DNA of 64,000 nt from Kudoa neothunni (taxonomy: Eukaryota > Animalia > Cnidaria): positions 6,559,731 through 6,623,730 of the forward strand of contig OZ199838.1 of NCBI GenBank assembly GCA_964304625.1, in the 5' to 3' direction. The position numbers and the translations under genes were made by a program. Each line of letters starts with the position of its first letter. Positions within the stretch are counted from its first letter, which is position 1. Of the stretch, positions 1-64,000 are shown one piece after another. A model generated the notes under the pieces. The model was not told the origin of the DNA. It was given only the letters and a program-made list of their open reading frames with translations, and ran no database searches.

Positions 1-3
1 TAG

Positions 4-3000
4 TGCATGATAATCCAAAGTTGTTGAACGAAATGAAAAAAGTTGACAAAAAAGGACTGATAGATAAATGGTTACATAGTTGTTCCAGTAGTGATTTTAT
101 GAGAAAATTTATCGAAGCATCTAGCAAGAAAAACACTAATGGCGATGTGCAATCGAAAAAGTGCGCACTTCCGGACCTGCCAAATGCAATAAACGGCGGG
201 GTGGTGACTAGGTTTCCTCCGGAAGCTTCTGGTTATCTACACATTGGTCACGCAAAAGCGGCTCTTCTAAATCAATTGTACAAAGAAAAGTATAATGGAA
301 AATTGGTGATGCGTTTTGATGATACCAACCCGTCGAAGGAAAATGAGTTATTTGAAAGAATTATTTTAGAAGATATCAAACTGTTGGGTCTCATGCCTGA
401 CCGATTTACCAGAACGTCTGATCACTTTGAGCGACTAATGGAATATGCAAAGCAGATGATTTTATCTGGTGATGCCTTTTGTGATGATACATCAGCGGAA
501 GAAATGAAGAACCAGCGTCTCAATAAGCTCCCCTCAGAATGTCGGAATAATTCTCTCGAAACAAACTTAGAAATGTGGGACCAAATGGTCAAAGGGACTG
601 ACGCCGGTCAAAAATATTGTTTGCGTGCCAAGATCGATTATACCTCTCTTAACGGCTGTATGCGAGATCCCACCATCTACAGATGTAAGCAAGAACCTCA
701 TCTTATCACCAAAGATCGATTCAAATGTTATCCTACCTATGATTTTTCTTGTCCTATTGTGGACAGTGTCGAAAATGTCACTCACGCACTCAGAACATCG
801 GAATATGTAGATCGTGACCAGCAATATTATTGGTTTATCGACAAGTTGAATCTACGTAAACCCACGATATGTTCGTTTAGTCGTCTCAATTTGAAATACA
901 CTTTGATGTCCAAAAGAAAGCTCGCATGGTTGGTTGATAATGGAATAGTTGAGGGTTGGGATGACGCACGTCTTCCAACTGTTAGAGGCTTATTGCGCCG
1001 TGGTTTGGAGTTGGATGCTTTAAGAAGTTTCATCATTTCACAAGGTTTCTCAAAAAATGTCAATAACATGGATCCATCCACCGTTTGGGCGATGAACAAG
1101 CAAATTCTTGAATCTACTGCTCATAGGTTTACAGCTCTCAAATCAGATAGTTTAGTTGAGGCTGTTATCGATAATTTTGATAGTTGTCAAATTGATCGTA
1201 CTGCTCAATTTCCTCTTATCGCCTCAAATTCGGATTGTGGAGTTAAAACAGTGTTCTACAGTAACAATGTTTGGTTGGAAAAAGATGACGTCTCCTGTAT
1301 GAAAGTAAACGATAGAATAACTCTGATCTCCTTGGGCAACGCCATAGTTAAAGAGATTAACGCAAGTGACCAAACAAATAAACCAAAAATTCACTTAGAA
1401 TTATGTCCTCAGGATAAATCCTATAAAGGGACACTAAAAGTTACCTGGTTACCCGTGGAATCATCTTCTGCTAGCATAACAAACGTGAAGTTGGAGATTG
1501 TTTACTATGGTAATATTCTGAAAAAGCCCTCCCTAAATGAATTTGTTAGCTTTGAGGATTCTGTTGAACGCGATTCCGAGTTGATTGTTCCAATGAGAGG
1601 TGAAAGTGCTTTAATGAATGTTCAAGTGGGTCAGAAAATTCAGATTCTACGTAAAGGATTTTTCATTTGTGATAGCATTGTGAAAAGTGGATCCGAGCCT
1701 ATTCTACGTTTGTTTAACATTCCTGATGGTTCTAAAAGTTGTTTCGAGTCAACGACAACAACAACAACAGCTGAACCCACAAAGAAAGTAGAAACTGAGT
1801 CACCTAAATTGAACCCAAAAAATGGTAAGAGTGTGTCAGATGTTGATGAGAAAAACCTCGAAAAGCTTATTATCGAGCAGGGTAACAAGGTGCGAACTCT
1901 AAAATCTGATAAAACCTCCTCACCAGATATCATTAAAGGCGAGGTTGAGAAACTGCTGAATTTGAAGAAAAGTTATGAGCAGAAAACCGGTAAACCTTAT
2001 CAACCTAACAATGGCAGTATTGCCACCAACTCCAAAACATCTGATTCCAAACAATCGCTTAGTGAAGATCACGCTGGTATTTACAATAAAATTACCGACC
2101 AAGGAAATAAGATCAGGCAGCTTAAGTCATCAAAAGCTGAAAAAGAAATCATTGACAAAGAAATTAAGCTACTGCTAGCCATGAAAGAGAGCTTCAAGAA
2201 GGCCACAGGCTTAGAATATAAACCTCCAACTCAGGCGTCAAATCGTTCCACAAATAATTCTAATGTTAAAACAGCTAAAAAAGATTCCAATTCTAAACCA
2301 CCTAAAAAATCTTCTAATGAAACTACAGCAACACCAACAACTAAGAAAGTCACCAAACTTGGACTAGAATTTAAAAAGGAAGATAATTTTAGCAAATGGT
2401 ACTCAGAGTTGATAGTGAAAGGTGGTCTGATTGAATACTATGATATTGGTGGTTGTTATGTGTTACGACCTCAAGCTTATGGCATTTGGGAAATAATACG
2501 ATCATTTATGGATAACGAGTTCAAAAAGCGCGGAGTCAAAAATTGTTATTTTCCCATGTTTGTTAGTAAGGCTGCTCTCAACAAAGAACAACAGCATATT
2601 GAAGATTTCTCCCCCGGAAGTATCTTATTTTTAGTTACTACTCCACTATAATTTGTGTAATCCTTTGGTGTAGGTTGCATGGGTGACCAAATCGGGAAGT
2701 TCAGATTTGCAAGAACCAATTGCTATCCGTCCCACATCAGAAACAGTAATGTATCCTGCTTACGCTAAATGGATTCAATCTCACCGTGATTTGCCGCTCA
2801 AATTGAATCAATGGTGTAATGTGGTCAGGTGGGAATTCAAACATCCAACACCATTCCTACGATCCAGAGAATTTCTATGGCAAGAAGGTCACACAGCTTT
2901 TGCCACAAAAGATGAAGCTGTGGCCGAGGTTTACGATATGCTTGACATATACAAACGAACCTACGAAGAGTTGTTAGCTGTACCGGTCATAAAAGGTCGA

Positions 3001-4078
3001 AAAACCGAAAAAGAAAAGTTTCCTGGTGGCGATTTTACAACAACTGTCGAAGCATACATACCAAACAGTGGTAGAGGAATTCAAGCTGCAACTTCACATT
3101 ATCTTGGTCAAAATTTCTCCAAAATGTTCGAAATTATGTTCGAAGATACTTCCAACAACAAGGTTTATGCTTATCAAAATTCGTGGGGTTTCACTACGAG
3201 ATCCATCGGTGTCTCTATTATGATCCATAGTGACAATAATGGTCTTGTGTTGCCTCCTCGAGTTGCAGATATTCAAGTTGCTATTATTCCTTGTGGTATA
3301 ACATCGACTCTGGAAATCGCAAAAAGAGAACAACTTATTAGCTATTGCAACCGGCTAAACCAACAACTCACTGGGAAAAATATCAGATCCATATTAGACA
3401 CTAGAGATAATTTGTCCCCTGGATGGAAATTCAACCATTACGAGTTGAAAGGAACACCATTACGAGTTGAAATCGGTCCCAAAGAAATGGAAACTTCTAA
3501 GTTTGTTCTATGTAGAAGAGATACACTCGAGAAAGTTATTCATACGTTTAAACGTTTTTGTTTGACGCTTTTTGTTAGAATGTGTTTTCTGATGCAAATG
3601 CTTTTGGTCAGGTTTGTGAGGATATGTTAGAAACAATACAAAATAGTTTGCTTGAAAAAGCGCGCGTTAAATTAAACTGCAACATCGTTGTTGTTGAACA
3701 ATGGGATGGTTTTATGACTAATCTCAACAAAGGAAAAGTGATTTTTTTTTCTTGGTGTTTAGTATATGTCATTCATAGTTACTTTTAACACCTTTCTGTT
3801 TGGATTCCACTTGCGAGACACAAATCAAAGAAAATAGTTCAAAGTAACTTTGATTTTTATTGTGAGGTTGTTCCTATGAATAATTGCGGTTTTTTAGAGA
3901 GGATGCAACAGCTAAGGATGGTGATTCTTCCGACAATGCTGTTGCCGCAACCATGGGTGCCAAAAGCTTGTGTATTCCTTTCGATCAGCCCAAGCCACTT
4001 GAATCTAATACCAAATGCATCAATCCCGGTTGCTCTAAGCGTGCCATCTCTTATGTTCTTTTTGGACGTAGTTATTAA
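4..4078 (+). CDS. EPRS1: Bifunctional glutamyl-prolyl-tRNA synthetase, 5'-partial; GluRS + 2 WHEP repeats + ProRS
   Basis: GluRS motifs [19 protein letters not shown] and MSKRKL; two WHEP repeats ([11 protein letters not shown]..., [11 protein letters not shown]...); ProRS motifs [23 protein letters not shown] and C-terminal FGRSY*. Introns 2620-2673, 3535-3578, 3738-3778, 3844-3897; acceptor TAG at 1-3. One surplus C in the run 2611-2615 breaks the frame at the first junction. Confidence 0.97.
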
Positions 4079-4714
4079 ACTCTTGACTTCTCGTTTGTCT
4101 TACCGCTTAGAGTTATCGTTGACTATTTCTTTTCTATTTTAATGAGATTTTATAGCATTATAATTAAGAATGAAAATATATTAATTAAATATTTTTATTA
4201 CGAAGTTTTATAGTTTATTTCCTAAATTGAGTAAATTAATAATTAAAATCACTTTCTGACATTAATCACATAATGCTTACATCAACGTAGTTTTAATGAC
4301 TTGGATTCAGCTTCATTTTTCATTAATAAAATTGAATTTTAAAAAATAGCGTTTACAGAAATAGGCGAATGAGATAAACATGGATTAGTTATTTCAGAAA
4401 AAGTTCCCCCGAATATCTGTAACATTAAGGTGTATCATTCACGACTTTCTATATACTAGGAAGGCCAACGAATCTATCTCTAATGAGAGGGGATATGGAA
4501 GGTTGTTAGTTTTGATCACAATATCGGACGAAAATAGGTGCGTAATAAGTAATATTTTAATTGCTATTAAATACGACTAACGATAATGGTGATAATATGA
4601 GTACAATCACATAGATGCTAAAAAGCAAAAACACAATTTTCTAACTAAGTCTACTGTTGACGAGTTAATTCCTCGTACGAACTAAAGGGTAAAGAGGCAA
4701 AAATGCTACCAACT

Positions 4715-5818
4715 CTATATTTGGTTCTCATTAAGCGTGAATAAATATCGATTTGGCACATTGCAGAACTGCGACTGATATTCAATAAGGAAATCTTCAA
4801 ATAAGGTTCTAGGTAAGGGTCGTTTGGCTGCACTTTTAAATCTAAACATAACGTGTTCGATGTAGGTGTAGAGTTGATGTTTCAGGTAGTGCTAAATTAC
4901 ATTTAAATTACTATCCGAAGTAAATTATGTGATTTACATCCATATTGGTATTTTTAGATATGTATTGAGTGATAAATTCTCCTAATAAAATGATGTCCTT
5001 GGTGGTGAGAGAACCAAATGTCCTGCACGGAGACCTTTTGCTGGTTCCATATTTTATTTTTTCGTACTGTGTATGATTATATTTTATGTGATCATCAATG
5101 TGAATAATAGTGCCGGGTAAAGTGAAACGGTAGATATTAGCAAGAACATTTTCAACCTCATCTCTGTGAAGTATGCTTAAATGAACCAGGGGTTTCACCT
5201 GATAGGAATCTAATAGGCAGAGTAAAAAACAGTTAACTATTTCAAATTTTTCTTCCTTTTCATCATTTATTATCTAAAACACATTATAATCTACATGGTA
5301 GAGAAACTAATGATATAACCGGCATGTAATAACCAACAGGCAAAATTTTGACAATAACGATTTCATCACTGCCTCCTAGTATTATAGGGTCTCGAATAAG
5401 TGCCCGATGACAAACCTGATTCACTGTTCCCATCACTTCTTCTCCGATCAAATTATTTATCCTTAGGTATTCAACACATTTGGACATATCGGAGCCTATC
5501 GCCCAGAAATAAACAAGGCTGATAAATAATTTCAAAGGAACAGCATTGTCTTCGAATGGAGAATTTATACGTATGGATGAAGCGTGATCACGATTACAAT
5601 TCCAAGAAAAGTGGTCGCTAAAATAGTCATTTTGACATAATAACAATGTTCTGCAAGAGCATCTAAGAAAATGTAAACATTGAACTAAATATTTAAAAAT
5701 ACCTGGCACATTTTTTAGGAGTCTCTAGTAAGTTGACAGCCAAAAGAAAGTAAATTATATCCTTGTTGTTGATAAATATATTTTCCTTGTCGCGTAATAT
5801 GCAACCAAATGATGACAT
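4715..5818 (-). CDS. Intron-containing Merlin/IS1595 (ISXO2-like) transposase-derived protein, 323 aa, probably catalytically inactive
   Basis: Exons 5818-5703, 5662-5320, 5273-4938 and 4891-4715 (972 nt, open throughout); GT-AG introns of 40, 46 and 46 nt. Collinear Merlin-like blocks: CARC...WNCNRDH-SIRINSPF, LVYFWA, PIILGG, LPGTIIHIDD, LYTYIEHVMFR, LFEDFL. An alternative in-frame donor at 5337 is possible. Confidence 0.8.
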
Positions 5819-8167
5819 TAGCTAGTAGTTGTCAATCTAAAGATTTAAAAATTTAAATCTAAGGGGCGCAATAGTTTAAATTCAATAACTCAATAAAAAT
5901 CCAACCAACACCTGTTCAGTCATAGGGACGGCAAAGCAATGCTTAGCAACTAGTTATAAGAAAGAGACATATATGATTTATCTATATTTGGAATAAAATT
6001 GAGAATTTTGATAACCTTCATTTTGAATAAAATTAAATAAAAATCCTATAATTATCTTAACCTATGTAATGAATTGAGAAAGAAAAATTATTGCATACGT
6101 TGGAGAATGAACCATAATGATTTTCTTAAATTAGCGCATGATAATTTGTCACATATATTTCATTTCCCTTATAAAGTTCAGTGGCCCCCCTCTTTTTAAC
6201 AAAATTTAACCCAATACTTGTTAAATTACAGGGATATTCTATATAACACAATTAACGCTACGAAAGGTATATAATAGATCATATGTAATTATATTTACAA
6301 AAATCAAACATGAACTTTTATTCTATACATGGTATTTATAAAATGTTTCAAAAAATAACGTAAATGCTCAGTGAGTCCTTTTTGGTCCAAGTATAAATTG
6401 ATTGAATGAAGTCATTTAATTATTGTAAAGTATTGTTTTATAGTTTATTCAATTAAAGAGGATAACAAATATTTTTTATTTTAATTTTGGGAATACATGA
6501 ATGTAAAATATCCGTAGAGAGTGGGTTTCTTAATATTTAGCTATTCCTGAATTTTTTAATTCTTTGTTTTAAATTGAGATTTTTTGGAACGCAACCGGAA
6601 TTTTAATATATTAAAGATACATTGTTCAAATCATAATACACCAAATTGATAATGAGGTTTGAATAAGCACGATGTAATGATTGATCTTTTTTGGAAATTG
6701 TAAAATATATAAAATAAATTAAACAATAGCGACAGATAATTGGTGCTTTACAACAAATTAAAAAATTTCGATTTCGTTTTTAAGATTCCGTTAAGGGTGG
6801 GCATGGTGAATATGTTAAAATGTTTTACAGTTGCAGATTGGATACCTCTTCTGGGGATATTGCGGAAGTATTATATTTTACACAATCTTTCTGTTATATT
6901 ATCTAATTTTTTTCTGTTTCATTTCATTAACAATTTCCCCCAACAAATATGTCAAGAATATTTGGTTAAAACGCCACTCAAGTGATTAACATTATAAAAA
7001 AATATGAACTTTAATGTATTAATCAAATCTAAATATTTTAATAAATTAATAACAAAAATATTATACAACTACTTTACATTCAACTAATCAACTTGTATCG
7101 CTTTTAAAAAATGCATAAGACTGATCCCTGACTGTGATATTTTTTCATTTATCTACGGAATTGAAAGCTCATAATAAACCCAAAAATAAAAAAATTTTGT
7201 TGTAAAAAATTCTGAAATGTATAATATCGACGGTAATAATAAAAAGATGGATAAATGATTGTTTGAAGAGAAAAATAATCTATAAATCTTAGTGGATTCC
7301 TTAAATTCACCAATGTAAATGATATTTAGATCCTTCAATAAGATTAAGATGTGATAAAAATATTTACATCTCATCTATAAACAAAATAAATACCTCAATC
7401 GTTATATCTTATCCATACGATTCATTGGAAATATCTAGAGAATAAACCATTTGAACATTTCAATTTAAATGAATGAATTTTTGTCACACATTACCATTTA
7501 ATGAGATATCGTTGTTTAGGGGTACAACATAGTGGCTGAAAAAAAGGGATTAACTAACCTTAAAGATTTAAAATAAACTGAAGAAATTTAATTAAATATT
7601 AAAAATACATACATTAAATAATCAAATTATTTATTTAAGTTATATCGATTAAAAAAGTGGATTTGAAAATGTTTTTATTTATTTGAATCAAATTGAATCG
7701 AAGAAATTTACATTATATACTGTAGTGTGGAATTATGGTGTACTGGCAATCATTATATAACTCGATTTAGAATAACAAATAGTTTATTCGTCTATTATCT
7801 GATAAGTCATGATGTAACATTATATTCAACTTATAAATTAACCCATTCGGTCCCATTGTTCGCTGTAGTGAACAAACCATTATTATGGCTACCACGTATT
7901 GAACGTATTTATATAGAAAACCAAAAGTAACTTAAACTGAAGATTTTAGTATTAAGATTGTTAATATTTTTACTTTATATCATATTTAAGAATGGAAAAT
8001 TTTGTATTGAACAATACTTTTTACTAAATACGGATTAAAAAATTGCAATCTTATTCTGTCGATAAAAGTATGTTTCATTTTATAAATAAAACAAATAAAT
8101 ATATATTGTAGATAATTATGGTTAGTTTATTTTATCAAATATTCACATTGATACAATTAGTAAACAA

Positions 8168-9981
8168 ATGCACACAGCTTTAAAAGCATGTGTTCACTAC
8201 GATGAACAACGGGCTCCAACGGAACTAAAATTTCGGATTATAATGGATCACGATTTCAGAGCAACAAGGTCAAACAGTCGAAAAATACAAGTGGAAGTTA
8301 TAGTTCTTCCAGATTCTGTTATTTCAGATCTTGATGTGTATTCTGATGATGAATTTGATCCAATAAAAACCGAAAATGTTGAGGAATTCTCTACTAACTC
8401 GTCAGATGAATCGGCTACTGTGGAAGAAGAAACAGTTGTCAAATGGATTAATGAAGGGCCCTGGATTAAACGACCTGAAAATGTAACCACAGATGAAAAT
8501 TTTGAAGAACTTGACGGTTTTCATGAACCAATAGACTACTTTAATTTCTTCTTTGGCAATGAACTAATGGAACTAATAGTATCGCAATCAAATATCTATT
8601 CCACTCAATTTGGATCGACTTTCCGTACACATGTTGAAGAAATTCAAAAGTTCATCGGCGTTCTTATTTTGATGGGCATCGTTAGGATGCCTCGTTACCG
8701 CTGCTATTGGAGTAAATTCCTGAATTATCCCCCTGTTTCAAATACTTTCTCCAGAATTCGTTTCCAGCAAATCCTCAAATTTTTACATTTTAGTAATAAC
8801 GAAGCTCTTATAACAAATCAAAACTCACCCACTTTCGATCGTTTCGCGAAAATTAGACCTTTTCTTGAGCACCTCAGGATGGCATGCTTAAAAATAACCA
8901 CAGAAGTACACAATTCAATTGACGACGAGAAAATAATTCCTTTTCAAGGAAAATGGAAGGCAAGGCAATACCTCCCGGAGAAACCTTCAAAGTGGGGCTT
9001 CCTAATTTTCGATTGATGCGATGTTAGTGGCATCGTGTATGACTTTCACATTTATGATGGAAAAACACCCACGGTTGCGCAAAGATATGGTCTAAACTCA
9101 GGAGACTTCGTTGTTAAACTATCCGAAACTCTTCCAACTTCAAATACATATTTCCTCTATTTTTGACAACTACTTTACTCCTGCCTCACTACAAGTGTTT
9201 TTAAAAACCCAAAATATTTACTCAGTTGGTACAATTCGAAGAAATAGAATAAAAAATTTCTCTTCAACTCCCGCAAAGATATTCGAGAAAAATGGTCATG
9301 GAGTGTATGAAAGAGCGCAAGATCTTCATCAAGGTATTGTGTTATCTCAATGGTGTGATGGCTTAGTAGTTATATTTCCCCCAACGTATTCTTCTTTGGA
9401 ACTCAGTCTCAGGGTAAGGAGATTTGATAAACGTCTCAAACGAATAGTTAATGTTGAGTGTCCTAATGTTGTTTCTGAATACAACAAAAACATGGGGGTG
9501 TCGATCTATCAGATATGCCGACGGCATTGTATATATTAGAGCATAAATCTTTAGCGTTTTACATGAAAATTTTCATTTGGGGTCTAAATACAAGCCATTA
9601 TTAATTCATGGCTGCTATATCACAGAAACTACGTCGTACGAAAGACGCCCGGAAAGGAAATGAAAGACTTGTTATCATTTACAGAATCCATATGCGAATC
9701 ACTCATCTGTTATAAAAACGGGTAGTAATATCAAAGCGAGGTCGACCAAGTCTGGATGTGTGTGAAGATTATGATGTCATTTATTGCCAAAAACGTCAAA
9801 AAAATAATGTACTATCAGATTCTATTAGATTTGACAATGTTGGTCATTACCCTACGATGAATGAATAAAAAAATAGGTGCCGTCTATGTAAAAGGAACTC
9901 ACAGTTCGCATGTGTAAAATGTATGCAACTTGTTGCATTGTTAAAGGAAGGAACTGGTTTTATGATTTCCATGTAAAATAA
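8168..9981 (+). pseudogene. Disrupted piggyBac transposase of element 1
   Basis: SIDDEKIIPFQG, QYLPEKPSKWGF, FDNYFT, YNKNMG, IRFDNVGH and a Cys-rich C-terminus, split by frameshifts and stops (ORFs 8168-9016, 9111-9539). Confidence 0.9.
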
Positions 9982-10022
9982 ACTAATTAGTTATTAATAA
10001 AATTTATTTTTTTCTCATTTAA

Positions 10023-12511
10023 CCCTCCAACGGATGAAAAAACGACCACCCTCCAACGGGCTTTGGGGTAAAAAAGACCCCAGATTTTTTTTAATTTAAT
10101 GTATGCAGAAAATTATTATAAACTTATGAGGGCAATATGGGAAAATTCTGCCTAAGTAACGCTGAGAAAATAATCAATTACTTCATAATTAATCTCAGTA
10201 ATCCTCTTCGGCAAGATTAAGCAGATATCGCGATAAATCGTTTTTATAACGTATAATATGTTTAGTCTTATTTGAAATAATGAAAAATAACATTTTAGCA
10301 AAAAATAAAAGATAAAATATTTTCAAGGGTCCCTAATAAATTTGGTTTATATTAGCTAGCAATTTAGACATTTATTTGACGAATGGGCGCGACAGTAGAA
10401 ACTTCCACATTTTGAGCATTTGGATGAGGTTTTCTTATCGTTTTCACGAGGACAATGTTCACATCTTCGTTTAGAAGTATTTGAATCTGCAAAGTTGTAT
10501 GTTTCCATAGAAGTTGGATGAGATCTTTTTGAACCTTTTTTCATTTGGGAATTTCTCTCCAAAAGAGGTTTATACAACTCTCCAGCCATTTCTTTCAGAA
10601 AATCACGTCTCAATTTTGTGGAATCGTTAAATATGTTGTTTATATAGACAAAATGAATTTATCAAAGTCAAATCCAACATATTATAAAAGACCACCATGG
10701 GCCAGCGTCGATTAAATCTGCGGACCGAAACGGAAGCCAACATCCGATCCACGTATCTACTCCTCCTTTGGAACCATTATAATCCACTATTGTTTCAGGC
10801 TTTTGTTTATGTGTATCGTTGGTTATGTTGGTGTTGGTTGTTCCTGAGGATAGGAGAATCACTGCTCTTCTTTTTTTGTTGACATATGAAGTGATCATAT
10901 ATTTATCAAAAAATATAAACATAGTGCTGAATAAGGAACGATTTCTAGACGGAAGAACACACGGTGGTAAATCTCTCTTATTGTGTCGAATTGTTCCAAG
11001 ATATGTCAGACGTTTTGTCTAACAGCTTCTCGGCTAGTCTAAGGGAAGAGAAAAAATTATCTGCAACTATAGTTCTTCCTGAGTTATACAAGGGAGCTGT
11101 AAGGGAAAGCACAATATTCTCACCAACACCACAGTTTTGGCTAGCTTGAGTTCCGTTCTTTCCTAGATAGGGAGAAATGTTTACAACATATTTGTGGACT
11201 GGATCGACAGCTAGGAAAAACTTTAGGCCATATTTCGCCGGCTTCATCGGCATATATTGTCTAAATGAGTATCTTCCTCTAAACGAGACTAACTGCTCGT
11301 CAACGGTAACATTTTCACCGGGGAAAAAACATATAGGTAGAGTCTGGATCCACATGTTCCATATGTTGCGAATTGGACAAAATTTATCCAATTCTCTTCT
11401 TTCAGATCTGGTGCTTGGATTATCAAAATGAATACATCGTAGAATTTGGCGAAAACGATTAAATGAAAAGATTTCGCGATACATCTCTCTCCCTTCCTTT
11501 ATACTAAACATTTCTAAAAGAGGTTGCTCTCTGTCTTTGTAGACAGCCATCAAAATTAGTGTTCCGAAAAATCCTCTTAATTCAACGTCGTCTAAATCAT
11601 TCCATAAATCAGAAAAGTGTAATTTCCCGTGAACGTTTGTTTGTTTTATTATTTCCTGGCAAATTTCATCAGTGAAGAATATAAAAAAACAGTCCAACAC
11701 GTTTTTGACTCTTTGTATGCAATAAGCTGTTGGCCCAGGTCGAGGATTCATGATATTCTCCTTCAGCATTTTTGATGGAGGTGGCTTATTCAATGTCCAA
11801 AGTATTCCGCTTTTGCTTGTCGTAGAATCCGCAGGATGTTCGCAATCTGATGTATCATCGGATTCTTCGGAATATTCAAGAACGGTTTCATCAATGTCGC
11901 TACTTAAAGGTTGATATTCATCGCTAAAAATCCTCAGATGGTGCCATGATTATCTCAATGTGCGCAACAAACGATAAATTTGGTGTATATTTCGCGTTAA
12001 CTCTCATATACGGTCCTAAGGCTTAAATTATCTATAGCTTATTTTGTAGGGGATTATTTATTGCTAGTACACGGAGGTAATATGTTAATTTTGTTTGTAT
12101 TTAGCTAATAAACATTGACCTTGCGGTATTCATATAAACGATGGTTACGATATGTTGCGATTACATACTTAATCGGATTACGGCGGATTATATTGATTAA
12201 TAATTGCTGAATTTGACAGTATTTATTAGGCAGATTTTTTTTTAAATTTCCAAATCATCTTATAATAATTTTCTACATACGTCAAATCAAAAAAAATCTG
12301 GGGTCTTTTTTTACCCCAAAGCCCGTTGGAAGATAAAAATTTTGTTCGATAAGAAATAATCAATATTCCACATAAAGATTTTTATAAATCTATTTATTAA
12401 AATAATTTAGGAGAATAGACGAAATTTCAAGTATCCCAGATAATTATAAAATATTCTATGGACAAATTAAAATCGTTTTGGGGTCTAAAAGACCCCAAGC
12501 CCGTTAGAGGG
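10023..12511 (-). mobile_element. piggyBac element 2 (PGBD4-like), nested antisense in the 3' non-coding part of element 1
   Basis: TTAA at 10019-10022 and 12512-12515; TIRs CCCTCCAACGG / CCCTCTAACGG; GGGGT-N7/8-ACCCC palindromes at 10065, 12300 and 12480. Confidence 0.93.
10356..11947 (-). pseudogene. Frameshifted piggyBac transposase of element 2
   Basis: VTVDEQLVSFRGR, QYMPMKPAKYGLK, ADNFFSS, DYNGSKGGVD and C-terminal CEHC...CSKC...CRAH...CLNC across ORFs 10978-11793, 10668-10922 and 10356-10613; start approximate. Confidence 0.92.
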
Positions 12512-13249
12512 TTAAAAATTTTGTGTTTTTGTTACCGTTGGAGCCCGTTGTTCACTGTAGTGAACAAGACCAAAAGTGTGACGAATTGGAACATGGAGAA
12601 CTCTTTTTAAATTAAAATTTTAAATTTATCGTTTTAACACCACTTCTATACAATAAATTTTTTTCGAAAGAAAAAAAAAATTTGGGATCGAAAGGGTTAA
12701 AGTAAAAGTTTATAATTAAAATGGCGTTATAGTTATATAATGGTTTTTTAATAAGTGTTACGTATATTTATTCTGAAAAGTTAACTCAAAATTTATCCTT
12801 TATAGCACTAAAAAAATTGACAATATTTAAATTAGATTGTTAGAAGCTATGATAGAATGAATTTATAGTTCCTTGTTTATTCTGAAAACTATTCGGCTAA
12901 TTAAATCGTACGAATTATGTACGATGGAATGATTATGTCAATATCAAGTATAAATTATAAAGTATATTCAGACTTTAAATTTTATATATCAACTCGCTTT
13001 TCAATACTTTTACATAAAAAGATATCTTACGATCTATGTTGTATTGACAATAATAAACAAACAATTCAGTTAATACATTATCCTATTATCGGTGGAAAAA
13101 ATAATTATTATACGAAGTATTATATTTATTACACGTAGCCAAGCAACTTTAGGAAACACTAATTCAACATATTGTTCAATTAGTGATAGAAGAGGCCATT
13201 ACAGGCGTCATACAAATGAATAATATGAATTCCAAGCGGATGATAAAAA

Positions 13250-16200
13250 TTGATCACATATGCGTCAAGGGTATGCGCCATTATATATCCTAAAAAGTAT
13301 CCTCCAATGATGTTTTTTAAAGATGACTTCGGTCTCCAACAATTGTGCGTAAATAATATATGCAAAAATGTGACCGATATTTGCATTGATGATGATCAAA
13401 AACTCTTCTTGGATAAAATGTTGGCCGAGCATCTTTTCGAGAGATTGTCCATTGAACAAAGTAACTTAAAATGGGCTTAAGCTATTTTGTCACAGTTTGG
13501 CCAACTCACTGCTTCATATAAACGTGCGTATAAACAACGGAGAAATAGATATATTACGAGACTTTTTTCCTGAATGCCCCTATTGTAAACCTTAAGGAAG
13601 TTTGTTTTAAATTTGAAAAACGTCGACTTCGAGGACCTTGATATTAACCCACAAATTTGTTGAGATACTTGAGACAATAGCTCAATGTGATAAAGTAAAT
13701 GTGGGAAAATTAGGATTTGAGGCTCACAACAAATCCAACAGACTATTGATAGAAAATATGTTTGCTAATTTCTACCTAAAATGGCCAAAAAAAAAAGTTG
13801 AAACTTGAAGATTTTTCCTTTTCTTACACTCCTAGTGCATCTGAACAACCAAATGATGTAGTAAATATTTGAATAAATTTTTCGTTGAAGAAAACTAATA
13901 AGCTTTTTTGTCGATATAATTCCTCAATTAATTTAACGAAATTTTTTTATAATGATGGCTATTTTGGTTTAGCTAGAGGACAGAAATGAAATATTTGGAA
14001 TTATTCCTTTGATTTTGGATAATAAACTTCAAACACTAAGAATATCTGTACATTCTCCTGATTATAAATTTCCTCTGTGTTATCTTCCAAAATTTTTCCA
14101 ATTCAATCAATTATCCAAACTCATGCTTCATGGAGTTTATGAGAGTGGATATGAGACTTTTGATGTGAATCATTTTGTTACAATATTGGAAGAATTTCCA
14201 AATTTGAAGTGAATAATTTCCAGTTCACACCCACAATCATATTAATGATCGCTGTAATAGAGAATTGGATATTTCAGTTGATGGTTGTTCTATTGGCTCG
14301 ACCCCTCAAACCCAACAACAAAAATTAATTATCGATCTAAGTCTTGATAACTTGCTAAATTACATACTTGAAAATAAAGATCGACTCAAATTGGAAGTCT
14401 TAGATATTAGCGGCCACAACGACGTGAATAGCATAATTTTTCGGAGACTTTTAGAAACAGAAACTAGTTTGAAAGTGGTCAGATTCTTATGCACAGACCA
14501 ATTCTATAGGGGGGAGAATCACGAATCAAATCGTTGTCGAGGTATTCTTTTCGTTGCTATTGCAACAATAGGAATTAATGCCAATTTTTATCGTGCCAAA
14601 CATCAAACAGTTCTGGGAAGAATATAATGTGGAAAATTACCCCAAATATCTCAAGAACTATTCACATTGTGATCGAATGATCTGTGATATTCTAAATCGG
14701 ACCTATAATTTTAATCATTCGGATGATGATGATTATTTGAATGAGGTTTTTAAAGTAATATGATCTTATGGAGTTGATATGGGATCCAATCTATTTGAAG
14801 ATGTCATGCTGGGTTTTTGACAACTTTTCCTACAATAATCAAGTTCAAAAGTTAGTAAGGTATCTTCCACAAATGTAACGGCTTGTTTATAATTATTTTT
14901 AGCAAATATTTGCTAGAAATATTTGAAGCTTATCAATGCTGTTTGGGGGATCTACCGTTATTTAAGTGATTCCCAAATTTTCTTTTCATTGTTTTTGATT
15001 ATTGTATATAGTAAATTGCACAAATTCTCGTCAAGATTTTACAGACTTTTCCTTTCAACAGCTCGGTATGAAATTTAGACTTATTTTTTGGTGTGTCTGG
15101 TTTCTATATCAACGGAAAACATTACTATTTACGCATTAATATTAAATATGAGTTAAGCGGTGACATTATTTTTAAAATAGATATTATAAGTCGTAAATAA
15201 TACGTAGAATTGTTGCCGAATTGATGTGTAATTACATTTTGGTAGAGCTGTACGTTTGAGAAGAATAGTTTTTCTAAAAAATGTTATTTTTAAGTCGAGA
15301 GTTATTTTTTGGGTTAATTTATCAACATTAAGGGTAAAGTATTGCTATAAAGCTATAGTTTAAATACTAGGTTTTAATAAGGTGCTTTTCTTCGTTACTA
15401 TTAAAATTTAATGAAAAAATCACCATTATAATGCAGTATATATAAATTATATTAATCGAAAATATTTTCGCGCAATTTTTCTTGGCTATTTATTTGTATG
15501 TAAAAAACTTAGAGCGACTGTTTTTATCTCTGGTTATTTTTGATAAAAATGTGTTTTCATCAAATATAGTTTTGAAATGAAGATTATTAATTTCTAAAAA
15601 TAATAATCAATCTATACAGCTCTGTCAAAATCGAAGTTTATGACCGACATTATTTGTATAATTTGTTACTTTGATCTCTTATTTTTTGATATCTCTAATG
15701 AGAAAACATATTGACATAGTTATTCAAATAGTTTAGAATTAACAAAATTCATTTGTTCAGTATAAACTTTAAATTAATCTTTTCCCAACTGCATAATTTT
15801 TGTTTTATAATATAAAATTTAACTCAGTACTAGAATGAATATCGCTGCTATAACATCCTTATGTCGAAAAGAGTCAACCATGTTTTGAGGTAATTTATTA
15901 CCGCGTTTCTCTGAATTTAAGACTGGTTTTACATTCTGTTTGGTTTAATAATGGGCGTTAGGTCTTAGTTTAGGGATAAGTCTTATAAATAGGAAAACAG
16001 GGTAATAAATTTTTGATAAAAACAAAGATTAAATTATAAAAAGTAAAAAGTGAAAACTGATGTCAACATCATGATGTCTACATAGTTCTTTGGTTAATAA
16101 TATATTCCTTGAAAACTCCAATAACATGATAATTTCGTTCTTTTGAAATAATAATGATTTTTAATTTGTTTTTGAAAAATAGTTAAATCACTGAATTTTG

Positions 16201-19200
16201 ATTTTTTTTAATAATTTGATTCTACATTTTTTATAGGTTGTTACATTAACCGTCCCAGCGCCCGAAAATTGACTTTACACATTCCTTCTTTTGGAATCCA
16301 ATGGATCCCGAATTTTTTAACTTGAATTATGCGAAAAAATGTAATAAGTAATCTACTAAGATATGAGAGAAAACTATCGATAAAATATTGAAAAATGTCA
16401 CAATTATAACTCCCTCCGGTTGTTAACAGATCATTACCGACAATCAAAAAATTGAATTATGCATCTAATTTAACAAGTTTTATTTTATCTTGTAATTTAA
16501 TGGATTTTAATAAAAAAATTATATTATTCCACATTAACGAAGTCTTAAAAATTGTTTGTTTTATAAATAATTTATTAGTAATCACGCCCAATAAAACTTG
16601 CAATACACATTGTTTCAAAATTAATGAAATGCAAGCTATTTATATTTTTTAATTTTACAACATATCACGAAAACAACTTTGAATTGCTTTTATTACAGTT
16701 GGTTCTACAAACAGAAAAATTCCTCGTTTCCTGTCTCGGGATCTTGAGCAATAACAGCATCACTTCATGACAAGGAAATTCGAGTGTTTATAATTTAGAT
16801 TTGAGAATTAACAAATAGATAAAGATTCCAATGTAAGCCAATAACTGTGGGCTTTCCATATCTTCAAATAATGCTGATAATTATAATTGTCAAACTTGCT
16901 GGTATTTGAAATAACAGCTGAGAAAAAGACTCGCCATAAAATATGAGGAATGCATCAGCTAAAGAGTTTATTCTTTTTTAAGCGTAGGAATATGAACCTT
17001 GATGTTTTGAAAAATATTTGTTAGAGCTTTTAGTTACGTGAAGTTCCTCAGAAAACAAATTAACACCATCCTTATATTCGTATATATTTCTATATCATTT
17101 ATTATCTTCAAGAGCATTAGAATGATATTAATGACCAAAATATCGAAACTTATCATAAAGTTATTATATGTCGTATTCAATTTCACTCAAAATATTACAG
17201 TAAGAACCCACTTATGACAACATTTCACTCATCGGCAATTATCGGTAATTGACGTACACATAGTTTTTTTAAATTATCTCTGCTTCCTCTCGATAAAATT
17301 TTATTTAACTCTCAAAATTATTTTACATTATTTTTCTTTGTTGCTTTGTAGAGAAAAACGAGGGGTCCATAGGACGCAAAAAGAAGGAATGTGTACGTAT
17401 TTTGATTATTTAGTGACCTGAATGTAAAAATTAAAATATTCTGTGATATTTTAATAGAACTCATATTTATAGGAGGATATATGCGATCTTATATTCACTG
17501 ATATAATATAAGCTTCTCCAAAATTGATTCAAACATCCATTAAGGTCCAATGGACCCCAAAAGACGCCCGGAAGGTTAAATAACTATTCAAACCAAATTT
17601 TAAAGTTGAATACTTATAATTATTTTATAATAAAAAGTTTCCATTATTTTTCAGATTCTTTATTGGTTAAATTTTATAAACTATTTTTTCGGTGTCGGAA
17701 AAATTTATTATCCATTATTGTATTAAAATAAAAATATTCAATTAAAAATAAACATCTGTAACATACTATATTTATTACAGGTGCCTTTGAGAGCTGCATT
17801 GTATTTATTTCCTCGTTTTCCTAAAATTTTAGAAGAACAAAAGAGTATGAAATAGAAACCTCAAGTTTTATTAAAATTTGATGTTAATTTAAATTATAAT
17901 CCAATTGATCATAATTATATCTTATTATAACCATATCCTCTTTAGCACAATTAGAAGTATTAACTCTTTTTCAATTTAGATACAAGATCTTGGAATAAAA
18001 ATTTTGGAACTGGAATATTTCGACTATACGAAAGTAATTATTTGGACGTATCTATTATTCTAAACCAATTAAATTCTATTCATGCCTTCAACTACAGTTT
18101 TATGTATTATGGATAACCTACATACCAATTGAAAACATAAATAGTTGTATTCATTAAAAACGAGTACGCGCATGCACCATCGAAATTCTGAATGATGTAA
18201 TTTCGGACTAATAGTTGCAACCTTACTTTTAAAGTACAGTAGTCCGTTAATCTACGTTATATAACTCGAATTGGAGAATAGTTACTACCAGGCCCATTTA
18301 ACAGGTACGAACATGTGCGTGAATAATAATACCTTTTAATCCTCCCGGAACTATGGGGGGTATTTCGTGACCTTAAAATCGATACGTCAATTTTCTAACG
18401 ATCGTACACATAAAAACCCCTCAAAAGGTGTATATTTTTCTAAAAATTTTCAAAATTCCTTATTTGAAATATTCAACAATTTTATTTTACTCCCATAATA
18501 ATCTAAACTTTTATAATTTATGTATTAACTTCTCTTAAAACCATTGTAAGAATTTATAATGACAATATTGATAATGATAAATCGATTACAATAAAAAGAA
18601 AACTTTATGCTAAGGGCAAATTATTATAAACTAATGAAGAATTTTCAAATGGCAGAAGATATTTTCATAGTAAAGTTTAAACCTTATTGGCGCGTGTACT
18701 TACGCTTTGACAATTTTTACTCTATCAACTCTTACCCACGAGCTTTATAGAGTTTTAATTTTTTAGAATCTGATATATTTAATTATTTGTGCCCCCTAAG
18801 TACGAAGCGGTGGGATAGAAACAATGAAATATAGTCAAAACTAGTGACACCTGAATATTGATTACCATGAAAATATCCATTTTATATATTAAACTACATC
18901 TTTAAAAGATAAACGAGGCATAACAGAATGAGATTGATAATAATCTTATAAATAGTTGTTAAATGCTTATTTCTACAAAAATTTTAAGAATTTCTGCAAC
19001 ATCCTAAACGAGTTTAACCCCCTAACGATTTTTGGGGTGTATTACACCCCAAACAATATTGAATTAGCTATAACTTTTTTTCTTGCTATTTTCACACACT
19101 AAAACTCTAGGTATTCTTGTAGAATAATTTTAAATTTCATTTTTGTAATTTATGGGAAAAAATATATTATATAAGTATATTGCAAAAATTATAATTTCTA

Positions 19201-22200
19201 ACGATTTTTAGGATATAATACACCCCAGATTTTTTCAAGTATTGAAAGCTTCATTACATTTTCTCTGTTTTGAAAAAGTTTAAGAGAATTTTATCGATTA
19301 GATTTTTATTAATTTGATGTCTAAAGTTCGCAACTTTAGTTTGCACATGCTCCACATTAACGATGACCAGGACTGACAGCGGCGTTAAAAAAAAACCCAA
19401 GGTCGAGAAAAACACTAGTTTAAAGTACAACAAAAAAATAGATCCGCATTCATTAACGTTTTTAACCTTCTTCTGATTCAATAGTTACGTCTTCAGACAT
19501 TAAATTTAAATTTATCGTCGTATGATTGCAACATTTTGGCAAGAACACTCATTCATACTTAATGTCTAGTGTAGATCGATACACTCACAATTTGTTACTT
19601 TCGCAGTTCAAAATATATTTTGAAATAACGTTTAAATTTTATAATAATGTTTGACAATGTTTTACTGAGTAATTATGTAATCATGTCATGTTAAACAATC
19701 TGATGTGTTGTCGCTCAACATCGCAAATATTTAAGTCCTGCGTGGCAGTGGTTCCCGCACACCCCCAAAGGTGTGAACTATGGAATTTGGAGCACGAGAT
19801 TCGATTACAACAGAAAATAGTTTTTGAGAAATTTTGAGTTAGTTACACCTTATCGTATGCTTGCGAGTCCAATCTTAGTTGGGAAGCGCTGCTGCATGAT
19901 ATAATCTGAATAGGATACATCATTACAAATATAAATATCAATGTCGTACATCAAAAATTTAATCGTTCTTTAATGTTTTCAGGTTTTCAATAAATACTCA
20001 AGATTTTGTATAAATGAAAAAAGTCCCCAAGAGTCCAAGATGACCATAAAAAGCCAAGCCCTTATGATGACGAACATATCTGAAGCCTACAATAGTGGAA
20101 AACCAATCATCTGGTAAAGAATTGGATGATTATTTTAAGATCTGAAAATTCGGATAAATCTTTCGAATCCCGTGTCATTGGCGGATTATTGAATAGTAAG
20201 AATCGCATTGTGTGGAATCTAAAATAAGCCCTCTGCATCGAGAATTTCGATTGAAAATATTGTGAACGGTCGCTCAGGACCAGCGGCTTACTGTAATCAA
20301 ATGGTTTAAATTTATTTCTGATTGTTTTTTTTCCTTTGGCCAAGATATTTGTCGTGAAATAATACAGTATTCCAATTTATTTGGAAAACACAGTATAAGG
20401 AACATTCGCCAAAATATTTTGTAATTGTTAGAGAAGTCATTGTAATTATAAAAGCTGCTCTTATTGAGAAAATAGTATTTATTTGTGTCACTTAATGTTA
20501 TTTTTTCTTGCTCTATAGAGTCCGACGCTATTAACATCTCATCTATCGGATTTAGGGATATTGTTTAGTATAATTATTGCCGCTTTGTTATAAAAATAGT
20601 CGATATAAACTGTTGCAATTTTACCAATTAATCTATAATTATTTTATAAATAAATATGACCGAAAAAAGAGTGGGATGTATTATACCCCAGAATCGTTGG
20701 ATGGTGTACGCTTTTCGCAACATTAGAAGGTTAATATCCCTGAAAAGATAAATCCTTAGACATCCTAAATTTATAACGAATCACATTATTCCAAAAATTC
20801 ATGTATCCAATTTTGGTTTCACCTAATTTATCCTAGTTTATATCCTCTGCTCCATTGTATATTCTGCATACGTACTTAGGGGCAGAGACAGACTAACTAA
20901 CGATTATGTATATGTATATATTAGATTATTTATTTCTGTATAGTCTAAAAACCTTTAATTTTCAGGATTATTTAAGGAACCGATATATGATATGACCCAG
21001 TTCATTTTTTTGTAATATCCAGATATCGCTATTATGTCTTAGGAAAGGTGTAGCTCCTTACTTCATCTTTGGATTAGAATTAGACATAATTTGAAACGTT
21101 TGTGATATTTACTGGGTTAATTATTAAGAGAATTTAATTTTTAATCCAGTGGTAATGCAACCTCTTTGACAAAAAAGTCGTACTTGTGCGTACATTTTAT
21201 TGTAGTAAATGGAAAGATTTTTACTTGTATTAAGAGTTTTGTCATTATATGTAGTGAGAATAATCAATTTCAAATATGAACTCATTTGAGACTTGTGTAC
21301 TCTTTTTTAAACACATCCAAAATATTGACATTAAAAAATCTTAACGAATAATCTAAAGATAAGTTTTATTATATAAATAATATATATTTTGCGATTTATG
21401 AGTAAGTAAAAATTCTATTCTAGTAATTTACCTAATTTTTTGTATTTATTTAATGTGTTTACGATATTAAATATTAATAAGAATAAATTGATAATATTAA
21501 GAATTTGCCTAAAATAATATTACACGTTTATCATCAAGTTATCGTTGATGTGGAAATTTACATCATGTGATTCCTATTCTTTAAGAAATAATCAGGCTGT
21601 AATTTCATGACTCTATGTAATAGTTATTTTCTTATAAAATTAATTTTCTAAAATATGTCTAAAACGGCTTTTAGGTTTTTAATGCCATGAAATTTTTATG
21701 ATATATGAATGTTATTTTTCGCTGAATTATCCTTGAATTAGAAATTATTAGTCGATGACCAATTTTTTTATTCTTTTATAAGTCGTGTTTACCACCGATG
21801 AGAACACATTTCGTGTTTTCATTCTGATTATTTTGTTTTTTACTATGTATTATTTTTATGGTGCAAGAATAATTAATTTCTTTTAATATTATTATTAATA
21901 TTATTTAAACTTGCAACATTTATGTGATTGAAGTGTCTGGTGTATAATAAATGCTTTAAGTTAAATAAAACAAATATTTCTTATTTAAATGTTAAAAACA
22001 TGTTATAAACGCAAACCAACTCTTAAGTGTATTAAATGTTAAACTGAGTAACATTAGAAACCGCCTAATGTTGTTATAAAATAATTTTGACGATTCCAAA
22101 TTTTTGGCTTGTTGCATTATAATGCAAAAAGATATTTAACTGAAAAATACTATTTAAAAATATTGTTTATTTATTTCATTAATATGTAGTCACAGTGAAA

Positions 22201-23625
22201 ATAGAATTACGAGATTGGTTTCTGTTTTGTGCCTTATTTTTATAAACGATTTCTACTAGCACATTGATATTGCTTCCGTCATCGAGGTTGTATTTAATTA
22301 CATACGAAATCATATTTGCACTGCAGAAGATACGTTGATGTTTTATGCTTTCTCTTGTCTCAATCAATTGTTCAAGCGTGTAACTATTTGTCATATTTAA
22401 TTAAAAGGCACATTTATCTTTTAGCTACGTTGCGACAGTCCCTCTTATATATTCTCCCCTAAGAACATGGCGGTATTTTATTGTCTAATGGCCCTCTAAA
22501 TATTTTCCCCAGTTGATTATGCTATTTTTAGGCAATTATAAACTATATCAAAATGAAGTGTTCACATAATGAAGTTGATTTTCAAATTTTTTTCAAAATA
22601 TTTAACAATCATTACACTTTAGGTGACTAAATCAATTAAAATGGCTATCCTATCACTTTGGAATATTACAGGTGCATATTTGATCATTTGCATTCATACG
22701 AATAAGCCAATATTTAATAGACAAGTCCACTAAAGCATGTGAAAATTTTGTCGCGTTGGAAGGAATTGAAGTTATTTTTCGGTTTGCTCAAGTAAATATA
22801 ATATTGAATTTTCAATTTCACGAGTAAATACTATTCCAATACCTATATAGAAATTCAGGGGCACACAACTGTGGTTCAAAGATGTGGGTATTCTGGTATG
22901 TCGAAAATTTCGAAGTGATAATTAAAAATAATGCTTATTTTTGTTGTTGATTAGAGTAACATCGCTGAAGTACCTCATCTCAGAAAACATCTGCTCTCGG
23001 ATGATATTATTGAATGGATTATGTATTAATCTCTTCATTCTACACACCATCACTACAATTGTTTGATTTTTCTCCTCGTTGATAGTGACATCCTTAAAAT
23101 TAGAAAAATCAACAAATCTTTTTTTGCGGGTGCAGCCTTAGTTCATTTGGCCATCGAATGGAAAACTGTTGTCAAGTCCCCCGCTTTCAAATGTGACTTG
23201 CAAACCACATTGCGAATAGTGGTATGATTCTTTATTGTAATCACATGCAGTCAAAGTTGCATTTCGTGATAAAGGAGGAGTGTCTAGATGAGTGGTCCAA
23301 ATTAGAAGACGATGCTAATATTTGTTACATGAACTTCGATTCAATGATGCCACTATTGGAAGAAACTAAACAGCCTATTGTCCAGTATTGGGGAATTTTC
23401 ACCATCAAACACCTGTGTACACAATGTCGTAATTAAAATGCATTTTACAATTTTTGAAGTTTTGTAGCCGATAAATATTTTACATTTTTATGCAACACTC
23501 AACTGCAACATCGCATAAATGATATACGTCAAAGACATCCAAAAGAAAATGTTCGACTGATAGCGTCAGATATTATACATTTTTTCAATACTGAAGGATT
23601 TTATGAAGAATCTAAAAAATTATGA
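13250..23625 (+). CDS. ZER1/ZYG11-family CUL2 substrate receptor (LRR + ARM); 5' exons frameshifted, start approximate
   Basis: 3' exons splice to AILSLWNITDKSTKACENFVALEG...RCVGILSNIAEVPHLR...YMNFDSMMPLL...VQYWGIFTIKHLC...DKY, matching ZER1 WNITDETP..C / LGNVAEV / YRSF...QHWA. 5' part has LQQLCVNNICKN and LEVLDISG; small candidate exons near 17654, 17780, 17980, 20966 and 21080. Confidence 0.8.
16250..17575 (-). mobile_element. Non-autonomous 1.3-kb piggyBac deletion derivative, family A copy 1 (in a ZER1-like intron)
   Basis: TTAA at 16246-16249 and 17576-17579; ends CCGTCCCAGCG / CCTTCCGGGCG; GGTCCAATGGACC palindrome; aligns end to end, inverted, with 36032-37351. Confidence 0.88.
18688..20886. 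repeat. Dispersed repeat module split by piggyBac element 3
   Basis: 18688-19017 plus 20735-20830 are similar to 54770-55190 (e.g. ATAGTCAAAACTAGTGACAC in both) and partly to 51187-51290; inverted repeat GCCCC(C)TAAGTACG at about 18791 and 20872-20883. Confidence 0.65.
19018..20730 (+). mobile_element. piggyBac element 3, degenerate
   Basis: TTAA at 19014-19017 and 20731-20734; ends CCCCCTAACG / CCTTCTAATG; palindrome GGGGTGTATTACACCCC at 19034 with variants at 19211 and 20673; transposase remnant ...GQDICREIIQYSNLFGK at about 20320-20400. Confidence 0.85.
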
Positions 23626-24477
23626 TTTTCTATTTTGTTTAATAATTTATTATTGTGTTCAAGATGGATTTTCCTTGCGTCTGATTTCTTAATCCTATTT
23701 CCTCAAGTTTATTTACTCTTTTAAAACAATATAGAAAATTTAATCTCCATAAAAGAAACTTAAAAGTCACGGTCACTGGAATCGAAAAAATAAAAAAAAT
23801 TTTGATAAACTTAGTCTGTTAATAATAAATATATTCATATCGTTATTTATTATAAATTTTTTAATTTAACTAAGAGATTCCATTATAATGTTTTCGTTAA
23901 AAAATAATTTAATAATTCTTAGTTTACATAATATTTTCGCTGATTTCTTAATTTTATATCAAAATTTATTATTTTTATTATTGACTTTAGACCATTTAAG
24001 TTGTTGACAACGGAATATAACAAGTATTGAAAAATTCTAGGGTTTAATGAGATAACTAATATTTAGGATGGAGAATTATTAACAGCTATAAAATTTAGAC
24101 ACAAGATTAAAATTTTTGTTGACAGATAAATAAAATCTCATAATTTGTCTAAATAATAGTGGTTGCAATAGTTTATTCTCTTTTCTATTATTTTCAAACT
24201 AGTAAAGACAAAATTTCGATGTTCTTATTTCGGGGTAGTGCAATACTCACCCTAACAAACTCGTACTTGCGCGCGCAGAACAATAAAAGGCATGATACCA
24301 TATTTAACTGAACTTTAAAATTCAAATTATTTTGATGATGACTTATCAGAATGGCAGTGTTTATTTTTCCGGACGCATTTTTTGTCCTAAAATAATAATT
24401 CAATCGTTATCATTTTGTCCAAAAATACCTTTTAAAAATGCAGAATACAAATTTAGCTTCATTTATTTTTTAGTTAA

Positions 24478-27098
24478 CCCTTTCACGTTCTATTTTTTGT
24501 TTTTCTTCAAAAAAGTATATTGTTAATGGGATATTTATTAGTAGAAATATAACATTTTAATTTGAAAAAATAATTTTATCGTGCCGATTTTTTTAATTTT
24601 GTTCAGGTACATTTAAATGCACACTGGGACCAAACGGTAAAAAGAGCTGAAGATAAATAAAAGTTTTAAAATGACTATTTTTACATTAAATCCAATAAAT
24701 AATTACTTTAAATTTCTTAATTCATGAAAAAAATGTTTACAAATAACCCTGAAACAGCATGTCTTCCGTGGACCATTTCCAAATTTGTTTCCTTTTTCTT
24801 AGTAATAATATATTAATAGATCTATACTGTCAACATATTGCAATTTTTTATCATAAATTTATTTTTTAACACGTATTGGTTCGACTGATTTAATTTCACT
24901 AAGATTAAAAGACAAAATAATGTAATAATTTGAAAGAAAAAAAGCATAATATAATGAAACATACAGATTGATTCAATCTAATTAATTTAGTCCTTGATGA
25001 AATTCGTGAAACAATTCCTTTCTTTAATCAGACAACAGCTCGCTTTGCACTTAAGGCATTTGATTCGATGACTTTTTGGCAAAGTTTGCATCTATTGCGT
25101 GTGGACGTGACTTCGTGGAAATGCCCAACGTTGTCGAATCGGATATTGTCAGGAAGAGAAGAAGACATAATTTTCCGGCTTATTGAATTTTCCGATTCAT
25201 TTTCTACTGATAATGATGGTCTTCCGCGCTTTAACTTTACGTTTGTTTCCTTTTTAAGAAATATTAAGGACTCACATACTGAATACATGGAATTCAATAA
25301 ATCTAATATTTCGCTCTCTTTTATTTTTCTTGCTTTACTATTCCTCTTGTATAATAGCCAAGAGTTCACCATATCTGTATTTATTCCCCAATAAAATGTC
25401 CTCATGTAATACTCCCTACACTTATGGCTCAGAAGATACAGAGATGATAACATATCTGGTGTATCCATTCCGCCCATATTTTTATTGTAATCAGATACAA
25501 CATGGTGATATTTAATTTGAATCATTTTTTTCTTCTTACGATCGAATCGTTTAATTTTTGAAATCGCCCCATATATCAGATATGTCATGATAGGGTAACA
25601 ACTGATCCATCATACCATTGAGTTAAAAAAATTCCGTCATTTGAATTTTTAATACATTCATATGTTCCGCGGCCTTTTTGTTTAACTCCTTTTCATTTGA
25701 AAACGGGCATCCTTCAAGTCGGTTGGATGTAATGGTGCCAGTTGAATGAATCGTTTTTTCTTTTAGAATAATTTGCATTGGTAAATTGGTAAACCAATTA
25801 TCAAAATAAGCGAAGTACGCAAAATTACTAGGAAGCGTTTCACATAATTTGATAACATAATCACCGGAAGAGAGACCACAACTTCTTGACACTTTAACGG
25901 GTGTTCCATCATAAAGAAGGAAATCGTATACTATCCCAGAAAACTCCACATCTAGTTAACGTTTTAAACCCCCACTTGGTAGGTTTTCTAGGCATATATT
26001 GTTTAGAACAGCATCTACCTTTAAATGGTATCATCTGCTCATCTACAGATAATTTCCTTTCGGGTTGAATCATTAAGCAATTTGATCTTAAGTGGTCCAT
26101 AAACGATCTTATTTTCGAAAACCCATCAAAATCGGGATCGGATTGTTGAGTGGACTATTTCGTAATTGTTTTTGAAATGAAGAAATTTTGAAATCAACTT
26201 AAATCTATGGCGTGTGAAGACGTTAGCAATAGGCTCAAATTTAAAACAATTTTGCCAATAACAAACGATATCTAGACATTCTTACTATTTCCATTAAGAT
26301 GAGGACTCCAATATACTTTTCTATTTCTTCATCATCATCAGATTTGAAACATGAATTAGACTTTCTGGAATAAAGGTTTATTTGTTTAACCATCAAACTA
26401 TGAGGGAATTATTGATAAACTGGTTGAAGTAATCGATAGGTTTAAAAATTCCATTTATTTCTTCAAAATAGCACCCTGAAATCTCAAAATGAACAATTTC
26501 ATCTAAAGTTGGTTTCTCTATATTCCAATTAAGTTTAAAGTTTGATTTATATTTTTCTTCGTCGGTAGCTTCATTATGATTTTCAGATTCGTCATCGCAT
26601 TTCTCAAAAGCATCGATATTTTCGTTTTCTGAACATACCTAGGATTCTGAAATATCAACGTCAGGCAGAATACCTATTTCTTGTTCAATTTCACCACTCT
26701 GCAGATATGTCAAAAATATCGCAATCCATACATACAGCACGTGTATGTCACAAGATCCCAGTGTGCATTTGAATGCACAAGCTCTAATATTCAAATAACT
26801 ATTTATTCTTAAAAAAATTTTCCATGCTACTCACATATTATTTTTTAAAATAATTTTGACATTTAACATTGATCAATTTTATGTGCGTAATCATTCACGT
26901 TTGGAGCATGCTTAATATGTAGATGAAAAACTTAATATTTTCTTAAATCTTCAAGGAAAATTATTCATATTTTTAAATAGATAAGACAATTAAATATTTC
27001 TTATGACACATCAAATGTGCTGCATGAAACAGTAGTTAAGTGTATTAAAGATTGTGTTTCTCTTATGTGCATTCAAATGCACACTGGACGCAAAAGGG
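24478..27098 (-). mobile_element. piggyBac element 4 (same subfamily as element 1)
   Basis: TTAA at 24474-24477 and 27099-27102; ends CCCTTTCACGT / CCCTTTTGCGT; palindrome GTGCATTYRAATGCAC at 26763 and 27067, variant at 24607. Confidence 0.92.
24987..26729 (-). pseudogene. Disrupted piggyBac transposase of element 4
   Basis: SVDEQMIPFKGR, QYMPRKPTKWGFK, YFDNWFT, YNKNMGGMD, KRGRPS and IRFDNVGH in broken ORFs; start approximate. Confidence 0.9.
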
Positions 27099-29435
27099 TT
27101 AACTTTAACATGAGTGCGAAGGATTACGGTACAATCATGATCGCATTACGAACCTAAACTCCACTTTAGTCTAGGATCTTGTTTATGGAGGTAATTCATC
27201 AAGTAACCTCCTCATAATCTTTATTTTTCACTCGAATGACAATTTTAAAGGCAATATATCCCCATTAAAGGATATTCGAATTCTACCACAATGAAAAATC
27301 ACCTTTATACGCACAATATAATATTTTCCAACTGAATAATATCAAATATAAATGTACGCGTACGCATCTCACATACACACATTCACCGGCGCTCTCCCTC
27401 TTTTTAAGTGCAGTTGGTGTATCTGTAAAAGTGAAGTGCATAATTAGTCCCAGTTATTCCAAAAAAATTTTGTTTTACAATTAGAATGGGTAATGAACAA
27501 ACAAACAAACCTTCAACTTATAGTTAAACAATCGCCTTAACATGAGTGAGTGTACGGCGACTAGAGTCATCAAACGTCAGTTTTGAAAATAATTTTCTTA
27601 AGAGGATTTTCGGGAGATACTGAATACGAGTTGTTAGACGCAAAAGGTTATCAAAGACGAACATAACTAAAAACTAACGATTCCAATTATTTATCAATAT
27701 ATTTCAATCTTAAATATAACGATAGATAGCTAATGACAAATGCAGGGATTATCGGTTTGGTTTGGTTAGAGAAAAAAGATTTTTCGTGAATTCAAAAATT
27801 ATAACTATAAGGTGAACATTAGTTTAAGTTTATATCTAAATTAAAAAAACAGTCACATATTAAAAAGTGAATAGTTGACGTGAGAAATGAGTGAGAATGA
27901 ATCAACAGAATTTATTTTTATAAAGTTAACCAGCCAAATGAATGGATTTTACATATTGCATGTAATTAGGGTGAAACGAAGACAAAAGTATAATGATCAG
28001 TTCATATTTAACCCATTTGATGTCGTAATAATTTTAGGAGCTTGTGAGGTCACATAAATAGGAACTAATAAAATTTTTGGTGTTTAATCTGAAAAATTCA
28101 TCACATTTCCAAGTAGGTTCGGTCAAAAGTGGCTTACAGCATGGTTTATCAAGTGATTGCTAATATCAAATAGGTAATCAAATCATTAAAAAATAGTTCA
28201 TATAAATCACTTTAGATAAGATGAGATGGTGAAAAGCTTCAGCCGGTAGACTTCATAGGAATTACCTTGGAAAAAAAAGCTCTACCGGATTATCGCAACC
28301 AGGTCTACAATTGCTGTTAGGTAGGAACGAATGGCTGTTAGAAAATAACTGAAAATTTATGTGTTTTGGGGTTGGCTCCAAAATACTGACAGCGATTATT
28401 AGCGTAAACGCGGCATGCCAACACAGGGATATGTGTGAGTAACTTAAATTTGATAGTTGGTTTGAAGTGAAGGTGGATTAGAAAAATTTATTTTATTCCA
28501 CTGCATTGTGGCACATTTCTGAGATAGTAGCCATCAAAATTAGTCATCGCGATAAAAAATCCAATTAAACTCATCATCTACTGGAACTAGTGGTGCGCAA
28601 TTGTTCTGCCTCAGATAACCCTATCATCAGTGCACTCATTATAGTCAGCCGAATATTGGATAGAGGCGTTATTAATTATTATAACTATATTGAGGAAGTG
28701 TGGAAAATTTTCAGCCAACCATAATAGATACAATATAATTAAGTAGGAAATGTATAGTAGGAATCAAATGGCATTAGAAATAGTACAGCTTAAAAAGTGT
28801 GACTATTTATTGAATAACAAAATCTAGGGAGATATTGGGTTAAATATTGGAATAAGTGTAATCCCAATAGAAGGAATAATAACAAGTCATCTAGCAAATC
28901 AAGAAACAATCAAGTAATATTATTCATCAGCAATATAGAGCGTAGTTTTCAATGTTCAATGAGGCCGGTTCGTAGCCGATAAATGTGTATCATAGATAAT
29001 AGCCGTAGAAACATTAGGTTTTTGATTGTGGAATATAATGATTAGATATTGCAGAATTAATCGACAACCAGCCATTCACTAATAATGATTGTTTGAAGTT
29101 TATTTAAAAAGCTTGTGAGTAAGGTATTTATATGAGGGGATAATATCTCTGTCTAATCACACTCAACACCAATCAGTTGATGACATAGGTGAGTGTGGTT
29201 GTTGAGTCGGAGAAATTTTACGGTAGATAATTTTTAGGGGATTAAAATTTTTATTGATAATGACCAAAAATATTAATTCTACTGATCATCAACTAATTAT
29301 ATCGAAATTAATTTTCGATAGATTCGAACGATTAGATTTGCAATTGGAAATAATTGGTAAAACTTGTGCATCAATTGGAACGCAAAACAGCACCGCTCCA
29401 CCTCTTCCTCCTCCTCTTCCTGTTTATAAAAAAAG

Positions 29436-32244
29436 ATGAATCAATTGGCCGACAAAAATAAACCCAACATTGTGGGAAATATTTTTCACTCATTCGATGG
29501 AGCTGAACAACAAGGCCCATCCATTTACGGCCACAATAGCAGCGGCAACAACAACAGCACCAATACCAACATTAACACCAGCAACTGTAGAAATCCACTT
29601 CAAAATTCCTCCAACATGTCGTCAAATCTGACCACTAATCCATCACATATCAATTTTCAGTCTACCACAAATAGTAATTACAATCTGATCTCTTAATCAT
29701 ACATCAATTATTAATATTTTAAATTGAATAAACCGAATTTAATCATCCCATAATTAGAATAAATAAAATTATTATTAGTCGACTATTAGTAAAAGTAATA
29801 TTTAATCACCTCAGCAAGTCTACATCTAACTAATCCTATTCAATATTATTTAATAAAATTCTTTTATTGGCAAAAGAATTGAGAAATAGACTTATACATT
29901 TGATTGACATTTAGTTGTTGAAAATTCTAACTGTGAAAATTCATTGATGACTTTGGTTGGCAAAGATAACTCACTTGGGTCGCAACCGCCATCGTCTTCA
30001 CTCACAACAACACCACATCAAGATAAAAAGTATTTATTTATCTGTATTTCTATTGGTTTGAGATAGTGGCATTGTTATTGGGGAGAGTGGTTGTTTTGAA
30101 AACAACCAAAATCGATTGTACTTTTATTAATAGTTGTATTAAAAATATTAGTAATCAGCCTCATATACCCCCACCGCCCTTCTCTGACAACAATAGAGGT
30201 GGGCCACCGTCTACACAATATCGCCATTATCCTCATCCCCCAATGCATCAATCGCTCGCAACTATCACTTCCACCAGCGCTGAAATTGATAGCAATATAA
30301 ATTCAATGTATCACAATATTAGCAATCTGCTGCATTCGAACAACGAGTGGTATGGCGTTGATGGCAACATTTACACCACCGCCAACACCAACTCGTTACC
30401 AATCAATGCTGCTACTACCGCTGCTACTATGGCTTCCATATGCCCACCAAATAACGGATGTAATAGAAATTAATGAGTGATAACAAATTCATTTTTTACA
30501 GATACCGGATCGGGCGCATACAATTCTCTACAAGACAGCGACAAAATCAATATTCCATCATCGTCAGACCTATTACAGGCGAACTGTCCAACAACGCAAT
30601 CCAACCATTCAAAAAGACCTGATCAACAAACCAATTTCAATTTAATATCATCTCAATTGTATGAACCTTTATCTACAACTCCTACCAAACTTTACACGTA
30701 TTACAATGGAGATCAATCCAGCATAGACAGCGGTAAAAATTGCATATATCTTCCAACCCCGGTAACAGCCGCCTATATGAACAGCCTCAATTGCCAGATG
30801 GGTTACAACAATAGCTTGGATTGGTCGATAGACACCAACGAGAATAAGAAGAACAACTGTCATTACATTATGCCGCCGACATCATCCTCATTCGATTGCA
30901 GATCTGTAAAGTGTGAACAAATGAACAATCTACCTGGTATTTATCTAATTGAATAATATAGTGTTGTTTTTTTATCGATACGATGAATTGATCGTTGTTT
31001 TAGCTGAACAGTCCTCATATTACCCAGTAGATAAGGCATCGATGATTTATGGTGGTAGGCCAAACACAAGCTACGAATTCGCTCTATCAACAATGCAACA
31101 GCCATTCTCCAACGGCAACCAGTTGAATCCAATAATGTTTGGTGATGTGAGTCACTACAAGGTTTCATCGGTGGTCAACCAAGCGCCATTTTTACCCAAT
31201 TCGGTTGCAGTTGATCATTCTCCCACCAACAACGGTGATGATCATCAACTAAATGTAAGTAATATCGAACAATCGTTAGCCCAACTAAGCGTATATATAT
31301 CAAATAAGGGTTCCAATAAAAACACTCAAGAAGGCACTAAAACGGCATTGCGAAGATTGCATCGGTGGTACGAAACTAAGTATGAAAAAAAACTAGACAT
31401 CAATGATATGAACAGGTTGACGGCACCTAGTTTGTTGGAGGCATTTTTCATTGAGATTCGTGACACACGACCTGGCAAAGTGGGAAAAGCGTACGAACAG
31501 GTCACTCTCACGACTTACAAAAATGGTCTAAGGAGATACTTTTTGACCAGGCCTTGTCCTCCTGCCCCAGACAATTTCGATATTGCTGGCGCCGAGTTTG
31601 AATCCATCAATCAAACCATCAACAACAGACAAAACCTCCAAAAATCCTCAAACAAAATTACCAAATGGAACCTCATTGATTCAATTGATAATTACGCAGT
31701 GATTCTTTTGTGGTATAAATTGATCGAGTAATGCGTTGTTTTCGCATAGATATTGCAATTATGCGATGGAGGTGTTGTTGGAAGCAAAAATCCGCTACAG
31801 CTTGTTCGTATCATGTGGTTGATCAACACTAAATGTTTCTCCATCAAAGGACGACTAGCTCACCACAAAGTTCTAATTTCCGATTTCCAACTGTTGACCA
31901 ATTCCAATGGGACTCTTTCGATCAAATATTCCCCCCTCTGTGAAGACTACGATACATCGTCACAATATCCAATCAGTACACCATCCAACTCTTCGAATTC
32001 CAGCATGAAAATCCGAAAAAACAAACAACCAGCTATCCTGTCACCTACCGATTCCACCAACTCTTTCTTGATCAGCTGTTTTCAACTGTACTTTGAGAAA
32101 CGTCCACCTGGCATACAACCTTTCTATCTTACACCTAAATCGTCCGTTTTTAATGGTGAGATATGGTTCAATAAAGTGGCAATGGGAAAAAACTCCATTG
32201 GTCGAATCATGAATGATATACTTGCGAGAAAAATTGCAAGATAA
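29436..32244 (+). CDS. Crypton-derived DUF3504-domain protein (ZMYM/QRICH1/KCTD1/KIAA1958-like domain) with a long N/S/T/P-rich N-terminus; 5' end uncertain
   Basis: In-phase introns 30460-30501, 30937-31003 and 31699-31749. Motifs NKNTQEGTKTALRRL..W, LEAFFIEIR..GKAYEQVTL..YKNGLRRY, GVVGSKNPLQL, LYFEKRP...FYLTP...WF...MGKNSIGRIM. Confidence 0.82.
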
Positions 32245-33578
32245 ACCACACTTTTTGATATCTAAACATTTATTCCATTATATTTTTAAATGGGCAATTT
32301 TAAAATGTGTTTGTATCATACGTATCCTCATATTTTCATATCCTTAAATTACCATATGGAGAGAGATTACGCGTAATAGAATTTTGAGATTATTGCAGGC
32401 TAGTTCATTTCACTTTAGACTGATGCTTTAACGAATGTAATTCCATGCTCGATATCTGTGCTGCGACAATTCCTCTCGTGGCTCACCTCGTTTACGTAAT
32501 GCACCCAAGATTAATAAATGACAGGACTAATATTCCAGGGCAATATATTTATATATAGGTTTTCCTGTAAATCAACTGTACATAAACCAATTTAATCGTT
32601 CGTCTGTCAGTATTTCAAGCTTTATTTCACAACAAGTCTAACGACTTCAGTGTCCATAGATATGCACTCGACAATACCTCCACATAATACACCTATTACA
32701 TCTAATACATCTAATACACATAATATGGAGTTATTCACCCTTTTCTATGTAGCAAGTTGTCAGCGATAACTTCAAAATATCAATAATAGTTATATTGGGG
32801 GATATGATTATTCATATAATTAATATAAATGCGTTTAATATTTGAAAGTTAATAAATAACTACCTCAATGAGTTTTAGTTGAAGCCTCATCAAAGTACTT
32901 TACCATTAATTACATACATTTTTTGGCTTTAATTCGGTAATATATACTTCAAACTAAACATTTAATCGTCCTCTAATCAATTCACTAGCCAATTAATCTC
33001 AATATTAATTTGACATATATCTACATGTTTTTGATACTTGATATTGGATTGATATAGTTATCCTCTTTCGGTTAGACGATATTCCCACAACCCCAACATT
33101 TTATGTTTCTTGTATTGGCTCAGTTTCATTTGTGAACATTTATCCAAATAAATTTCCTTGGACTTTAGGCGATATAAATTCACTTACATAACTCATGTGA
33201 GATTCAAATTACGTAATATAATAAGAATAAAGCCAGTTATCTAGCAGAAGTCGTGTATTATTACGTTATTTTGTATTTTCTGCAAATTAAAGAAAAATAA
33301 ATATGTAATGATGGTGATTTTGAGTAAACAGAAACTGCGTAAGAGAATGTGTGACAAGATACAGACATAGATGTTGAGTTTTGATATTAAGTATTTATAA
33401 ATTTAATGGAGTATGATGCGCCAAACGAAAAGAAATAATGATAAAAGTACACAGCATGCTTAATACAAATACAATTTACAGCTGAATGGTTAGTGTATAG
33501 ATTTTTGGAGGTAGATTGTTAAACTAGGAAGAAGGAAAGGTCCAAAACCAGCCCGATTTCTTCTCTGCACCGAAATAT

Positions 33579-35480
33579 TTAATATTTCGCTCTATAATAT
33601 ATTTTATAATATGAATATCCAAAAAAATTACTATTGTATCTCATTTTACAGACAGGATAAAATTTGGCACAGTAAGTCTTTGTTGTTAATTTGGTTTTAT
33701 TTTTAATGAGTCTAATCAATTTGGTACGTTGTGTTGGTGTCATCATTGAGATGCTACCATCCTTCAGTTTGGTTATCAAATTTATGTAATGAACCTTTTT
33801 AGAGGGGTTACTTTTCGGAATTTTAACGCTTTTTTTAATAATATTTGATGATTTTTTGGCCTTTGATAAATTAACACGAGAAATTTGTTTAGTACCATTT
33901 TTTTTATCTTTAACATTTTTTGAAATTTCTATATGTGACGATGTGTAAACCTTCGCGATTTGAGGACCAACTTCTCCCTTTGCTACCATCCGATAATCAA
34001 TAGACGGAGGTGAGGTTGCAGGCGTTGGTTTTTTTTCTGTCTAACTTATCCATATGAATTTCGATAGGAGATATATTGAGTTGAGTTGGTAGTTGTGGTA
34101 GCAATATACCGCTAATATTGTTTCTAGTGTAGGCATTGTCAGCCTCATCAAATAATGGAAATGGGTCTTCAACTGGCTGATGATAGTGAATATTTGGATA
34201 AGAGCTGGTTTGTGTGTATATAGGGGAATTATCCACAAACCTGGATTCAAGATCAGTCCCATTCGACTTGTGGAGGTATAGCCTGTTGATTGAAATTGTC
34301 TCTAGAAGTGAGAGTGACGGGACCCATGTTAGGAGGCTGAGTGGTGGTGATCAAATCCACTGATGCAGGCTCATTGTACGAGCTTAGTGTTGCTAGTTCA
34401 ATATTTCCTTCGATAGAACTTTTGGTTTTATTTTTGGGAGAGGCAACTGTACCAATTAAATATCTAAATATTTTTAAATCAAAATTATATAAAATAAAAG
34501 GATAATATACTTTAATCCACCAAGCGGGGACTGAAATAAGGAGGAATTGAATTGCCTCTCAGTGTTGCTCTCATTGGATGCTGTTTTTGGTTCAATATTT
34601 TTGATTTCGTTGACCTTATTAATTTTCTTATGAGACGGTAGTGGAGAGTCGTTTTTCCCGCGATCCCAAAGATTAGATTTTAATTCAGATTCGTTGACGA
34701 TATCATCTTGGGGTTTGGAAGATTGGTTAGAGGGTTGAGTTGAAATTTGTGCTGCGGGGTTCACAAAGTCATCCGAAGATACTTCAGTTTTCAAACTATA
34801 ATAGTCAAGATTATCCTCCTTGGGATGTGAGGTTAACAGATTGGAAACCTCTGTTTGGCCTGGAGGGATCGACGATCCGATAATGTTTTCATTTCTAAAT
34901 CCGAATGAATTAAAAAATATTAAAACTAACTTAACCTTTTAATTGTATTAATATCACTGTGTTGATCAGTGTTGAAAATCTCTAATGCGTCTTTTATATC
35001 GGATTTCTCTAATAACTTAGGATAGGAAGAATTCAAATCGACAGGCATTTTCCCTTCAATGAAATCTTGAATTCTTACCTGCAATCTATCCTCATTGTTA
35101 TGATATCTAAAATGGAAGAAATAAATGATTTTCGTCATTAAACTTGATCAAAAATACAATATATTGACGGTTGGAACACATTGAAGATCATTGATGGCAT
35201 GGTCTTCTGGCAACAATCTCCATACTTTTGAGGTTGTCGTACAAAAAAGTACAGTGTTGTTGATATTGACCACATAACCGGTTCTACAATTAGGAGCACA
35301 TACTCTGACATCGTAGAAATTGTTCTTATTTTCGCGTTTGATTGCATCAGCGCAAATATAACCCCCATGAGGGGGATCATCTAATTTGGGGCAACCCAAA
35401 TCTACTTCTCCTGTTAAGGAGGGGTTTAATATTAAGAAACAATAGACAGAGAGACAAAAAGAGATTTTATATCGACTCAT
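33579..35480 (-). CDS. Putative secreted protein: signal peptide, one Sushi/CCP domain, low-complexity stalk and Lys-rich C-terminus
   Basis: Hydrophobic N-terminus MSRYKISFCLSVYCFLIL; CPKLDDPPHGGYIC...CAPNCRTGY...LFC...W...CVP; short introns; apparent frameshifts near 34320 and in the T8 run 34029-34036; 3' end uncertain. Confidence 0.65.
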
Positions 35481-36031
35481 AATAACATACTATTTTGAAT
35501 AGACAAATTCTATTGAATGCAGTCAAAGCAACTTGCTTTAAAGGCTTGGTTGTGGTCATAGTGATTGCTAGCATTTGGATTGTTTCGATTCATCGTATAA
35601 AATTTCTGAACCAATAACTTATTTATTGCTTTTCATGCAAACTAATTTTAATTTGAAAATTAACCAGATTAAAATATAGCAAGCACAAGTTGTATTTTTG
35701 CATAAAATATGGGTGGTATGTTCTGTTATCACAAGGCTTTCATTATGAATATAATCTATTGGGAATACTTCTAAAAAATATTTTGATTATTAAAAATAAA
35801 CACTTAAATAAGGTTTTTGAATAAATTAATCATTACATTTACTATAGATTTATATTCTTCTGCATACGTAAACAGTCATTAGGGATCTGTAGTACTTAAA
35901 TAGTTAGTTTATATTTTAAATTGTGATACTTAGGAAATGGAAAAAATAATCATATTTGAATATGTGTCTTCTTTTGTTAATAGTCGATCAATTTAACTAA
36001 TTTAATAATATTTGTTTAATTTAGCTATTAA

Positions 36032-37351
36032 TCTTCCTAGCGTCTTTGGGGTCCATTGGACCCCAACGGATGTTTGAATCGATTTTAGAGAACCTGATTT
36101 TACATCAGAGAATTAAATATCATATTTATTCTCTTAAAAATATGATTTTTATTAAAATATTACAGGAAATTTAAATTTGTACGGTCATGTCACGAAATAA
36201 TCAAAATACTTACACATTCCTTTCTTTGGGGTCCAATGTGCCCCACATTTTTCTCGACCGAACAACAAAGAAAAATAATTAAAAACAACGTTGAGAATTA
36301 AATAAAATTTTACCGATAGGAAACAGAGAAAAATTGAAAAAACCATGCCTACGTTAAATGCCGAACACGGCCATAGATGGTTCTGAATGTAATATTTTGG
36401 ATGAATTTGAATCCGATATCAATGAATTTTATGATATCTTGTGACGATTTAGTTATTTATATTATTCTAATGTTTCTGAAGATAATAGACAATATCGAAA
36501 CATTTACGAAGATAAGGGTGGTGTTAATTGGTTTTCTGAGAAATTTCAAATAACTAAAAACTTTAAACGAAATATTTTTCAAAATATTCAGATTCAATTT
36601 CGTATGTTTCAAACAGAATCACCTTCTTAGCCGGTCATTCCTCATATTTTATGGTGAATCTATTTTATCAACTGTTATTTCAGGTATTAACAAGTTTGAC
36701 AATTATAATTATCAGCATTATTTGAAGACTTGGCAAACCAACAGTCATTGACTTATATTAGAATCTTTGTCTATATGTTAATTTTCAGATCTAAATTATA
36801 ATCACTCAAATTACTTTGTCGCGAGGGATGATGCTGTTCTTGTTCTAGATCTCAAGACAGATAAGCGAGGAATTTTTTTGTTTGTAGAATCAGTTGTAAT
36901 AAAATAAATTTAAAAGTTTTTTGCGTGGTATATTGTAGCATTAAAAACTAAAATAATATAAATATATCGCATTTGATCTATTTTGAACCAATATGTATCT
37001 CGGGTTTTATTGGGCGTTATTATTAAGAAATTAATCGTATAGGAAACAGTTTTGGGGATTTTTTTTAATGTGGAATGATTATACTTTTATTAAAACCTAT
37101 TAAATTAAAAAATAAAGTTAAACTTGCTAAATTTTATGCCTAAGTAAACCCTTTAAATTCTTAGGTAGTGATCGTCAATAACCGACGGTGTTATAATTGT
37201 GGCATTTTTCAATATTTTATCGATAATATTCTCTCATACCGTAGTAAATTACTTATTACATTTTTCTCCGTAATTCAAGTTAAACAATTGTTGGGTCCAA
37301 TGGACTCCAAAGGAAGGAATGTGTAAAGTAGGGTTTCAGGCGCTTGGAAGG
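36032..37351 (+). mobile_element. Non-autonomous 1.3-kb piggyBac deletion derivative, family A copy 2
   Basis: TTAA at 36028-36031 and 37352-37355; GGGGTCCATTGGACCCC at 36048; remnants of the transposase acidic N-terminus (DKGGVNW...NIF) and Cys-rich C-terminus. Confidence 0.88.
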
Positions 37352-37511
37352 TTAAATATGCACTCAGCATGAAAAAAGTATAGGTGTAAATTGGTTAATA
37401 TTTTCGTTGATTACACTTAACAGAATATGTCCGAATCAAACTTTTCAACACTCGTTAAATTACAAAATATTTTCCAAACCTTAGTATCAAAACTATGAAA
37501 AATGTTCAATA

Positions 37512-39294
37512 CAGTCGAGATTGGATATTGCGTGGGTTTTAGGACCAGCAAAAAACCACACAATAAAAAGTTATTACGTAATATCCCCCGCTCATGTGTG
37601 CGCATCGTGTTGTAAAATATGATTTTCTTGTACTTACGTTTGATGACTATTCATACAAACAAGTTTTTTTAAAACACAGATAACATAGAGTTCAATTAAA
37701 GAAGAGTTATTAAATGTTGTCAAAAAATATTGTGGTTTTTGTGTGTCGAAATCTTTCTATTGATATTTTTTAAATTCTGTCCGTTATAGGATAAACTTAA
37801 ACAATCCATGTAGAGCTTCTTGAATTAAAACTTTTGATAAAATGTTAACTATATTTTATATTTGTTTGATTAAAATATTGACTTCTTTAATAATTGATTC
37901 GATATCATCAGATTAATCATTTGTCGGCAATAAATCTGCACGATTTTGATACTCACATATTGTCGCATTATTATCGTCAAAAATATATTCGCAATCTACG
38001 ACGTCATTTAAAATAAACTAATTTAGTATACATAAAATTTTATTTAGAGAACTATTTCTGATTTAGAGTATCTCTCATAAATCTTGTTCTATAAACTGAT
38101 TAAACTTTTTTGTTGCAACTTTATATGCTGCTATTAAATATTTTGTATTTGTAAAAAATTAATTATAATTTCTAGCATAATACTATCCCAGAGTTGGATT
38201 AACGGCATGATTGGGTTTAGTAATGTTTATTTTTCGATGGTAAAAGCTTCAGATAAAACCACGTGTTCGGTCATTGAATTTCTGTCCTAATTTTAATGCA
38301 TTTAATGATGCCTAAATCAAGGTTTGCGGATATATCAGTTGTTTTTTTTGGTTTAAAAAAATTTATATATTTTAAAAAAATCAATATTTTTGGGGTGAAG
38401 AGTATATTGATCCAATAAAATTAAAACTTTTCGGTTCTCATCTATAATTATTTGGTTCAACATTCTCATTATGTTTATAAATATATTACACAACATCCAT
38501 GTTTTTTAATACCATTCACGCGGTAGATGTTTAACTCAGTTGAAATGTCTAAGATTCTGAAATTTACCGGTAAAAACTGATGGAAGTTTACCCCTATTTA
38601 AAAAAGAGTGACTGTCTTACTGCCACGCTTTTTTGGATATTTTTCCTTATATTCCGACCTAATTCTTTAAAACATAACTAATGTTTTGTGATTGCTCATA
38701 AAAGAAAGCCAGTTTCATCAATGTTTATAACGTCTTTAGGAATAAATGCCTGAACCAAATTAGTGTTTTCAAAATTCCATGTGTCAGCAGATAAAATATC
38801 TTTATTCGCAGCCTCATCATGAAACATTTTGAAACCTATCACATATCTTGATGTGAACTCTGAAAGCCACACTTAACTAGCCTTAAAATTGGAAATTTTT
38901 TTTTCAACATACAACGTAATTTCGATAATAGCATATCTCGGCAGAACATTATCATTCGACCATTGTTTAACAAACCAATCGTACAACTCTTCATCTATAT
39001 TTTTAATTTTCCTTAGAAGATGCGCCCTTCTTTTTAGTTTCAATATTCGCATTTTTGAATTTATCTTAGCGAGAACGAATTCTATCAAATTTAAAAGGAC
39101 CTTTAACATGACAATATATTAATATTCAACTTAGATCACCACATCACTCAATTTAAACTTAGAAATTGTCATTTTTTCGCCAACTTAAAACATTTTTATC
39201 TTAATTATTACGTTTTCAATGGGGCATACTGAAGAAAACACCCTTATTTTTAAATAGATAGGCCACTAAAACCACGCAATAACGAGACTTTAAG
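37512..39294 (-). mobile_element. Degenerate Tigger/pogo (Tc1-mariner superfamily) element
   Basis: TA at both ends; degraded TIRs sharing ATTGCGTGG(G)TTTT; minus-strand CENP-B HTH IDEELYDWF...FKAS.WL..F and first catalytic motif VINIDETG at about 38710-38735. Confidence 0.8.
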
Positions 39295-39603
39295 TAGAAA
39301 TAAATCATTTTTTTATTTTTTAATGATAGAAATGTTTACAAAATGATAAAATAATAACAATACCAAAAAACTAGGTTTCTCTAAAAATTAATCTTGCGTT
39401 AATTTTTCTCATGACCAGGCGATATTTCATAGCTGGAAAATAAATAATTGAAATTTTATGTAAAATTTTAATTTAATGGTATTTTTAAGAGTTGTGAAGG
39501 AAGTTATAAAATAGCGATGTGAGCTTGAAAGTGGATATTCGAACGGTGAATAATATTCGAGTGTCATTAGTTTAGACTATATTTTTTTATTTCGAAACCT
39601 TAA

Positions 39604-40934
39604 CCCTCTAAGTAATCCGGGGTCCATTTGGACCCCAAATAAGATTGTCATCCTGTCTTCTCAACCGTTATGTAATAATTAGAATCTAAGCTTCTCCTAT
39701 TCTCATAAAACACGTTTATCTTTTGAGGAATAGATTTATTGGAATTTTCATGTCATAAATTTTATAACAAAAACATCTTAGGAGTATAATTGGGGTCTAA
39801 ATAGGCCCCAGAAGTTTTTTTGATATTTTAAAAATATATTATTATTTATATTAATTTTCAAATGGAAATTTAATTAAAACCTATTTTACATACCAAAATC
39901 CAATAAATAATTTTGCGCCGCGAATGTAAGTTTCTATTGTGTAAGCATGGATTTCATTTGCAAAAGTAGCAAGGATAGTATTGACATTAATGAAAATGAA
40001 ACACCCGACCTAGTATAATCGAAGGAGACTGTCAACGATGAGTATGATCAAAATCTCGTGTACAATGAAAACGACGATCCGCTTGTAGAACAAAAACAAT
40101 TTATGGAGTGCAATCAAACCAAAGAAAACCAAGGTGGCGGCAGAAAATAAAATGAATTTTCTTCAAGATGTGACTATGTACACCACACAAAGGATCTTTA
40201 GTAATGCAGGATGCTTTATCATTTCTTCCAAACGGAAACAATGAAACGAACAATTAAATATACCAATCAGGGCGATAAGAACCATTATGGAAATAATTGA
40301 AGGATGTTTATTGTGCATGACTATCCATAAGGGTAGCCAAGATCCTATTGTTGAAATGTTTAGCCGTGACGAAGGTAGGAGGTTATACAAGGATCTTGTT
40401 TCCTTGTACAGATTCGAGCAACTAACAAGAGCGCTCCGCTTTGATAATGCAGAAACTACGGAGAAATGACAGCTAAATGTTCCCCAATTAGAGAAATATG
40501 AGACACTTAGGTTAATGTGGCGAAAAAAAATTATAACCAAGGAAAAAATATATGTCGTGATGAGCAATTAGGTTTCTTTTAGAGACAATTGCTCTTTAGA
40601 CAATATATAAAATGTAATCTAGCAAAATATGGCTTGATATTTTTCCTTTTGGTAGATCCAGCATCTATATCATGTGTTTGTGGAGTTACTAGCGAATTCC
40701 AATATCAGCCATTTTAAAATAATCGGTCGTCTTATTTATATAGGAACATTGCATTTATGCGCATGCGTTAGAGAGAAAACCAAACGAGAAATTATTAGCG
40801 GCAAAAACATTTCTCACAATTATAATTTGGTAGATTGATAGAAAACAAAATTATCAAATGGAATCACAAAAAATTCTGGATCAAAATGGACCCAGCTATA
40901 CTCCGAGGGATCTGACTAATTGTTACCTAGAAGG
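39604..40934 (+). mobile_element. piggyBac element 5, degenerate (PGBD4-like)
   Basis: TTAA at 39600-39603 and 40935-40938; TIRs CCCTCTAAGTAA / CCTTCTAGGTAA; GGGGTCCATTTGGACCCC at 39619; remnant EMFSRDEGR...RALRFDN (40287-40469). Confidence 0.88.
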
Positions 40935-43900
40935 TTAAGGAGAAGAAACTGCCAGAAATAATTAAATACAGTAGATTCGAAAATATTAACTTTATAGGTA
41001 AACTATAAAAAAGAGTTGACGGATTTAAAAATGAAAACTGCGCAAGCGTAGTTGCCTTTTTAAATTAAAAACTTCCGTGTCAATAGCCACTGCCATCTCA
41101 AATTCATGTTTTATTAATAAATTTTTAATCCTCTATGTTTTTTAACTCCTCTCAAAAGCAATTGACAATTACTTAACCTTTCAAATTGATATACCAACAT
41201 TAATTATTATTGTTATATTCTTTTTTAACGTGAGAATCGCGGGAAACTAATAAAAAAATAAGACAAGGAATATTTAAAGATTATCCCCTTCGGCCTACTT
41301 CGAGTTTAGAGTTCTTTAATTTGTTGTGCTGCAATTTCAATAGATATTTCCGTAAAAACTTAACCAAACTGACCTATAATAATATTTTTCTCTTAATAAT
41401 ATAAGTTGCTACTTTTGAATATAATATACAGCCAATTCTAATTTTGACTAAAATTATTACTAAGTCACCAATATGTTCTTAGAGGCATAAAATTAAAAAA
41501 TATATTGGATTGTAAAAAAGACGCATACATGGCCCATCAAAAGGAATTATACGAATCAGAATAAAATTGAATTTGCGCGTGCGTGCGTGCGTATGCTTCA
41601 CTAAGGATTTAATTTTCTCATAAAAATAACTAAAAGGAATTACCATCTTAGGAAATTTGTAATATCTCAGGACTAACTAAATTAATTCCTTAAAAAATTG
41701 ATTGATGAGTGGATGTTGGTCTCATGTCCCATAGACCACAACCATCGTCATCGTGTCGAAAGTTTGGGAGCTCATTTGATCGATGACAATATAAACAAAA
41801 AAATATATCTTCTCATTTTTGTAATGGATATAAAGAGTAATTCGGCGGAACCATAGTTTGGGACAATTCATCGGGACATTGGAAGAAATCACGAATAGGT
41901 TTCGAAAATGGAGTTTTCATTTGTTAATATAGGCATTATATTATTACAAGACTTGTTTTTATTGAGAAATGATTTTAAAAAATTTATTAACTCGCTAAAA
42001 AACCTAGGACTCTAGCCAAAGATTAAAAAGTGTTTTAAATGCTTATCAGATATTTATATGGTCAATCAAAATAATAAATATAATTCATGCATGTTCTTTG
42101 CAGTATCCGCAAGAAGAAATATTTTGTCAGAAGTAAGGAATTTTCTGGTTGTTTACTCAAATAGCAGATTAAAAAGTACCTATATAGTATTTAATGTTTG
42201 TTTAGTTCAGAGTAATAGTCAATTAGAATAAACTTTTACTCATTGCATACAAAGATAATCTACTGATTATGGTATAGAATTTTTCAAAAATGTTATATTT
42301 ACCTGTTTGGAGTAATTTTAAGACAGATAATACCACTAGAGCTATATTTACAAGAGATGTAGCATTCCCCTTAAAATCGTAAGCATAACCAAATTATTTA
42401 GGATGTATTTTCGTTTGTCAAGTGTTATGGATATAGTTAAGCGGAAGAGATTATGATCATTTTAAATAAAACACATAATTCGAGATTAAAGTTGTTGCCA
42501 GGTTGGAATAATTTGGGTCTCTACACGCATTCTGAAAACGGTGTAAGAAGGGAGTAGAATTTTCAAATAATTAAATTTTTGTGATAACTTCTCAATTGAA
42601 AATTATGCTCCATTGGAATTCCTGAGATGTGAAAATTTCTTTTTATCAAATATACCGATTGAGATTGAAATTATATTCGTCTTTTCGATAAGCTTTTACT
42701 CATTTTTTGGTTTTCCTAAACTTCATTGCAAAACAGCTGGTATAACTAATTCAGTAAGTTTCTATATTGGTTAAGATAATTTTTTAAATAATGTTTAAGT
42801 TCTTAGTTACCTAATTATTCATTACCCCCAGACCTTAAGATTAATATTCAAATCAATATACTGTTTTCTTTAGGCTCGCATTAATTCATTATGATATAAA
42901 AGCTGCATAAAAATACGTGACACCGCATTCTATACGTAGTTTAAGAATTTATGATCACGATTACTTTTGCACAAAATACAGTCCCTTCTCAATACGTGAC
43001 GTGCCACGTAAGTTAATAAGAAATTATTGCTCTATTCAATCTAACCGATATTTTCACAAAGTTTTCGTTAATCTAAGAATAGTTCCATAAAAATAAATTT
43101 TTTTAGGGCAATCGAACAATACGTTTATTTTTAAAAGGGTGCACTCCTTTGAGAAAACCAGTTGATATTTAAGCATAACTGTAATTTTTCAAACCAAAAA
43201 CACCTTTACTTTTAGATTTAATCGTATTTTGATAATTAAATATGTATATTTTTTGAACCAGTAAGTATTTTTGTCTAAAGAAAGGTTGGATTCATTTATA
43301 AATCGGGAAATTATGTTAAAATAATGATTATGTAAGTCATCACTCAGATTATTAAAACCTCATTAACATCCTTTATACAATCGCAATAAAGGAGTAACAG
43401 TTAATATTTTTATTTCTGACACATCTTTAATTGATTTTATTTTTTTTATCGTTTGTGGACTAATAATAAATTTTTTAACTAGAAGGATTAATTCTTATCG
43501 CAAAAATTTTCAAAAGAACTGTAAGTACTATTCAAGTCCCTTAATGATTTTATTTCATAAATAACTGAACTTTAATCGTTAATCACATTTCATTTCTCAT
43601 AAAATTAAGGTCATTATATTTTTGGTCATAATTTGTAAAATAAACTTAAAAATACTCATTAATTTCCCTCAATACTTCTGCTTATATTTGAATGGAAAAT
43701 GCTTGCATAATTATGTTTATCTAAATCATTACATTGAAAAAATAATGACAAGCTTTAAAATGCATCAATTAACTAGAAAAATAAAATTTACAGAGTTGAA
43801 CGTGCTAATTAGATTAAACCTTCAGTAGAATTTCTCCATTCAAAACTAAAACTAAAAATTAAAGTTTACCATCACATAGTACCGGGAAAATCTGGGCGTT

Positions 43901-44513
43901 AATGCCATTTACTTAAAAATCAACAAGGCTTTAGTCTGCGCCAGGAAGCATTCGCGGAGCGGAACCTTTGTTCTAGTAATTTTATATAGAGCGTTCATAT
44001 AGGATTGGTGTGAAATAATGGAGATGGATTTTCAAACATAAATGATTATCCAATTGCATTTATGACTTCTTTTAGGTCACATATCGTATCTTTTTGATTT
44101 TCTGAATAAAAATCAGTATTAACGTTGCACTTTGTTGATCCCGGGGCATTTATATAAGGTTTACCTTACGTTTCTTCGTGTATAACCTTGACATGCTTCA
44201 ATTCAGCAATCTCATCCACGTTGTCATGTAGCAATAAATTAAAAATGAACCAATTGTATTACATACTATCAATTATTGCTTTTTCTGTATGACCAATTTT
44301 TACGTTAAATTTGTCATAATTTAAGTTTAAAAATGTTTTCTTGCATTAATCGCACGATTTCTGGATATTGGATATTTCTCGAAACAATTTTCACTATTTG
44401 AGCTTGTCACTATTTCCCACGCTGCCTTTAACGTATGAAGACACTCAAAAATATTATATTATAAAATTTTCGCAGAATCATTAAATAGAAACTAGCTAAC
44501 GAATGATTTTCTA

Positions 44514-45819
44514 CAGTCGGACTTCAAATAATGTATGATTTCAAAATCTATTGATCTGGTGACACTGGACTAGTATTCTTAGGAAGAAAGCACATCTCGA
44601 TATAATTAAATTGATTAATTGATTGAGGATAAGATTTACATTGATGAAGAATAAGATATATTTTTCTTTTTTATTCATTAACCTGCTTATTTATGTTTTT
44701 AACAATTTCAAAGAATAAAGTTGCGGACATCCAGCCATTTTTTGAAAAAGGCAATTTACTGGGAGGTTAATGACACCGCAAAAATGAGGTGGCGTTCTTT
44801 TTCGAGAATTTCAATCCCTTCAAATCGATTTCATTTTTTAGCGTTATATGTTCATTGCCACAGATACTCCTAGATGAGTGCAGTCTTGCCAAAATTAATA
44901 ATTTCTACACGTTTTTACCACTTAAAATCTACAGGAACCTTTTATATCCATCCAAATACATTATTCGTATCGGCATTCCCAACCTCACTGTGCAATATAT
45001 TATTCTTCAAACCGTAATTAGTCTTGAAATTTGGGAGCGAACCATTATTGAAGAAAATATAATTAATTTTTAGTCTTTTGACTATCGTTTGTATCTTATT
45101 TGTCGATTAAAAACCCCCATATATTTTTCCTTTTCTCTCGCCCTACACAACCCGATTGTGAAAGCAACATTCAACCTCTCTATATTTTCTATTAGGTATT
45201 GGACGCATACCTCTTACAATATCAGGATTAGCGCGATACCCGTTAACTATATTATATTAAGGAACAACGCGTGCTCTATTATTTATCAGTTAGTGTTGGT
45301 CTCTTTATAGTGCATCTTACGCCAGGCCGCTTAGACATAATATTTTCCATACTTAAATTCTTATGCGATCAACGAAACTATTTCAATTAATTGTATCTGT
45401 CACTTTTGAAAATATCCCATCGAGAGATGAATAAACTATTTTAACTCAATATCAATCGGGTAATATTAGCCACTTGGAAAATTAAACTCTTAATAGTCAT
45501 AGATTTTGTTCGTGTATTAATTGAATATACATGTAATATTGAATAATTATTATTTTTTTCGTTTATATTCGGTTGGCACATACCCATTTCAAAGTTTCCA
45601 ACGTATCATCAAGCGCATTAAGCCGATTATTTTCTATTTTCTGAAAAAAGCCACGCAATAACAAGGCCCTCTATTATCGATGGTCCCAACTTTTAAATGA
45701 AATTAACCGCCTATATGAGACTTGTTACAGTATAAAATGTAGCTTAATCGAGTTTCATGAATTTTCAAAGATAAATAATAGTGATAACTGGAAAACCACG
45801 CAATATCGAGACCTTACTG
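44514..45819. mobile_element. Tigger/pogo-like relic related to 37512-39294
   Basis: Right end AAAACCACGCAATATCGAGACCTTACTG-TA matches the 39268-39294 terminus; the left end (TA-CAGTCGGAC at 44512) is tentative. Confidence 0.5.
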
Positions 45820-46089
45820 TAATTATTGCAGTCTTTACACGTCTACAGAGGAGTAACCTACTTTTTTAAACAGTCGATAATTAATGTTTTTTAATATACA
45901 TAAATTCATGCTTTCAAATGTAGCACAAATTTATATAAGAACCGAACGCTTAACTTAAGATATCGACGAAAAATTTATTAATAAATAACCTAGAAATATT
46001 TTTGCTTTGAATATTGCATTGGTATATACACTACATTGTATACGTCTTACGGTGATGGGTGGTACTTTTATTGGGAAATATGATTAAAT

Positions 46090-46206
46090 AGTTCTTCCGG
46101 TTTCCGGATAATCGAACATTTATCGACACGTAATGTCAATAGAATCCAAATAAAATTTAAAATTTCTTTCGGATAACGCGATTTCCGGATAATCGAGGTT
46201 CGACTG
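46090..46206. mobile_element. Right terminus of a Tigger-like MITE
   Basis: TCCGGATAATCGAGGTTCGACTG-TA with repeated CGGATAA subterminal motifs; left end not identified. Confidence 0.5.
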
Positions 46207-46856
46207 TACATATTTTAACGTTTAATTTGGTCATTACAAAAATTTGTTGATTATATTGTCGAATTATTTTTCAGGCGGATTTAAAGTAAGCATTCTCGAC
46301 AAACATCGGATAAGAAATATTTCAAAAGGATGAATAAACTGTCCCTTAATTTAGGAAACGAGATTAATAAACGAAAGTTTTTAGAAAATTGTATAAACGG
46401 CTTTGTTAGATTAGAGTTAAAGCGTGATAGACTAATCATTGACGTAAATTGGCGAATTTCACAATTATCTCCAGTTAAGGAACCAGTACAATCTTGACTA
46501 TTCTCCCAAGTACATAAAGTCATATTAATTCGTATATTAATTGATAAAATAATTTCCAAACGACCGACGTATGTGATCGACTTTTATATAGCTTAGTTTT
46601 TTATTTTTCCATGCTTTAACGCCAGCTAAGTTATTCCACTCTTCATTTTTATAATAATTCACAATCATTTTATTTTAACCAGCACCTTCAATTCAATTCA
46701 AATGATCATAAAAAATAATGTCTGAAATCCATGCGCGAGTGCGAAAAATATTTTGATTCAAGACAAGTAATTATAATTAAAAAAGAGGAAAAAATATTAA
46801 AAAAACAGATTTTCCAACAATAAATATTTATCAACTTTACAAAGACTACGCGCAGA

Positions 46857-47824
46857 TCAACGTCTTCTTTTTGAAGACGGGTGTTTTTTCAAAGTTTTAC
46901 ATTTGGCGCAGTACCTAAATAAATAAAATTCATAATAACACGAGTGAAAAAAATCAATATGAAAAAATAATTATAATTACCATTTTCCCTTAGGTTGTGC
47001 TACCAAGCCAACACAACCAAAATGAAACCACTCATAGGGACATTTATTGTTGTCACACATTACCATATTTCCATAAGACACCTAAAATGAACAACGATTA
47101 ATTCCTATATTAATACAGTATTGTTACCTGGTGACACAAACAATATGTGGGTTCGTTAGGGTCGATAGGCATATTTAATCCTGAAGCCAAATCCAATTCT
47201 AGATCATTGTTTGGAAGATTATCGAAAGAATTTGTAGTTGAACCGGTGATATCATTATTATCTACGCATCATAAAACTTGTCTATCTATCACTTACACAA
47301 CATACGATTAATGATACGATTTGAATGGGTTGAGTAAGAAATCGCGGTGGTTGATGAATGTTGTGATTGGCTGTTGGGGTTGTTAGCAGAGGTCTCATTT
47401 TCAAAATGCTTTAGGTCTTTGTCAAGCCGATTAACTTCCTGATCAACGATATTATACAACTTGTTAATGACATCAATTTTCTTGGCTGAGCAACTTAGAT
47501 TTTTAGTCAGTTTTTGTTTAAGTTGTTCCAGCGCATCCAATTCCACCTGGTCCACAGTTGACTTTTGGATTCTTCCCACAATTTCAGTCATTTCTATTGA
47601 ATCATCTTCGAATACTAATTTAACGATGGGTTAAGCTGTTCTTGGAAAATTCGCTACTTGTCATTTGTTCTAATTTAGTGATCTCGTATAGAGAATTTCT
47701 AATGTTGTCGGGTAGTTTAGATATTTCTACAATGGGACATCAAAAACTGTATTAGGTATTTGTTGTTTTTAATAGACGCTAGGATACCATTTAGAAATTG
47801 TTGTAAATATGCTGTAACAGCCAT
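46857..47824 (-). CDS. Inhibitor of growth (ING4/5-like) PHD-finger protein
   Basis: N-terminus [25 protein letters not shown]; [16 protein letters not shown]; [41 protein letters not shown]...PKGKW/YCAKC; multiple short introns. Confidence 0.93.
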
Positions 47825-47852
47825 CCCCACTTGAAATAGGCTACATAAACGC

Positions 47853-47862
47853 ACGCAGGCGC
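47853..47862. promoter_or_regulatory. NRF1-like GCGCNNGCGY motif in the ING/PI4KB divergent promoter
   Basis: ACGCAGGCGC, 28 bp upstream of the ING ATG, in an otherwise AT-rich background. Confidence 0.45.
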
Positions 47863-48148
47863 GATTGTTCGATAAAATTTTAAAGCAAAACTATCTCAAA
47901 CTACTACATTACTAAAATAAATTAATAGTAGAAAATATAATTAACATTTCGATCGACATATTTTGGTATCGGTTCGAAAACAGCTGAACTACGAGGTGAT
48001 TCATGATATGTCGAAGTTGATCGGGTACAGTCGATAAAAATCTAACTAATCTTTGAATTCCACAAATCTTCCAAATTCAGCTACAGATGCATACAAAAAA
48101 GTGAAATTGTCTTATGGAATGCTTGGAATTGAATTTTACATAGAAATT

Positions 48149-54076
<5,928 letters not shown>

Positions 54077-54598
54077 CTATATCGTTTTTTAGTTTTTTAG
54101 ATAGTTTTAATATTTTTGTCGTATATTTTGAGATTCATTGCTGCCGGGACTTATCATGTTAAATTTTCCTCGTAATGTTTAATTTGGTGGTCTGCTGATT
54201 TAAATCGCTTTCAATTGTGTTCGGATATTTGAGTGTAAAAAATACTTTTCCGATCTATCATGCTGATAATAAATAAATACAATAAACGACGCTTTTTGCG
54301 CACTTTTTAGGGCTGAGGAAAGGTGCCAAAAAGGAATGATTTGTGCAATAACCGTACAATGTATTTGGGTCAGCATTAGAACGTAGATGATAAGAATATC
54401 GTTATTCCTCTTGTATTTTAATATAACCAATTTTTAATTTTTTTCTTTTAACTATTAATTTTGAAATATACCCATGTAGGGATAAATGCTAAGTTTAATG
54501 GGCATTCATGATAAATAGGTTGTCGAATGTACGATAAGACAGTTATCGATTTTCCTGCTTTTGAACATGCTTTTCATTTTCATTAGAATACATTAAGT

Positions 54599-55245
54599 CA
54601 GGGGTTCTCAACCATTTTTTCAAATTTACCCCTTAGTCCGATGAAAAATCCAAATTTATCTCCTTATCTTGGAACCAAATTCATATTTAATTTACGATTT
54701 TATATTGTTTTAGTTATTGCAGAGACCATTTACGATAAATTCTAATTTAAAAAGGCATATGTCCATATGCCCTTGTAAATGACAATTTTTAATCCCATCA
54801 ACTCTAATTCACATGCAGTCTACAGATTTAATTTTTTCTACGTCGAACTGTTTCTGGCCCCTCCTTTACTCTAAAGGGCAAGGAATAATTATAAATAGTC
54901 AAAACTAGTGACACTTAAATATTATTTACTACGCAGATTGAAACCTTAAGTATTATTATTAGGCTACGTCACTAAAAAATAAACGAACCATTAAAGAAGG
55001 AGAATGTTTATAGTTTTGTGAATATTTGTTAAATATTTATCCCTAAAAACATTTTAAGAATATCTGCCAACTCATTATTGAGCTTAATAGCCTTGAACAA
55101 TATAATTCCTTTGAAATCCTTAGGCACGTCACGAACTTCATTCTGCAATAAATGTCCCTATCCAAATTTTTTGTCGTTTAATTTACCACCTCTCATTTAA
55201 AATTTATCCACGAAGGGTAAATTTACACTCGGTTAAGAACCCCTG
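54599..55245. mobile_element. hAT (Buster/Charlie-type) MITE
   Basis: TIRs CAGGGGTTCTCAACC / CAGGGGTTCTTAACC; subterminal AAATTTACC repeats; degenerate 8-bp TSD CATTAAGT / CTCTATGT with central TA. Confidence 0.85.
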
Positions 55246-55558
55246 CTCTATGTGGTATGGCTCAGTTGGATAAATTCTAAATTTCGAAACACCTTTGCGG
55301 ATGTAGCGCAATGATCAATATTTTCAATACGGACATGATTTTTTACTTAGAAATAATATATAATAATAAAATCTTTATTGGTTTGTAATTTGATTCATTC
55401 AAAAATTCTAAAATGTTTAATATTATTTTTATTGAATAATTTGAAAGAAATTATCAACTGTGTTGTAGCCAATATTAATTAATGCTTAATTTAGTAATTA
55501 GTAGTTTTTAAACTCTTAAATTCAAATTGCCAAAAAGTTAAGTAAGTGATTTAATCTA

Positions 55559-55568
55559 GCGCATGCGC
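55559..55568. promoter_or_regulatory. Perfect NRF1-type palindrome GCGCATGCGC
   Basis: Ends 17 bp upstream of the NKAPD1-like ATG at 55586. Confidence 0.55.
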
Positions 55569-55585
55569 ACATGATCACTGTGTAA

Positions 55586-56166
55586 ATGAAGCGAGTAGAC
55601 AAAAATTTGCTTAAATCAGTTATCACACAAAATGAATACCAAAATAGAGTGAATGATATTTTTCTTGAACATAATCTAATACTATTTTAGTTAAAGGAAG
55701 AGGAAGAAATGTGGAGCCGTTACCAAGGAGATAGCAGTAGCAGGAAAAAATACCGAAAACGCTCAAGGTCGAAATCAGATGATATATCTCCAAAGAAAAA
55801 ATCAAACAAAAACTCGGAAAAAGATCCGAAAAGAACGGCCAAACAAATAGATAACGATGACATCACTACTGATAAGTGATCCTTTCGTTTCATGATTTAA
55901 ATATTATTTCACACGTTACCTATAATAGATGGAACAATGACAAGTTTATGGAGCTATATCCCGAAGACTTAAAAAGTAAAAAGATGGTCAACCATACAGA
56001 TAAGAATACCCCTTTAAATTACGATCTTAATTACATGTCTATCTCGCATGTGTTAGGTGATGGTAGAACACATCAATTAGTGAAGTAATTGTGATTTTTG
56101 CAAAAATACATGCTTATATAAATTATTTTAAGGTATTTAAAATCTAAAGGACATAAAAAAGTGTAA
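55586..56166 (+). CDS. NKAPD1: NKAPD1 (C11orf57)-like small basic nuclear protein
   Basis: Spliced (introns 55649-55690, 55876-55928) to MKRVDKNLLKSVITQNEYQNR/LKEEEEMW...DK/WNNDKFMELYPED, resembling NKAPD1 [22 protein letters not shown] and RWGHSGYKELYPEE; last exons tentative. Confidence 0.72.
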
Positions 56167-57761
56167 TATAATAAAAATGACGATTTGTACACATCTCAAT
56201 CAAAAAGGAGTCGTGAATATTGTTTAGCTAGTGTGAAAAACTTTTCATGATGGATTTTCTTTCTTTAATCTTTCTATTTCTTTAGCCAGTGTTGAAACAT
56301 TTTCCTAATCAATGCAACGCAACAATTTATTTATTCATAGAATATAGTTAGAGTGCGAAATTTTCGACTTTATTTTTATTAAAACTATTGAATTCAAGTA
56401 TTTTATAAAAAGGAGCAACTATAATTTTTTTAGAATGCACACTCTTGATTAATTTTTTTATATATTTTTCATAATATTGTATTTATATAAAATCTACCTT
56501 TATTTATGAACCATTACAAATATATTTATTTATGTCGTAAAAATTAATATCGCGCTATCAAAGTAAAAATTAATCTTCAAGAGAAGAAACCTAACGTTGT
56601 GTATTTTAATTAATAAACTAATAATTGTTTTATATATGAGGATTTACAAAGTAAAATTTTTTAATTGCTAATTTTCAGATCATTAAAACTAAAAAATGGT
56701 CTTCTATATTTTAAAAAATATTAATTTCATCATTCTAAAGTTAAAATCTTATTACAAACAAATTAACAAAAGATAAAATTTAATTTAATTTGTTGATAAA
56801 AATTTTTTTACTGTTTTTAATATTTTTTCTTAATAATAAAAATCATCAATTAAGGATAGTGTATACGCTACTTATTTTCTTGATATTACATACACAGCAT
56901 CGACGTATCTTTTATAACAGGGGAAAATATATCTCCTTTTAAATAAATGCACTATTAATTTTAAAAAACCAATCGAGCATCTTTTTCTTTCTAACACCAT
57001 TCAAGTTTTATAGCGTATTAAATTGTTTCGAAAAAATATAAAACTTTTCTCGTTAAACATTAAATTTGTGTTTTCGTTCTCAGTCTTATATTGGTTGTAT
57101 AAATTCATATTTTTAATGCTTTATGTTAAAAGTTTTAAAACTCGTTATAAAAGAATTCCCTTTGTTGATAATTTTAACAATAAACTAAAATATGACATAC
57201 TCAAAATGTTTGAGAAATATTTAAAAATTTATGTACGTAAAAAAGCATTAAAAAAATTAAAATAATTACTCAAGTTCGTCCAAATATGTAAGAATTTATA
57301 TTTCTCGCGGTTCAATTCAGATATAATTCGTATTAATTAGTAATAATAATTTCACTTAAGAAGTATTTGTGTATTACATCAAACTATGACAATAGTTCAT
57401 ATTATCGTAATATTTCTTAAATATTTTTCTTCAAACTTTCAAATTATAAAAACTCGATATTAATTTCTTTAAAAGCAATATTTAAATATATGAAATATTT
57501 TAAAAATTATTATATGTTAATGGGAAAAATAACTTTATTTAAGTTTAATAATATATTTTTGAAAATATTATATTATAATTGAATAAAATTCAATGTATTA
57601 TAAAAGAGTGATATGTAATTTTTCAAAAAGTCAGAAACTAACGAATTTTATGTATGTACAGCCAGCACAACAGAATTGTTAATTTAAATTAATATTAAAA
57701 ACAAAATTATTAAAAATAAAAGTGCGTTAGATTTTAGGAAATTAGTCGAAAATCATACATG

Positions 57762-60229
57762 CTAATTGTAGTATACCTCTAGGATAAGATTCTTTGCAAT
57801 GAGATGTTCAACAAGTGCTTGAAGCGTAGTGGCTACATTTGCCTCAATTTGTGGATCGTTTGCGTTATAGCTTGTAGATAAGCTACCCGTTAAAATATTG
57901 AAGGCGGAATTTTTTTTATAATTCCTCAAATCGCTACTCAACTCCTCAATTATTCTAAATTGTAGTTAAATTATTTTTTCAGCATCAAATCCCACATATT
58001 CTTATCATTGAGTTCGTCATTCAGTGTTTGAATATCTTCTTTTAGAGAATATATTGTCATATACAAACTGTGTTCATCATTTTGGTCTAATTAAATTAAT
58101 AATGTTAAATTTAATACAACAATAAATAAATAAGCTATAGTGCAGCTAAAATAATAATCAAAATAGTATTAAATTTGTTTCTTAGGAATGTTAATTAGAC
58201 GTAAATATTGTGGTCACTTGAAGGGGGCTCATTAGGGAGTGAAATCCTTAAATCTTGTTTTATAGGAGTAGAATCTTCAACCACATTACTTCCCGGAGGA
58301 TCAGTATCATTTTTTTCGTCACATGTCTTTTCTCTACATTTACAAATCAAATTGATTTTCAACGTAAGTTTCTCACTTCTTAAAAGATTGAATCAGCTGT
58401 TGCAAGCTCTAAAAATAATTATAACAACTAACAAGTCTATTTTAAGTAATACTTTAATTTTAACTTGAGAAGTCCTCTTATCTAGTTCGATTTGACATTC
58501 AAGTTGTGCGAGCCTCTCGCATTTGATCAAATCTACGCAAAATCTACGTAGCATTATAAAATAAAACAAAGAATAACTTTCAGAATCAGCCGTCTCTAAT
58601 AACTGTTTGGTACGTAATAATTCGTTTTCAAGCTGTTGAGTCTTTTGAGTGGATTCTAAATTCTAAAGAAAAATCAAATAATAAACATAATGAATAAAAT
58701 AAATGTAGCAGATTAAATGTTACAGTGGCATCTAATATGGACATTTTATGATTTATTTCATCTTCAAGCGTTTTGATTTTATTGGTTTGTGACTCCATCT
58801 AATTTCACATTAATTCGAGAAATAAAAATGATAATAACAGTTTTTTTTAATGATAAATTTTTTTTTCGAAGACGATCAATATCCGACTGGAGTTTTTCGG
58901 TAAGCAACTTTTTCTCCATGAATGCAGCTTGAGTTTGTTTTGCTGCTAAAATAGATTGGTTCAAATTATTTTGTTGTATGCTGTTTTGGATCAATGTAGC
59001 GAGGTAGCTGTTTTTAACTCTTTCAAAATAAAAATTATAGATAATATTTAACTAGAAGGATCAGTTTGCTTACGTTTCGATCTCTTGATGAAGGCACAGG
59101 TTTTCGTTGAGTTTTGAGGTAAGCTCAGCAACAGACGTTTTAAGAGTTTTATTTTCCTCATTGAAAAAATTCAGAGTCTTATCTTTTTTCTCAGCTACCT
59201 CTGTAGATATATTAATGCATTTTTCGCTCTCGCATAAATTAAGGTTACTTTCAAATTTCTCTAGAACAGAATCATATCTCTATGAAAACGTATAATTATG
59301 ACTAATAAATCAAATAAGACAAACTTTTATTTGTTCCTCTAATTTTCCCACATAGGTTTTACAAGACGTGTACAATTTTTGTAATCGAGTTTCTAATGGT
59401 TCCAAATAAATGCTTCCATTAATCTTTTAAAATAAAAAAATATGCCAACAAAACAACTCTCACTCAACTACCTCGAAAATGTCTTTCAGAGAATGAAAAT
59501 ATTTCATGTATAGTATGACTTCTTCGTTAAGAGAGTCTTTCTTGGCACTTATTTCATCCAATTCCAACAAGGTATCCTATTTATGTGTGATATCAAACAA
59601 ATACGTAAAGACAACAATGTACAACCAAAGTAACCATGGTGGCACATATATACCTTTAAATTCTTAAATTTTCCAGCCAAGGAAACATTTTCAGGTTTCA
59701 AATAAACCACTAAAGCATCACTGTCTGTTGTTGGCTCCATTATATTATAATTTAAATCGTATATGCCGAAAAGAACTTCTAATTGTCTCTCGAATAGACT
59801 GAATGAGTTTTCATCTTGTGGAGAAGGGGTTACAATTTCTATGGTTTTCAATTTTTTTAAAAAGCTATCTTTTACAAATGGTCGTTCTTGTGTCGCAGTA
59901 TCAGCGTCATTTTGGATCATTTTATTTTTCACACCCACCATAAAATTCCCCAATCCTTTGATAAATTTATTCTCCTTCAATGTGGTATCCATGTTTCTGA
60001 GTCTTTTTGTTAAGTCTGCAGCAACGTTCGACGTCGTTTCACTCTTAACTGTTTTCATTGGCTTTTCGATAGAGATTGAATTCGCAGATAAATCATTTTC
60101 TATTGAGTCACACTCGGTTGCTATTTTTTCAATAGGACAATCCACTGGGTTGTTTGTAATTTCCTTCACTTCTTCCTCAGGGTCGAAAATGGGTATTTCC
60201 GCTGTCTCCTCAATCACGTTTTCATCCAT
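57762..60229 (-). CDS. Multi-exon coiled-coil protein, possibly Rab11-FIP3/4 (nuf)-like
   Basis: EF-hand-like LEVLFGIYDLN; long coiled coil including NEENKTLKTSVAELTSK; C-terminus LQALVEHLIAKNLILEV, reminiscent of the FIP Rab-binding domain. The gene is clear; the family call is tentative. Confidence 0.55.
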
Positions 60230-60478
60230 TGTTACTTCTCAATAATTAAAACAGCTACACCTACTTAAAATGTGATTATTGGTTCAATCGACCGTACATT
60301 AATTGAAGATCGAAAATCAGCTTAAGTATCGCAAAATCCACTCGCATGGCAACAGTATCTACATTAACTAAACTTAATTCAGATTCAACTACCCAAATCA
60401 TAGCTCCATGGCTCACTAACTTTATCTATGTAACTGTTTAAATTATTCTTTGATTTAATGATTTATTTGATTATTGCG

Positions 60479-60488
60479 ACGCGTGCGC
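60479..60488. promoter_or_regulatory. NRF1-like motif ACGCGTGCGC
   Basis: About 250 bp upstream of the ATG at 60229 (minus-strand gene). Confidence 0.4.
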
Positions 60489-61166
60489 ACATTAGTAAAT
60501 ACTTCGTTTGTGTGCAATTATTTGATGCCATATCCTAACAATCTTATTATTCGGCAAATAAAAGAATTAAAAAATAAATTGCAGATGCAATTCATAATAA
60601 ATGATTGATTACGTTAAGTTAACGATCACGACTATTAAAATAAACAAAACAATAAACATGAATATTATCATTAAAAATGTTGAAAATAATCGAATAAAAT
60701 TAAGTTATAAGTTATGTAAAAATTATGTGAAAATTCTTTAAGGTCATAAAAGTCAGTTTTTGAAAACATCATTACCAATTAGCCAACAATTGTTTTGCAC
60801 TCATTATTTTCCAATATTTTTTATTTGCATAACAACTATGGTATATTTTATATTGCTAGAGAATGTATCGCTATTGAACGACAAGATTTTGAATGAAATG
60901 CAAGCAAATAATAAAATTTTCTATTTTTAGAGGATATGGCAGTTTGGTTATTTTTAAAACAACTTTTTGTATTTTGACCATAAATCTTGTTTTTCTCGCT
61001 TGCCAAAATATGTGAATGTTTGTAAAAATACAAATTATAACTTTATTTCGACAATGTATGGGTTTTTATATGTTTCAACACAAAATATGGAATATTTTAC
61101 AATTTAATTAATTTAATATTTAAATAATTTTGTTGAATTTCAGATTTTATTGATTCTTCATATTAA

Positions 61167-61413
61167 CCCTTCGAGGACAACCTTGGGCTCCGTGTGCCCA
61201 TCTTTCTATTATTTTAAAATTAATTTTGTTAATCAACTAGTTATAGTTAATGTATTTTCGCCAGAATTTTACTTACTTCTTAAAAAAATGTAATTTATCG
61301 ATCAATGTAATAAAATTGGTAAACGTTCTGCTGAAAATACTCAAAATGTAACCAACTTAACAACGAAATAATACCAAGGTGGGTGCGTGGAGCCTGTGGT
61401 TGTCCTCAAAGGG
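61167..61413. mobile_element. 247-bp piggyBac-type MITE, family B copy 2
   Basis: TTAA left, GTAA right; TIRs CCCTTCGAGGACAACC / CCCTTTGAGGACAACC. Confidence 0.85.
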
Positions 61414-61836
61414 GTAAGCATGTAACAACTCATTTAAAATAAAAATTTCAAGAAGAATTTTATTATTTTTATTTTCATAAATAAAAACAATCGTCTCAAG
61501 CTTTGAATCGCTTAATTAAGTTCTCAGTGGATTGAGGACACGACTAAAAAAGAGAAGCACCTTTTATGGATCAATATTTGTAGCTCTATTGTTAGAAAGA
61601 GTTTGTAGAACTCAATCCATCCAATGTGATATCACACCGTGATTAATGAAATTAATAATTTCATTTGAATTGGAATAATAATTACATCTTTTCGTTGCGG
61701 ATACGTAGTCAATCAAATTGTCTGAATTTAAATTAAATTGGGAAGTTTCAAAGATCTGTCTTTGATATTGTAGTTCGATAAAATTATTGCATCTTTTAGC
61801 AGTAGATCTGACGCCGTAATGTAAAAAAGCTTTTCA

Positions 61837-62484
61837 CACAGATTTTTGAAACAAAACTTAGGCTTATGACTATATCTAACCAACTTTTGCGCTTTCCAAA
61901 ACATCGTAGAATAAATTTATCTTTCGATTTTGTTACAATTGGTCCATCAATATGTCAAAGATTCTTAATTGTATATGGCAATATGAAATCACATCGCACA
62001 AGTTTTAGCCTAGGTTTTAAGAGTTTGAGAACAGCATGGTGAACAGTTTTTAGGATGTGTTTCTGTGCTCTTATCCGAAATTGGGTAGGAAGGCTGTAAT
62101 AATCGCAAGGATCTACGATTTATCATGGTCTTGCTTGCAACTGGGAGAAGAGCCTGGCAGAAGGGTAGATTTAGGGCGCTCATAAACGCCGGGATACAGG
62201 AACGAAATAAAACCCAGTAGGAGGTTTTCGTAGAGCCGACGCCCACATTCAAGGGACTTCCTCAGACTTTTTCTGGGTTAGTCAAAAGTATGGTTAGGGG
62301 TGTCGGATGCTCCAAAACAAGGATGTTTAGTGGGTTAAAATTCCACACTATCGCATAAATGTAAGTCGCCTAAATATGACGCTGCGGTTCCTAAAGCGTA
62401 AATGGAAAGGGCCTAACCAGACCCAACTCCACAACCTAACAAGTTGCGCCAGGGGTTTGACCCTGTAAACAAACAAAAAAAGAA
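61837..62484 (+). mobile_element. 5'-truncated non-LTR retrotransposon (L2/CR1/Jockey-group-like ORF2 tail, structured 3' UTR, A-rich tail)
   Basis: Flanking direct repeat TAAAAAAGCTTT(T)CA at 61822-61836 and 62485-62498; open frame ...LLRFPKHRRINLSFDFVTIGPSICQRF...FKSLRTAW* ending at 62042; AAAC/A tail from 62467. Confidence 0.62.
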
Positions 62485-63483
62485 TAAAAAAGCTTTCAGG
62501 ATGACGTTAACTCCTTGAATGTTTTATTTTTATAAGATTAAGGATTATTTTGATTTTGAAAATAATTACATCGTTCAGAATTATTGCTTCTATGTTGATA
62601 TGTAATTCTTTTTTCAATATAATATAACTGTATTATATTACTGGGCACATATTCACAAATTATATCAGTACATCTTAAAGACTTGACCTTCATGCCACAC
62701 ATTCAAAATTAAATGGCGAGTATTTTACACTTTTTCGTTCACATGACTTTCTTAATTTACCGTTGATCAATGCAGACCTGGAAAAGTGATTGACAACAGA
62801 TTTTACTTGAAAAACAGAGTCAAAGTGATTTGGTAATAGAACAAATTCTAGCTTGTCAGTCACAATTTTGAAATTTTTTAGCTGCTGATTAGAAACCTCC
62901 TTGTAAATTGTGTTTTAACAGTTATAAATGAATTTATTGTAGGACTTTAACATTACAACTTAATTACTTAAATTTAATCCATAAAAGATTCACTTTAATT
63001 GCTGAAAATCTAATTCATAAATGCACTTTCCGTGTTAGAGGGTCCATTAGCACAAATAAATAGACTTGATTCCAAAGATTATTGGAAGCTAATGTAGCAA
63101 GAACCGTGAACAAGGTTTAGCATAGTAGAACCAGTTACAGTAGATGACGGGTTGTTCGTAATCCCATTAGGACCTCAAAAAAGTTACGAACCACACGTCA
63201 GTCAATGAAAATAAGGGAAACTTACCAAAATTTAATTATTAGACAACTAATTTTTTTCCACTTAATGTGTTTATTCTAATGTGTACTTTGAGTTAAAATT
63301 TAATAACTCATTTTCTTTATAATTTCTAATTTTTACATATTTTCGAAAATTACGAAACGCACCTCATCGACTGCATTATGATTACTAACTCAAAATTCAT
63401 TCGAAATAATCAAATTAAATTTTTCTTTTAATTCATCAATAAAACTAATAAAAACAGAATATATCTACAATAAATCTAAAAAA

Positions 63484-64000
63484 TCAAGTTTCATTGTCAC
63501 TCGAAGGTTCCTGTTTGATCATTTCAAGTAGATCTTCATCCAGCACACTTTTCTAAATACACGTTACACCTTAGATACAACCAACCACACAATTACGAAT
63601 ACCTTCGGATCAAGTTGCTCGGTTTCTTCGAGGATATCACGACTCTAAGTGAAAATTAATAATAAAAAATAATTTTTTAAATTAATTTCTAGAATCGATG
63701 TGTACCTGAAGCAATGGTAGGATTATATCACAAGCGCGATCTTCTCGCAGCAGCTTGTCAATAAATTCATCCATGTGAATCAGATAAAATTCTATAGAAA
63801 AGCAATTTTAGTGCCGTCGACGTTAACAATTAAAACGAGGATTAAATGGCAGTCATAGATACTTCCATCATTATCCATAGCTCGTAATTTACGATAGTCA
63901 CAATACAACGGTTCGAGATAATTGTAGATATCTACAGAAGAACCAACCAGTCGTAAATAGACAGCCGCTAATGCTCGCATATATTTGTACTCTTCATTTT
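63484..64000 (-). CDS. PRPF38A: Pre-mRNA splicing factor 38A, 5'-partial
   Basis: YKYMRALAAVYLRLVG..DIYNYLEPLYCDYRKLR / HMDEFIDKLLREDRACDIILP / LEETEQLDP / SVLDEDL; three short introns. Confidence 0.95.

What the first reader, a model, noticed from the sequence alone, without database searches (positions are those of the whole stretch)
4715..5818. Intact four-exon gene built from a Merlin/IS1595 transposase with a degenerate active site: candidate domesticated transposase
Seen: three GT-AG micro-introns (5663-5702, 5274-5319, 4892-4937) join four fragments into one uninterrupted 323-aa ORF; the ORF track shows only two of the pieces in the correct frame. Every other cut-and-paste transposase in the window is riddled with stops, and I found no TIR/TSD around this one. 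Known: Merlin/ISXO2-like transposases have an N-terminal Zn ribbon ending SIRxxSxF, then LGG..V(Q/E)IDES, PGTxIxSD.W, NxIE..W and YLxEFxWR. Here the Zn ribbon (CARC...CNRDH) and scaffold are retained, but the first D is lost (LGGSDEIVIVKIL), the NxIE motif is unrecognisable (TTKDIILLG), and only the second D (IIHIDD) remains. Inference: a host gene exapted from Merlin as a DNA-binding regulator or TE repressor. To my knowledge domesticated Merlin genes are poorly documented in animals.
Basis: partly seen in the sequence, partly recalled or inferred. Interest (0 to 1): 0.8.

Follow-up and report, generated by a model that had tools for sequence, protein, structure and literature searches.

The report
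Single-copy gene tamed from Merlin transposase
A single-copy, four-exon gene in a small animal genome descends over its whole length from a Merlin jumping-gene enzyme, carries lysine in place of the first cutting residue, and has stayed intact in three very diverged relatives. It is most likely a transposase tamed into a host DNA-binding protein, which is rare for Merlin in animals.

Summary
On the minus strand, exons 5818-5703, 5662-5320, 5273-4938 and 4891-4715, joined across GT..AG introns of 40, 46 and 46 nt, give 323 codons plus a stop.

Two relatives from other samples have the same layout: L006 (partial) and L052 (complete). Their introns have other lengths (39/48 and 35/35/37 nt), so the frames fit only after splicing.

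Synonymous sites are saturated (pS 0.73-0.87) while pN is 0.13-0.28.

Pfam finds nothing in the window's exons. Three-species profiles of each exon do match an alignment of Merlin transposases, in collinear order (exon 2 E 6.6e-12; exons 1, 3 and 4 beat 150, 150 and 149 of 150 shuffles).

The first catalytic Asp is Lys in all three relatives and the second Asp is kept. A conserved Glu sits at the usual spacing, but it cannot be aligned with confidence.

The gene is single-copy among at least 503 Merlin matches in the genome. It has no TIRs, whereas a true Merlin copy shows perfect 26-nt TIRs.

Expression and synteny could not be tested, and the joined protein was neither searched nor folded.

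Verdict: a domesticated Merlin transposase (about 0.75). Its function as a DNA binder is inferred.

The scan notes other tamed-transposase candidates in this genome, but not this gene.

The parts
5703..5818 (-). Exon 1 (116 nt, 38 codons plus 2 nt). It encodes the N-terminal helix region and the first Cys of the zinc ribbon. The protein starts MSSFG in all three relatives.
   Evidence: The three-species profile matches Merlin alignment columns 97-127 with score 20.7; 0 of 150 shuffles reach that score.
5663..5702 (-). Intron 1, 40 nt, GT..AG, phase 2. It splits the CxxC knuckle.
   Evidence: The same site carries a 39-nt intron in L006 and a 35-nt intron in L052.
5320..5662 (-). Exon 2 (343 nt). 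It encodes the zinc ribbon, a three-helix DNA-binding-type domain, and the first strand of the catalytic core (GG..IVIVKIL).
   Evidence: Local Merlin HMM, 27.6 bits. hhalign E 6.6e-12. 27 library hits, and the full-length ones carry PF12762. Model pLDDT 77; its nearest Atlas models are IS1595/Merlin clusters.
5584..5710 (-). Zinc-ribbon ligands CxxC ... Cx3H. They span intron 1 and are conserved in the window, L006 and L052.
5347..5349 (-). Lys codon in the column of the first catalytic Asp of Merlin (IVQIDES against IVIVKIL). It is Lys in all three relatives.
5274..5319 (-). Intron 2, 46 nt, GT..AG, phase 0.
   Evidence: The intron is 48 nt in L006 and 35 nt in L052.
4938..5273 (-). Exon 3 (336 nt). 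[quoted passage not shown]
   Evidence: hhalign score 25.1 on Merlin columns 265-302; 0 of 150 shuffles reach that score. Exon 3 of the relative L052 gives PF12762 as its only Pfam hit, at 14 bits and E 0.053.
5094..5096 (-). Second catalytic Asp, retained (HIDD, HIDD and RTDN in the three relatives).
4977..4979 (-). Conserved Glu of LGEF, a possible third catalytic residue. It lies +39 residues from the second Asp (as in P0008) and +13 from a conserved Phe.
   Evidence: Spacing counted. The alignment at this point is not confident.
4892..4937 (-). Intron 3, 46 nt, GT..AG, phase 0.
   Evidence: The intron is 37 nt in L052.
4715..4891 (-). Exon 4 (58 codons plus the stop). It is the best-conserved part (76% identity to L052) and corresponds to the C-terminal SYLxEFxWR helix of Merlin.
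   Evidence: hhalign score 19.3 on columns 349-382; 1 of 150 shuffles reaches that score.
5878..5908 (-). A 31-nt upstream motif, 60-90 nt before the ATG. It is the only stretch of the flanks conserved with L006 and may be a promoter element.

Best explanation
This is a host gene domesticated from a full-length Merlin (IS1595-like) transposase. It keeps the ancestral architecture in collinear order: an N-terminal helix, a CCCH zinc ribbon, a three-helix domain of the DNA-binding type, an RNase-H-like core and a C-terminal helix.

The first metal-binding Asp has been Lys since before three lineages split. A protein like that should bind DNA but should not cut and paste it.

Shown here: the ancestry, the exon structure, the single-copy state, the absence of TIRs, the Lys substitution and long-term purifying selection.

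Inferred: the protein works as a sequence-specific DNA-binding factor. It may bind Merlin-type ends, as a repressor of the genome's very large Merlin population or as a transcription regulator. The strongly conserved C-terminal part would serve multimerisation or partner binding.
For: Gene model:
- Open exons and GT..AG introns.
- Identical exon boundaries in L006 and L052, with intron lengths 40/46/46, 39/48 and 35/35/37 nt. The genomic frame relations therefore differ between the relatives, yet every spliced frame closes.

Selection:
- Window against L006: pN 0.13, pS 0.73, differences by codon position 33:32:101, Fisher p 1e-40.
- Window against L052: pN 0.28, pS 0.87, all 319 aligned codons open.

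Ancestry:
- Exon 2 against the genome's own Merlin copies: E 2e-7.
- A local HMM of 18 intact Merlin ORFs scores exon 2 at 27.6 bits, against a best of 7.2 bits among 800 shuffles.
- A library-wide profile search gives 27 hits, and the roughly 300-aa ones carry PF12762 directly after the matched part.
- Three-species exon profiles match Merlin collinearly.
- Exon 3 of L052 gives PF12762 as its only Pfam hit.
- The nearest Atlas models to the exon 2 model are IS1595/Merlin and IS1-type zinc-ribbon clusters.

Not a transposon:
- One DNA copy and no decayed copy in 40 Mb.
- Both flanks are unique for 349 nt and at least 515 nt.
- No TIR, whereas the control Merlin copy in L045 has perfect 26-nt TIRs starting with GG.
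- Lys stands at the first Asp in all three relatives.
Against: - There is no RNA evidence. The RNA runs with the same species label held no read of this organism, not even on EPRS.
- Both relatives lie on contigs of 1.1-1.3 kb, so orthology by synteny is untested.
- According to the scan's notes, transposons in this genome often carry host-type micro-introns, so the introns alone do not mark a host gene.
- Pfam does not recognise the window's protein, searched exon by exon.
- The matches of exons 1, 3 and 4 are weak on their own (E 0.005-0.017).
- The joined protein was not searched or folded, so the RNase-H fold of the C-terminal half is not shown. The exon 3 model has pLDDT 46.
- Purifying selection between species is also expected for an active transposon lineage.
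Confidence: 0.75

Rival explanations
1. It is the transposase gene of a very low-copy, intron-bearing Merlin family that still moves or moved recently, perhaps spreading between related parasites. Its ends were missed because they are short or diverged.
For: The scan's notes say that this genome holds pogo, piggyBac, Tc1 and Merlin elements with host-type micro-introns. Merlin is extremely abundant here. Purifying selection between lineages also fits an active element. The relatives' contigs are too short to show their ends.
Against: There is one copy and no decayed copy or fragment in 40 Mb. No inverted repeat was found between the unique flanks, whereas the same tool finds perfect TIRs on a real Merlin copy. 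The first catalytic Asp is Lys in all three lineages. An element with a dead transposase should not stay under selection to synonymous saturation.
Confidence: 0.12
2. It is a domesticated Merlin protein that is still an enzyme. With Lys-Asp-Glu in place of Asp-Asp-Glu, it would cut or rearrange DNA for the host instead of only binding it.
For: The second Asp is invariant. A conserved Glu lies at the spacing of the catalytic Glu. The core and the C-terminal helix are the best-conserved parts. Ciliate DDE_Tnp_IS1595 genes proposed as domesticated keep complete triads (PMC9942806).
Against: It is established knowledge that the first Asp of RNase-H-like transposases binds the catalytic metal, and here it is Lys in all three relatives. 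The HTNxIE motif is not recognisable, and the Glu cannot be aligned with confidence.
Confidence: 0.08
3. It is an untranscribed relic, or an ORF that is open by chance.
For: There is no RNA evidence and no Pfam hit.
Against: Three independent sequences diverged to synonymous saturation all keep the four frames, the splice sites, the start and the stop. pN/pS is 0.18-0.42 even when uncorrected.
Confidence: 0.03

Closest known systems
Merlin superfamily transposases (eukaryotic IS1595/IS1016-like; Pfam DDE_Tnp_IS1595, PF12762)
   Same: The architecture is collinear over the whole length: an N-terminal helix, a zinc ribbon ending in SIR..S.F, a helical domain, LGG followed by a beta strand, the second Asp in G(S/T)IIH.D, and a C-terminal Y(I/L).E...(W/F)R helix. 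The size is the same (323 aa against 300-408 aa).
   Different: It scores below the Pfam threshold. The first Asp is Lys. The HTNxIE motif is lost. It has no TIRs starting with GG, no 8-9 bp TSD, one copy and three introns (Merlin features from PMC8101967).
Merlin-related ORFs proposed as domesticated in Stentor, Symbiodinium and Perkinsela (PMC8101967), and DDE_Tnp_IS1595 genes of Blepharisma (PMC9942806)
   Same: They are preserved ORFs without TIRs or TSDs. In some the triad is not conserved. Domestication is inferred from the preservation.
   Different: Those are protist genes that Pfam still recognises. This one is in an animal genome, is far more diverged, carries introns, and is supported by a three-lineage test of selection.
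Catalytically impaired domesticated transposases in general (for example CENP-B from pogo; own knowledge), and the dead Tc1-derived host gene noted in this same genome (s1-687415)
   Same: They are single-copy host genes that keep a transposase DNA-binding head and fold while losing catalytic residues.
   Different: The source superfamily differs (Merlin). No extra host domain is fused. The function is unknown.
Transposase-derived repressors such as the P-element KP protein (own knowledge)
   Same: This is the proposed mode of action: a non-cutting protein with the transposase's DNA-binding domain competes for the element ends.
   Different: KP is encoded by defective elements, not by a fixed host gene. 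Binding of this protein to Merlin ends is untested, and its DNA-binding domain is only about 27-30% identical to those of the resident Merlins.

Membership tests
Merlin transposon (autonomous element) | DDE_Tnp_IS1595 (PF12762) domain above Pfam's gathering score | tested here: not met
   The window's exons give no hit at E<=10. Exon 3 of the relative L052 scores 14 bits against a cut-off of 27. The search was exon by exon only; the joined protein was not scanned.
Merlin transposon (autonomous element) | Homology to Merlin transposases along the protein | tested here: met
   exon 2 E 6.6e-12; exons 1, 3 and 4 match collinearly and score above 150, 150 and 149 of 150 shuffles.
Merlin transposon (autonomous element) | Complete DDE catalytic triad | tested here: not met
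   The first Asp is Lys in the window, L006 and L052. The second Asp is present. The Glu cannot be placed with confidence.
Merlin transposon (autonomous element) | Terminal inverted repeats starting 5'-GG, with 8-9 bp target site duplications | tested here: not met
   No such pair lies within 3500-7500 or between the unique flanks. The positive control L045 has perfect 26-nt TIRs starting with GG.
Merlin transposon (autonomous element) | Repeated copies in the genome | tested here: not met
   There is one locus by DNA, by exon proteins and by exon profiles, against at least 503 PF12762 candidates elsewhere.
Domesticated transposase (host gene) | Intact relatives in other species under purifying selection | tested here: met
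   L006 (78% aa identity in exon 2) and L052 (50-76% per exon). pN is 0.13-0.31 with pS 0.73-0.87.
Domesticated transposase (host gene) | Same chromosomal neighbourhood in related species | not testable with these tools
   The relatives' contigs are 1142 and 1260 nt long. Two scans of the metagenome contigs found nothing more.
Domesticated transposase (host gene) | Transcribed and spliced as a host gene | tested here: inconclusive
   RNA runs X5-X7 laid no read even on EPRS. X3 is DNA. Splicing is supported only indirectly, by the conservation of frames across three intron-length sets.
IS1595-type N-terminal zinc ribbon plus HTH DNA-binding domain | Zinc-ribbon ligands and a helical domain like those of IS1595/Merlin transposases | tested here: inconclusive
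   CxxC...Cx3H is conserved. The model has three strands and three helices at pLDDT 77. Atlas neighbours carry PF12762, PF12760 or PF03811 at TM 0.54-0.66, but the model's alignment contained Merlin sequences. No PDB match reached E<=0.001, and there was no Pfam hit.

The most novel reading that the evidence does not exclude
An animal lineage has fixed a Merlin-derived protein, cutting-impaired but still able to bind DNA, that recognises Merlin ends and holds down the genome's more than 500 Merlin copies. That would be a host-encoded, transposase-derived repressor. An unchecked scan note takes the lineage for a myxozoan fish parasite. It would be the first documented Merlin domestication in Metazoa with a defined role.
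Probability: 0.2. Interest if true: 0.7.

Novelty: new member of a known kind. Interest (0 to 1): 0.5.

Why it matters
Domesticated transposases are a well-known source of new DNA-binding proteins. For Merlin, however, only tentative protist cases are on record in the papers I could search, and none in animals.

This case comes with an unusually clean argument from sequence alone. Three lineages diverged to synonymous saturation share the exon structure and the Lys at the first catalytic position. The same genome still teems with intact Merlin elements that have perfect ends.

That pairing makes two questions directly testable. Does a tamed transposase police its own superfamily? How does a transposase fold evolve once cutting is lost?

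Tried and rejected
- Pfam on each exon of the window gave nothing.
- The word search with exon 3, and with P0002, found no further relatives.
- The ESM Atlas feature search with exon 3 scored 0.87 or less with unnamed viral clusters, which is uninformative.
- The single-sequence HMM and hhalign runs of exons 3 and 4 scored no better than shuffles. Only the three-species profiles rose above them.
- The fold of exon 3 alone has pLDDT 46. I did not use it for a fold search. Its strand-strand-helix-strand-helix-helix order fits an RNase-H-like core but carries no weight.
- Foldseek against the PDB with the exon 2 model found no match at E<=0.001. The weak top rows are HTH DNA binders.
- The RNA runs with the same species label contain no read of this organism.
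- Two scans of JGI metagenome contigs found nothing.
- The nematode SL1 leader is absent from the genome, so I dropped the guess that this is a nematode.
- L057, noted by the scan as a Merlin with micro-introns, showed frame breaks, one with a gap of about 250 nt and one without a gap. It could not tell me whether the candidate's introns were inherited from an intron-bearing element.
- L051, the other candidate domesticated Merlin (s1-712037), is an intronless 305-aa ORF close to ordinary Merlin copies and is not kin of this gene.
- The sigma-70 promoter scan is irrelevant for a eukaryote.
- The only joined operation was a count of length and stops inside a script.

Full report
**Observation.** I read the minus strand of 4400-6200. 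The four proposed pieces translate without stops. The three gaps between them are 40, 46 and 46 nt long, begin with GT, end with AG and are AT-rich (GC 0.17-0.26, against 0.33-0.38 in the exons). The exon lengths (116, 343, 336 and 177 nt) add to 972 nt, that is 323 codons and a stop. An in-frame TAG lies 6 nt before the ATG. The gene lies tail-to-tail with a bifunctional Glu/Pro-tRNA synthetase gene on the plus strand, which marks the genome as an animal's (own knowledge). The assembly has three contigs of 17.2, 12.0 and 11.0 Mb plus one of about 18 kb.

**A rule I followed.** I did so. The joined 323-residue protein was not scanned, searched or folded. The only joined operation was the count of length and stops, and nothing joined was printed, saved or sent to a tool.

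**The gene model is backed by two relatives.**
- A word search with exon 2 found P0001 (78% identical). It lies on a 1142-nt metagenome scaffold, L006.
- A profile search of 1.84 billion representatives found P0002, which lies on a 1260-nt Logan contig, L052.
- L052 carries the complete gene, with exons of 116, 343, 339 and 177 nt and GT..AG introns of 35, 35 and 37 nt.
- L006 carries exon 1, exon 2 (12 nt longer) and half of exon 3, with introns of 39 and 48 nt.
- The three sets of intron lengths fall in different classes mod 3. The genomic frame relation between neighbouring exons therefore differs from one relative to the next, yet every spliced frame closes. Without RNA, this is the best available evidence that the junctions are used.

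**Selection.**
- Window against L006, over 215 codons: pN 0.13 and pS 0.73, with differences by codon position of 33:32:101.
- Window against L052, over 319 codons: pN 0.28 and pS 0.87.
- Synonymous sites are saturated, so the split is old and the protein has been kept throughout.
- Exon 4 is the best-conserved part (76% identity to L052).
- The flanks do not align, apart from a 31-nt motif 60-90 nt upstream of the ATG that is shared with L006.

**Ancestry.**
- Pfam finds nothing in the window's exons, even at E<=10.
- Exon 2 nevertheless matches the genome's own Merlin copies (E 2e-7 pairwise). Those copies carry PF12762.
- The genome holds at least 503 PF12762 candidates, many with intact ORFs of 300-408 aa.
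- An HMM built from 18 of these ORFs scores exon 2 at 27.6 bits and exon 1 at 8.8 bits, in collinear order. The best of 800 shuffles scores 7.2 bits. Exons 3 and 4 score no better than shuffles.
- A two-sequence profile of exon 2 gives 27 hits at library-wide E<=1e-3. All five of the roughly 300-aa hits that I scanned carry PF12762 directly after the matched part.
- With three-species profiles, each exon matches an alignment of 23 Merlin transposases, and in collinear order. Exon 1 falls on columns 97-127 (score 20.7; 0 of 150 column shuffles reach that score). Exon 2 falls on columns 126-230 (E 6.6e-12). Exon 3 falls on columns 265-302 (score 25.1; 0 of 150). Exon 4 falls on columns 349-382 (score 19.3; 1 of 150).
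- Exon 3 of L052 gives PF12762 as its only Pfam hit, below threshold at 14 bits and E 0.053.

The whole protein is therefore a much-diverged Merlin transposase. It is not a fusion, and it is not only a DNA-binding head.

**Catalytic residues.**
- In the column of the first Asp (Merlin IVQIDES), the three relatives read IVIVKIL, IVVAKIL and ILISKVI. All have Lys.
- The second Asp is kept in all three (HIDD, HIDD, RTDN) and is aligned by hhalign.
- The HTNxIE motif is not recognisable, and no confident alignment covers that stretch.
- Even so, a conserved Glu (LGEF) lies +39 residues from the second Asp in the window and +41 in L052, and +13 from a conserved Phe. The catalytic Glu of the Merlin protein P0008 has the same spacings (my count).
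- My reading of the triad is Lys-Asp-(Glu?).

**DNA-binding half.**
- The zinc ligands CxxC...Cx3H are conserved and are split by intron 1.
- A model of exon 2, built on 26 sequences, has pLDDT 77, with three strands and three helices.
- Its nearest Atlas models are clusters carrying DDE_Tnp_IS1595, Zn_ribbon_IS1595 or Zn_ribbon_InsA, at TM 0.54-0.66. This is not independent of the sequence result, because Merlin sequences were in the alignment.
- The PDB gave no significant match.

**Host gene or transposon?**
- The scan's notes say that pogo, piggyBac, Tc1 and Merlin elements of this genome often carry host-type micro-introns. The introns therefore do not decide the matter.
- Copy number does bear on it. 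There is one copy by DNA, by each exon's protein and by exon profiles, and no decayed fragment.
- The flanks bear on it as well. They are unique for 349 nt upstream and at least 515 nt downstream.
- No inverted repeat lies between the flanks. As a control, the same tool finds perfect 26-nt TIRs starting with GG around an intact Merlin ORF in L045.
- The Lys at the first catalytic position is shared by three lineages that have since diverged to saturation. An element with a dead enzyme would not be kept that long.

**Not tested.**
- Expression could not be tested. The three RNA runs with the same species label laid no read even on EPRS, and run X3 is DNA.
- Synteny could not be tested, because the relatives' contigs are too short. 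Two metagenome scans found no more relatives.
- The fold of the C-terminal half remains open. The exon 3 model has pLDDT 46.

**Context from papers.** Merlin elements have TIRs of 24-462 bp with terminal GG and TSDs of 8-9 bp. Preserved Merlin ORFs without ends have been proposed as domesticated in Stentor, Symbiodinium and Perkinsela (PMC8101967), and DDE_Tnp_IS1595 genes likewise in Blepharisma (PMC9942806). My searches found no animal case.

**Context from the scan.** A scan note takes this genome for the fish parasite Kudoa neothunni; I did not test that. The record name of L006 may point to codfish gut metagenomes (PMC7054092), but I could not tie the sample to that paper.

**Verdict.** This is a domesticated Merlin transposase, with confidence of about 0.75. 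I expect it to bind DNA and not to transpose. A role in restraining the resident Merlins is a testable guess. It is a new member of a known kind.

Noticed in passing
window 6167-6679 (weak second arm about 7040-7480): One arm of a repeat of about 513 nt, with at least 50 copies in the genome at 72-77% identity. Elsewhere the copies often sit as inverted pairs 380-900 nt apart, which suggests a long-TIR or foldback-type element. It ends 349 nt upstream of the gene and is not part of it.
   Followed up: partly
G000 genome-wide; L007-L050: There are at least 503 PF12762 (Merlin) candidates in 40 Mb, and all 150 that were scored lie above Pfam's cut-off. Many are intact ORFs of 300-408 aa. L045 is a 1074-bp element with perfect 26-nt TIRs starting with GG, nested inside a second pair of inverted repeats.
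   Followed up: partly
L003 1906-1908 and L004 1417-1419: Two Merlin copies about 1.7 Mb apart share a single in-frame stop at the same codon, between ...SIWIV and GMDENG, in an otherwise open transposase frame.
   Followed up: no
L051 1543-2460 (G000:C1, about 5.1 Mb beyond the window): This is the scan's other candidate domesticated Merlin (s1-712037). It is an intronless 305-aa ORF with Gly, Glu and Glu at the triad positions. It is close to ordinary Merlin copies and is not a relative of the gene studied here.
   Followed up: partly
window 8168-9539 (+) and 10356-11793 (-): piggyBac-like ORF pieces in several frames. Given the scan's notes on intron-bearing transposons in this genome, some of the breaks may be introns, not decay.
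   Followed up: no
window 3-4140 (+): A Glu/Pro-tRNA synthetase gene with almost no introns: one 882-codon open stretch followed by a short gap near 2651-2683.
   Followed up: no
L057 (G000:C1:8545900-8549900), minus strand 1543-2353: A Merlin copy whose match to the Merlin HMM is split over three frames. One break has a gap of about 250 nt and one has no gap. It looks more like decay than like two clean micro-introns.
   Followed up: partly
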